Of a DNA stretch of 64,000 nucleotides, positions 1 to 64,000 are shown piece after piece. The stretch is from NCBI GenBank assembly GCA_023515725.1, contig JALDTO010000192.1, forward strand, positions 372,001-436,000. Direction: 5' to 3'. The notes under the pieces were generated by a model. The model was given only the letters and a program-made list of their open reading frames with translations, had not been told where the DNA came from and searched no databases. Position numbers and translations under genes: made by a program. How positions within the stretch are numbered: position 1 is the first letter of the stretch; every line of letters begins with the position of its first letter. The DNA is from Amoeboaphelidium protococcarum X5. Lineage: Eukaryota > Fungi > Aphelidiomycota.

Positions 1-1
1 G

Positions 2-859
2 TTGATATTGTAGCAGTTTTACTCGCTGAGTGATAACTAATTCGGTACTTTGTCAGTTGTGCACAGAGTTTGTAAAGCGCAGACACTCATTAAGCCGCTT
101 TAGAATATGCTGGTTTAATTCTTCCAAGAGCGTCTTGACTCTTTATAGTTCTCTAATCTGACTTTGACTCAAGCAGAAGAATGTAAATACCATGCACGAT
201 TAATTGCTGGAATGTATGACTTGCTGAGAATGAATGGCGCAAAGAATTTACTTAGAGACATCCCGAAGTAAATGTCAAGTGAAGTGGTTCCGCTGAAGCA
301 TTTTGTTGGTTTATGCTTTTTAGTTCAGGATTTTATTACCAAGAGTAAGATTTTATACTCTTAGATCCTAAATGCCAATGATGATGCTCAGCTAAAGGCT
401 TTCAAACTGTCTGTATGGATTTCAACTTTGCATTTGAGTCTTGAATAGTACTTTTAAATATCTGACCTATTTTATATCTACTGGAAATAGTGCTAGACTG
501 GGGAACATTTTGACGACGCGTGGAAGTTGTTCGTGTAATTTACTATGGTTGTTCTAGGTACTTGTGCACCGCAATTTACAGGAGATTGGTAGTAATGGTG
601 TGAAGACTTGTCCTTTCAAGATTCCTAGTATCTGCATCAGCTGTTCAAGATTGAGATGGTATAAACGTTGTCTTAAGCGAATCAATAAACACTGCAAGCC
701 TTCATGAGTAGATTAGTCAAGATTTTCAGGTTGGGTAATATTACAAAAGCTGTGAAAGATGACACACGTTTCCTGATATTGCAATTGATGCCGAGTGTGG
801 AAGAGTTTTAATCTATCGTAGATAAAAGAAGTTACCTGTAACTGTTCGATGACTTATGA
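2..859 (+). CDS. 3' part of an uncharacterised, probably alpha-helical protein (5' end outside the window)
   Basis: Frame 2 has no TGA from position 2 to TGA 857-859 and many in-frame TAA/TAG. Leu-rich sequence ending ...RSYLQLFDDL. No family recognised. Confidence 0.75.
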
Positions 860-1216
860 ACACTCTAAAATATATATTGGATAAACTTGAAATTTTACTC
901 CAAAGTGATAATTGGTCTATTTAAATGTCGCTTTTGAATTTATCTCATTGAATTTTAACGCGATCCCATTACATACGCGACTCACATTCCTCAATTGCAG
1001 ATTTCGTTACTAAGAATTTAATTAAATCACCTATATGAAAAACATGTATAAAAATGTTAACATCAACATCAATCTCTGAGATATAAAAATGCGCAACATA
1101 TGAACTCAGTTGATTCACAAATACCATGCATACCCTGATTGTAACACTTTCAACTTGAAACGACGCGCGTGCAATCACTCATTCAACCTTAACCGAAGGG
1201 CGATCGTTCGTTCCAA

Positions 1217-1234
1217 ATTGGCCACTATAAAAGC
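1217..1234 (+). promoter_or_regulatory. ATTGG (reverse CCAAT) plus TATA box CTATAAAAGC upstream of U1 snRNA
   Basis: TATA at 1225-1234, about 30-40 nt before the U1 5' end. The same CTATAAAAGC word precedes three secreted-protein genes. Confidence 0.6.
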
Positions 1235-1264
1235 GGAATGATCATACGCACTAATTTCTTTTCG

Positions 1265-1400
1265 GTACTTACCTTATGGGATGTTCAGGCTCAAGTACCC
1301 TGAACATAGTCAACGTTGTTTTCGCATTGCACACCGCGGATTCAATGTTGGCTGGAATCTTCGGATATCCCTCATTAAATTTTTGTTGCGCTCAGCGCTT
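1265..1400 (+). ncRNA. U1: U1 spliceosomal snRNA
   Basis: 5' ACUUACCU (complement of the 5' splice site); SL1 AUGUUCAGG/CCUGAACAU; SL2 with the U1A-binding loop AUUGCAC; SL3 GGAAUC-UUCG-GAUAUCC; Sm site AAUUUUUG at 1378-1385; small SL4 GCGC-UCA-GCGC. Confidence 0.9.
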
Positions 1401-1545
1401 CTTATTTAATTTAAAACCTTCAAAGCCTGTTAAAAGTCCTAAGTGTGAAATCTCCATCAACGTGACAAAGTACGCGCCTTCAAATTGTTTCAATCCTCCT
1501 CTTGCATCTCTCGCATACTTTTACCATCCACCATCAAATTACGAA

Positions 1546-2115
1546 ATGGCAGAGATATTTTTCACTGGATAAATAGTTAAAGCAACAGACTTTCCGCAAT
1601 CTTCAATAACTGTTAAATACAGAGTCATCACTGGCGATAAAGAGAGTGATGGTAACAGTAATAATAATAACTGGGTGCTGGTTGAAGGTTTGACTTCAGG
1701 TGCGACTCAGATTGACTCGAGCGCTGAAACAACGAATGGTCAGGCCATCTTTGCACAGCCAATAGAACTCCACTACTCTGTGAAAAGTCTTCGAGGATGG
1801 CCCAAGATTATATTTGAAGTCTACCATATTGATGACTAGAATAGAGAGATTCTGTATGGATACGGTGTCTCGCATCTGCCATTGACTCCGGGAATGCATA
1901 ATAGTATTGAATGTCTCATCTGGCGTCCCACAAGTATGTCACTGTATGAAAGACTCTCCTCCTACTTCTGGAACATTTAGTCAAAGCTCCAAGATGTGGA
2001 TACTGCACTCTTGCACCAAGATCGATATAAATTGGTCACTTAATCAATGGGTCGCATACAGATGGAAATGTCTGTGATAACACGCGGCTTTGAAAGATTT
2101 GATCTTCGCATGTGA
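1546..2115 (+). CDS. B9D2: B9 domain-containing protein 2 (MKS ciliary transition-zone module)
   Basis: MAEIFFTGQIVKA...QPIELHYSVKSLRGWPKIIFEV...YGYGVSHLPLTPGMH...WRP...DRYKLVT follows the B9D2 pattern. Needs TAR=Gln; ends TGA. Confidence 0.88.
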
Positions 2116-2226
2116 TATAACATTATTTTATTTTGAAAGATATTGTTAGAATAACTCAATTAACATTGTGGCGAGTATTTAAATGTTTTTAGTCATCTTG
2201 ACACAAAATTCTATTGTTGGTATCAT

Positions 2227-3618
2227 TCAATTACAACCGGGACAAGTGAAGAGCTTCTCATGCACAAATATTTCACATTATAGACAGAACTTTTACTTAC
2301 ACCGCGTACACTCAAACACTTTCATTTCCAGGCGTAAATCTTAATCCGTAATGTCGTTACTACTTGGTATAGAAGAGTCGCCAATCTTGGATTCCTCTTT
2401 AATCACCTGCTTCGTATTGCTCTTCAACTTAATCTTAATCTTCACAGTTCCCGATTGCCCAGTGGAAGTGGGAGGCTTAACTTCCGGACGGATATCCACC
2501 AGATTCACCAAAGTTGAACACCCGAAGCAGTGTACAGACATCTAGCCTCTCGCATGCAACTCCACTCCCACATCTCGGTACAATGCAACTGGACGTAAAT
2601 GGTGATAACTTCTAGCCAAATGCGGCGCAGAGATTAACTTGAGACCGCATATAACACAATCAGTCGGAATAGTACACAGTTTAGACTTGCATTACGGACA
2701 CTGATAGCCTTCATTCGATGGTTAATGATGATCTGCACACAGCGATGGATATGAGATACGCGTGGGGAAACCCATCTTGAGTTGTGACGTGGGAATCTGC
2801 TCTGACAGAGGCGGTGGGATAAGATGTTCGTTCAAACAGTCCACTAGATGATCTTCATCCAATGCCACTCTATAAGTACCACCTGCCTATTTACATATTC
2901 GCTTACACACATGAACTTCTGCAGATAGGTTAACTGAGCTGATGCGCACATTAGATTGAGTTAGCTAGTTAGAAACAGTCCAAATATCACCTGGATCCAC
3001 AGTACATATAGACGCCATTAATATGAGTAACTCACGTGAAGAGTGCAGAGATGCGGTAGGAGCAGACGTATTACCTGACATAGAAGACTGTGCTGTTGGT
3101 GTTGAAGTGACAGTGTTCAACAGAGTCTGCGCCATGATCAATCCATTTTATACACTAGGCGTACCTTTGAACTGCTCCGATTGATTCAACTCATTCAAAA
3201 CTCTAATATGATCTTACGGATTTCCAGATAGATCAAGTAGTTTATAAGCGACTCCATCCCGCATACCAATTATACCAATGCGACCCACTGGATTAGAGTC
3301 AAAAAACTCTTGGATCCACCGTTTAAGGCAGCGAATAGCACAGTCATGCAACGAAGGTTTGAAAATATCATTTCGCTCCAGCATGGCACTCGATAAATCT
3401 AGCAGTAGATACAGTTAACGAATTATGCCACGAACAATAGACTTTTAGCTAGTGTTATTCCCACCAGTGCTCTAATCATATTATCTGTATAGTCCAACCG
3501 CATGGCGATGCTTAGAATTAGATGCGTTCGGATCGACAATCAGATTGCCAGATGTGTCTTCAATCAGGTGGTCCCACGTACGCGTCAACTTTTCCCACTA
3601 ATACTCTCCTTCATCCAT
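2227..3618 (-). CDS. SSL1: TFIIH p44 subunit (Ssl1/GTF2H2)
   Basis: N-terminal YQWEKLTRTWD, vWA region, CGLKLISAPHLARSYHHLRPV, C-terminal zinc finger ending VHEKLFTCPGCN then TGA. Confidence 0.93.
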
Positions 3619-3758
3619 AATTTCTAAGTTAATAAAATAAATTGATAAAGATAATATACGAATACTCTCCTAAATAGTTATCGAAGCAAAAAATCAGATT
3701 AATCAGCGAAAGATTGTTTTATCGCCAAGAACCAAGAGAGAGAAAATCGATAGAAAAT

Positions 3759-4466
3759 ATGACACATTGTAGAAATGAGAGTGTGGATATGGATCTGAAT
3801 TAGCATTGGAAAAAGAATTTGAAAGCCATGAAGAAGAAGCAGAAGAGTTATAATAGTAGTAGTAATAATCATTCAGGTGGATAGAGTGGTAGGCGTGGGA
3901 GAGGAGGTGGTAGATATAATCAGCGCGGTCGCGGTAGAGGTGGATCGGCGCGTTATAATGGCCGCAGTAGATCAGATTATGCAGATTATAACAATACTAA
4001 TGATCATCACATTGTTTAGGCATCAACCACTACCGACGATGGTCGATTAAATGTTTACGCGCTTGCAAAGTATCTGCGACATGCTGAATTGAAAGCTCAT
4101 GAAGAGAGACTTGATAAATTGGAGCAGGAAGCGTAGGAGAGTGGCGATTAGGCTGAGTCGTTATAAGATAGCAGAAACACTAAAGTGGTGCCGTCAGATA
4201 GAAATGCCCGTCCTAATAGGCAGCGATGGGACAAGGGAACTAAAGAAGAGCAGTAGAGGAGGAGGAAAGTATGGCTGATGCACAGACTTAATACCAGCTT
4301 AGCGATCACTGTCACAATCTGCCTACTTTCATTCGTAATGTACTCTTACAGTCGTCTGATTAGTTCTAACAAGAGTTCCTATTAATGGCCTGGATTTTCT
4401 TTGTTTAAACAAGGAGCTGCGGCTGCTGCCAAATATGCGCGAAAAATGAAGAGATAATCGTATTGA
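3759..4466 (+). CDS. Hypothetical protein with an RGG-rich N-terminus, a short coiled coil and one hydrophobic (TM-like) helix near the C-terminus
   Basis: TGA-free frame with GRRGRGGGRYNQRGRGRGG and LAITVTICLLSFVMY. Alternative in-frame ATGs at 3789 and 3828. Confidence 0.65.
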
Positions 4467-4564
4467 CTATATTAAGGATAGACTGGATAAGCTGTATTAC
4501 ATACATAAATGTTATAGATAGACAGATAGATAAGTTTAAATATATTATTTGATTTCTAAATTAT

Positions 4565-6586
4565 TCATTTCTTGTTGCTTGAACTCAATGACACCAAAAG
4601 GCCTTCAATGATACGCAGATGGACCTTCTTCATGACGCCAAAATCAAGCTCAATAGTGCGCGGTCCGCCATCATCTACATTGCCTGTTGATTATTGCTTA
4701 TTTGATGGACTGCTCACATTTTATTAACCAGCTGATGATGATGACGACGACGATGCATAGGCCGGGAGAGACTTACTAGCTCCGAACTTTTTATTACCAC
4801 CGAGAGTGGCGGACTTCTGCAACTAAGATTTGAGTATTGCAATGGCGGATGACTGCGGCTTGAGAGGATTAAATTCTGCTCCTTTGAATGCAGTAGAGAA
4901 TGTCTAGTCCGCGGGGAGTTTAGACATGTTGCGACTTATCGAGGGCTTTACACTTTTCTGTGGAGGCTGCTACTACTACTTCTTAGAATATTATTATTGT
5001 TATCGCGATGGAGAGAACTACACCTATTTGTGTATAATAGCGGATGGATCAGATACCGAGACATCCACAGTGTTCTTGATAACATCGACCATCTTGGATC
5101 GCGGCTATTGAGTATCTTGTTGGGCAGCAGAAGACGCTGTAAGCTGATCAAACGGCAGAGGAGAATTACGTGGATATCTTCCCTTGGAGCTACGAGGCAA
5201 TGGCTTGACTTTCTTGTCTGGCGTATCTTTACTAATTACAGGCACTCCCGACTACTATACCGCTTGGTCCACATCACGCATAAATACTTCAAGTGACTCT
5301 TGTCTATTAACAGTCTACTACTCGAACATTCTCAACTATTAATCAGCATACAGCTCATCATCAAGCTCTGTGACAAACGACGGACTATCGGGATCTTTGC
5401 TTTAACCAGGATTTTCCTGCAACTTTTAAATCACAGTATTGATTGATAGTGGTTACGACGACTATAGCTGCGGCTACTGCTAATCTACTAGGGACTACTA
5501 TTAATAATCATTAGCTTCGACATGCATGTCATCTGCCAAGGGACTTTAAACGTCTTAATCAATACTTAAATCCTAATACAAATCTGCCAGAAACTTGTGC
5601 AATACATCCTTATCCATCTCATCTGCAATTTCGTCCAAAACATCCAAATCTGCATCTGAATGTATTTATTATTACTATTAATTTTGTTAATCATGAAATT
5701 GTTATTAATTCAAAGTAGCAATGTTATGAGGAGGAACTACCGCATCAGTAGACTCAGAATTAGTGCCATTCTACAAATTCTACTCCTGAATGGTGGGAAT
5801 ACCATCAACGAGCATGAAATTAAAATCAGGAGCAGAGTTGGCCACTTGATATTCTACAATCTTATTCAGAGTCTACCTAACTTCAGAGTCATACCGAGGC
5901 TGTATCCGCTACCGCTTAATCGAACCAAGGAATTACTACATTACATTGCCCAAATCCCTTCGCTCTGGGGGATATTGTGACTACTACTATTGCTGCTACT
6001 ATGTTAACTAAAAATCAGATTATCGCTTTCTTTATATATAGACAGGAGTCTGATGCAGTTACACCTCGGCAGATGGAGATTGAGGAGGATTCTAATATCC
6101 TGCAACAGATGGCTTCCCGCTGTTAGCTCCTCTACCACTATTATTATGCGTCTTCTCATGCTTCTTACAATCCTAACTTCTACTGAATCTCTTTGCACAG
6201 ATGGGGCATTCGTACGGTTTATAATTGACAACATGGACGCGGATATGACTTACGATGTGATCTCTCTTCTCGACAGAGTGTCCACATGGAGACAGATGCA
6301 ACTCTGTTTTCTACTATTATTAGTTCTCTGAATTATGGTTATTATGCATCTAATTCATCGTAGTTATACCTGATGGCTGCAACCAAAAACATTATAGACA
6401 CAGATTACCGCCAGCACGTCTCCCAATGTGGTCATTGTTGATGTGATTAAATAGATCCACTGCCGCATCAAACTGCATGCCACAAGACAATAATTATCCA
6501 TTCTCAGAGTCAATCATCCACATACACACATTATCCTCCAATTACTCATTAACATTAGTATTATCTGCATTATTAGAAGTCTACAT
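4565..6586 (-). CDS. pacC: PacC/Rim101-family pH-response C2H2 zinc-finger transcription factor
   Basis: HINNDHIGRRAGGNLCLQCFW...[41 protein letters not shown] matches the PacC three-finger signature. Long Q/S-rich tail; ends TGA. Confidence 0.85.
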
Positions 6587-6795
6587 CTTTACTGATAATT
6601 ATTAGTTTTGTTGTAAAAGATAGGTAGAGAGACACAAAAAAGAAGAAACTTGTCGTATTTAATTCTTGTTTGAACGAAATTGCCGCTCTGATTGGCCCTT
6701 GAACAATGAAACATCTTCAAGTGGTACAAGTTAAAATAGAATCAATATTATTCACGCTGTTTTCTGAGATTATTATAGTATCATTCTTTATCATC

Positions 6796-9309
6796 TCAAT
6801 TGTCGTTTTCGTTGGGGGTGGCTTAATTCTTGCTGTGATTTTCATAGCGTAGCATTAGAAAGGTAATGTCGTTACAGTCATCGGGAGAGTCTTTGATCAT
6901 GTTCAATAGCGCTTGATCAACAACTTCTTGCTCCATATCCAGAACTTGAGATGGAGTGGCATGAACTTGATTAGCATACAACTTCTTCTCATCAGTGGAT
7001 ACTTTGGCTTTTTTCTGCGGAGGCTCTGCACTGCGATCTTCACTTTGACAATGACATTGCATCAAGTCATGAGTTTCACAAGCAGATTTGCCATTAAAAC
7101 GAAAGATCCTTCTCAAGTCCTCGGTGCTGAAATGATCAGCAGACTGTCCTTAATGCGTATCGTTGTTCATGATCTAGTTGCTGAGGCCGTCTTTCCAGAC
7201 ACCACGTTGAAATATCTTTTCATCAATGCTACCAGTGCTAAGGAGTCGATATATGTATACGCACGGCGCCCTCTAGCCAGATCTCCAAACTCTTGCCATT
7301 GCTTGAGCATCAATGGTTGGATTCCAGTCACAATCAAACATCACCAGTCGAGATGCACCCACAAGATTCAAACCGAAACCACCAGATTTCGCAGATAACA
7401 GAAATAATTTCACCTTACAATCGATATCATTGAAGCGGTCGACAAAGTTCATACGCTTGCTAACGTTAGTACTACCATCCAGTCTGAAAAAATCAACTTT
7501 CATAGACTGGACTAATGATTAAATCACATCCAAAGTTTATGTGTAATGAGACACAATGACAACTTTAGCTTCATTTTAAATTTACCAGATACTTTGTAGT
7601 AACTTCTTGAGCACATTAAGCTTACCCGAGCAATCTGAGGTAAACTACACGCAATCATTAGTCTTGCGGACTCCAGACTACGTTACCTGCTAGATGCTAG
7701 ATTAGACTTCTTCAATTATAGCACGGCCGAATGTTGACTCTTCATAATCATCAAGATCGACGTTCTCGGCTATTGAATTAGTCATGGCTAAATTGTACGC
7801 AATCTCTGGAGAATTAGATATTTGTTTCATCAAGTTGATGGCGTTGAGGTGTTGACCGTCTTGGCAGAATTTCTGAAATTTGCTTTACACTTGCTTGATT
7901 ATTCTCTCGTACAAGCTAATCTGCAGTTGAGACATTTAACAGAAGACAGTAGCCTCAATTTTAGGAGGCAGATTATCAGCATTAACTTCAGCAGTGCGTC
8001 GTAGAATGAACTGGCTGGTCAAAATGAACAATTCCTCTGATCGAGCCTATCCCAAGTCTCGATCCTCTTTCGAGGCAGTCTTGAGTCTACCACGCATAAT
8101 CACATCCTGATACACAGATTTAAATGTCTTCACACTACCAAAACAATTGGGATGTACAATGTCACACATGTTATAAAACTCGGTCAAATCATTCTGAATT
8201 GGTGTACCTGTTAGCAGAACTTTCCGCTTACATTTTAGCGACAATAAAGACTTGGTAGTTTAGATACTAGCAGATTTCAGTCTGGAAGCTTCATCCGCAA
8301 CAATGAGATCGAATTGAACTTTCTTATCCAAATATTGACCAATAGATCGCAGCTTTTCATAACTTGTGATCATCACGGGATAAATTCTCTCACCAATTAC
8401 GAAATCCTTCACCAAGTCTTCAGCTTTAGTCGTCTGCTAATTTCCACCATCGGCAACAAACACTTTAATCCTCTCATCTCCGAGCCACTTTTTGAATTCT
8501 TTCTGCCAATTCTTTACCAAAGTCGCTGGACATACTATGAGAACACGCTTAGCAATCGGCGACTATCCATAGAAAGGTGTTTACTTCAGTAAAGTCCAAA
8601 CAAGACATATAGTCTACAGCGTTTTACCAAGCCCCATCTCATCAGCTAGGATTGCACCTGTCACGCCTTATTTTATTCCCATTACACATTCATACATGAA
8701 TTTCACACCTTCCTTTTGGTAATCTCGTAGATTCTTGGAGAGGACGGGATCAATAACGACATCCACAATTGAGTACTTACCATTACAGGATTATTCAGGT
8801 GGTCTAGCAAGAACCACTGCACCTTCGGCGGATGGATCATGACGCGGTCTTACTGGCTACTACTTTGCAGATGTTGTTTCATCATCTTTCGATGGCTGAA
8901 CTGACTAAAGCTTTACAAATTTAGTGTTTACGAATGGCTTGAAACGCGGTTTATTGACTTCAGACGCGTTGTTTTCAACGGCTCTCGCTGAACCGACGAA
9001 GCATTTCCCAGTCAGGAAATCTTTGGCAGGAATCTCATTCTAAACTTCAATCTCCTTACCGTTCATGGTGATAGGACATCCATCAGAGAACTTGCCAACA
9101 CTAGAAACTCTATTCTTAGCAATTTGGGCACCAGATTCATCATAAAGAGTGCATTAAATTCCATCTTGTACCAGCACTCCATCAAAATCAAATGTCTTGT
9201 TCTTCTTTTTAGTGAACTTTCTCCTACACAAATATCAATTATTCTTCTCTTACTCATACGGACTAAATACATACCACATCACTTGATAATAATAGCATTC
9301 AGTAGACAT
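6796..9309 (-). CDS. RAD54B: Rad54B/Rdh54-like SNF2 DNA translocase (intron 9224-9274)
   Basis: [13 protein letters not shown] (Q=TAG), [47 protein letters not shown]. Rad54B-type N-terminal domain [22 protein letters not shown]...GKEIEV. Confidence 0.88.
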
Positions 9310-9594
9310 AGTTCTCAGGAAGCTGGTTATAAGAGTGCCAGAATTTAGATATCACTCAACGTTGCACTATGGATGAACGATTGCGCAGAGATGAAACAGA
9401 ATTTGGAAGTTTTTGAAACAAATTTGGGAACGCGATTTTATCGATTTCAAGGCGGGCATTTCCTACAAGAAGCTCCAGTCAGTTCACAAACTGAATGTTA
9501 TCGCAATGCGATCACGTGGCGCGTCACAAACACTGCGATTATCTTCACCTTTTTGTTACTCCTCTTATTGATCAATCACACCATATCAGCAATT

Positions 9595-11241
9595 ATGATG
9601 GACTCTGTGGGGTGGATGTCATTGCCGAGAGAGGTTTAATTACGCATACTACAGTATTGTGATATTAGAAAGAAACTTACTCTTGGAACGGTAGGAAATT
9701 ATTATTAAGTTTCAATAGTCTTATCACACCTAAAGCTCATCCATATTTCGTGTGTTTAGATAAATAAATAGTTCCATCAATTGCTGTAAGACGGAGCTGC
9801 TTGGAATGAGTTTTATCTATATCAAGAGTGCCTTCTCAAAGCCTTGAAATATCAGCAATTGCATCGAATAATTCTCAAGTCTAGTGAGTGTTTAATCAGA
9901 GCCGATTTCAGGTAAGTGTGTCGTTTAATCATTTCCAGTTCCGAAACGAGTTTGACTGAAACAACGCCGTTTGGTATAAAATGTAGGGGCTCTTCTGCTG
10001 TGAGAATTTCAACTATATTTCATCTGTTTGAATATTGTCCCAATATAAGATGGTTAAATTTACGGGGATGTAAAGAGCTATCTAAAGAGTTGCACATGAT
10101 GCGGTATAACTAGATTATCACCACATGGAACCATAGATTAAGCTGGCTTGATCTTGGGTACATACGCGACATCAGTCTGCTGCGGTATTTTCTAAGCTCT
10201 TGCAATGGAACTCTGCAATATGTAGACATATCTGGAAATATATTGACCACGACGATAATTGATTTAATCAGCAAGCACCAGTACTTGAGGACATTAATAA
10301 TGGATGAGTGTGACATACTGGGAGGCGTGTAAACGCCATTGATGACTCCGTGTTTGACTTGTCTAAGTGCTAATGGATGCCCGACTATGAATTTGTCGTT
10401 GCTTAGCAGTTGCTTTAAGCTCTCTTGCGTTTATCTTTATAATTGTTAGCTTTCTAGTAAAATTGAACAATTGAAATATTTGGCAGCTCTGAGTGAAATC
10501 AAGACTCTGAGTTTGGCAGATAATGATTTGAACGATGAACACGTTATAACAATTACGAGCTAAATGCACTATTTACAAAATCTTGATCTAGAAGATAATA
10601 ATGTTACGGATGGTTTTCTGAAGGATATTAGATTTCTTGGTTATAGTAAATCACTGGAGACGTTATGCTTATCATCGTGTGCTCAAGTATCCAATTAGGG
10701 GGTGATTTGCTTGTTAAAGTCGTGTCGGAAGTTGCGCTCATTGGAGTTGAATAACTGTCAATCTATAACTAATGTTCTTTTAGTTTCAATACTTTAGTAT
10801 ACTGCTGAATCTGCTTAAAAGTCATACACGCAATATGATCTTGTAATCCCTCCGTTACTGTAAACCATCGATCTAACTGATATTGTCGACTTGTCTGCCA
10901 ATTTAATCAGTGCTGTTGTAAATAGTGTTAATCGTTATAGAGTTAGATTGATTGATCAAGATGATACTGATGAATGCTTTATTTCCGAGTTGAGTTTGAA
11001 TAATAACAGGTGCAGTTTAAAGTTCTTGGTAGAATCCATGTCTGATGACACGTTGATCAGGTACCGAGTGAATTCTGCCACTTCTGATATCACATTGGCA
11101 GATGACCATGATAATAAAGATAACGCTACGCCCAATCTTATCCCATTCTGTATCAAGAGTAAATGGGACTGCTTCGTAGAGCGTGAGTAAGTCGACTAAA
11201 AAGAACTTGAAAAGATTCGCAACAAATGTATAATTTTATGA
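9595..11241 (+). CDS. F-box/LRR protein with C-terminal CaaX (FBXL2/20-like); probable introns 9691-9759 and 9912-9986
   Basis: F-box SLPREVQLRILQY; cysteine-containing LRRs such as CPNIRWLNLRGCKEL; ends RNKCIIL then TGA. Confidence 0.8.
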
Positions 11242-11319
11242 GTATGATTGAGAAATTAAATAAATGGCTTTGCAAGTTGTATTTGCTCTATTGAAAATTT
11301 ATATAATTTCAGGATCTAA

Positions 11320-13758
11320 TCATTTGCATTGGACAACTTCATCATTGAGACGTTTTACGCGACTAAGAATCTCTTAAATCTTACCATTCAAGTTATACTG
11401 CTAGTACTTGTACGTTGACTAATGGCTGCTTTCAATTTGATCTTTGCTAATAGCGCGACACGTCTGTTGCCATTTGTCAGCTTCTGCACTCTTCTCTTAC
11501 AGTTGACGCTTAAGCTCCATCATTCTCTGCTCCATTTCAGGACCAGACTGTCTTGACTACTCCTATAAATCTTATAGACGTTCCTCAGCCTTAGCTAATT
11601 CTTTTGATGTCTTTTGCACTTCTGCCTAAAGTGAACTGAGTAATAAATCTTTACTCATACAATCAGCTTTTTACAGCAGCTGTTACAACTCTTTCTTCTC
11701 AGCATTACTCTGCTCCTAAATCTGATTAACACGATCTTCAGATTGCTTAAGACTACGCGTTAGATTAGGAATATCCTACTCAGCCAACTTTTACTTTTCA
11801 TTCAAAATCTTGGCAAAGGACTCTTTCAGTGCCGTCAACTCAATCATGGTGTTGCTCAACTGTGAACAAGCCAGAGATGTGACATCAGGCAATTCTTCAT
11901 AAGACTCCACCTATTTAAAGTTAATTAGCGACAACTTTATCCTCTCCAAAAGCAGCTTCTCTCCACCACTTGATGATGAAATGCCAGATATCTAGATCTA
12001 CAACTTCCGGATGAGATCTGAATCTTTGGCGCGCTCTTGCCGTTATAATTCCAAAGTCTATTCCAATTGCTGTCGATCATTCTACTCTCTGTTCACAACA
12101 TTCTGCAGCATTTCAACCTCATTCCTCAATTTCAACGATTGTGACTATTCGGATGACGATTGTAGCTTTAGACTTTGAACTTAGGCGGTTACTTACTAAT
12201 AGTCCGCTCGAAACTTGTCCAGCGTCTGATTAGTTTGCATCAATTCCTGGTTAGATTACATCAATTTATCTTTCGTGAGCTATAACTCAGTGACTATAGA
12301 TGAGTGCTATCGGTCCAGCATTTAATACGCACCATCAAGCTGAGCATGATCAATCTAGAGTGTTGCATTCTTATCTCGCTCCGCGTCCAGCTCCTGACGT
12401 AATGCAGCGACTTCCTTTTAGAGTTATAATATGTGATCGTCTGCTGATGGAGTAGCTTATACAGTCTATTACTTGCTGATGTTGTTCACTGACCCGAGTA
12501 AATTATCGACACTCTGCTTTTATACAAAAGCCACCTTACTTTGCATCGACTCCTCAAGGTTGGGAAATTTATTGAGCAGCTGAGCGATAAATGCAATTGC
12601 GTGATCCTTGTTACCATTGATAATGTCATCAACCGTGATAAGACTGCGTACACCCATCTCATCAGCCATTTAAAGAGCACATTCTGCTCTTTCACGTACA
12701 GAGGTGGCGCTTATGTTGGCCTAATACAGCTCTGCTATAAACTACTCATTCTCATGACCGTGTGAGAGTTGACGCAGTAAGTTCATCAGAACTTGACCAT
12801 CTTTCAAATCACCATTAAAATTGGAGATTTTCAAATCGCAACTGGCAGCATTCAAATGAAAATTCACCCACTTTAACAGCAGAGTCTCATTGTTGATCTT
12901 GGTGACATCTCCTTGACGTTCATTTTCTGTTAGGAGCTGATTAAGCAGCGGATTCGCCGTAATGTCAACTTTAGACAGCAGGCCAAGTTTGATAATCTGC
13001 CACGTAAGAGCTAGAATCAGATGAGGAACACCTTTATATACATCTTCTGATCCTATATTGTTCATCTTTACACCAATCTGCTTTGCACCGCGTAGCATCA
13101 CCTGAATATTCTCAGTGACATGAGCCTTGGACTTTGGATTACGCTTCATCGCCTTAAAATCAATGCTATTAGGCACGACGAAGTTGATAACCTTTGCCAG
13201 CAGCCAGCCATCTTGGCACGCTTTAAATAAAGCTTCATCACACTCTGGTGGGTGAGTTGGAAGCTCCGGGAAAGTATCAGTGAACAAATGCGACAAATCT
13301 GGGTCCAAATGCGGCATCAAATTCTCATTGATCCATTAACAACACATGGCAGTCTCATCGCTCGAGTAGTAATGGTATGACTTGGCTTGCAGTGTGAAAT
13401 CACGCTCATAGTCAGTAGATATCTTCTGTGGGAGAGGAGATATATTGCGAGAGCCATACTGATCACCTGTCTTTACCATAGGACCTTGAACCACTGCAGA
13501 GATGCTACTGATCTTCTTTTCATCAAATGCGCGCGAAGATCTCTTATTGTTGTTAGTATAGCTGTTACTACTACCACCACCAAACGCTTAAGCCAAGGCA
13601 TCCATGCTCGTGTTTTTACCCAAGAAGGACTAATCATCTGCTACGGTGGGTTCAAATAAAGTCATTCGCCTATAATTGCCATCAGTTGTTTTTGCACTTG
13701 TAGGCGTCGCACTGTTTGAAGCCATGCGATCACCCTGATTCTAGGCTGAAGTTGACAT
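11320..13758 (-). CDS. Single fimbrin/plastin-type actin-binding domain (CH1-CH2) fused to a ~400-aa coiled coil
   Basis: CH1 ACQDGWLLAKVIN...NIGSEDVYKGVPHLILALTWQIIKLGLL; CH2 LLLKWVNFHL...ISNFNGDLKDG...AFIAQLLNKFPNL; then Q/E/L/K-rich heptads to TGA 11320-11322. Confidence 0.82.
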
Positions 13759-14044
13759 TGAGCTACTTCGTTAACGTCCAGTCACTCTCATTGGACTTTA
13801 CACAGCAGAATTGCTCTAAGAATTAATACTATTATCCATAATGATTTAATTTTGATTATTCTATCTAATTTACAACAAGTTATAAAGTATTCAAGTGATC
13901 CGTGATCATTGATGAATGAAACGCCGTAACTTGATAAAAATAGCCTCTCAAGCCAAGTATAAACACTATTGAAGTACAAAGAGAAAATAAATTAGATGCA
14001 AATGTTGTTTAATAACGCAGGTATTTTGGTACATCATCACTCTA

Positions 14045-16288
14045 TTATCTTAATAAGGCCCCACCCACACTAGATCCAGCACCAAAATCGGGACTTGTAG
14101 CAGATGTCTTGATCAGACCATCAATTGTGTGAGCCGAGGAGGATGATGATTTCCCCTTGGTCTTCACACTCTTGGAATCAAAGGCAAATAGTTTCCAAAA
14201 CTTTAAATTTTCATCAGCAGCTCCAGTGCACACCGTCTGTCCATCAGGACTTAGAGACATGTGCAAGATGCGCGAGTCATGAGCATTGGGCAGATCAATC
14301 ACCTTCTTGAACGTCGGATACTTCCATATCGTCAAATGGTTCTACGGTGCTCCGGCTTGATCACTATATCCATGACTGGACACGATTTCTTTATAACTCT
14401 TTGACCACTGCAACGCGGTAACCTATGCGCCAGTGTCTATGGCACCAGTCTTTACATCTGTGGTCATATTCCACACATTGATTCTCTTATCAACCACTCC
14501 ACCACCAGAGGCGAGTAGTCCAGACTGCCATGGACACCAGGCAAGGGCTCTCACAGCACCAGAGTGTTCCTACTTGGTGAGCCTGGATGAGTTCAAATTA
14601 CGGACATCCCAAATGTGGAGCATATTGTCATTACCACCAGAGGCTAGCATAGTACCGTCAATATTCCATTTCAAACCGCATACATCTCCTTCATGATGAT
14701 CTTTATTCAACGCAGTTATGGAACGGGGAAGTCTGACATCGTGATGAATCAAATTACCATCAGCTGTGCCTGTGGACAGTAGAGTACGATTCCAATGCAT
14801 AACACCAATTTTAGCCATCGACTCTGCAACAGTACTATTGATATGGTGTCCTCTGGCACTAGACTGAACCTGAGGCATCATGCGAACACGCTTCTACTTT
14901 TCAACATTAATTAAATGGGTCATCCCTTTAAAGTCACCAACGGAGAGATGGAGTCCGTCGGAAGCCCAAGATACGGAGGAGATATCTTCCTCATCCTCTG
15001 TGGTGTACAGCTCACTCGTCTCACCACTGCTGGCATTCCATATGTACACGGTTGGGCCGAGGCTTATGGCAACAACATTCTAGCAAGACCAATCTAACAG
15101 ATTCAAGTAATAATCGTCAATAATACCAGGTGCATCTAAAACTTTTTCAGGAGCAGTAGGAATCTTTCGTCTGGCACTAATGTTCTTCTACGACAGCATA
15201 GACTTATTAAGATACTTGGCGCGGATATCCTTCTCGTTCGTAGACATGGCCTTCTTTTACTTTGAGAAAGACAGCAGACGTTTATCAATAGACATACCAC
15301 AAGCTTTGGCAAGTTCGGACTGATATGTCAAGTCAGCAGACGTTAAAGTATGTCCGTGGTCAGTAGACTGTTTACTAACGCTGGTCACATTTGAGAATTG
15401 AATAGTCACAGACATATCTTGCTCCACCTACTTCACGCTCTTATTCAGTAGGTAGGATGCAGCTGCTTGATCATCTTGATTTCTCTGAGGTACAAATCTA
15501 TCATTGCCATTCACTTGAGAACTGGTCTTCCGTGCAACCTTGGCTCTATTCCAAGCAGTGGGAGTATTTAAGAGTGGATCACGGACTTTCTTGGCAGATG
15601 CGGGACCATTATGACGGCGACGTTCAGCAGACATACTCAGACGACGCATAGCAGCCTCAATGCAAAGTCTAGACGTATCCTGAGACTATTAGACTCTAGG
15701 GGATATGGATACGGCATTCAACTGCTTTACCAGATCATCATCAACTTGGACAGTGGCGGCTCTGTTGGTCTTTTTCACTTTAGGTGTCATCCATTGAGGT
15801 GAACTATGAGCATCACCGTCATCCAACTTGCGAGGAGTAACATTGTTCAAATTCAATGACCTGACTGGAGACTGAGCAAAGGATTTAGCTGTATACACTG
15901 ACTTCTTTTTGCGATTAAAAGCAGGAGTTTTTATCTAGGTATTTCCATTGTAAGGACTATAATTTTCATTACCGGCATCATTGTTATCACCAGTGTTATT
16001 ATTGTTCACACATTCTCGACTGAAACCAAAATCGTACTGAAATTGCGACTGCACCGAAGGAAACTATTATTATAACTATTGAATGGGAGAACAGTTCTGA
16101 CTAGATCTGGATAGTGAACTTCTCTTCCTGAATACCGGTGTATGAGCCGCCAATCCTGTGTCACATGGAGACACTTGAGACTGACTCTATCTGCCCACTG
16201 TATGCTGACTCAACTTGAATGGCGGAGTCTTGATAACATACGCAGGCTACTGCTGAACAGGTGTTCCAGACTATCGAGCACTTTACAT
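14045..16288 (-). CDS. CDC20: APC/C co-activator Cdc20/Fizzy (3' end ambiguous; see findings)
   Basis: C-box [29 protein letters not shown]40 repeats ([37 protein letters not shown]), then ...GGALLR followed by TAA TAG. Confidence 0.92.
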
Positions 16289-16607
16289 CAGGTTCCTTAC
16301 TCTTTTACTATTCTTGATTCACACACAAATTAAAGATATAATCAAGACTCTACAATAATATAAATGCTACCACCACACACAAAGTATAACGTATTTCTGT
16401 TATCTAACAGTGTGCTCTTCTGCTAAAAAGTGAATGAAGATTGAAATGTGACAATTCGAAACGATCGTTGAAACAACACGACGAGAAGTGAAACTATTAA
16501 GCGCGGTGATCTTTCTATACAGTGATTAAAAAGAAAGAGAAGTATAAAGTTGGGCAAACCAAATTTCAGACTTATCTGTTTATAAATTTCAAGAAGGCAA
16601 ACAGTAT

Positions 16608-19187
16608 TCACTAAGTCTTTGGTTCAGCAGGTTTGTACGATTTAACTTCATCGGATAGCTTTTACAGGGCCGCTTCCAGTTTCTCAATCTTCTCACTCAA
16701 CTTCTTGTCTACACTCCCACCACTCGAAGCTTCCAATCTCTTGGCTTTACGTTCAATCGCTGGCCATTCCTGATGGGCACTCAATAATTTGTACTTTCTC
16801 ACGGTATCTGCACTGGATGAAGACTTCAGAATAGAGAGACCGGATATCGCAGCCTCTTTACAGTCATCAACTGGATCTTGGACCACAGCACTTTCTAAAA
16901 TCTAAATGACATCTCTACGCTTGACTTCACTATCCTGCCAAAACGTGGCTTAAGCGAGGGCGACAATAGCATTCGGTCTAGCGTATCTAAACGGCTGTTT
17001 GAGAGATTCATTCGGTTCACATACTGTTTTGTACAGAAAGTCAAATGCTTCGCTGGAGCGATGATGACCAAGACCACGCAGAACACCTCCGCGAACAAAA
17101 TTATGCTGTCCTCTAAGGGCATCACTCTATGCAACACTCAGTAACAACTACAAATCCTCCTTGTTGCATTAATAACCCAAATTCTCATACGCAAATTCCT
17201 GGGCGCGATATCCAATACCTTAACGACGAAGCACATGCAATAAAGCAAGTCTAATCTATGGATGTTTGATCTTGCAAGCTTTAACAATCTGCCACAATGC
17301 CACAGGATGTTACTCAGTTTATAACATCTACACCAGAATACTAATAGCCAAAGATGTACCATTATCGGCCAAGAATTTGGCGGCTTAAACTCTGACACCA
17401 TAAAACTTTTCTTACAGGATACATCTTAACAAAGAGTCACAAGACGACGGATTCAGATTCTTAATCAATTAATGGTAAGCACGAATTCTAACAGACACAT
17501 CAGGAGACTTTTCAATCGCGTTCAATAACAGAGTTTGACCAGGATTAAAGTCCAAAGTCATGATCAAATCATTTTATAAATCTATTGACACATACGATGG
17601 CTTGGCGCTAGACTGCAACTTGACGGTCGCATGCACTTTGTTATCATCAGTAAACGAGGCAACCGCATTGTAGAAAGAGCCATCCTCGCAGACCACTTTA
17701 ATCGGCACATCAATGCAAAACAATGGAATTCCAGCCTTATCATCAACTTGAGTTTACTCCAACGTCAACTTCACAAAGGTAGAATCCGCATCATACTCAT
17801 AACTTGCCTTCACCGATGGAAATCCTTTAGAGTAGAACCACTGATCAAAGAATTGAGTCAGATTCAAACCACTAGTAGCTTCCAAATGCTTCCTAAAATC
17901 CTCAGTCTCAACAACTTTGCCTGCGAATTCAGCCACATAGTTTCTTACTCCAGTCCAAAACGCCTGCTCTCCCACCAACTTTCGCAGCATATGAATACGA
18001 CACGCACCACCAGGATAAGTGTGATGATCGAACATTGACCAACTGCTCTCAAACTTCCTATTAACCATTGGACGTTTATAAGACTCGGTCTCTGCAATAT
18101 AATCCTGGAGATTGATCCACATCTCGTAGCGGAAATCATCTTCAGTCAAATGATCTTGAATCCAAACACTCTCCATGTACGTGGCCCAGCTCTCCTTCAA
18201 CCAGACATGCTCAAAGTGGCGAATGACAAGCAAATCACCAAAATACGTATGCGCCATCTCATGAATATTCACAGTATCCATTGCGTGCTTTCTCTCCTTG
18301 GCCATCAGTTCATCCATCATAAAACGATCACTCCAGGTGACTAGAGATATATTCTCCATCGCTCCACCAATGGAATGTGCTGCAACTTGATAATACTTTG
18401 GCCACGGAAATTTATATGCCAGTTTATTAGATAGCCACTTGACCATTGACGGAGTCTTGTCAAAAGATCTAGCGATATCCTGCGGCGTGTACAAGCCTTT
18501 AGGTGCAAAGTACTTGATAGGCATACCATCAACTTGACCACCATCAACCTCTTCAAAGTCGCCCACAGCTATACATACCAAATACGACGGACACAAATGC
18601 TCAAGTGACCAGTAAGTAGTCTTCTTCCGACCATCCGATGACAGATCCTCCTTCACAAACTTACCATTAGCCATAGAGATCAGCTCAGCAGGGGCAGTGA
18701 GAGCAAAATTCAATTTAGATCTCGCCGAAGGATAGTCAACACAAGCAAGCCAGTAGCGAGCACATTCAGTCTCATGATCAGTAATTGCAAATACAGGGCG
18801 GTCCTCGCCATCCAGCTTATTAGAGAAGAACATACCAGAAACTGGATTTCTAACTTGATATCTAAGTGTAACTTTACGGACCTCATCGCCTTCAAATGGC
18901 TGGTTCCAGCGCAACTTTATCAACTGGCCATCATAGTCAAAGTCGGCTCCATCCACTTAGAGTTCAGAGAACGAAACACCATTAAGATCTATAGACCTCA
19001 CACCTCTGCTCAGCGGAGATGATAGAGTGAAGTGATGAGTAACGGTGCACTTCAACGATTTATCCTGAATATCAAAGTGGACACCTATGCTAATAACTTG
19101 ACTCTTCAACTTGTGGTCCGGTGCATATCTATTAATCACCCCAGGACCATCTTCAAAAGGATTACTTAAATTAAATTTTTGGCACAT
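16608..19187 (-). CDS. M1-family zinc aminopeptidase with a helical (HEAT-like) C-terminal region
   Basis: GGAMEN motif and HEMAHTYFGDLL...WLKES (HEXXH-X18-E); ends TAG TGA. Confidence 0.9.
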
Positions 19188-19449
19188 TTTTTATACCACC
19201 TAGTTTTATTATCTAAATTAACTTGATACGATAATGTTTTTAGTCAAAAACTACTTAGAACGGAAGAGTACAGTCGAAGGAGAAGAGAGAGACAGAGGGA
19301 GAAACGCAGGCGACAAAGTAAAAGGATGGTGAACACCAAAAATACTATTTAAACTAGAAATAAAAATAAAACTATAAACATAAATTTGAATAAAAAGACT
19401 CTATTAACGCGCTCACAGCTATGAGGGACGCCACGTCAAAGCCCAATGA

Positions 19450-19815
19450 TCATTCAGCATCGCTGCCATCCTCATCGTCCTTGGAGTCGACATTGAAGTA
19501 CTTGATCACATAGGAGTCCTTGTCAGCAGAGACGACGCGCAACCAATCGCGCAACTGGTGCTTCTTCAGAAACTTCTTGGTCAGGTACTTCAAGTATCTC
19601 TTGGAGTATGCAACATCGCTGGACTGCAGCTCAACCTTGCTGCCACTGCGAGAGATGACAACATTACCCTCGGACAGATTATTGGTGACACCATTGACCT
19701 TGACGCGGTCACGCAGATACTTCTCATACGCATCAATGTCAAAGATCTGATCATTGACTGGCTGGGAAGCATCAATAGAGAACTTGGTAGACTTTCTAAC
19801 TTGTGCGCTGACCAT
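19450..19815 (-). CDS. RPL22: 60S ribosomal protein eL22
   Basis: SKRYLKYLTKKFLKKHQLRDWLRVVS signature; TGA stop. Confidence 0.97.
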   Translation of the reverse strand: MVSAQVRKSTKFSIDASQPVNDQIFDIDAYEKYLRDRVKVNGVTNNLSEGNVVISRSGSKVELQSSDVAYSKRYLKYLTKKFLKKHQLRDWLRVVSADKDSYVIKYFNVDSKDDEDGSDAE

Positions 19816-20245
19816 TTTCTTTCAACCTACTTTCTAAATATAGTAAGGATATGGTTATAATTGAGGTATATTACACGGAAGGTATGGGAAGAGGTGAAAA
19901 TTTTCGCGTGTTCAGAATCGCGCGCGTTTAGGTTGAATCGCGTTGATCAATTGATCTGTTTTGGTTGTTTCGATAGACCATGCGGAATAGAATGGCAAGA
20001 TGCGAATGTATCAATAAATGTATTGGAAAAAGATTTCTGATATAGGAGAAGTACTGCAGTATACATCTTTACTGATAAAATTGGTTTGAAGTTGTAAAAG
20101 GGATGGAGCGAACTTGTCGTTGTTGTGGTAAACATTGAGCACTTCAGTCAAAGGGGCTATGCTTTTCATCATTTCAGTTGAGCGCTGACATCATTCATAA
20201 TTGGATCATCTCGCCACAGCGCATAAAACAATAGCCAACGCGGTC

Positions 20246-21070
20246 ATGAACGAGTGGGATCTTCTGAGTCAGGTGTTTGGCTATTTGTCTGTGGTATGCT
20301 GGGCCATAATCCTACTACCTTAGATGTATAGAAACTACAAGATGAAGTCAGTTCAAGATTTGTCTATCAATTTTCTGCTCCTTTTCACTGTCGGAGATTA
20401 CATGTCAACCATTGGCTCTTTTCTATCTGATGTGCCACTATTCATACGGATTACTCCTACTTATTGCGCTGTCATGGACACGCTGACTCTGCTGTAATAT
20501 ATGTATTATAGACGCTCATAGTCGATTCAGTTGCCGAAAGATCAAGATGATGAATTTGCTGATGATAAAATCACGTCTGATCGCAGGTCTACGTCAACAC
20601 TTGGCGTCAAATCTAATTCACCACCATTGTTAAATAACGTGATAGTAGTTGCGTGTCTGTTTTTAAAGTTGGTGGCAGCATCCGCACCTAACTCCGATGA
20701 CTCTGACGATAATTCCACTGAAGAGTTGCTTTGGTTTTAGATTATTAAGACCGTGTTAACTTACGGTGCACAGGTGCTATACATCGGTAGTAGATTGCCA
20801 CAGCTAATTAAGAACGAGAGGTCAATTAGAAATGGCAAGGTGATCATTGGTCTGGCCCCACTCTTGTTCATGACTACTGTGACAGCGTACATAACATACG
20901 TCCTTGGCGTTGCATCCTCGTGGCTTAGTCTACGCGATGATCCAAGTTTAAAGAGTGTAGTTCTGGATTCTTTACCGTTCGTGCTTGGTTGTGTTGTGTG
21001 CTTCTTTATGGACATTATCATTCTCTGGCAGATACGGCGATCAAAGTTTGCCTCCGTAGCTCTCTAATGA
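20246..21070 (+). CDS. PQ-loop membrane transporter (PQLC2/Ypq-like)
   Basis: First PQ motif LLPQMYRNYKMKS (Q=TAG), second GSRLPQLIKN; multiple TM helices; ends TAA TGA. Confidence 0.85.
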
Positions 21071-21500
21071 ATCCTTCACCGATCAATCGATCGTTGATTT
21101 AAATGATCAGATCCATTGTATCTAGTACAAATTTGTAACTTCTATCACAGCTTATTGTTCATGTCTTTCTTTACGTTTAATTGGCTCTGTATAATTACTT
21201 TCTCCTATCTCCGGCGATACTAATCGTCATTCTCACAGGTCGTAACTTTATCGACGACAAAAGATAGTCAAACCAAAGAGAAGATTAGAAAAGTAAACAA
21301 AAACATGATATGTGAATGAAATGTGTGCAGTGAAGCACTACTTTAACATGCAGATACAAGCAGTAATCACTTGGCATGTTATAGTCGTACTCAAAGCACA
21401 CATTACAATCGATATCATCACTAGAGAATCAATCTAATGATACTACACAACAGATATGAGCCATCAACTCATCAAACCAACAATGAATCAGAAACCTCAG

Positions 21501-21518
21501 ATATATATATATATATAT
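21501..21518. repeat. (AT)9 microsatellite
   Basis: atatatatatatatatat seen directly. Confidence 0.85.
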
Positions 21519-22407
21519 TTCAGAGACTATCAGATGTGTGTACAATAAAAGGATTAGATTAAGCTGCGAAATCTGCGCAAAGAAGATCGACAGAAGCGCC
21601 ACGTTTAAATTTAGACCCCCAACACGGAATACACCATGGCAACGATCACTCAGTAGACAGAAATCTGGAAGCTCGCCAATAGTAACCGTGTAGAGAGGCT
21701 GGCTATCCAGTAGATTTCATACATTCAACTAATTGATTGACTGACTGATGGCATCGCTAAATACGTAAGCAATGATGATGACTCATGAACAAAATAACGG
21801 ATGATCGCCATTTGATAATTTTCTTGTCGGGAAAATGATCGACATTGTCACGCGAGAGCTTCTTTGGCGCCCGAATTGAGAAGCTACTCCTGATCAGACG
21901 ATCACCATCTCATTTCAAAGGAGTATAACGATTGGCTGATAGTCAACTGATGATCTTTAAAATGTGATCCGAATGTGCTGTTGGCTATTGTATTTGAGTG
22001 GCTCATCTGAATTAGTTGGAATTTTCCCTGTGAACACTGTTCTGTAACACGAAATGCCATAGGGAATTCCGCATTGAAACTTAGTTGGATCCCCTTAGAT
22101 CGAGCCTTTTGATTGATTGGTGGTTATACTAAAGTTCAATCGGGCGGTAGTCGCTATCAGTGAATTAATGAAACGCGCGCATACTTTTAAGTAAGCTTGG
22201 TAAAGACACTGCTCTAAATACAATACCATTGTTTATTTACTTTGGTGAACTGTTTGAGAGCCGCTAATTCTCCTCCCTTTGGTCATTCTTTACTTTCTTC
22301 TCAGTTCGACCATTTAGTTTTATCAATTAACTACTCTTACAGTTCCTATTCCAGTAAGATTAATAATTTATATCAATTGTCAACCTCCATAAATTAGTAA
22401 ATATAAA

Positions 22408-23859
22408 ATGATTGGAGCAGTATTTGTCTATAATCATAAGGGAGAAATTATAATTAGTCGAATGTATCGAAATGATTTCAAGAGAAGCCTGTCTGACCTG
22501 TTTAGAATCCAAGTGATATCCAATCCTCAGATAACTAGTCCTATCAATTCATTCCCTTACACCAGCTACTAGCCGAACGGTACACCTATCTAGACTCAAG
22601 TCAACTTCTTCCATATCAGGAATGAGAACTTGTACATTGTCGCCTGTGCCAAGGATACAATGCTGACACTGAATGTTGCCTCATTGTTCACATTCCTGCA
22701 CAAGTTTGTCAAGATATGCAAGGACTATTTCGGTAACAAGTTTGATGAAGATGCTGTGAAGAATAATTTTGTACTTATCTATGAACTGTTGGACGAGATT
22801 ATGGACTTTGGTTATCCTCAGATATCAGATGTGGACTCTCTGAAGCTGTACATCACCACGGAAGGTGTTAAGAGTGAAAAGACACTGAAGGAGGAGTCGA
22901 GCAAGATCACCATCCAGACTACGGGAGCCACCTCATGGAGACGTCAGGATATCAAGTACAGAAATAATGAGGTGTACCTGGATGTGGTTGAGAGTGTCAA
23001 TGTGCTGATGAGTGCCAAAAATACAATTCTCAAGTCGGACGTTGTCGGTCAGGTGATGATGCGTGCCTATCTGTCCGGTATGCCAGAGTGTAAACTTGGT
23101 CTTAACGATAAGGTTGTTTTGTAGAAGCAGGGCGGTCCTGAACATGTGAGTAGGAAGGCTCCAACTAATGCTCAAGGATCTATTCGTAATCAGACGCAGG
23201 GAGTCGCTCTGGACGACATATAGTTCCACCAATGTGTAAAGTTGGGTAGATTTGATCAAGATCGAACCATATCATTTGTGCCGTAGGATGGTGAGTTTGA
23301 ATTGATGAGATATCGCACCACTGACAATATCAATCTTCCTTTTAAAGTCCAGGCCATCGTCAATGAATAAAAGTCCAAGGTTGAGTACAAGATTGCTGTG
23401 AAATCTCTATTTAACGCATCCCTGTTTGCCACTGGAGTCGTCATTAAAATTCCAACTCCTCCTAATTCTGCCAAGGCGACCATAAGTGTACCGATTGGTA
23501 AAGCGAAATATTAGTCTGGTGAGAATTGTCTTTAGTGGAAGATTAGCAAGTTTGGCGGTGAGGAAGAGTACACGCTCACGGCTGAGGTTGAAGTGTCAGC
23601 TTCTACGTACTCAACGGCCGCTTAGCAGGCTGCTGCGTCTTCTTTATAAGCATCATCATCCAGTAAGAAGCCTGGTCAGAGTGGTGTGGTGGCTGGTGGA
23701 TGGACTCGTCCACCTATTACAATGGATTTCCAGGTGATGATGTTTACTGGCTCTGGTCTAACAGTGTAGTTCCTCAAAGTATTTGAGAAGAGCAACTATA
23801 AGAGTGTAAAGTGGGTTAGATACTACACCAAGGCTGGTAGCTATCAGTTCCGATTTTGA
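22408..23859 (+). CDS. AP2M1: AP-2 adaptor complex medium subunit mu2
   Basis: MIGAVFVYNHKGEIIISRMYR, NNFVLIYELLDEIMDFGYPQ, SWRRQDIKYRNNEVYLDVVE, YLSGMPECKLGLND, KSVKWVRYYTKAGSYQFRF. Confidence 0.95.
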
Positions 23860-24080
23860 TATTGATAATATGTGTAACGCTGTTGTGAGATGTTTATTGA
23901 GCATCTGTTTATGGACGGTGAATGATAGTGTTTTATTAAAATTATGGGAAAATTAATTTTCATAAATTCTTCTTTCAATTCCACACAGTCTGATCATTAT
24001 TAATCTCGATAAAAATTATACTAACAGCTTAAAGGTCGGACTATTCACTGCTCGTGGTACATGACAACTTACGAACATTT

Positions 24081-25250
24081 TCAAGCACCGGATGCTCCCA
24101 TCATGTCCAAAACCTTGACACCGCGCTCCATATAATCTTTACGTGACATCCAGAATCCCTCTGTTCTGTTTTTCATAATCTCACCCAACACAGCACCCCC
24201 CAAGAACACCATGTGTCTTCTTCTTGGAGGATCCTCAATTCTAATTTTGAACTTTTCCAAGCGGCTGACATCGCCCTTCAGCACACGCTACAAATACAAT
24301 TGCTTAACCTCCTTCTCCAGACGAGATGGTAGTCCGGGATACATGGAGGAACCGCCAGAGAGCACAATATGCTTATACAACTCTGAACGAATATCAATAT
24401 CCGCAGCCTGGATAGTGTTAAACAACAGTTCGGCAACACCGGGACTCTCAACATCAACCAAGTGAGGCTGGAACATTGCCTCAGGAGCCTCGAATCTCTC
24501 TGAGCCAACTTTAATCACACGACCATCAGGTAGAGTGTACTACTCCACCAGAGTCGTGGTCTCATTAGCCAGACGCTTCTCCAAATCCAAATCGTATCCA
24601 ACATAGCACAACTTCTCTTTGATCTGGCGAACAGTCTCAAAATCAGCAGTTCTGTTGAAAGCATAACCACGCAGGAGAAGCAACTTGATCAAGTACCTGG
24701 TCACATCTCTACCGGCAACATCAAGACGACGGGTCAGATGAGGTAGAGCAAAACCGTCAAACACAGGTACAATATGGGTGACACCATCTCCGCTGTCTAC
24801 AACCACACCAGTCATCAAACCTTGCGCATACAGAGTCATTACAGCTTGGATAGCAATGTAGACACCGTCAAACTGATACTTTTCAAACATTGTCTCCACC
24901 ATCTTCTCTCTGTTCTTCAGCGGATTCAATGGCGGTTCAGTGAGTAGAATCTTGCACTCTTTCGGGTCAATCTTCAATCGCTCATAGAAAGTGTGGTCCC
25001 AGACGTGCAACATATCCTCCCAGTTGCGCACAATACCATTCTCCATGGGATAGGACATTTACAGGATTGATCTCAACGCAGCAGCCTCATCACCAACCAT
25101 AATGTCCTTCACTTGGATGTCTCCAACACTCTCTTCGGCTCTGATAATAGGCCTGCCAACTACAGACGGGAAAATAGCCTCAGGGAAGTTGGTACCAGAG
25201 AATCCACACTTGACAAATCCAGTTCCATTATCACAAACAACAACTTTCAT
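24081..25250 (-). CDS. ARP2: Actin-related protein 2 (Arp2/3 complex)
   Basis: [66 protein letters not shown]; three in-frame TAR codons join the ORF fragments. Confidence 0.97.
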
Positions 25251-26044
25251 ATTGAATCTTACTCTGTCGACGACAATTATCTATAATCTCAATTATGAAA
25301 AGTAGAAATAATAATAGTCTAATAGAATCCCACTGTTCAAACAAAGTATAAGTCTCAAAGGATAGAAGCAGATACTTAAAGTTAACGCTGGCTGCCCTGA
25401 TGTCTAAACGAAATTAAATCAGGCAGAAAGAGGGACGACGGACGAACGGTCTGTCTGAATGAATGAATTGATGTGGTTGAAGCGAGAAAGGGCGATCGTT
25501 TCAATGCAGAAGGAAAATGAGGCGGCGATGCTTTTCTGATTGGTACTCTGTCATTTCCAATGCAGGTCGGAGATGAATGTTTAGACAATAATTAAAATTG
25601 ATAAATACGGTCTATGAATTATTGCACTCGTAATGATATGGAGTCTTAGAAAGTGTCTAGGATGAAAGTGGTAAATGACTACAATAGCCAAGAGACTCCT
25701 TTAAACGCGTTCACTGAGAGTTGGACTTAATAAAGCAGTGAAGACATAAATTGGCATTGCAAAGAGATAATAACAATGAAATTTGTAGATAGATATGGAC
25801 TTGTAAAGTTGAAACCAGCACCACCCAGAAGAAGCATTGTACATCAAAGGCGACCGAACCGATCAGGGGCGGTAAAATTATGGGAAAGCGCGCGCGGTTC
25901 GCAACTTTTTCGCCCCGCTAATGATGAAAGGAAGAGAAATTCACAACCCAAGTCAACCTTAAAGAGAGAAATCTCAGGATTCCTTTCTTTGCTGGGCCTA
26001 TTTGGATTCAATTTAGCGATAGAAAATATATAAATCGTTATAAA

Positions 26045-26650
26045 ATGGCATCAAACGCTGCAGTTAGAGCAAAGATTGTTAAGCCTTCCGCTTAGAAATA
26101 GGAGGTTTCTGATTTGGAATTACACGTTGCACAAGCATTGGTGGATTTGGAGAACAATGTCGCCGATTTGAAAGCTGATCTACGTGTATTGTACTTCAAC
26201 TCTGCAAGAGAGGTTGATGTCGGCAATGGAAAGAAGGGTGTTGTCATCTTTGTGCCAGTGCCTCTACTGAAATCATTCCACAAAGTGCAGTCTCGTCTTG
26301 TGCGTGAGTTGGAGAAGAAATTCAGCTCGCAGCACGTTCTGATTGTCGCTAGCCGTAAGATTATCCCAGTGCCATCGCGCAAGGCAAGTCACGTCCGTAA
26401 ACAGAAGCGTCCACGTTCTCGCACTTTGACTGCAGTGCATGACGCCATTCTGGAGGACCTGGTCTATCCAACTGAGATTGTTGGCAAGCGTATTCGTGTG
26501 CGCGTGGATGGAAGCAGAGTGATCAAGTGCTATCTCGATGCTAAAGACAAGAACTCTCTGGAGTACAAGGTGGACACATTCAGCGCCGTCTACAGAAAGC
26601 TCACTGGTAAGGAGGTTGTGTTTGATTTCCCAGTTGTGCAATCTGACTGA
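26045..26650 (+). CDS. RPS7: 40S ribosomal protein eS7
   Basis: [42 protein letters not shown]; two TAG in the N-terminal part. Confidence 0.97.
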
Positions 26651-26801
26651 TTGTGTGATCTTCACTCATGATTATCATTACTATAATAAAATTATCAAAA
26701 GATATTCAGCCATGCAATTTTATTTATTTTATTGTCGCGACTCTCAATGTGTAATCAGTAATTATGCAATTGCCGACGTCTCATCAAGTTGATATTTTAT
26801 A

Positions 26802-28364
26802 TCAAAGTATTAGCGAAAGGGTGATGCAGAAATAGTATTCTAGTGTGTGGCGATTACGCGCTACTAGGCGGACTTGACTCTGAACGGTGCCATCTGGGAG
26901 ACGTTCAGCTAGTATTTGCCCACCATCAATTGCCCATCGCCCATTGAAGAACTGAGAGATTGAAGTTGGAGGTGGAGCTTCGCTCAGGTGGGCGCGACTT
27001 GAGCCCAAATTTGGATTAAAGCGGAATGTGTTGGGATCAAAGTAATCACTATCCATGCTGAATTTGAACTTTAGCAGAGGACTGAGTACCAGCGTATTTC
27101 TGAATGAATGATTAGTAGTGCCAGGCTTCCCCGTCAAAAGTCTTGAGAAGGAGAACTTATCGCGAAGCATCTGTCTTCTCATGAACTGATTGAAGTTTGC
27201 TATCGTCTCTGCTGACAGTTGAACCGGAGGTGCATACCCATCATACGCTTGCTTTGAAGCCAGCAGATATGTCGTGTTCTCTGGCACCTGCGGCGCAAAC
27301 TGATTTGTGATTTCCACCATTGACGGTCCTCTGACATGGACCGAAGACAGGAGTTACCATTCAGCGTAACGCTGCTCCATCTCCCGCGGATAGCCAAGCA
27401 AAGGTTGGCAGTACTGCTGCTACAATAAAGAAGGGTCTTGTACGACTGGTAGTCTGATATCCATCGTATTAACAGCAAGTACAAATGGCATGTACACTGC
27501 AGAGCCTTGGCACAGATTGGTCGGATTGTCAATGTGGCCTCCATGTGCAAAATTATACAACTCCACGTCCGAGTTTAGATGTTTAATCCACAACTGAATC
27601 GCCATTATCAGCCATTTAGGTATACCCAGTTGATTCAAATCCAAGATCTTGTTCACCTCAATGCCAAACAACACATCATCAAAGGTTGGCTGCTTGATAC
27701 TTTGTAATTACTGGAATTACGCGTCTAATATCAGTTGGAAGTATTTTAGTGGCTGAGCTGGATTCTTTGGCAGAGTTGAGACATTACGATTCTCAACGTT
27801 CATCACCACATTGGCCGAGAATCCACGACTTTGGACTGTAGTGCCAGCCGGATTGTTCACTGGTAGGATATGTTATGTTGCAGGATTTGGCCCCACTGTT
27901 ACAATGCATTGGCGAGTCATTAGATCTTATCTCAGGCGGATACAATCTAAAAGTAACTTGTGAATGAAGAGGCTGAGATGTAATAGGCCGATGTGGTGGC
28001 TCACATTTTTTGCTGAGTCAGGTTTGCTTAACGGTTGATACTGCGTGTTAGTGTTCACGGCGCACTGGTTGATATTGTTTTAGAACAACCACAAGTCATA
28101 TTGAGGCACTTAAAGCCATTATAAATGGCGCTTTGGTTCGTAGCAAATTATGGGTTGTAATGCGAGCTTTGGTCCCATTGGGTTATACCTTACAGACTAC
28201 TCTGAATTCATCGATGGCTATTCTCCGTGCTTCATCAAGCTTTAATAATGTTGTCTTGGCTCTTAATTAACTATGTCTGGAGATTGGTCGGCATAAAGCA
28301 GTGTAGTACAATGTAGATTGAGTTCCTATAAATAGAATACAAGGTATCTTAGAATGCTACTCAT
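26802..28364 (-). CDS. Hypothetical protein (~520 aa; alternative start 28235)
   Basis: Continuous TGA-free frame joining ORF-track fragments 26802-27320 and 27420-27674. No family recognised. Confidence 0.7.
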
Positions 28365-28516
28365 GAATCTGATTGGCGCCAAGACCAATATCCATATATT
28401 AGCGGGAACCACACTATAAAAGCAGAGTTGGGACAGTTTAAATCTATTCCTCCTTCAAGTTTGTAATATCAAATTAAAATCTAACAATTACTGTCTAATT
28501 ACCTTCGTTTAACAAA

Positions 28517-28777
28517 ATGCAATTGATCAAGTCCTTGTTGTTGTGTGCTACCGTTGCTTTGGTTTCAGTCTCTGCGTATCTGCCCGTGTTGAAGTGCCCA
28601 ACGATCGGTCACATTGGCGAGCCAACCTTCAAGCAGGAGACCACCAGCGGCTCTGTCTGCGTGTACAAGGAAGGCTCATCCTGCAATCTGAGCCCTGCTG
28701 CGTCCTACTGTGTCATCGGCGGCGTTCAGAAGAAGGCGACTGTTGACGCTCATGGCAACGTGTCTATTTCTTACTGA
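28517..28777 (+). CDS. Small secreted cysteine-containing protein (86 aa)
   Basis: Signal-peptide-like MQLIKSLLLCATVALVSVSA, four Cys in the mature part, TATA box CTATAAAAGCA at 28414-28424. Confidence 0.8.
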   Translation: MQLIKSLLLCATVALVSVSAYLPVLKCPTIGHIGEPTFKQETTSGSVCVYKEGSSCNLSPAASYCVIGGVQKKATVDAHGNVSISY

Positions 28778-28990
28778 AATATCAACGCGTTATTGTATTG
28801 TGAATGCTGATGAAGTAATTTAAAAAAATGTTACGAAAATTCAGATTTCTCTTTATAGTTCACATTAATTAGAATTAGTAATGATCACTTATTATCGCAA
28901 AGTATCTATTGTCTCTCGGAAGATAGCACTGAGCGTTAAATGAAATCAATCAAATCCTATTACAATTTCCTTTAAAGACATATATTCAAT

Positions 28991-29713
28991 TCACACCTGC
29001 ACAGCTTTTAAGGATCCATGCAGTTGGCCTTCTTTTTCACGGACACTTTAGTTAGATGCGATTGAACGATAACTCTGAGCTGGTCCATTAGAGCGCATAG
29101 CCAAGTACGTGACATACAACCCAATGTAATAGATGAACAATACAAACCCAAATAGCTTCCACTACTCCTCATACTGCAGGAAATCCACCGACGATTTGCG
29201 AATTAATGCCAATATCCCCAGTCCAATAACCAGAAACGCAGTCAATGGTAGAACGTGTCCAGTCAACTTGTGAAACAGTTTGATCAAACCGCCACCGGTG
29301 GCGCGAGGATTATCACTTGAAACAGAAACATCCGCTTGATCACTCTACTTTTTCAATAGAGAAAATATTCCAGTTGGAACTTGAACAAATACAGTGAAAA
29401 AGAACAGCAAAAATCCAGTGATTTAATGCAAGCCGCCCAAGTGGAAATCCAGCAATGTTCCAACGGCAGCAAATACGAATGCAATCACCATCAGAATCGC
29501 AGCTCCGAGTGCGATGAATCCATGAACCAGATAAGCTCTAAGTAATGCAAATACAATTGCCAGTGGAACCACTATCAACCAGGATATTGCCATTAAAATA
29601 CCTACACATGATACACTGATTTACATATGTTCAATAAAACGCAGATTTATCTACTTACCGTGAATAATAAAGAACAGCTTTGATAAAGATTCGACTTCAA
29701 TGACGTCTTCCAT
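28991..29713 (-). CDS. Cytochrome b561-like membrane protein (intron 29602-29658)
   Basis: Four TM-associated His: IHGILMAISW, LVHGFI, GLHQITG, LFHKLTG; intron GTAAGT...TAG. Confidence 0.78.
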
Positions 29714-29940
29714 TATGATTAGATACTTTATAAGTTTTGGGAATGAGTAGTTATAGAATTTCTATGTTTAGATTGAGAGATAAGGGAAATAGTAAGCCAG
29801 AGTTAACATTATGACGATGTCTCCCTGGATGAGTCAGAGTTATGAGGATTCACGCGCAACGTTTTGTTTCAACTTGAGATATCTATCGAATGTAACTGAA
29901 ACTACTATTTAAATCAACTTCAAGCAAAGTAGCAAGACAA

Positions 29941-30696
29941 TCAAAGTTTTTATTTCAAGTTCACTTTAGAAGGATTAAAGCCATGGTATGGCAGGTTCAA
30001 GTATTGTGCCAGAGATTCAATTCTGTCACTTCCGAAAAATGCCTCAACGCGATTCTTGTCAGCTGGGCTGATAACGACGAAATAAGGCGCCCCGAACATT
30101 CCATAAGATTGCACAGCCTCAGTCGTTTCTTTGATTGAGTTTGTCTTTATATTCTTAAGTACGCGATAGCTCCATGTAGTTATTTAGACGGTCGCTTGGT
30201 ATGATGTCCTTCAACAAGTCAGAAAAATCTTTCCCGATGTCAATATCCCCAGCCCAATAACTAGTAAATAATTTGTTTGCTGCCTTAAGGTAAACTGCCA
30301 CACTCTCCTTATCCTTCATAAGTGTAAGTAGACGCATAGCGCCCAACGTATTAGTTGGAAATACAGAAGGCATCACTTTGATGGGAATGTCATTCATTCG
30401 GCCCAGTCTCTTGAGATCTTTAAACATATACTGTCCTTTCAAAGGCACAGTTGCCGGCGGCCTGTTTTCAGCAAGCTACAAATTGTCATCATTCTGTATA
30501 TAGTACTCGATACTTTAACATTCAAGTCTACCTTCATCACTCCGGAAAGATAAACAGGGACAAACTCAAATTGTACTTGGCGATTGGTCCAAATCTATAG
30601 TGAATGGTACCTGGCAATTACAGTAAACGCAATATAAGTATAAGGAGACAGTACATCAAAGTACATCTTAACCAGAGGTACACCGTTCTGCTTCAT
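29941..30696 (-). pseudogene. GSTK1: Glutathione S-transferase kappa / HCCA isomerase family, +1 frameshift near 30135 (intron 30476-30531)
   Basis: MYFDVLSPYTYIAF, NRPPATVPLKGQYMFKDL, FPTNTLGAMR. The frame hits TGA at 30119-30121, while GMFGAPYF...FFGSDRIE...QKL continues in the adjacent frame. Confidence 0.75.
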
Positions 30697-30897
30697 AATG
30701 GCAATCATTGACTTTGTATGCAGGATGCTTGGAGCTCAAATGCCTAGGAGAGACTTATCGCACACGAAAGCTGGGCTGAAACAATCGTCTCGCGCCTCTC
30801 TCTTTTTCGTTTCAAATTTTAGTCTGAAAAGCTTTTCCATCCAACTCTTTTTTGTCAGTAACGTTGTTTTGTATACGGTAGGATCAGACTAAGAGAA

Positions 30898-33276
30898 ATG
30901 GAGGAGACAAGATTGAATGATGAGATGATGGCTCTTGAAGCCGCCAATGTACATGCTATTATTCAAGTTGAAGAGTAGAGCTAGGAGATGTTTAACAAGT
31001 TGAAAGACTCATTGGAAAAGGTGTCATTGTTGGAGACTATGCTTCTGGGATTTCACACCGAGTTGTAGACTATGGGCAAAGGCATTAGGATGATTGAGTA
31101 GTAGAATAGAGGACTCTAGTCATAGAATGCTAATCAGCGATCCCTGTTGAAGTAGTTAAAGTCTATCCATGAGTCTATTGAAGTGTCGGATGATGTGATT
31201 CGGTGTATACAACACGATTCTCTGGAGACTTATGTTGGTATTACAAATTTGGAGCATGCAACGTCAGTGCTATAGTAAAAGCTTCATATGAAATTGGATC
31301 CCGTGGCAGCATCGTTACGTGCTGTGAATGAAAGAATCGGCTATTACAGTCAACTAGCTGCTCAGTTCAGTGGTAGATTGTGTGATTATATGAAGGATCA
31401 AGTTGCTTATAATGTTGATCTTTTGGTACCCGGAGATGGCGATACCATCAGTGGCAGTAATAAATCGAATAGAAAAAGATCCCAATTGTCTCCGAGCATA
31501 CCATATCATGAATCATTCATAAAGTTCCTATTCTAATACCGAAAGTTGTTGTACTGGTTGAAGGATGTGGATCCGAGACAGCACAATGATTTGCTACTGG
31601 CGTATGTGTCCATAGTCAATCGCCTGTATCGAAAGGATGTCCGTGAATATATCGATACTTTGAAAGTTTATACCAAACGCGATTTGGACGAGTAATCTGG
31701 TATGCTGTTCACTCATGGCAAAGGCGGTAGTTCTGTTTAGGTGTTTAGTCAGTAAACGTCGCCGTAGAAGAGTAAAGGTATCAGTGGTATTCTGAGACAT
31801 AAGAAGAATGCATCTACAGACTCTAATTATGCACTGTACAATAGTAGTTAGTAGATCTCTCCTGGTGATAATAATAAAAATTCTAGTCCGGAGTCAAAGA
31901 AAGGCCTGAAGAAGATTACCGAGTTTACATCTACAGCATCTGTCACTAGTTTAGCCTTTGGACACCATCATAATCACAGTGGGAGTGGACACGTTAAAGA
32001 ACCGTCAAGTGATACTACGAGCTTGGTCAATTCAGTTGTAATTCGTGAAGAAGACAAAATTAAGCCAGATGCAAGTTTTCGTAGGTGTCTCGAGTCTCTA
32101 TGTCTAGCCGTTGTTCGTGAGTAAAATGTTATAATCGAGCTATTCTCTCTTGCTGGATGTAAACCTATAGATCTGGGTTGGAAAGAAATAATAGATGAGC
32201 TGACTATACGCAAAGAGGCTTTGAAAGAGTTGAAGATAGTAAAGAAGACTGGTGAGTTAACTGGACAGATTTTCTCAGAGACAGCGGCAGATGTGCTCAG
32301 CCTGGTTGATTATGTTCTCAAGTTTGAATTTGCTCCGTTGCCAGCTATTCTCTGTATAATCGATTCCTACAGAAAGGAGTGGAGGTAGACATTCTGCCCA
32401 TTTGTGAATGATCAGCTCCTGCTATAACTCAGTGAAAGGCTGTCCTCTGTATTCGAACTATTCATTCAAGAGTAAATCAAGGCTATTGAAGACACTAAAA
32501 TATCGGTAAAGAAGAGATTTGGACTAGTTCCATTCATAGAGACTTATCCTTAGTTTGTGCGTCGTATAGAAGCGTATATGCTTCCCGAGTATAATGATTT
32601 TGATTCTAGAAAGTTACTCGATGCTGCGTATGATAAGATTGCCAAAGTCATGTTTGAACTATTGCACCAGGTTGGCCGGGATGCCAATGATGAGGAGACT
32701 AATGAACTATCAGAGGGCGTCAATCCAGCTGTAGCTGCCGATGATGATAACAAAGAGGTGCTCAACTTCCTGATCATGATGATTGAGAATATGCACCATC
32801 TATATAATGAGAGTAGAGGTATAAAACTGCAATGTCTAGACGTGCATGTCAAGTATTGTAAGTAGCAGTATGATGGTCATTTGAACACGTATACCAAGAC
32901 TGTCATTAGAAGACCATTGCATAAGCTGCTTGAATTCTATGAAGGTGTTCAAGATTTACTGAAAACTAAATCGCCTGAGGAGGTGGGCTACCACTTTGGC
33001 TATAACAGAACGGCGTTGAAGAAGATTCTGGCCTAGTATAGCGGCAAGGATTTTAAGAAGGGCCTTGATTCTCTATTTAAGCGCGTGGAGAAGCATTTTC
33101 AAGATAACTCGGGTCTTCTGCAAGTTGTATGGCGAAATGTTCAAGAGCAGTACCTCCGTTTGCATTCAGATTTTGAAGCCATGATCCTCAAGTGTTTCCC
33201 TGGCTCTGATCTGCATCTACAAGTGACTGTCAATGATCTGTGTGAATACTTTTCAGACATTGCCAAAAATCGTTGA
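30898..33276 (+). CDS. SEC3: Exocyst subunit Sec3/EXOC1 (apparently lacking the N-terminal PH domain)
   Basis: RLNDEMMALEAANVHAII...IEQQNRGLQSQNANQRSLL, IMMIENMHHLY, LFKRVEKHF...LLQVVWRNVQEQYL...KCFP. Confidence 0.9.
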
Positions 33277-33347
33277 TACACTTTAATGGAGAGACATTTA
33301 TGAATTAATAAATACGACGAGTGATTATATATTAATACCAGAATTGT

Positions 33348-34355
33348 TCAATCTTGTTCACTTTGAGCATATCCTTGTCGTAAATTAGCATCTTGCGACG
33401 ATATCCCGAGTTGTGACTGATTTGAATGACCTTGAATATCAGTCTATTCATCAATGATAACATCTTCCCTATTATCACTTGATCTTTGACCTTACTGACT
33501 ACTCTACTCTTGTTATTACTCTGATGAAGATTCTTGTTATTATTACTGTGAACTATCGTGGACAATGTCTGCAGCAGGTGGCTAGTCAATTACACCGATA
33601 TTAACGTTATTGTTATTGGTCAAAAGAGCATTCTCAAATCCCGGTAAAAGACTACCTAAAAATGCAGCAGAAGTACCCAGCCATGGATGACGTTGACCAA
33701 TCTAATTGACTCTATCAGCCAAATTATTAGGCTGCTGTTACTACTATTGTGGTTACTACTATTGGGCCTATGCTTAATTTTATCCGAATCCATTCTATCG
33801 CAACTGTTACGCATCCGGAGCATTTCGCTACTATTGTTACTAGACCGGGGGTATAGCATTATTTCCCCCATTAGCGGGACCAGATATTAAGTTTTAAAGA
33901 TACGTGATAAAGCCAACAGTATAAAGAAATCCGATAACAGACGCCACCCATATTCCAACATTACGCCATCCCGAAGTACTGCCGCTGGTAAACAAGAAGC
34001 CGACAAACCAGAACTTGAGGAAATTGTAAATCAGCTCGCCCATAAATGCAAGATTAATGCCAAAATTCAACTCAATCACACGAACTCTTGGATTCTATTG
34101 ACCAGCGACTACTGGCTGTTACTATCCAATAGGCTACTACATCTAGTTTCTATTCTAAAGCATAGCATCTCCATTATTAAACTACTGCAGGATGGAGTTT
34201 ATTCTATTCAATCTCTGGATCATCTCATCCGACTGCTCACCACGGTTCTCATCTTCGTTTAGACACACTGCGTAGGACTATCCATTTATTTTCACCACTG
34301 ATCCAACAGGTGGAAGTTCCTTAACATCCAAAGGAATAGAATTGAATTCTTTCAT
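33348..34355 (-). CDS. Q-rich membrane protein resembling the Herp/Usa1 C-terminal TM region
   Basis: FLKFWFVGFLFTSG...IWVASVIGFLYTVGFITYL and AAFLGSLLPG; polyQ built from TAA/TAG/CAR. No ubiquitin-like domain seen. Confidence 0.55.
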
Positions 34356-34600
34356 CGTTCAAAATACCTGCTATTCCTAGTTATGATAAATGCAAAGGTA
34401 AAAAAGATTAAACTCAGAACTTAAAAGCTCCAAGTTGACGTCTTTCAGAAAAGTTTAGAAAGCGCCCGATTGGGACGTGGGAGCTGTCTGTTTGCTGCAG
34501 AGACTGAAGCACGTTGAAAAGTCCCCTTAAAGAATACATTCAAGAAATTTGCAGAGTTAAAATTGCATAAAATTATATTTTCACTTACTATCATCATCAA

Positions 34601-35029
34601 TCATTCCCTGGGCGTCTTGTTTGTATGAGACATGCCAAGAAGCCTAGAGCTTCCTTCAGCATTTGAGATACATTGCCCGAGCTTGTAATTTCCCTGAACA
34701 ACCGGGAAAGATTGCTCTTAATCAATGGCAGATTCACTCTTACAATTGCCGCCATTAAAAGTCTTCACTTCATAGCGAGGTGGGTACTCCTTAGTCGCAG
34801 CTTGTGAGACCTTCACCGAGACATCATCAATATATGAACAACCGTCAAGAGTGGCAATTACAACCATATTTGGGCCCAGAGCATCGCCAGAGCAATCAGA
34901 AGAGGCGAAGCGCTGAAACACGACTTGCCACACTTCAGAGTTGGTGGTGCTGTCAAGATTGTTCGCGTTAGGCAAACCATAGGTGGACGCGATCAAAGCA
35001 GCAAAAGCAGTAGTTAGTTAGTATTTCAT
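34601..35029 (-). CDS. Small secreted 4-Cys protein, paralog A (142 aa)
   Basis: MKYQLTTAFAALIASTYG signal; VFQRFASSDCSG...GCS...TFNGGNCK...FPVVQGNYKLGQC. Confidence 0.85.
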
Positions 35030-36438
35030 ATTGTCAGATTAGTTAGGATTCTAGATAGTTTTATTACTTAATTTATAAGATTTGTTGTGGATTAAGAAGA
35101 AAGATCATCCTATATTTGTGCTTTTATAGGCGTAAATGCTGCAGCCAATGAGCTATCTGTGTAACAATGCAACCCATCGCTCTTGTTCATGAGTCAATTC
35201 AAGGCAATAGTATGTTACAGTAAAAGTCATTTGATCTAATCGTGCACATATGAATGGCACGCGTGGCGTCACGCGGTAACAGCACAAATTGTCAATTATT
35301 AGGATGTAACTTGACGACTTTCTGATCGAGCAACCGTGAAGACGCGCCATTAGGACTGGTACTTGACGGGCAGTAAGAAATCCTTAAAATACTTTGGATG
35401 AATTCAAAGAATTTGTTAAGAATAGTATAAGAGAGTGAAGTGAATATGAGATATAACAAGTATATTTACAGTTGTTTCAACTCTTATATGATAAAGAGAG
35501 AGAGAGTGAGTGACTGAAACGCGTCAACACGGTTTCAGCTCAACAGAGATAACACCTTTGAGATCATTCACTCATAATCATGATATTTTTTATCATTTTT
35601 CAACCTTAGACGATCCGTTTCAGTACACTCTCACATTTAGAACGAAAAATTAAAGGAAACTTGTGAGGTAGTGCCTTAATAAGATTATTGGTTAAAACAA
35701 CGAAGGAACTGCATTCATCACAATCTATATAGTTTATGATAATCTTATCAAAAAGAAATATGGAGTTACGAACAATGAGAAGTCATGCCAGCAATGTTTC
35801 ATGTAAAATCTGGCCCATACTGGCGCAAGTGATCAAACTAACATTGACCATGAGAACAGATTTTGTACTGTATATGCAAGCTACATTTGCCACTTTCAGT
35901 GACAAGAAGTTGGAATTAAAGCCTTACCACATGATGAAAAATAGAATAAACGAGTTTTTGCAGTATATTGCAATTTAGTATGGCTGATGTCTGTCAATCA
36001 AGGGTCGAGAAAAGTTGCATTGCCGCAAGCTTCTCTTATTACGGCCTTGGAAAAGTTTGTGGCGCATTGTGACATAGCAACTCAGTCTGTACTCACCCTT
36101 TCATTACCAACAGTATTGCCTGGACTCAGTTCCTTCAGGTACGATTCCATTTGAAATCCAGATTGAATATTTCTTCATTCACAAATTTGCGGTAGCCTCT
36201 AATCATGTCGAAACTTAAAAACTGAGGCAAATTCGCGGGTAAGATACTTAAGAAAGCATAGCCTAACAAGACAAGGTGCATGTGTTGATATTCTTTACGG
36301 TATTAGATCCTGTTTCGATCTGCGAGACTCAGAAATAGATGGGCGTTTGAGACCTTTGCTATTCTGCTCAGATGGTTTATTAAAAATAAATTCAGCGATA
36401 ATGTCATCCAAACTCTTATCACCTCTAATCATAAAGAA

Positions 36439-36855
36439 TCATTGCTTTAATTTCATGTGATAGCTAACGCCGATCAGTTTGGAACTAGAATCACCAATCG
36501 TCTTACACTAGTTTATCTTGTATGTGCCTTGTATAACAGGAGACGCGATACTTTCGGGCAAGGCGAATTTACTCTGACACCCAAAACCAGTAAATGTTTT
36601 GATTTGAAATTAAATCACAGGACCTGGAGAGCGCATGGCCTACAAAGACGTGTTTTCCAAGGAAGTGCAATCATTGACGGTGGCAGCGATAACCGAATTT
36701 CGACCAGTAGTATCTCCAGAGCAATCTGAATTGTCAAAGCTTTGAAACACGGCGTAAGAGTCACCAATAGTTGCATTCGACAGAGGCACCACAATAGATC
36801 TCCCAGAAGTTAAGGCGATCAAAGCAGCGAAAGCAGTTATCAATTTGTATTACAT
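36439..36855 (-). CDS. Small secreted 4-Cys protein, paralog B (138 aa)
   Basis: MQYKLITAFAALIALTSG; VFQSFDNSDCSG...DCT...TFTGFGCQ...PVIQGTYKINQC. Confidence 0.85.
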
Positions 36856-37601
36856 TTCTGTACGATTCAAAAGTGGATTGATTGATCGATCTTTATGCGT
36901 TATAAATTTATATTATTTAGAATTCTTTTGTTATTCTAAAGATATTATCTACTTTCTTTTAGGAAAATGGTGAACAAAGTAGAAATGAGACTACATTTAT
37001 TCTCCTGCTGACATGGGAGCAATCCAATCAACTGAATTTGTTGGAATCGACAATCTTGTTGGTGGCTGATCCTGATTGGACAGAACAACGTGGTCTGACG
37101 CGCCGCTCCGTGAGAGAGCTCATTGGACAGTTGCACGTGTGGTGCTTGGCGAAGTCATGATAAAGTCCAGATTGATTAGTGATCTATATCTTCTTTCGGT
37201 AGCTTCAAATACATTTATTGTCTAACCGACTACTACTTTCTCTTAGAATCCAACAGAATTTGCAACGCTAATCTCTAAGCTTTTCAGCCAATTAATATTC
37301 AATGCCACATCTCTAATCACTTAGTTACATCGCTGCAAATCAAGAATTACACTGCGTCTAACAAGGTGATATGAAGACCGTATTTAAATATCATAGTCAT
37401 ATGTTCGCTGCCGTGCTCATTTTAAAAAGCTGTTATGCGTAATAGTTAGGCAGGAAAGTCTGTGAAGCTAGCGTACTTCATAGAAAAAAACTGAGCACGC
37501 GGCCAATCTTGTGTGAAAAGCGCAACATGGACGGACACGGTAGATAAAAACGAAACTTTTATTTATTATTCCAAATCAACCTGAATTTCATCCTTGTTCT
37601 A

Positions 37602-38021
37602 TCATTCCTTAGGGATCACGTGCTGGTTCACGGCAATCAGCTTGGAGCTTCCTTAGGCCGTTGCAATACATTGACCAACCTGATAATTGCCTTTCACAAC
37701 AGGAAACACCTATTGTTCATCATAGGCATACTCAGCCTTACATCCGACACCGTTAAAGGTCTCGACCTCGTATTAAAGGATAGTGTCCACAGAGTTTGAG
37801 ACCTTCAGAGAGACGTCACCTAGGGAAGTGCACTGGTTGACAGTAGCAACGACAGCTTTGTAAGGGCCTTGGGCTTCACCGGAGCAATCAGATGAGCTGA
37901 AGCGCTGAAACACGGCGTACTAATTACCAAAGGTAGAAGTGCTCTCAGGATGGTATTCGCTAGGCATACCATAGACGGACGCGATCAAGGCAGCAAAAGC
38001 AGTAGTCAGTTAGTATTTCAT
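37602..38021 (-). CDS. Small secreted 4-Cys protein, paralog C (139 aa; absent from the ORF track)
   Basis: MKYQLTTAFAALIASVYG; VFQRFSSSDCSG...QCT...TFNGVGCK...FPVVKGNYQVGQC. Confidence 0.85.
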
Positions 38022-38475
38022 ATCGTCAGATTAATTAGAATTCTAGATAGTTTAATTACTTGATTTTATTAGATGTTGTTGAAGATAAGAAGAAGAAAGA
38101 TCTGGCTATATTTGTGCTTTTATAGGCGTATAAACTGCAACCAATCAGCTTTTCATGCAACCATGCAGTGATCACGGGCGGTCATTGTTCAATGACATGG
38201 ACGGCTTTGTGTTCAAATGTTACCACGTTCCTTGTGCATGACTTTTTGAACGGCACGCGGTTACACGATTCATTGTGCACAATAGATGTAACTTCAATAA
38301 AGTATAAACTCGTGTACTGTAAGTCACTTATCACTGACTTGCCGGAGTAAAGAAACTAAATATTCCTACTAATACATCTAAGTTTCTGTATCAACATGCA
38401 GGTAAATTCACACAAGCGGAGACAGTACTTTGTATTAGACAATTCATTACTCTTAATCGTAATCTTTACTCTTGG

Positions 38476-39264
38476 TCAGTCTTTCGATTATAATACCATC
38501 ATGCGGACGGGGAATAAATTGTCTGGAAATCCAGTCTATTTCACGGCGAACAGAATTTTGCATCCAGCTTTTCTAATTAAACTACACCACAGCCTCTCGG
38601 ACCGTGTGACACTTGAATCCTCAGCATCGTACGCGTAATGACTACTATCGAATGTCGTGTGATCACAGCGCTTCACATCGTTAGAGTCTGTAATATCAAA
38701 AAGCTGTTCATCAGATGTAGCAATTGATCTTAGAAAATTCTCCTTAACGACAACTACGCCATTCTATGATTCGACCGCTTTGCAAGCATCATGTAAGAAT
38801 TTCACTAGATCATCGTCTGTGAGGTGCTGTAATACCCATTGCGCCCAGACTAGAGAGTATTTATCCAGAGGAAACTGAAATTCATTCGCAGGCACTTGGA
38901 ATATCGAGCCCAATTAAGGACATTCGTCCAAATTGTCGGCAAGCTTTTATACAAACGACAATGTTGGCTCCACCACGTCAACTTTATCACAAATATTCAC
39001 CAGTAAAGCCTTAGTTATTCTTCCTATACCAGCACCAATTTCGCACGCAATCAAATTATTTCCATCTGATGTACGTTGTAGTGCCCCAGGATAACGCGTC
39101 TAAATTTCTCGAATCAACGCTTTAGATCCTTAGATATCAGGCTGATGCACTTTGGATAATCCTCCGAGCATTCCATCTACAGTCGCTTCGGTTTAATCCC
39201 AATACTAATAAGCTTTCGTGTACCAACTAGAATCATTCTACAGACTCTGCTAATCTTTTGTCAT
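38476..39264 (-). CDS. NTMT1: Alpha-N-terminal protein methyltransferase (NTMT1/Tae1)
   Basis: WYTKAYQYWDQTEATVDGMLGG, EIGAGIGRITK, WAQWVLQHLTDDDLV, VKEN, DSSVTRS, QTGFPDNLFPVRM. Confidence 0.92.
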
Positions 39265-39313
39265 TTTCTCTTTTTGTGCAGTGGCGGAGAAGATCATTTA
39301 ATCGCTTACTTTT

Positions 39314-39327
39314 GTTACCATGGTAAC
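39314..39327. promoter_or_regulatory. Perfect palindromic RFX-type X-box GTTACCATGGTAAC
   Basis: Matches GTNRCC-N0-3-RGYAAC; lies in the 165-bp divergent gap between NTMT1 and the CBA1-like gene. Confidence 0.5.
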
Positions 39328-39429
39328 CATTTGGACATGGGCACTTAGAGATCATCTTTGAGGTGCTTAGCCAAACTTAACAAATTATTGCCGGAATTAT
39401 TCTACTTGAAATACCACTCTTGGGCCACA

Positions 39430-40964
39430 ATGATATATCTTAGGACTCTTTTACTGCAGGCTATAGTCGCTTCTTTGGTATCAGGAGGATCGCCTCTAAC
39501 CAGCAATATCATAGACGGCAAATGCGCCGAAGATTACCAGTTTGATGTTGATTATTTCCCTGACAAGACGCATACTGAGAAGAGTAATCTGTTTTCAGGT
39601 ATGATCCTTATAATCTACATGTATACATACATAATCATTATTCTATGTTTCAATTCGATGTAGTTATTTATGAAAAAGACCACAAGATTGTCCACAACAA
39701 GGTGACAGATGAACAATACATCCTCTATCAGTGCGGATCTCCGAAACCAGTGGCCGATTCGAATTAAAAAGTTATCCAAGTTCCTATTACATCAGTATCT
39801 GTGCTTCAACCTTACATTCTACCTTACTTGGAGCTACTTGGTGAGATTAAGGCCGTAAAGAGTGCAGCGAAAGCTGATCTAAGCAGCTCGACCTGTCTTA
39901 GGCGCAGAGCGGATGAAGGTAAAATGTTTAAACTGTCATATACACCAGCGTTGATGTACGAGTAGCTCGGTAAACCGGAGCAATACGTTGATATTCTAAT
40001 TGATTAGATCAAAGACCCTGATAATAAGCGAGTATCATTCAATGCACTTGAGGATGCTAATCCGGTGGCAAGATTGGAGTGGGTTAAGTTTTTGGCTCTG
40101 TTCTTCAACAAAGAGAAGGTGGCTAATTAGATATTTCATCATGTGCAAGGCTAATTTGAATGTTTGAAGAGCCACTCTAGGCCTCAGTCGCCAAAGCCCA
40201 CCGTTGCTATAATCAATTACCGGGGCGCATACACCTATATTGATCGCGAGGAGAATGTTCGTAATAAGAAGAGTTAGCATTGGTACTTTGAAAGTAATTT
40301 GTACTTGAAAGCAGTGATCGAGGCTGCTGGTGGAAAGCTGTTCCGCGATGAGAGAAAGTATGAGAGCGTCAGTGAGTTCTAGGCAGTTTTGATGAAAAGT
40401 AGTAAGATTGATGTTGTCATTGATATGCACCAGATTCTCTCTAATGAAGAAGATTTGCTTTTGAATTTCATGAAGACGTATGGGTTTTTGAAGGCCAATG
40501 GGTATTAATACTCATGGATTGTACCATATGATCAGGTGAAGGAGCTTCAGTTTATAAAGAAGAACCGTGTTTTCAGAGTGGACAAGTTTAGAACTGACGT
40601 CGGCACTGATACATTCTAGGATTAGGCAAACATCCTTCCGCATCTGGTGGTTGAAGATTTTATCTAGCTGTTCCATCCTTATCGTTTGAAGTAGAAGAAA
40701 ATGATGTATCTACGTAATGTGCTCACTAGTGAACAACCTTCTCTGTCATCGCACTGTGAGCACGATTATCAATTGGCGCAGATCGCTTAAGCACGCAAAA
40801 CATGTCAAGTTAAGCTATTCCTCGGTATGCATGATTTCGAATCTCTGTACACCGTGGAAGTATTTGCTTTGTCAGTTTTCTATCTATCAGCTGTATATGC
40901 TGCGGTGATGCTGTTTCGTCGCTAATAAAGAAATCTGTTACAAAGGGTAAATGATAAGACGTGA
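39430..40964 (+). CDS. CBA1-like periplasmic-binding-fold protein (putative cobalamin acquisition), signal peptide plus C-terminal TM; intron 39599-39663
   Basis: DYFPDK, YILYQCGSPKP, YLELLG, ARLEWVKFLALFFNKE, EAAGGK, NRVFRVDK, PHLVVED, YLRN. Confidence 0.75.
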
Positions 40965-41027
40965 TAAGATGTTACGTTATAAGAGAGGTTTATTCATATC
41001 ATTTGGTGTTCACTTTAAAGTTTTCTA

Positions 41028-43394
41028 TCATTTGCGTTTAAACTGCTTTAGTTCTATCGGTGCCGGAAGTTGTGCGCGTATCATATCCCACGGACGCTCC
41101 ACCATTACACTTTTCAGTTCACTTTTAGTTGATCCCAGATTCTGGACGTCAAAATATAGCAGATTGCTGAGATCGTGCTTCCAGCTAAAGCATTCTTCGT
41201 ACAGATCTGATGAAATATCAGAGTTGCCGGTTTTACGGATCATTTTAAAGATTTAATCAACACCAACGCGACAAATCCACTTATGCGAATAGATATAGAG
41301 GCAATTACGCCGATTCTCTACTGACGATAACGCACCCACAATCTATTCTCTCCTTTTAATGAGCATCTTGTAGCTGTTTAAAACTTTATTCAACTCCACC
41401 ATTAGCTTTCCCTTCTCCAAGTCAAAAAGATGGAATTTATATAGACCATTTGATGTTCTTTAACTGAGCAGCATTCCATACTAACACAATTTAGAGTACT
41501 TGGTTGACGCCAGAGAGAAATTATAAGCACCGTCAACACAGCCATCTTATAAAAGAGAACTAACGCGATCCCTCACTTTTGCAAATTTTGAATAAGGTTT
41601 AGACTTGGTTAAATCACGTATCTCAATAGCTGTGTTCAGCCCAATTCTAACTAAAAATCTATTTCCAATGACACTTGCACAACGAGAGCTACACATGACA
41701 CTGCTAAACTCAAACTCAGATTTAACAGAGCCATCTTATAAGCAAAGACAACTAGATTGACCCTCTTGAGAGGTGACTATAATTCCGACATTATCAACAA
41801 AGAATATCCTTTCAATTTGGCCACTCACTGATTGTTACCACAATTTGTTCATGTAATATTGACCATTTTCAGAAAACAACTTGAACAGTATCACTTTATT
41901 TGTATAAGCAACAGCGATAAATTCCAATTACTCTGAGGCACAAGCATCGACAGGAGTTTAGTTTAATGTCAATTTACATACAAACTTGCAATCAGACTTT
42001 GTGGGCACAAAGCCAACGTCCTCGCCATGCTAATGCGCAACACCCAATGAATACACTTGTATTTGTTAATCAATTAAAGAAATGAGCAAATTACTTTGAG
42101 CACTGAAGAACGTTTTGTATCTACCACTAGAAAATGACGCGATTCTTGCAGGCTACACACAGGATTATATAAACTTTGATTGAGGACTATTTAGAATTGT
42201 GAGCATAGTATCAACACCACCACTAATAAACGCATCGTAAATAAGAGGATTCACACTATCCTTACCTGCTTGTGCAGTCAGTTTTCTCTTATTACCAGAA
42301 TTACTGCTCATAGATGGGCTGAATAAGCGACCAGACACTTGCAACCATTCAATTGCATAAATGTCATGAGTGTGCAACTTTCTAGAGACCAATTTTTAAT
42401 ACGGCGTACTGCCAGCACCATCAACATAGTTATGTAGCGCAATCTTCCCTTCCATGCCACAGCTTACAAAGGACTTTCTATCTAAGGTACTGGATAACGC
42501 GACAACTGCTCCGACATGCGCCTCGATCAAACTTTGCACCAACGTACCCGTTACTAAATCCCATATTCTGATATTGCCCATAGAGTCACCAGCGGCAAAC
42601 AACTACTCATCTTCGTCACATTTCAGCTGGGTTAAGCATAATATAGCTGGAGAATGACGGTCACCTGCTCCATGGGATGATTAAGATGCCAACTTGAACA
42701 GCTCAACCTGCCTCCCTTCAATTCCATCATACACTCTAATGATACCATTATCACCACCGACTAGAACGCGCCACTGAGAATCACTATCAGCATTTACATA
42801 GTCGCGGGACTATTCACAAGCAAGCGGAATAGTCATACTAGCCAAGCAAGTTAGCTGCTCATTGACAGGATCAAATGATCTCAAGTACTCAAAGGTGGGC
42901 AATCCCATCTCATTATACAAGGTCAAATCGTACGTGCGTATATAACCATTCTAAAAGCCAGCAATTAAATACTTTTATGATGGTGATACTGCAAGCCCAC
43001 ATATTTCACCACCTGAATTTAAAATTACAGTTCTCTTTAGAGATTTTATAGCGCCATCCTAAGAAGGAAGAGTAAACTCTGCAATCGAGCCATCTGAATA
43101 CCCAACGAATAATCTCGCAATTATACGATTCATTATCACGAATTATTACACCGCTGCACTATCACTTTGTTAAGCATCAACTTTGCAGTCATCTTCATTA
43201 TCTTCATCAGCTTCGGAGTCAGTGGTAGTATCATGACCAACACGCTAACCACCGTGCTATGCAGAGGAAAATGGCTAAAATTCCCACAATGACCAATGCA
43301 ATGCGGTAATCTTCTTATTCTGATCTCCCTGTACGCGATAACGACATACTCCACTAGTGCCATCGACCATAATATTTTTGCTATTATTATTCAT
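41028..43394 (-). CDS. UTP4: U3 snoRNP WD40 protein Utp4/cirhin
   Basis: WD repeats (AGDSMGNIRIWD, HTHDIYAI, ISGGVDTML) and C-terminal VMVERPWDMIRAQLPAPIELKQF. Confidence 0.82.
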
Positions 43395-43630
43395 CAGTTA
43401 TCCATGAGACTCTGACGTTAATACAATGCTCTTATTGTTAAAAGTGCAAAGTGCAAAAACGGAAACCGTTAAGGTTGACGTTGGAAGAATGCGCGAGCGA
43501 TCGAGCGCGCGACGGTGATCTCGCAGAAAACAGACAAGTCAGTTGTTTCAAACAAATCCTCAATGATTTTGCATTAAACTTTTTGTATTAAATCCACTTT
43601 CAATCTCAGTCTCCATATTATCTGTCTTGT

Positions 43631-46063
43631 TCAAATACTACACTCATCCATGGTACCAGAGCAATTGTTTGTCTTGAAGCTAGTTGGTTTGAAGTTCCCC
43701 CAATGTGCGATGAACTTATCCAAATCACCGCCAAAGTGCTTTCTCAGACATTTCATGATCGGGCAGTATTGCTTCACGTAGAATGATTTGGCGCCAGCTG
43801 ATAACCCGACGGTTGAGCCAGGATCATCCACTGCAAGAATGGCCTCCAACTTCGCCATGGCAGTCTTCGCTTTTCTCACTTTCTCTCTCCCAGGCATATC
43901 ATTCACAACTTCATCCTACTGAACAGCTGTGATGGCAGGTACAACATCAGCTACGTCAGTGTCTTCTTCATCGGATTCATAGAGTTCATCATCAGAGTGA
44001 ACCGCAGCTTGTTCACGTAACTATCTGGAAGAAGATTATTGAGAAGTCAGAGTAGATTTTGGCTACTTCAACTTAGCTGATTGAGTGGCAGCAATCAATC
44101 CATTCGCATAAAGCTCAAGCATCCTACGCAGCTCATTAATCTCCTCCGGAGTGGCATTAGGTGCAATTTCTTTCAACTTTGCCTCAATAAGCTGCAGCAC
44201 AGTCTCTTTCTTCTGCAACTGGAGAAGTGCATCGTAAATCACTCTAGGTCCACCAACTGCATCAACATCAGATAATCCACATAAGCTACGAACAATCTCT
44301 TGACTCACCTGCTGCAGACAAAAATTGCCTCTAGAATGGGCAGCATTCAGACTGCGAGCCATCTATAGCTACTCACAGTAGGCTGATCTGAATTTGCTTA
44401 CCACGGAAGACACGTCCAAACGTCTAGTCTTCGCTAATTCTAGCAAATAGCTAGCATCCTTCTTATACAATGCGGCATTAGCGGACGAAGCGTGTCGCGC
44501 ACTCTTAGTGATGTCAATCTCTGATCCCATTCCCCAAACAGCAAGCAAATAGCCAGTCTTCCTACTAGTGTGCGTACCAAATTTACCATCGGGATTGCCG
44601 GTAGCAATCTTACAAGCTTTCTGATACTGCCTATGATAAGATACGTAAGAGATGTTGTACGCCGCATGCCCAACTTGCTTCACAGCATCCAGTGTACTCT
44701 CTTGAGGGAACAAGAATCCAGTTCTAATCCCAGAAATAAAAATCCACGTCAAAAGCGCACGAACCGGGCACAATTCGGGCACATCATAATCCGTCCAAAG
44801 AGTCAAGCACACTCTAACACGATCAGACTTGCCTTTAATGTAGAAAGCAAGGGAAGATATACTGCCATCACTTTGAAAGGTCGCAAGATCCTTGTTGAGA
44901 CAATTTTCCAGCCTAGGATCATGAATTTTCAAATCGGTGACTTCATCATTGCGCAGAAATAGCTTGATACTAACGATAATCATCGTCCACATCATGAATG
45001 ACTTCGCATCATTTTTCGAGATGAAATACTCGCGGAGACGTAGTAATTCCCAAGGTGTGAGCGGCTAGCTGCCTTCGGACACGTAGCTGCATCCATCGCG
45101 GGAGTTCAATCTCTACATGTTAGTCATGAGGGAAGAATTCTTTGGATCTCCACCCAGCCAAATACGAGGAGCCATCGGATGGAACCGACAGCCAGATCTA
45201 TCACCACGCTCAGAACGTTGGATGCACTCTTCGCAGATATCTCTGTACTCCCCCCTCTAATTACGACTATCATGCAGCACAGAGACAGCCGATAACAACT
45301 GGTCAACATTCTGTGGCATATTCCAACCACCCTAGCACTTGATATCGTGCCCATAGACACATTTCACAGCGTTGCCATTCTCGTCTTTTAGCAAAGAACC
45401 CTTCTCATTACGCTTGAACTTGATAAACAAAATGATGCTCTTGGCGTTCATTGACGGTGTGTACTGCGGGGGGTTAGGAAGCAGCATTAAACTCGAGCTG
45501 TAGTCACCAATTAGCGCAAAAAAGTACCGCAATCCTCTGTAATGCTTCTAGTAGGCTTACATACTATTCACAGCCAAAGGCCTACCGCCAGTGAGTGGCA
45601 CAGATACGTCGGATCGAGTCAACCTCAGCAGCTTCAACGTCTCTCCAATGCCTTCATCCAGCTTATACTTGTACGCCGCTTCAATGCGATACACATGGCT
45701 GTTCTCCGACTTCTTGCGTCTCTTCACCTTCTTCGCCAACTGCTCATCATCCAGACCATCATCAGAGTCGTAATCGTCGTCGTCATCTTCATCTTCATTC
45801 TCCAGCTACCTATTGAAAGCAGCACTGACTTGAGCAGAACTTTGTGAAGTGATATCAGCAGTTTGATTCATGCTAACAACACTTGTTTCAGCCTCGCACC
45901 CAGCCAGACCAGAACTTGAGGAGGCGGATACGCCGACACTACTGCCAACACCAGCACACTCATCAACGGCTGGGATGCCAGTACTACTGTTGGAGGTGGT
46001 GATACCACCTCCAGATGGCTACGAGTCACTCTACACTGCTCTAGAACGCTTCCTGCCAGACAT
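43631..46063 (-). mobile_element. Intact Crypton-like tyrosine recombinase gene (810 aa), transposon-derived or domesticated
   Basis: Single TGA-free frame; catalytic set FLRNDE (R), KGKSD (K), THTSRKTG (HxxR), ARH (H), AALY (Y), plus the CPV motif. No RT, gag or capsid ORF adjacent. Confidence 0.85.
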
Positions 46064-46216
46064 GCGAGACGGTCGAGATTGTAACAAAGCGAGTTCGGTG
46101 CGTTTCTCCGGGTGCAAGGTGCAAAACACTACCGGTGCAAAAGAAAACAAGCGTTGTATTTTGTAAATAATTTTTATTAGATAGTCTGAACAGTATATTG
46201 AAGATATTTATACATC

Positions 46217-48463
46217 ATGCCTTCGTAATCTCCTATATAAATGACAGATACTAGGCCTATTTCGATTGTGAATTAATCCTCCTCTTAGCGGATCAAGCCA
46301 TTCTATGGCGATAAGGGGTCTGGAAGCATGGATAGCAGTATTTAATATCTGAATGATACTCTCTTTGCTATCAATCGGCCCCCTTTGCATGGATCTGGAT
46401 ATAATATGATGACCAATGGCAGCCGATCTGTCACTCCAGAAGGTATCAGAGGAAGTGAGGGTGGAATAGCTATGGCCATCAGGTAAAGATTTAATCAGCA
46501 CCTTAGTAGTAACTCCTAACGACACAGTGCCGATGATGGTGGGAATCGGCACTTGGACCATGACTCTTAATGGCATGATAATAAAAAGACACGTTCATCC
46601 GACAACTCCTCTAATTATGGGCTTGGTATCACTAGCGATAGATCATAATCGGAGAATAATAATGATGATGGCTTGTAGTAGTAGTAGCAGTAGTAATTAA
46701 AGCTTTAATCTATCTCGGAGTAGAGTCCTTTCATGCTTGATCCGTCTGATCGACATGGACGATCGAAGCTGATCCAGCCTCTGTCATTGCCAAACTCTTA
46801 GATATACCAGTCACCTAACCAGCCATTAGATGAATAATTGCGACGATGTTCGATGCCGGCATCATAATAAGCATTCAGAGTTCCTGTCAGGCGGATATCA
46901 TCTAATGGATCGAGAAATTGGCTTGGTGCCATTAGTTAAGGCTCGTGTTCTGCTCCCACGTCTAATCTGCAATAAAGTCCATCTACTCATTTTCCCTGTA
47001 TTGACGAAACTGCCTACTCCTCACTCCCACCATCGCCAGCTATCTCATTCCTGGGTCATCTGGCTGGTGTCACCTCTGCCCCATCCACTCTCAGTCGCGA
47101 TTATTTGAATAACAGTGGTAGCATGAATAATAGCGGCACTGATGCAAGAAGTATCTAATGGGAAAATGTTTCTATCGGTGACTTGTCTATCAGTAAGAAG
47201 ATTGGCTCCGGTAATTTCAGTCAAGTGTATGATGGTGTCTGGCGTGGCCAGAATGTGGCTGTAAAGATTGTATAAAGGAAACGAATGACTGACCTCAACA
47301 AAAAGCCATGTTATCAATCTACAGCCTAATAAAGTCCTTCCAGTGATCAGAGCTCACCATCCCAGTCTCGATCGGCTGCTGGAAAGGAGAATTATATCAC
47401 CTCCACCACAGGCGTATTTTCTGCATCTCCTAATACGTCGCCAGTTGCGAATAATACAGGCAGTGATGAGCAGAAAGCATAAATGTCTGAAGTTGTTACA
47501 GAGATGGAAGAAGATGATTTGTTCTATCGTGAGTTATCTTTGTGGAAATCATTGTCTCATCCGAATATTGTGCCTCTGCTGGATATCATCGAGTTTGATG
47601 AACAGAATCTACTTCTGGTGATGGAAATATGCAAACAAGGCTAGCTGTTGACTTATATCAATGAACACCCAAATGGACTGACTGAAGACATTGCCAAGTA
47701 CATATTTCGGGATATTGTATCTGCTGTATCTTATCTCCATAGCAAGTAGATTGTTCACCGTGATATTAAACCGGAGAATGTGTTTCTCGACTTTGATGCT
47801 AGTGGTAAGTTGGTGGCCAGGTTGGGTGACTTTTCTCTCAGTGAAAGATTCCAGCTGATTGATCCATTGACTACTGATAGCAATGGTAATGCCACTCACG
47901 TAGGTACACCAAAAAACAGATACGGTTGTGAGTGTAAAGACATTGATTAGATTCTGGAAGCTGGCGGTGTAGGTTCTCTTGAGTACGCGTCACCAGAAGA
48001 GTTGGATCATTCATTTCTTCATCCACAAGAAGGTAGAAGTAATCTACAGTCTCTATACACTTATCCATCTCCCACTAGTGATTTATGGTCTCTTGGCGTA
48101 ACTTTGTATGTTATGCTCTGTAATCAACTACCATTCTGCGATGTCTATGGTCCGCGTTGCCAATTGAAAATCTTATCTGGATGTTACAAGCGACTTCGCT
48201 CTTCCACCTCAGAATACTCATTAACCAGTCCTAATCAGTAATCGTGCGGCTCACAATCATTCGGCTCATCATCATTGAGTTCTTCATTCAATAATCCATC
48301 GTTGAATACACGTAGCTTTCTGGAGAATGGCAGAACTTATAGTAAAGACGTGGTGGATTTGCTGGATGGAATGCTCAGTGTCAATGTTTACAAGCGATTA
48401 AGCGTGGAAGATGTAATGCAATGCCAGTGGCTTGGTAATAATAATAAATTTGCTCAAGAATGA
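46217..48463 (+). CDS. Ser/Thr protein kinase, fungal Nnk1-like
   Basis: IGSGNFSQV, VAVKIV, HRDIKPEN, LGDFSLS, GSLEYASPE, SDLWSLGVTLY, YGPRCQLKILSG; N-terminal polyQ TAG TAG TAG TAG CAG TAG TAA. Confidence 0.88.
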
Positions 48464-48669
48464 ACTCAAAGGAAATGTATTGAAAATTTAATTCACAGCT
48501 TTTGGATTTCACAGAGGTTCTTATTTTTGTGCTACGCTGTACTGTAGATCAAACAAACTCGGCATCATTCAACCTTATTCTTGATGATTCGCTCAACATA
48601 TTTGATATAATATCTTCCTTAAAAACATTCAATACGATAGCCAACATTAGATATAGTGTACATTTAAAG

Positions 48670-49043
48670 ATGCCAAAAACTAAATAGATTTCAAGCAAGA
48701 AGGAACCCAGAGAGAATAGGCAGTAAAAGTTGGCCAGGATTGAAGCGAACAAAAGAGCGCACGAGGTTTGATATTATTCATGTTTCACACTTGTTATAGA
48801 CGGCTTAATGTAAATACATGATGAAGATAATGAATAATGTAGGTGGCAAGAAAGTATGTTATCCCTGGACTAATTGTTATCGCTGCACTGTTTGCCTTTG
48901 TCCTATTTTCGCTGTATGGATTTGGGAGTCCATAGCCAAAGTTGAATGTTACTAATGACACTGATCTACCAGAGATTTTGAAACAATTCGGTGGATCTGA
49001 GTCTGACTCTTCACCGATTGACGATTCTAATCAGGAATTGTGA
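48670..49043 (+). CDS. Small single-pass membrane/coiled-coil protein (SMCO4-like); intron 48766-48842
   Basis: MPKTKQISSKKEPRENRQQKLARIEANKRAHE|VARKYVIPGLIVIAALFAFVLF...NQEL. Confidence 0.6.
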
Positions 49044-49215
49044 TATGGACAATATTTTAGATTTAATCAAGATATTTTCGCTATAGGATTAGACTCAGAA
49101 ATAGTAGAGTAGATTAAAGTTCTAGTAAATATATGTTTATGAATGATTAAAAGTACATTGAACATTACACTAAACACTGCTATTACTAAAATACTCTCTC
49201 TCTCTCGAGTTATCT

Positions 49216-51795
49216 TCAGATATCTTGGTATTAATTATCTTCAGACATTAGCGATGGAAGGCTACTATCCACCAGAAAGCTGGCGCTTGACGCTGATCTG
49301 ATAGACACACTTGGAGGTCCGGTATCACCGCCACTTAGAGGGTATTATGATGATTTAAAATTGAGAGTCGGGTGAGGAGGTGCAGTATTAAACATGGACA
49401 TCATTGGGTTCCAGATAAACTGTGGGATAATATCCACCATGTATGAGTTAAACTTTGTTGATAGCGGCGGCTATTAGTAGTCAGTCTATTACATCTACTA
49501 CGCGTTCAAAGGCTTTTACTACACACCAACATTACAATCAGTGGAATATACGAGAGCTTAGTCGATAATATCTGCACTTGAACGTACTACGCTAGAAGAA
49601 GACAACTCGATACCATCATCCACATGTTCATAACCTTACAGCATCACCTGGAGAACTTATCTTTCCATCGGAGGTGAGAATAGAAAGTGAGCATGATTCT
49701 TCCCCTCATAATAATGCAGAGACAAGTTAGAACCAACGTAACCATCAGCACCATTTCGCAATACTTTGAATTGATTCTAATCATCGGAAGGCACCAGATT
49801 GTAATTACAGTCAAAGTCATCGTCGCCATCAGAATGAAGATATGCGCGAATCAACTCAGCATTGACTATTGCATCGTCTTCGCCCAGTACAACACTAACT
49901 TTAACGTTAGGTGGAATATCTTCCTTAAATATGACTTTCTGGTGCCAATAGAAGCATCTTCCCAGTGTCCAGCTTATATAAAGTTCTTTTGATGCAAAAT
50001 TATAAAGTAACAATTCAACCCACTTCCAATTGGCACGATATCTCTGCTACTTTGACGTAGTTATGACACCACCACTTTAAAAACCTTTGAAAGACAGCAG
50101 TTGACGTACAATCTAAGAGAACGACATTGGAAGTCTATGAATAAAGTTGAATGCAACATCTGAGTGATGAAGAAGGAAACAGACTGGATCTACTAGGATG
50201 CCATGCTTTACCAAATTATGATAATTTACACCATCAGATTTATAATGATAAGTCTTATGCATAAGAGCTGATAGATAAGTGGTACCTAGAGAGTGACCAA
50301 CATATGTTATGCTCATAGGCAGCTTAATAGTCCGTAGCTGTTACTAGATGGCAGTTGCACCTTGATCAACAACTGAGGCTTTAGCCTCCGACTTGGGGAA
50401 AAACTTTCTACTTAACAACTACTTTGACTTGGCTATAAACGAGGAGCGCTTACGAATACCGCCTTCACCAATAGGAGTACTTAAAAGGTCGTACTCTCTA
50501 TCTGTGGGGTCCCGCAGAGTCACCTCAGTGAAATAACCATGATGAAGAAGAATTTTCTCCACATCGTCAGCCATCTAATGAACCCCGACAAAGTCTTCAA
50601 TCTTATCATGATATATAGGATAGAAGAGAGATGAAACACTGTTAATTTCCAGCAGAAATATCGGAGAATTCTCAAGATAACGATACTGTGCATTGTTAGG
50701 ATCTCGCACAGAGTCACGACAGTACTTTAAAAGATTCCACAGCATCGGGGCATACCCAAACACGCCAGCACCTATACCATGTTGAATTAAAAGAGGGCTT
50801 ACTGTGTTAGATTTATCTCCACCAGCGATCTCCTTTAGAGGTGGCCTATAATAGTATGGAGTCTTGACATCACTAGCATCACCTCTAGTAAAGCCCCAGA
50901 ATCGAGTGACAACAAATGCAAATAGACCATGACATACTGCGATAATCGAGTAATACAGAAGAGGTTTATGAATAGCCTAAACTTCATCCAGAGTGAGTCT
51001 GATTGATTTGATATTAGGATTGAACCCAGGTTGCCAATTCAGGGGCTCTGATGAGTAATTGATGGAGGCGTAGTTGAGCATTTCTTCCATCTCATCTAGA
51101 AGGTCCTAAGCCTTGCGCTAAGTATCGACAGAGTCAAGATGCTTCAACGTCTATCCCAAATTTGACATGGATTATAGCTGTCCATCAGCATCAAAATTCA
51201 ACTTTCCACTGGCCAACTTCTTCAGCAAATGGTAATCCTCCATGAAAAATGCCCATCCAATAAACTCCAAAACGTTATCCATATATATTTCGGATGGATC
51301 TACAACTCTTCGACTATAATCTGCATTGTTATTCAGCAATGGGTCGGCATAATAAAACCATCCAGCAAGATATTAATACATAGCGTTAAAACTAACGTCA
51401 TCACCACTTTACAGATCAGCGACAGGGCGGCGATACTTTTCCAGATGGACAGTGTTCATGCATTTTACAAATAAATTCCATCTCTCCTCTTTGGTGGCAA
51501 TTCCCTTCATCCTTCCCTAACCGCGGTGATGACCATCGTAATCAGATGCTTAATGACCAAGTAGAGACGGCGGTACGTAATTCTATAATCGCTTCTTGGT
51601 CTTTACAAAATAGATGTAAAACAGTAGCTCGCACAGGACATAGAAATCCAAGAGTATAAACAGTCCTAATTGCATCTATCTATTATGAATAACAGCATCA
51701 GCGAATCTCCAGGCTAGGTATACTCCGCAAAGCACCGGTACCATGGACCAAAACAAGACTTTGAAATAGAACACCAGATGAAGCAGCGAATTCAT
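49216..51795 (-). CDS. Membrane-anchored alpha/beta-hydrolase-fold protein
   Basis: N-terminal TM segments; nucleophile elbow GHSLGT; LVDPVCFLLHHSDVAFNF; VLGEDDAIV; NHAHFL. Confidence 0.8.
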
Positions 51796-52124
51796 AATCA
51801 AACTTATTTACACTTAATTCAGCGTTCAAAATATTATTTTGAAAATAAAAAGTGCCGGACTATGATGAATGACCACCTAGCTGTTAATATACTCTGATAA
51901 ATCCGCCTGATCAGGAGTAAGTGACTGGTCAGTGCCGCCCAATTAAACAGTAGCAGGGGCCACCGATTTTCACGAGTTTCCGTCGCTAAGGGACCGACCA
52001 CCCAGGATCGGATTTCCGCTTTGGAATTATCGTGAGAACACCGCCACGCGAATTAAACCATAAAAAGGGAAGAAGAGAAAAATTTAATTCAACGTTAATT
52101 TGTTTTTGAATTAATGAGTTTCAT

Positions 52125-52997
52125 TCAATACAGGTAGATAAGGCCAACTAACCTTTTTCGTAGAATATCATCAACGCGCCGGATTAGGACAGTTTGATGA
52201 TTGCCTGACTATTTCGGAGGGAAGCAGCGAATAATTTAAGAGTAATTTTCAGCAACTGGTGCCTCCAGTACATCAAATTCAATCCTGAAGAGAGTAGGGC
52301 CGCCAATTTCTTAGATCTTTTTTTAGTCAAACACACAAACATTCCTTTTGACTTCAATTTGCCATTGTTTCCCGTTCAAATAATGGCGTACGACTCCATC
52401 TTTTTCCAAATCGACATCATCCCATTAAAATATCGCAATGACTCCTTTGTGGGTTTCAATCCAATTTAAAGCGTATTCTATGCTTGGCGTGCAATAATAG
52501 CCTGATCCTAATTCATTCGGTTAGTGATGGGGCCCTCTTGACACACTAAAACCGTCAATTAAGTGACTAAGCAAGTCATTAAAATAACGGTAGCCATGGA
52601 AAATAACCTTCTTATGCTCAAAATGGCTTTTAATGTGTTCTTTTAAAATGGCAAGCTTCAACTTGTCGCCATAAAACTTCATAGCAGCAATTGATTGGCG
52701 GGGCAAGCGATTTATATTGTAACCGGGCACGAGAGACGCTAGATTGACGGTTTGAAACTATGAGTCTTTCAATCCAGACGGTGGAGGTGGGTTGGACTTA
52801 ATTGGCCCATCATCCTCGATACCGTAATCAATGGCACTACGGATGATCCAATCCTCATCAGTATATCTGATATTATCATTATACTGTCGATAATTCACCA
52901 ACAAAGGCGCGTACTACATAGCCGTTTCATCTGTTACATGAAATTTCTCAACCAGCAATCTGCTTATATCCTAAATGTCGTATATAATTTTCTCCAT
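52125..52997 (-). CDS. Putative ADP-ribosyltransferase-fold protein (H-Y clade, DUF3990-like), 290 aa
   Basis: VIFHG...NELGSGYYCTPSIEYALNW...FDVLEAPVAEN...HQTVL; continuous frame with TAR=Gln; ends TGA. Confidence 0.6.
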
Positions 52998-53427
52998 CCT
53001 AACGCTTGGAATAGAATAAGGAGGAGATAACCAGTTTTAATCACGTATTAATTACGATTACAAATGTGATTGACCCAGTAACCATGCGAGGTCATGTGAG
53101 TTGATGTTTCACTCAAAACGAGTGCCACAAATGTAGAAGCAATATCATTGTAACAACTCATCGCCCTCTCTATTTAATTCTATTGTACATAATTAATTCT
53201 TGTAAAAGAGAAATGAGCTGACAGTTTGCGCTTAATTGTTACAGCAATGACTCATACTTTACCACTGACACGTCAATGTCACGTAACATGATCGATAAAT
53301 CATGATAGTTGAAACAACAGAATATTATACTGACAAAACAAAACGCTTTAATGGAGAATGGAGCATAATATTGTTATACTATATTTCGTTTATGCTAAAA
53401 GAGAGAGCATTCGAAAGACCAATGAAG

Positions 53428-54576
53428 TCAATCATCAATCCATATGATTGACTGAAGCGCAAGGTCGTCTTCACATGGCTCGAAGCGTTTGTTGTGATGC
53501 CTGTGCTCATAATCGACAGCGCAAAACTTCCACACCTCCTTCTCCCAAGAGAATAGCATCTTAAGCTGATAGTACCGCAAAGGAGCGTCACCCCATCGGT
53601 GTGTGAATATCCGGTTGGTTCGATCGATATAGTCGCTAAATTCCACAAGCTCCTTGTTACGATCCGCCGTCTGCATGATACTACCATCCTTTAACTACAC
53701 CTTCTCATTCTTGGCTCGGTTCTAGAAAGTTGGTATATGCGCAATCTCAAAGTTGGTGTACATCATTAGAGGCCCATAGCCTTCCCGCTCGTCCACTGCT
53801 GGTAGTTCCATATCATTCTGACGGGATAGATTACGCGCAAGAACGTGTCCCTCTAACCACTGATCAACAGAATCCAACATCCCTACAGTGACAAAATCAA
53901 CATCACGCACAGTATCATCTCTATACCCGTATTTAAAACCCTGGCGCTTCATAAAACGAAACGGATCAACATAAACCTTATTGTGTATAAACGAGTCAGT
54001 GTCCAGCCGCCAATAGTACTCTAGATCTTTCATACGCTCAGTCTCAAATATGTCCATAAACCATAGATGTATCATGAAATTGTAGTTGGGATATGCAAAG
54101 TTGACCGCAATATTGGATTTTTAGTCGTAATGCGACGGGAAAGTAAACTTGATCTTCTGATACACGAGCGTACATCCTTTGGCCTTGTACATAGACGTGG
54201 TGTCCTTGATTAGCGCGTCTAGGTCTCTCTTCGGGTAATTATCTTCGTATAAAGCGATTACGAGATACTTTTTGTGATCACTAAGGGATATGAAATTGTC
54301 CAGAGTCATCTAAACACTTTTCCGAAAGTTTTTCTCTTCATGATGAGCTATCAAATACACGACAGCTGCAGTCACCTCAGGAAGCTTGGAGTAATGTAAA
54401 GGACCAGACGCAGCAGTATCATTCGTCCTGTGGACAGCGATATTTTAATTAGATCCTGGTCGATGGAATGATTTAAAATTAGGCCCAACATCTGGAAGAA
54501 GCTAAATTGAATAGACAACAATAAGGATCAGCAGAGCGGAAATCACAAATACCAATCTCTTTCGCAAAGTAACCAT
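53428..54576 (-). CDS. Alpha-1,2-mannosyltransferase, GT15 (Kre2/Mnt1 family)
   Basis: Type II TM N-terminus; YYWRLDTDS, DPFRFM, YTNFEIA, IFTHRWGDAPLR. Confidence 0.9.
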
Positions 54577-55334
54577 CTAAAATCTCCTCTTGATATATTA
54601 AAGCTGCTCTTGAGACTGACTGTATTAGTATAATTCTTGTCTATGATTAAAATTGAAAGTTCATATGCTTACGTGACAACTGATATCTTTCAAACCAGTT
54701 GATACATTTCCATAACAACTGGCTTTACCAGAAGGCTGTAATTAGAGAGCCGCAGCGATCTTTGCCTAACAACACTTCCCCGTTAGGTTTGCGTATGTAG
54801 CAGTAAATTGAGAACTTTTCAATCATTACTGGTATCAAATGAAGTATAAATTGCTGTGAAAAACAATAACGTTTTAATCTATTCGACTCAGGAAATTTCT
54901 CAAGACCATGAAAACCAGTATGTGTGTGAATGAGACAGCACTGCGATGAAATGGTATTCCAAAGCGATCCCTATTACGCGACAGGAAGTTAAAAAGCTGT
55001 TTTAGTATTGCTACAGTATAAATGTCGCAATTGACATTTAAGCCCTAAATCTTGAGTTTATAACTGTTCGTAATCTGCTGCTCGCGCTTTATACGCTGTA
55101 GAAAAATCAGGCTCTTATGTTCTTGCGTTTGCCTATCATCGTGACACCTACAGTAGGTGGCTCGCTATTGAACATTCTAATTCAAAACGCAACACTGTAG
55201 ACTTGTATCGTACATATCAGCGAAATAACATGACAGCTGCTAGCAATTGCATTTTATACTAGCCAAAAAACATATGTAAGATAAGAACTCTGATGTTATT
55301 TATTATTCATACTTGATGTAAACGCGAAATGTAC

Positions 55335-56125
55335 TCAGTTGATGTACTAGCTCATCCATCTGAATCCTACACCTGATGGAACATATAAACAATTGGAAAA
55401 GTATTAGTTACTCATTAGAAAACCGAGTCAACTTACCTTCACCATAACCTTGACGCATGACAACACTGCACATGAAAACTTCAGTCGGTCTCACATTCAG
55501 TTGGCCATCAGCACCCTTCAAGTTCACCTTGCCCTTACCGGTGGTCTACCACAGTCCCAGTGCATTTCTCAAGTCATCTTCACTGACAGCACCGGGAGCA
55601 TCAATCTTGTTACCCAACACCAAGAACGGGACGCGTTACAGCTCTTCAATACTGAGCAGGGCATCCAACTCAGCCTTTGATTCTGGCAGACGACCAACAT
55701 CAGAAGCATCAACCAAATACACAATAGCAGACACCTCAGGGAAATAGTCTTTCCACAAACGACGTGCTACAAATATATAGATGATAGTAATTCATGATCG
55801 ACATCATCAAAATCACAAAACTAGAATGAGACAGACTCACCTTGCTGATGGCCACCAAGATCATAAGTGGTAAATCTGACATTGCCCATGGAAAGTTCCT
55901 CGCTAGTTGGATGTAAAGTAGGCTGCAGCGTGGCAAGACGGTCATTCTTCAACATGTGCAATAAGGTAGTCTTACCAGCATTATCCAGACCGAGGAACAG
56001 AATCTTTGCATTCTTATTCACCAAGCCTACATCATTATAGTTGACAATTGTACACCATAAACTCAAGTAAAATTAATCATACCAAGTGAGGCCAACACGT
56101 CCATAAACCAGTTCCAAATAAACAT
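55335..56125 (-). CDS. SAR1: Small GTPase Sar1 (introns 56027-56082, 55767-55840, 55367-55436)
   Basis: [71 protein letters not shown]. Confidence 0.96.
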
Positions 56126-56505
56126 ATCGATTTGCAGTTATTATAATTTAAAATCTATACCCAACTTGACAAAAGATTACCAAAAGTTATCCAAAAAATA
56201 AGACAGAGATCCAACAAATTAGCGTTACTTCTTCGTTCTACGGAAAAGTTCAAGTTCGAGATCTCTCGTTCTCGCGAGCGTGTCAAGTGCCTGCTCTGCT
56301 GATCAATGATTGAGGAGAGAAATATCATCAAGACGAGCTATATGAAAGAGACGCGCGTTCGTTCTTCAACCAGTTCTCATAAAAGAAAGTTTAACGGCGG
56401 GTCGGATCGAAGATTTGCTGCGTGATCTTTTTTAGTCTGTACCTCAACAACTATCGTTCTTAAAATATACGAAACATCATTTAACCACCATATATACTAA
56501 GGAAT

Positions 56506-58710
56506 ATGAGAGGATAGACGGTGGTGGAGAAAATTGTATAAAAATTTGTTGTTGGATTGGAGGGCTCTCACGTTCAGAAGAGAATATACTCCGGAGACTT
56601 TGTGAGCATTCGACCGTCTTATTGTATGACTCATGACAACACTGCTGCAGTCCTGTAAAAGTACCGCAAGTCTTTCGCTGGGTACTAAATCAAAGATCCG
56701 CGATAGATTGTGTTCACGGCTGATCACAACATACAAGATACGTCTGAGAAGAACTTGGCCAAGTATTAGGATATGATGCGGTTTGCCTAGTCGTCCGGCA
56801 TTGACTGTTACAAGCCGGGACGTGGAATAGGACATCAGATCATGATTGAAGAGGGATACGCTAGTCCGAATAAGCTTGTCGTTGCCTCTGACTCTCATTC
56901 TAATATGTATGGTGGTGTTGGCTGTCTCGGTACTCCTGTGGTGAGAAGTGATGCAGCGGGTATCTGGGTGTCTGGCTAGACGTGGTGGATTGTACCGCCT
57001 GTAGTCCGTGTTAATTTGACAGGAACGATGTCTTTTAATAATGGTTCATTGTCTGGTAAAGATGTTATTATTGCTTTATGTGGTCTATTGAATAAAGATT
57101 AAGTTTTGAATTGCGCTGTGGAATTCCATGGCGAAGGTGTCAAGTCTTTAAGTATTGATGATCGTCTTACCATCGCTAATATGACGACTGAGTGGGGCGC
57201 TCTTGCCGGCTTATTCCCGCTAGACTAGACATGTATAGACTGGTATAAGAGCAGGGTATCTCGCGTCAATTAGGAGTTAAGTCAATATCGCCAAGGCAAT
57301 GCTGCAATGAGGTAAATTATGGATTTAGATTATCAATATGTTCCATCGTTCAAGTCCTAATTAGTTACTGAGTCTAGTCATCCACGCCTTAACAGTTAAT
57401 TGCTTGATAGCTTGAAATAATAATTATCTAGCGGTGAGATGACTGCCGATCCAACGGCTGTGTATAGTAAAGAGATTACTTTGGATCTCAGTTCTATTAG
57501 AGATTAGTTTGTGAGTGGGCCTGACGCGGTCAAGATTGGTACTTAGATATCATTTCTCTCTTCCGCTGGAATACCAAATAACTAGGCAGGTGGTGGTATA
57601 AAGATATAGAAAGCGTATCTGGTTTCTTGCACTAATTCCAGGCTTTCTGATTTGCAGTCTGCTGCTCAAGTATTAAAAGCGTTACCTGCGAGGAAGAGAC
57701 ATGTCCATCCTGATGTGGAATTGTACGTATCTGCTGCATCTAGTCAAGTGCAAAGAGATGCTGAATGGAGCGGGGATTGGCAGGTGTTACTCAATGCTGG
57801 AGCTAGGCCATTACCTAGTGGATGTGGTCCTTGTATTGGACTGGGCGCTGGCCTACTTAAAGATGGCGAAGTTGGCATTAGTTCTACCAACCGGAACTTT
57901 AAAGGTCGGATGGGAAGTAGAAATGCGCAGACGTATTTAGCAAGTCCATCAGTCGTGACTGCGAGCGCTATAGCTGGCTTTATATGTGCTCCTCAGCATT
58001 TATAAGGTGGAAATCTTTTAGACGATACCGAGTCGCAGGATTAGTAATCAAAAGTATAGTTCTAGTTTAAACAGAACAATATTCTCAACTCTGATGGCTA
58101 AAGTATAGAAATGCTTGATGGGTTTTAGTCGCGGATATCTGGCCGATTATTGTTCTGTAATGCTGACAATCTGAACACTGATGGAATATATCCTGGTAGG
58201 TACACGTATAAAGACGATTTAACACCTCAGGAAATGGCATAAGTAGCGATGGAGAACTACGATCCTGATTTCTAACGGATTGCAGTTAAAGGAGACATTC
58301 TGGTTGGCGGTAAGAATTTTGGAAGTGGCTCATCCCGGGAATAGGCTGCGACTTGTCTCAAATTTAGAGGTATCAGACTGGTCATAGCCGAGTCGTTTTC
58401 AGATATTTATAAGAGAAATGCTTTTAATAATGGTTTGATATGTTTAGAGTGTCCATAGTTGGTTTAGTCCTTGCGTAGTAAGTTTCATTATCAGTCTGTT
58501 AATACTCCAACCATAAATACTGAAATCATGGCCTAGATTGATTTTAATCGAGGTGTTTTGTCAACTTCTGGTGTTTCTGATTAGTCTGTTGACGAATTTC
58601 GTCTTCCCCAGCTGGGTGTCGTTGCCCAGAAGCTAATTGTCTAGGATGGTTTAGAGAACTGGTTAAAGTCTCAGTAATCAGGCAATTAGTCGTCTTCTAT
58701 CTAACTATGA
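56506..58710 (+). CDS. LYS4: Homoaconitase (alpha-aminoadipate lysine pathway)
   Basis: [88 protein letters not shown]. Confidence 0.93.
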
Positions 58711-58946
58711 GTTGAAAACATTGAATATCTGTACTTGATACCGTTAATTTTCTTATTCATGACGTTATTATTACCTTTTTGCTGGTGAGTGATCAAAGTT
58801 TGGGTTCATGATCGGCCTGCGGTAAAGCGCGCGTAAATTTTTAAAATTTTAAAATCGGCTGATCGTTGACGTTTTCTCTTTACCGAATTGCTGATACAGC
58901 GTGAGTGTGCAAATATCAATCTAATCTAAAAGATAAGACCACAGTT

Positions 58947-60224
58947 ATGTAGCGATCTTTACGCGTTTTGAGTAAATAATTGACATCTAAGCACTTGGCT
59001 GCAAAGGGAAGTCTGCGTTATTATGCATCCGAGGCTGCTGCTAAATTTGAAAGGAAGAAGCCTCATGTTAACATTGGTACTATTGGACACGTTGATCACG
59101 GTAAGACATCGCTGAGTGCTGCCATCACTAAAGTCCTGTCTGAGAGTGGTCAGGCAAAAGCTAAGGCTTACTCTGATATCGATAATGCTCCTGAAGAGAA
59201 GGCGCGTGGTATCACTATCAACACCGCTCACATTGAGTACGAAACTGACAACAGACATTACGGCCATGTGGACTGTCCTGGCCACAAGGATTACATCAAG
59301 AATATGATCACCGGTGCTGCTTAGATGGACGGAGCGATTATTGTTGTGGCAGCTACAGATGGATCCATGCCGTAGACTAGAGAGCATTTGTTACTGGCGC
59401 GTCAGGTTGGTGTCAAGCACATCGTTGTCTTTGTGAACAAGGTTGATCAATTGGATGATCCTGAAATGTTGGAACTCGTTGAGATGGAGATGAGAGAACT
59501 GCTGACTTAGTATGATTTTGACGGTGATAATACTCCGATTGTGGCTGGCAGTGCTTTGTATGCGCTAGAGAATAAGGATGATAATGGTATTGGAAAAACG
59601 GCCATTCTGAAGTTGATGAAGGCTGTGGACGAGTGGATTCCTACGCCAGAACGTGGCCTGGATAAGCCATTTTTACAGCCTGTTGAAGATACTCACAGTA
59701 TTGCCGGTCGTGGTACTGTGGTGACTGGAAGAGTGGAGCGCGGTACCATCCTCAAGGGTCAAGAGGTGGAGATTGTCGGCTTTGGAAGTAAGCTGAAGAC
59801 TGCTGTTACCGGTTTGGAGATGTTCCACAAAGAACTGGATCGTGGTGAAGCTGGTGATAATCTGGGTATCCTATTGCGTGGTGTCAAGCGTGAAGATATC
59901 AGACGTGGTATGGTGTTGGCCGCTCCGGGTAGTATCAAGTCACACAAGAAGTTCAAGGCTCAGCTTTACGCTCTGACCAAGGATGAAGGTGGTAGACACA
60001 CGCCGTTCGTAACCAACTATAGACCTCAGCTATTTACCAGGACTGCAGATGCTACCGTGACCGTGGTATTGCCAGATTCTGTGCAAATGGTCATGCCAGG
60101 TGATCAGGTGGAGGCCACAATGCAGATGGCCACTGATATTGCCATTGAGAGTGGTAGCAGATTCACCGTGCGTGAGGGTGGTCGCACCGTTGCCACTGGT
60201 CTGGTTACTGAGATTATCGAATGA
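58947..60224 (+). CDS. TUF1: Mitochondrial elongation factor Tu (with presequence)
   Basis: [28 protein letters not shown] and MPQTREH (both Q=TAG); basic N-terminal presequence [11 protein letters not shown]. Confidence 0.97.
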
Positions 60225-60367
60225 TTTAATAATCATCATATGGGAGATAAAGTGAAGTGATCGCGTTAATTTGAGTTAGATATTTATTAAAATCAGACTG
60301 AAACGGTTCTGGACACTTTCTTAATTCACGAACTCCTCTTAGTAAAACCAGCAAGAGTAAGTTTTTT

Positions 60368-60478
60368 ACGCGTTTCGGTCGCGATCCTTAATTGATCCCG
60401 TTCGTTGGCCACGTTTTCTCTCTGTCCTTCTCGCGTCAACTGTCTTCCAGACGGAAATGGAAATCGATAAAGACGCGT
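60368..60478. promoter_or_regulatory. MCB-like ACGCGT boxes upstream of TOP2
   Basis: ACGCGT at 60368-60373 and 60473-60478, plus TCGCGT at 60431. Confidence 0.4.
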
Positions 60479-60621
60479 CAGAGTGAAACGACATGTGTTT
60501 CAGTTTCAAAGACTCTTATGGAATCTCTTCTCTCGCCTCTTTGGCATCTTCATCCTCATCTGCTGCTTTTCTTACTCCTGCTCGAGTGTCTGAAGTATAC
60601 ATAAGGAATTTCAAGCATTCA

Positions 60622-63600
60622 ATGTCTGATAGTGATAGTGAGTTTGGTGCCATGGTTGAGTCTTCCTACCAGGCTAGTTCTGATGATTTTTCACCTAAAC
60701 CAAAGAAGACTAAGCTGGCAAAGAGTGTAACTGCTGCATCCAAATCTACAAAGTCAAAGGCTGCCAGTGGTGTTGGTAAAAGCAAGCAGTTATCAAAGTC
60801 TAAGAAAATTGCGTCTTCTGATTTAACCCAGTCTTCTGCTGCCCATGGTGGTGCTGATTCATCTGATGATGATGATGAATTTGACAGTTTCGTGGCTCCA
60901 TAGAATAAGTCAAAGCCGACAATGTCTAAAGTGGCCAAGACTAAAAGTGTGCCCAAGTCGACTAAATCAGCAGCAAGTAAGCAAAAGATCTTGGTTTAAT
61001 CTGATGCTAACGACTACTAGGATGGTGGTGATAGTTTTTCAGCTGAGGCAGAGCAGGAGAATGTCCGTCCTGCCGCCCAGCCTACTGTCTCAAATGGCTA
61101 AAACTAAAAGAGTAAGACTATTGAGGAGATTTATCAGAAGAAGAGTCAATTGGAGCATATTCTGCTGAGACCTGATACTTATATTGGCTCTGTTGAATCT
61201 ATCAAATAGTAGATGTGGGTGTGGGAGTAGGCTGAGAATGAGCATGGTGGTACCATGGTGTTTCGTGATATTTCTTACGTACCTGGTTTCTATAAAATAT
61301 TTGATGAGATCCTGGTGAACGCCGCCGATAATAAGCAGAGAGATCCGTCAATGGATGTTCTGAAGGTGGTCATCGACAAGGAGAATGGCGTGATTTCCGT
61401 TCACAATAGTGGTAAAGGTATTCCTATTGAGATTCACGCTGTGGAGAAAGTCTATGTTCCTGAGTTGATTTTTGGTCATCTCTTAACCTCTAGCAATTAT
61501 GATGACAATGATCGTAAAGTCACTGGTGGTAGAAATGGTTATGGTGCCAAGTTGTGTAACATTTTCAGTACAGAGTTTACCGTGGAAACTGCTGACAAGG
61601 TGTCTGGTAGGAAGTATAAGTAGGTATTCTCGAATAATATGTCAGTGAAAGGAGAGCCAAAGCTGTCCTCGAATTCAAGAGAAGAAGAGTACACTAAAAT
61701 TACGTTCAAGCCTGATTTTGGCAAATTTGGAATGGATGGAATCGATCATGATATTGAAGCTCTTCTGCAAAAGCGTGTGGTGGACATGGCTGGCTGTTTG
61801 AAGAATGTAAAGGTGTACTTGAATGATTAGCGTATCAAAATTAAGAATTTCAGACAATACGTTGATCTTTTCGTCTCATCCAAGGATAACAATGCTGTAG
61901 TTCTGGGTGGTCAGAAGCCTGTTGTTGTCCATGAGATTGTGAATGATCGTTGGGAAGTTGCTTTTACTCTCAGTGAAGGCCAATTTCAGTAGGTATCATT
62001 TGTGAACTCTATCTCCACATCGAAGGGTGGTACTCATGTCAACCATGTTGCTGATACTGTTGTATCCAAGATTATTGATGCCATTCAGAAGAAGAATAAG
62101 GCTGCTCCTGTCAAGTCATTTTAAATCAAGAATTAAATGTGGCTATTCATTAATTGTCTTATTGAAAATCCTGCCTTCGACTCTCAGACCAAAGAAAATA
62201 TGACTTTGAAATCTAGTCAGTTTGGAAGCAAATGTGCAATTAGTGATGAGTTTGTTAATAAGGTGAAAAAGTCTGGCCTGATTGAGAATGTCTTGCATTG
62301 GGCTAAATCCAAATAAGACCTCATGTTGAAGAGGACTGATGGATCTAAGCGAATCAGAATTGCTGGAATCACAAAGCTTGATGATGCGAACAAGGCCGGT
62401 TCCAAGGATGGTTCCAAGTGTACATTGATTGTTACTGAGGGAGACAGTGCTAAAACTCTGGCCGTTACCGGTCTAGGTGTCATTGGCAGAGATTATTATG
62501 GCGTGTTTCCATTGCGTGGTAAGTTGCTAAATGTCCGTGAAGCTACTCACAAGCAGATTATGGAGAATGCAGAGATTAATAATATAAAGTAGATTATGGG
62601 CCTGTAGCATGGTAAGAAGTACACTGATACGTCGACCCTTCGCTACGGACATTTGATGATCATGACTGATCAGGATCACGATGGTTCCCATATCAAAGGT
62701 TTGATACTGAATTTCCTGGATCACTTCTTCCCTGAGCTGCTTCATCTGGAAGGTTTCTTGTGCGAATTTATTACTCCGATTGTGAAAGCTACTAAAGGAA
62801 AGAACTCTGTTACTTTTTATACCATACCTGAGTACGAGTAGTGGCTCGAGGAGACTGATGGCGCAGTTGGCTGGAGTATTAAATATTACAAGGGTCTCGG
62901 AACCAGTACCAAGGAAGATGCCAAGTAGTATTTCTTGAATCTTGCTCATCATAAGAAGGAGTTTGGTCCGATTTCTGAAGAGGAGCGTGATATGATTGAT
63001 ATGGCTTTTAATAAGAAGAAGACGGATAATAGAAAAGAGTGGTTGAGAGCTTTCAAGCCTGGCACTTTTATTGATCACAGCACTGATCAGATTAGTGTAT
63101 CAGATTTTATTAATAAAGAGCTAATTCTGTTCAGCATGGCTGATAATATCAGATCTATTCCTAATGTCGTTGATGGGTTGAAGCCTGGTTTGCGCAAGAT
63201 TGTCTATGCTTGTTTCAAAAGAAATCTAGTGAAGGGTGAGATCAAGGTTGCGCAGCTTAGTGGTTATGTTGCTGAGCACTCTGCATATCATCATGGTGAA
63301 GTCAGTCTTTAGTCGTCTATCGTTGGTTTGGCATAGAACTTTGTTGGTAGCAATAATATCAATTTACTGGAGCCTATCGGTTAGTTTGGTAGTCGCTTGC
63401 AAGGAGGTAAAGATGCTGCAAGCGCTCGTTATATTTTCACTCGACTGACTTCTATCGCTCGTAAAATATTTCACAAATTCGATGACAATCTGTTGAAATA
63501 TCTGACTGATGATGGCCAAAAGATTGAGCCCGATTGGTACATTCCTGTGATGCCGCTGTTGTTGGTAAATGGAGGTGAAGGTATTGGTACGGGTTGGAGT

Positions 63601-64000
63601 TGCTCTATTCCTAATTACAATCCAAGAGATATCGTGGAGAATTTGAAGAGATTGATGCTGAATTAAGAGATGGTCCAAATGCATCCATGGTATCGCGGAT
63701 TCCACGGCGATTTGGTAGACTTAGGAAATGGAAAGTATAATGTGTGCGGTAAGATCACCAAGGTTGATGCAACGACTTTGGAAATTACCGAACTTCCTGT
63801 ACGCTTCTGGACTCAGACTTACAAAGAGTTTCTGGAGTCTCTGCTGACTGGAAATGAAAAGACTCCTGCGTTCATCAAGGACTACAAGGAATACCACTCT
63901 GACTCTACTGTGCACTTTGTTATTCATTTGACTGAAGCCAATATGGCTGCTGCAGAGAAGGAAGGCTTGGAAAAGAAGTTCAAGATGGTCTCTTCAATTT
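60622..64000 (+). CDS. TOP2: DNA topoisomerase II (3' end outside the window; upstream in-frame ATG at 60493)
   Basis: EHILLRPDTYIGS, DEILVNAADN, GGRNGYGAKLCN, TEGDSAK, PLRGK, MTDQDHDGSHIKG, YYKGLGTS, AASARYIFT. Confidence 0.98.

Follow-up and report, generated by a model that had tools for sequence, protein, structure and literature searches.

A predicted Crypton-like tyrosine recombinase and its multicopy element in the aphelid Amoeboaphelidium protococcarum X5

Is an intact-looking tyrosine recombinase (YR) gene, located between a protein kinase gene and another reading frame in the genome of Amoeboaphelidium protococcarum X5, a gene of the host or a part of a mobile element? The gene lies in a 64,000-nucleotide stretch of contig JALDTO010000192.1 (assembly GCA_023515725.1, positions 372,001 to 436,000), referred to here as the window. 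Its preliminary description left a choice between a Crypton lineage adapted to a code in which TAA and TAG (TAR) codons specify Gln and a domesticated recombinase that has retained its activity. The first option was upheld by the current analysis and the second was refuted, given the 21 dispersed copies and the exact empty sites described below: the gene very likely encodes the recombinase ("transposase") of a very young Crypton-type, YR-only DNA transposon.

Reading frame and flanking genes

The gene and the recognizable parts of its product map to the window as follows:

43631..46063, minus strand: recombinase open reading frame (ORF), 810 sense codons and a terminal TGA, with 15 TAR codons read as Gln
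45710..45733, minus strand: basic patch KKVKRRKK, residues 111-118, following an acidic run (from sequence)
45065..45703, minus strand: conserved N-terminal domain, residues 121-333, kept in 121 of 161 retrieved relatives
45179..45235, minus strand: C277-x2-C280-x11-C292-x2-H295 cluster, a putative zinc-binding module (from sequence)
44372..45064, minus strand: tyrosine recombinase catalytic domain, residues 334-564 (AF2, Foldseek, and conserved columns)
43634..43915, minus strand: C-terminal domain, residues 717-810, a predicted five-helix module kept in 70 to 80 relatives

The single 810-residue frame, previously credited with at least 12 TAR codons, was recovered with 13 TAG codons, 2 TAA codons, no internal TGA, and a TGA at its end. 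TAR codons make up 15 of its 39 Gln codons; at two of these codons, 244 and 269, the homologues have Gln more often than any other residue (14 and 26 of 53 sequences, respectively, against a background of 3.8%). The genome looks like one that reads TAA and TAG as Gln. Database searches were run on stop-free pieces, and read-through with translation table 6 was confined to local scripts. The protein is the same in all 20 copies of the element that were compared.

The divergently transcribed neighbor starts at position 46217, 153 bp from the recombinase ATG, and is a protein kinase, as proposed: Pfam recognized the Pkinase domain on two pieces of it (E values of 3e-6 and 4.5e-6). On the other side, a frame does start at approximately 43370 to 43394, where a UTP4 gene had been placed, but two pieces of that frame had no Pfam match and its identification as UTP4 was not borne out; "UTP4-side" is used below only as a label for this flank.

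Catalytic domain

The six catalytic residues proposed from the sequence (R371, K412, H498, R501, H524, and Y533) each occupy a column of a 37-sequence family alignment that shows no variation or a conservation of at least 90%. The AF2 model of the catalytic domain (pLDDT of 96.8) places K412 between two predicted strands. When this model was compared with the PDB by Foldseek, the best 50 matches were all tyrosine recombinases, and 37 PDB matches had E values of 0.001 or less; the matches include XerH (5jjv; E value of 5.6e-6), Cre, XerA, lambda Int, and Tn1549 Int. This is the structural correspondence to YRs that the preliminary description had called for. The spacing of the catalytic residues, R-23-H-9-Y, is presumably that of Cre and XerD.

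In sequence searches, the domain is far less conspicuous. Of seven stop-free pieces searched against Pfam, none reached any threshold, including the gathering score of Phage_integrase (PF00589), and that model gave weak matches in 5 of the 37 relatives (best E value of 0.0041). The miss is attributed to model sensitivity and is not counted against the YR fold. Similarly, when the catalytic, N-terminal, and C-terminal domains were compared with PDB sequences by phmmer and by profile, no match was returned. Sequence conservation, the predicted fold, and the anatomy of the element described below together support the assignment of this protein as a catalytically intact Crypton-like tyrosine recombinase.

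Compared with Cre, XerH, XerA, XerD, and lambda Int, the recombinase has a similar predicted catalytic fold (TM scores by query of 0.55 to 0.61), the same R-K-H-R-H-Y set, and canonical spacing, whereas sequence identity to these enzymes is only 12 to 19%. It further differs from them: its N-terminal domain is far larger and contains a Cys/His cluster, its linker is long, an extra C-terminal domain is present, and its target is a short degenerate motif rather than a long specific site.

N-terminal and C-terminal regions

The first 120 residues, which are not kept in the relatives, contain the acidic run and the KKVKRRKK patch noticed earlier, a candidate nuclear import signal. The conserved domain that follows (residues 121-333) probably serves the recombinase as its DNA-binding (core-binding) domain; it had no match in Pfam or among PDB sequences. 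The C-x2-C...C-x2-H cluster ahead of the catalytic domain proved real: C277, C280, C292, and H295 are kept in 100, 100, 100, and 96% of 54 relatives, respectively. An Atlas feature search with the homologous part of a relative, P0005, retrieved the QRICH1, ALOG, and Phage_int_SAM_1 clusters at 0.91 to 0.94, which suggests, as a lead only, a YR core-binding domain to which a metal-binding module has been added. ALOG, an N-terminal DNA-binding domain of YRs, does carry a zinc-ribbon insert (PMC3537659). However, the ALOG ribbon consists of HxxxC and CxC motifs between helices 2 and 3, whereas the CxxC-x11-CxxH cluster described here is near the end of its domain.

The C-terminal domain (AF2 pLDDT of 88.3) has three conserved residues, C772, H776, and C801. 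It had no Pfam or PDB-sequence match and no convincing fold match (Foldseek against the PDB, E values above 5; VIA wide, best Z score of 4.0; Atlas shape, TM below 0.5), in agreement with the initial impression that it is not GCR1_C.

The Cys/His cluster and the C-terminal domain had been regarded as peculiarities of the window gene. They are not, as both are conserved in a large family of proteins of roughly 700 aa, unannotated in Pfam, whose common layout places the C2CH cluster in the N-terminal domain, ahead of a YR domain and a C-terminal domain that is helical. An exhaustive profile search yielded 1,275 cluster representatives of this family, typically of 650 to 800 aa, from oomycetes, chytrids, Rozella, Plasmodiophora, a diatom, and aphelids; relatives of the window protein were found in Aphanomyces species and a diatom. 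One family member is annotated as "Tyr recombinase domain-containing protein." Weak matches to NDC10_II were seen in 5 of 37 family members (best E value of 3.3e-4 in Pfam), and neither these 37 proteins nor the window pieces matched DUF3435 in Pfam.

Copies and ends of the element

The 231-aa catalytic piece is encoded, with 100% identity, at 21 places in the 23.6-Mb genome, so that the genomic count called for in the preliminary description gives at least 21 dispersed, nearly identical copies in the assembled genome. The canonical element is 2,758 bp long, starts with TGTATCTGAC, ends with AAGAGCATT, and contains one ORF at element bases 120-2552. BLAST comparisons delineated 19 fully flanked copies of 2,758 bp with sharp common ends and unique flanks, which are unrelated between copies outside the element ends. 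A single polymorphic site (T/G, 15:5) was found in the 2.7 kb common to the copies; it is synonymous, since all 20 copies encode an identical protein. The presence of at least 21 copies with one polymorphic site indicates that the family is very young. Polishing of the assembly could inflate identity among copies.

The earlier statement that the locus has no reverse transcriptase (RT), gag, or terminal repeats holds in part. Neither terminal inverted repeats (TIRs), long terminal repeats, nor long terminal direct repeats were found in the element by a repeat search, which also revealed no split direct repeat and no inverted terminal repeat (ITR), and Pfam detected no RT, gag, DDE, RNase H, or methyltransferase domain. 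However, a 6-bp core repeat (see below) and subterminal TTGCAC repeats had been missed. The gene strand has six TTGCAC motifs and the opposite strand has none (0.58 expected per strand); five of the six are within ~70 bp of the element ends. The element features of the window are as follows:

43425..46153, minus strand: window copy, element bases 30-2758 (by BLAST against 19 other copies)
46112..46140, minus strand: three direct 5' subterminal TTGCAC repeats, candidate recombinase-binding sites
43444..43459, minus strand: two direct 3' subterminal TTGCAC repeats, oriented as in the 5' set
43421..43426, minus strand: 3' junction core TTGTAT, formed by the last element bases TT and flanking GTAT, a canonical right junction
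46153..46154, minus strand: aberrant 5' junction, kinase-side flank against element base 30, with the 5' core TGTAT absent

This anatomy bears on the possibility that the gene belongs to some other YR element, such as a DIRS or Ngaro remnant, a YR plasmid or virus that has integrated, or a larger Starship-type cargo element of which it would be the "captain" end. The poor resolution of YR phylogeny and the fact that "Crypton" is not a monophyletic group (PMC3212892, PMC13465315) leave room for such an origin. Nevertheless, the repeat unit spans no more than 2,758 bp, has one ORF, and ends identically in 19 copies; it lacks RT, RNase H, methyltransferase, split direct repeats, ITRs, and a DUF3435 match, and the sequences past its ends are mutually unrelated, all of which makes such an origin improbable.

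It could also be argued that the repeats are products of misassembly or segmental duplication rather than transposition. Twenty practically identical copies are unusual, one contig (C203; 2,575 bp) consists of element sequence alone, some contigs start inside the element, and flank pairs look mis-threaded. An artifact is nonetheless very unlikely to account for copies that have differing flanks on both sides, base-exact common ends, and a strongly nonrandom target motif. In addition, unitig breaks in independent runs coincide with these ends, and the unitigs have other flanks, while runs under other organism labels have a much lower element word depth relative to the flanks. In the source run, word depth suggests ~60 element equivalents per single-copy flank, versus 21 assembled copies; in two other runs, the value is roughly 1 to 3.

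Target sites and empty sites

Alignment of the insertion sites produced the consensus RTAWNNNNT|T|DTAY. All 19 copies have R at position -9, T at -8, A at -7, D at +1, T at +2, A at +3, and Y at +4, and 18 of the 19 have T at -1. The junctions of an inserted copy show the core as an imperfect repeat, TTGTAT on the left and TTDTAY on the right, and only one core is present in an empty site. In all 19 copies, the left junction has the core version of the element and the right junction has that of the target. A single palindromic RTA-Nx-TAY core for both the target and the circle junction was considered and dropped, as the spacers are of 8 and 9 nt; because of these unequal spacers, no claim is made on cleavage positions.

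The search for empty sites suggested in the preliminary description was successful in homeologues and in other sequencing runs. In homeologue C235, the UTP4-side flank of the window copy is 6 nt from the upstream flank of the copy on contig C57, a spacing that fits one shared T. In homeologue C156, compared by coordinates, the flanks of two other copies are 1 nt apart. A contig of run X8 joins window positions 43391-43424 directly to the C57 upstream flank with 0 mismatches, and empty sites were also found in run X5. None of the four copies tested (window, C57, C135, and C264) has flanks that pair as one ancestral site. For three of these four, base-exact empty sites show the flanks to be unpaired, and the partner flanks now adjoin copies on other contigs. 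This could reflect either biology or an assembly error.

The window copy

The window copy lacks the first 29 bases of the canonical element, including the 5' core. Comparison with the kinase-flank homeologue L046 assigns the sequence up to ...ACAAAATACAA to the flank and that from CGCTTG on to the element. Since element bases 1-29 are missing, the kinase-side junction is secondary. The 3' junction site exists in the empty form in homeologue C235 and in run X8. The kinase-flank homeologue C241 has no recombinase gene and continues into 391 nt that match nothing else in the genome. C241 was considered as the empty site of the window copy and rejected: ~60 nt after the junction loosely resembled the UTP4-side flank, with no significant BLAST similarity. 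The true partner of that flank is the C57 upstream flank; before the present arrangement, the UTP4-side flank of the window adjoined the flank upstream of a copy that is now found on a different contig. The gene-like position of the recombinase between the kinase and the next gene arose from an insertion and from a later, secondary event that affected the 5' junction. With its intact ORF and canonical 3' junction, the window copy is a damaged member of the family, probably able to supply the enzyme, that the canonical reaction would not excise.

These observations also weigh on domestication, that is, on the gene being a single-copy, catalytically active host recombinase positioned between the kinase gene and its other neighbor. 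The intact ORF, host-like codon usage that includes TAR as Gln, the distance of only 153 bp to the divergent kinase start, and the loss of the 5' recombination end from the window copy would all agree with such a role. Yet there are 21 copies whose proteins are 100% identical, each with element ends and flanks of its own; the gene is absent from C241, and empty sites occur in homeologues and other runs. The window copy, moreover, has the same sequence as the mobile copies and therefore shows no independent evolution, which renders domestication exceedingly unlikely. A domesticated Crypton-derived gene (like Ndc10, Gcr1, and the DUF3504 genes) would be expected as a single-copy host gene at an orthologous position and without transposon ends, in contrast to the 21 copies with ends, absent from homeologous loci, described here.

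Proposed mechanism

For the Crypton-type transposon favored here, the following scheme can be proposed after Goodwin's Crypton model. The recombinase would bind the element ends, and the element would be excised or copied as a 2,757-bp circle with the junction GCA-TTGTAT-CTG. The circle core would then recombine with chromosomal TTDTAY sites that have RTA eight bases upstream. The effective crossover would take place in TT and no target-site duplication would be made. The D and Y of the target would stay at the right junction and the GTAT of the element would always be at the left one. The uniform left and right core versions are unlike the random resolution of a 6- to 8-bp heteroduplex, and the classical two-step YR exchange is therefore not directly supported. 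No circle junction was found among the assembled contigs of public runs, and no excision footprint or transcript was seen in assembled contigs and in a single RNA run holding ~7% of the words.

The family is probably still active in strain X5. It is conceivable, if rather doubtful, that a strain-specific burst is in progress that is also reshuffling chromosomes. Such a burst would imply recombination between dispersed Crypton copies, either by the recombinase or by homologous recombination, and the excess element depth could then represent extrachromosomal circles.

Comparison with known Cryptons

Cryptons have no TIRs or target-site duplications and carry 4- to 6-bp terminal direct repeats that match the target (PMC3212892, PMC13465315). 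The element described here is likewise a YR-only repeat unit with short target-like terminal repeats, dispersed copies, and empty sites. Its layout is closest to that of CryptonS, as compared with the published description rather than with Repbase proteins. CryptonS elements of oomycetes and a diatom (Kojima and Jurka 2011, PMC3212892) are also YR-only, ~2.8 to 3.7 kb long with one long ORF, and have 5- to 6-bp terminal direct repeats and tens of copies per genome. They lack GCR1_C and have a C-terminal region conserved within the group (PMC3212892, PMC13465315), a likeness that is again one of description. Their terminal repeats are TATGG in the majority and TTACTG in a few (PMC3212892), whereas the core here is TTGTAT. 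The hosts differ as well, being an aphelid along with chytrids, Rozella, and Plasmodiophora, and PMC3212892 describes neither the Cys/His cluster nor the C-terminal domain fold. In the relatives from Aphanomyces stellatus, the 5' boundary is near ATGTATTC; all three copies are on contigs that end inside the element.

CryptonF elements (Goodwin et al. 2003) are similarly YR-only DNA transposons without TIRs, and their 6-bp terminal repeats often contain TA (CAGTAT, TTGRTA), as does the repeat here. The weak NDC10_II matches mentioned above provide a likeness to the CryptonF derivatives Ndc10/Cbf2 and Gcr1. The element nevertheless differs from CryptonF in having neither GCR1_C nor DUF3435 but another C-terminal domain.

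Significance

This is a new Crypton-type element of an already known kind, the YR-only transposon. Of the transposons of eukaryotes, Cryptons count among the most poorly understood; to our knowledge, there has been hardly any experimental work on how they transpose, and the small number and old age of their copies usually make it difficult to define their ends. The family described here offers ~20 identical copies with base-exact ends and matched empty sites, as well as a clear target motif of 14 bp, RTA-N8-TAY, with a presumed crossover at TT; together, these can be used directly as substrates in recombination assays, either in vitro or in a heterologous host. For annotation of this genome, gene callers that use the standard code will miss or split the recombinase gene, and contigs joined across element repeats need checking.

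Reading frame and recombinase domain

On the minus strand, window positions 46063 to 43631 hold a single frame of 810 sense codons with a terminal TGA. This frame includes 13 TAG and 2 TAA codons but no internal TGA; TAR accounts for 15 of its 39 Gln codons. Two TAR positions, 244 and 269, lie in well-aligned columns, and at both of them the relatives from other organisms have Gln more often than any other residue (14 of 53 and 26 of 53, respectively, against a background of 3.8%). The genome of the window reads TAR as Gln, and the single 810-aa frame with in-frame TAR codons given in the preliminary description is borne out. Database searches were made with stop-free pieces of the recombinase, table-6 read-through being confined to local analysis.

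The 231-aa stop-free piece (residues 334 to 564) had no match in Pfam or among PDB sequences. A profile combining this piece with four relatives, run against 1.84 billion proteins, retrieved 1,275 cluster representatives, 313 of them at E values of ≤1e-30; these are typically 650 to 800 aa long, with the matched stretch at approximately residues 230 to 470. The residues previously picked out as catalytic, R371, K412, H498, R501, H524, and Y533, are all among the invariant or near-invariant columns of a 37-sequence alignment. In the AlphaFold2 model of residues 334 to 564 (pLDDT 96.8, pTM 0.93), the best 50 PDB matches are without exception tyrosine recombinases (TM by query of 0.47 to 0.61; E values of ≤0.001 for 37), including XerH, Cre/Tre, XerA, lambda Int, Tn1549 Int, and an MRSA integrase. 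Pfam searches with 37 family members gave only weak matches: five of them matched NDC10_II, a domain of yeast Ndc10 that derives from Cryptons, and five matched Phage_integrase. By its sequence and modeled fold, the window protein is a tyrosine recombinase.

Other domains of the protein

Two more regions are conserved among the relatives, while residues 1 to 120 and the linker at 565 to 716 are not:
Residues 121-333: N-terminal domain, kept in 121 of 161 relatives
Residues 717-810: C-terminal domain, kept in 70 to 80 of 161 relatives

The Cys/His cluster noticed earlier upstream of the catalytic domain is indeed conserved: in 54 relatives, C277, C280, and C292 are each present in 100% and H295 in 96%. 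Searches of Pfam and PDB sequences with the N-terminal domain returned no matches. An Atlas feature search with this domain of relative P0005 returned QRICH1, ALOG, and Phage_int_SAM_1 clusters at 0.91 to 0.94, which fit a YR core-binding domain plus a putative metal-binding module, but only as a lead. ALOG domains carry a zinc ribbon, whose motif differs from the C277/C280/C292/H295 cluster (PMC3537659). The C-terminal domain is modeled as five helices (pLDDT 88.3) with conserved residues C772, H776, and C801; structure searches with it gave no fold match worth naming. The N-terminal cluster and the C-terminal domain are both conserved in relatives, and the architecture is not novel.

Copies and ends of the element

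The catalytic piece, used as query against the 346 contigs (23.6 Mb) of the genome, was found at 100% identity in 21 places on 16 contigs, besides one paralogue at 40% identity and three degraded fragments. When 10 kb was fetched around each of the other copies, all had one block in common with sharp ends, 2,758 bp long in 19 copies, starting with TGTATCTGAC and ending with AAGAGCATT; their flanks are unrelated to one another, small shared repeats excepted. The entire block contains one polymorphic site (T/G, 15:5), which is synonymous because all 20 copies compared encode the identical 810-aa protein. No terminal inverted repeats or long direct repeats were found in the element. The gene strand carries six occurrences of the hexamer TTGCAC and the opposite strand none (0.58 expected per strand); three of the six are at element bases 43 to 71 and two at bases 2727 to 2739.

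The preliminary description had left a choice between a Crypton lineage and a domesticated recombinase lying between a kinase gene and a gene labeled UTP4. The 21 identical places, the sharp-ended block, and the unrelated flanks contradict domestication, and the window gene is not a host gene. The intact Crypton-type tyrosine recombinase suggested there agrees with the conserved catalytic residues, the YR fold, and the element anatomy.

Three other loci, L023 (C154:380992), L024 (C135:20951), and L025 (C179:505022), give weak recombinase matches (35 to 49% identity) with internal TGA stops and probably represent relics of older Crypton copies.

Target motif and empty sites

In 19 copies, the left flank has the consensus R(-9) T A W N N N N T(-1) and the right flank D(+1) T A Y Y; the T, A, and R/Y positions are kept in all 19, whereas 18 of the 19 have T at -1. 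A search for empty sites in homeologues found them in contigs C235 and C156, as well as in a contig of the public run X8. In C235, the counterparts of the window UTP4-side flank (258087-260090) and the upstream flank of the copy on contig C57 (256107-258080) lie 6 nt apart, the spacing expected if a single T separates the flanks. C156 has the counterpart of the C57 downstream flank 1 nt away from that of the upstream flank of the copy on contig C135. The X8 contig joins window 43391-43424 to the C57 upstream flank with 0 mismatches. The empty sites and the flank consensus thus give the target as ...RTAWNNNN-TTDTAY....

Insertion adds 2,757 bp without target duplication, and TTGTAT at the left junction and TTDTAY at the right one form a short imperfect terminal direct repeat of the type usual in Cryptons (PMC3212892; PMC13465315). 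At positions 3 and 6 of the core, the left junction always has the element's G and T, and the right junction has the bases of the target, which places the effective crossover within TT. Random resolution of a 6- to 8-bp heteroduplex does not fit this junction pattern.

Downstream of the element, the first ∼110 nt at two copies (L028 and L040) belong to another short repeat with a palindrome (CCTCAAAGGTG...CACCTTTGAGA). The two insertions are 5 nt apart in this repeat, one at GTAT and one at TTAT, consistent with target choice by DTAY.

Unpaired flanks and the window copy

None of the four copies tested (window, C57, C135, and C264) has flanks that pair as one ancestral site. The window and C57 copies have one such site between them (UTP4-side flank plus C57 upstream flank), the C57 and C135 copies have a second (C57 downstream plus C135 upstream flank), and the downstream flank of the C264 copy does not follow the homeologue of its upstream flank. 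These loci are as follows:
C57:41063-51062 (L026)
C135:164896-174895 (L041)
C264:978488-988487 (L037)
Window 43421-43424

The mixed flank pairs are joined at empty sites in homeologues C235 and C156 and in runs X8 and X5. The unpaired flanks reflect either inter-copy recombination, i.e., translocations at Crypton copies, or assembler mis-threading of identical 2.76-kb repeats.

On the 5′ side of the window copy, the kinase flank adjoins element base 30. The sequence AAATACAA at this end was ruled out as part of the element, as the same bases occur in the kinase-flank homeologue C241, and the window copy accordingly has these limits:
43425-46153, minus strand: window copy, without the 5′ core
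43421-43426: 3′ junction of the window copy, canonical TTGTAT

After the kinase-flank homology, the final 391 nt of C241 (L046, G000:C241:7346-11238) have no other match in the genome; this 11-kb contig ends directly after them. Their counterpart seems to have been deleted in the window's subgenome, and the 5′ junction of the window copy is a secondary deletion or rearrangement. As for the neighboring genes, the kinase gene is real, but the UTP4 label of the downstream gene could not be confirmed. The UTP4-side flank originally adjoined sequence that is now on C57, so this neighborhood is not the ancestral one.

Relatives and classification

The relatives with names belong to oomycetes (Aphanomyces stellatus, A. 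astaci, and A. euteiches), chytrids (Zopfochytrium, Chytridium, Physocladia, Irineochytrium, Rhizoclosmatium, Blyttiomyces, and Quaeritorhiza), Rozella allomycis, Plasmodiophora brassicae, and the diatom Epithemia. They also include two further Crypton families of Amoeboaphelidium protococcarum; two database relatives are titled "hypothetical protein [Amoeboaphelidium protococcarum]." The second family, found in the same genome (L022, G000:C264:1093045-1096740), shows 40% identity over the catalytic domain, has the three-domain layout of the window protein and its own TAR codons, and is near-identical to the A. protococcarum database protein P0164. The third (P0166, 34% identical) is named for the same species. 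Many metagenomic relatives (P0011, P0006, P0012, P0017, P0041, and others) are encoded on contigs of 2.3 to 3.3 kb, about one element long, as would be expected of collapsed repeats or free circles.

Compared with the published description of the group, the layout and host range of the window family are closest to CryptonS, which it resembles in the lack of GCR1_C, possibly the conserved C-terminal region, the length of 2.8 to 3.7 kb, and the 5- to 6-bp terminal repeats. The core, however, is TTGTAT and not the TATGG found in most CryptonS elements. In A. stellatus, three related copies that are 99.6% identical (contigs L049:4830, L050:1016, and L051:731) start near ATGTATTC and are preceded by TA-rich sequence; each of these contigs runs out within the element. 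There are hints of a TGTAT 5′ core common to the A. stellatus and aphelid elements.

Element abundance in other sequencing runs

Near-identical element sequence is present in runs under several organism labels and in a biofilm metagenome. The word depths refer to L026:3207-6964.

Contig word depth, which is not copy number, of element and flank in three runs
X2 (possible source): element about 3,500, flank 55-61
X5: element 160, flank 69
X8: element 34, flank 21-41

The element/flank word depth is about 57-fold in X2, ∼2-fold in X5, and ∼1-fold in X8. Run X6 contains no flank and a single contig of 2,709 nt, which is identical to the element. Taken loosely, the word depths are suggestive of a burst confined to the assembled strain, with element DNA in excess of the 21 copies in the assembly. 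The window copy is one slightly damaged member of a very young, high-copy Crypton family, probably still active, whose ends and target are unusually well resolved.
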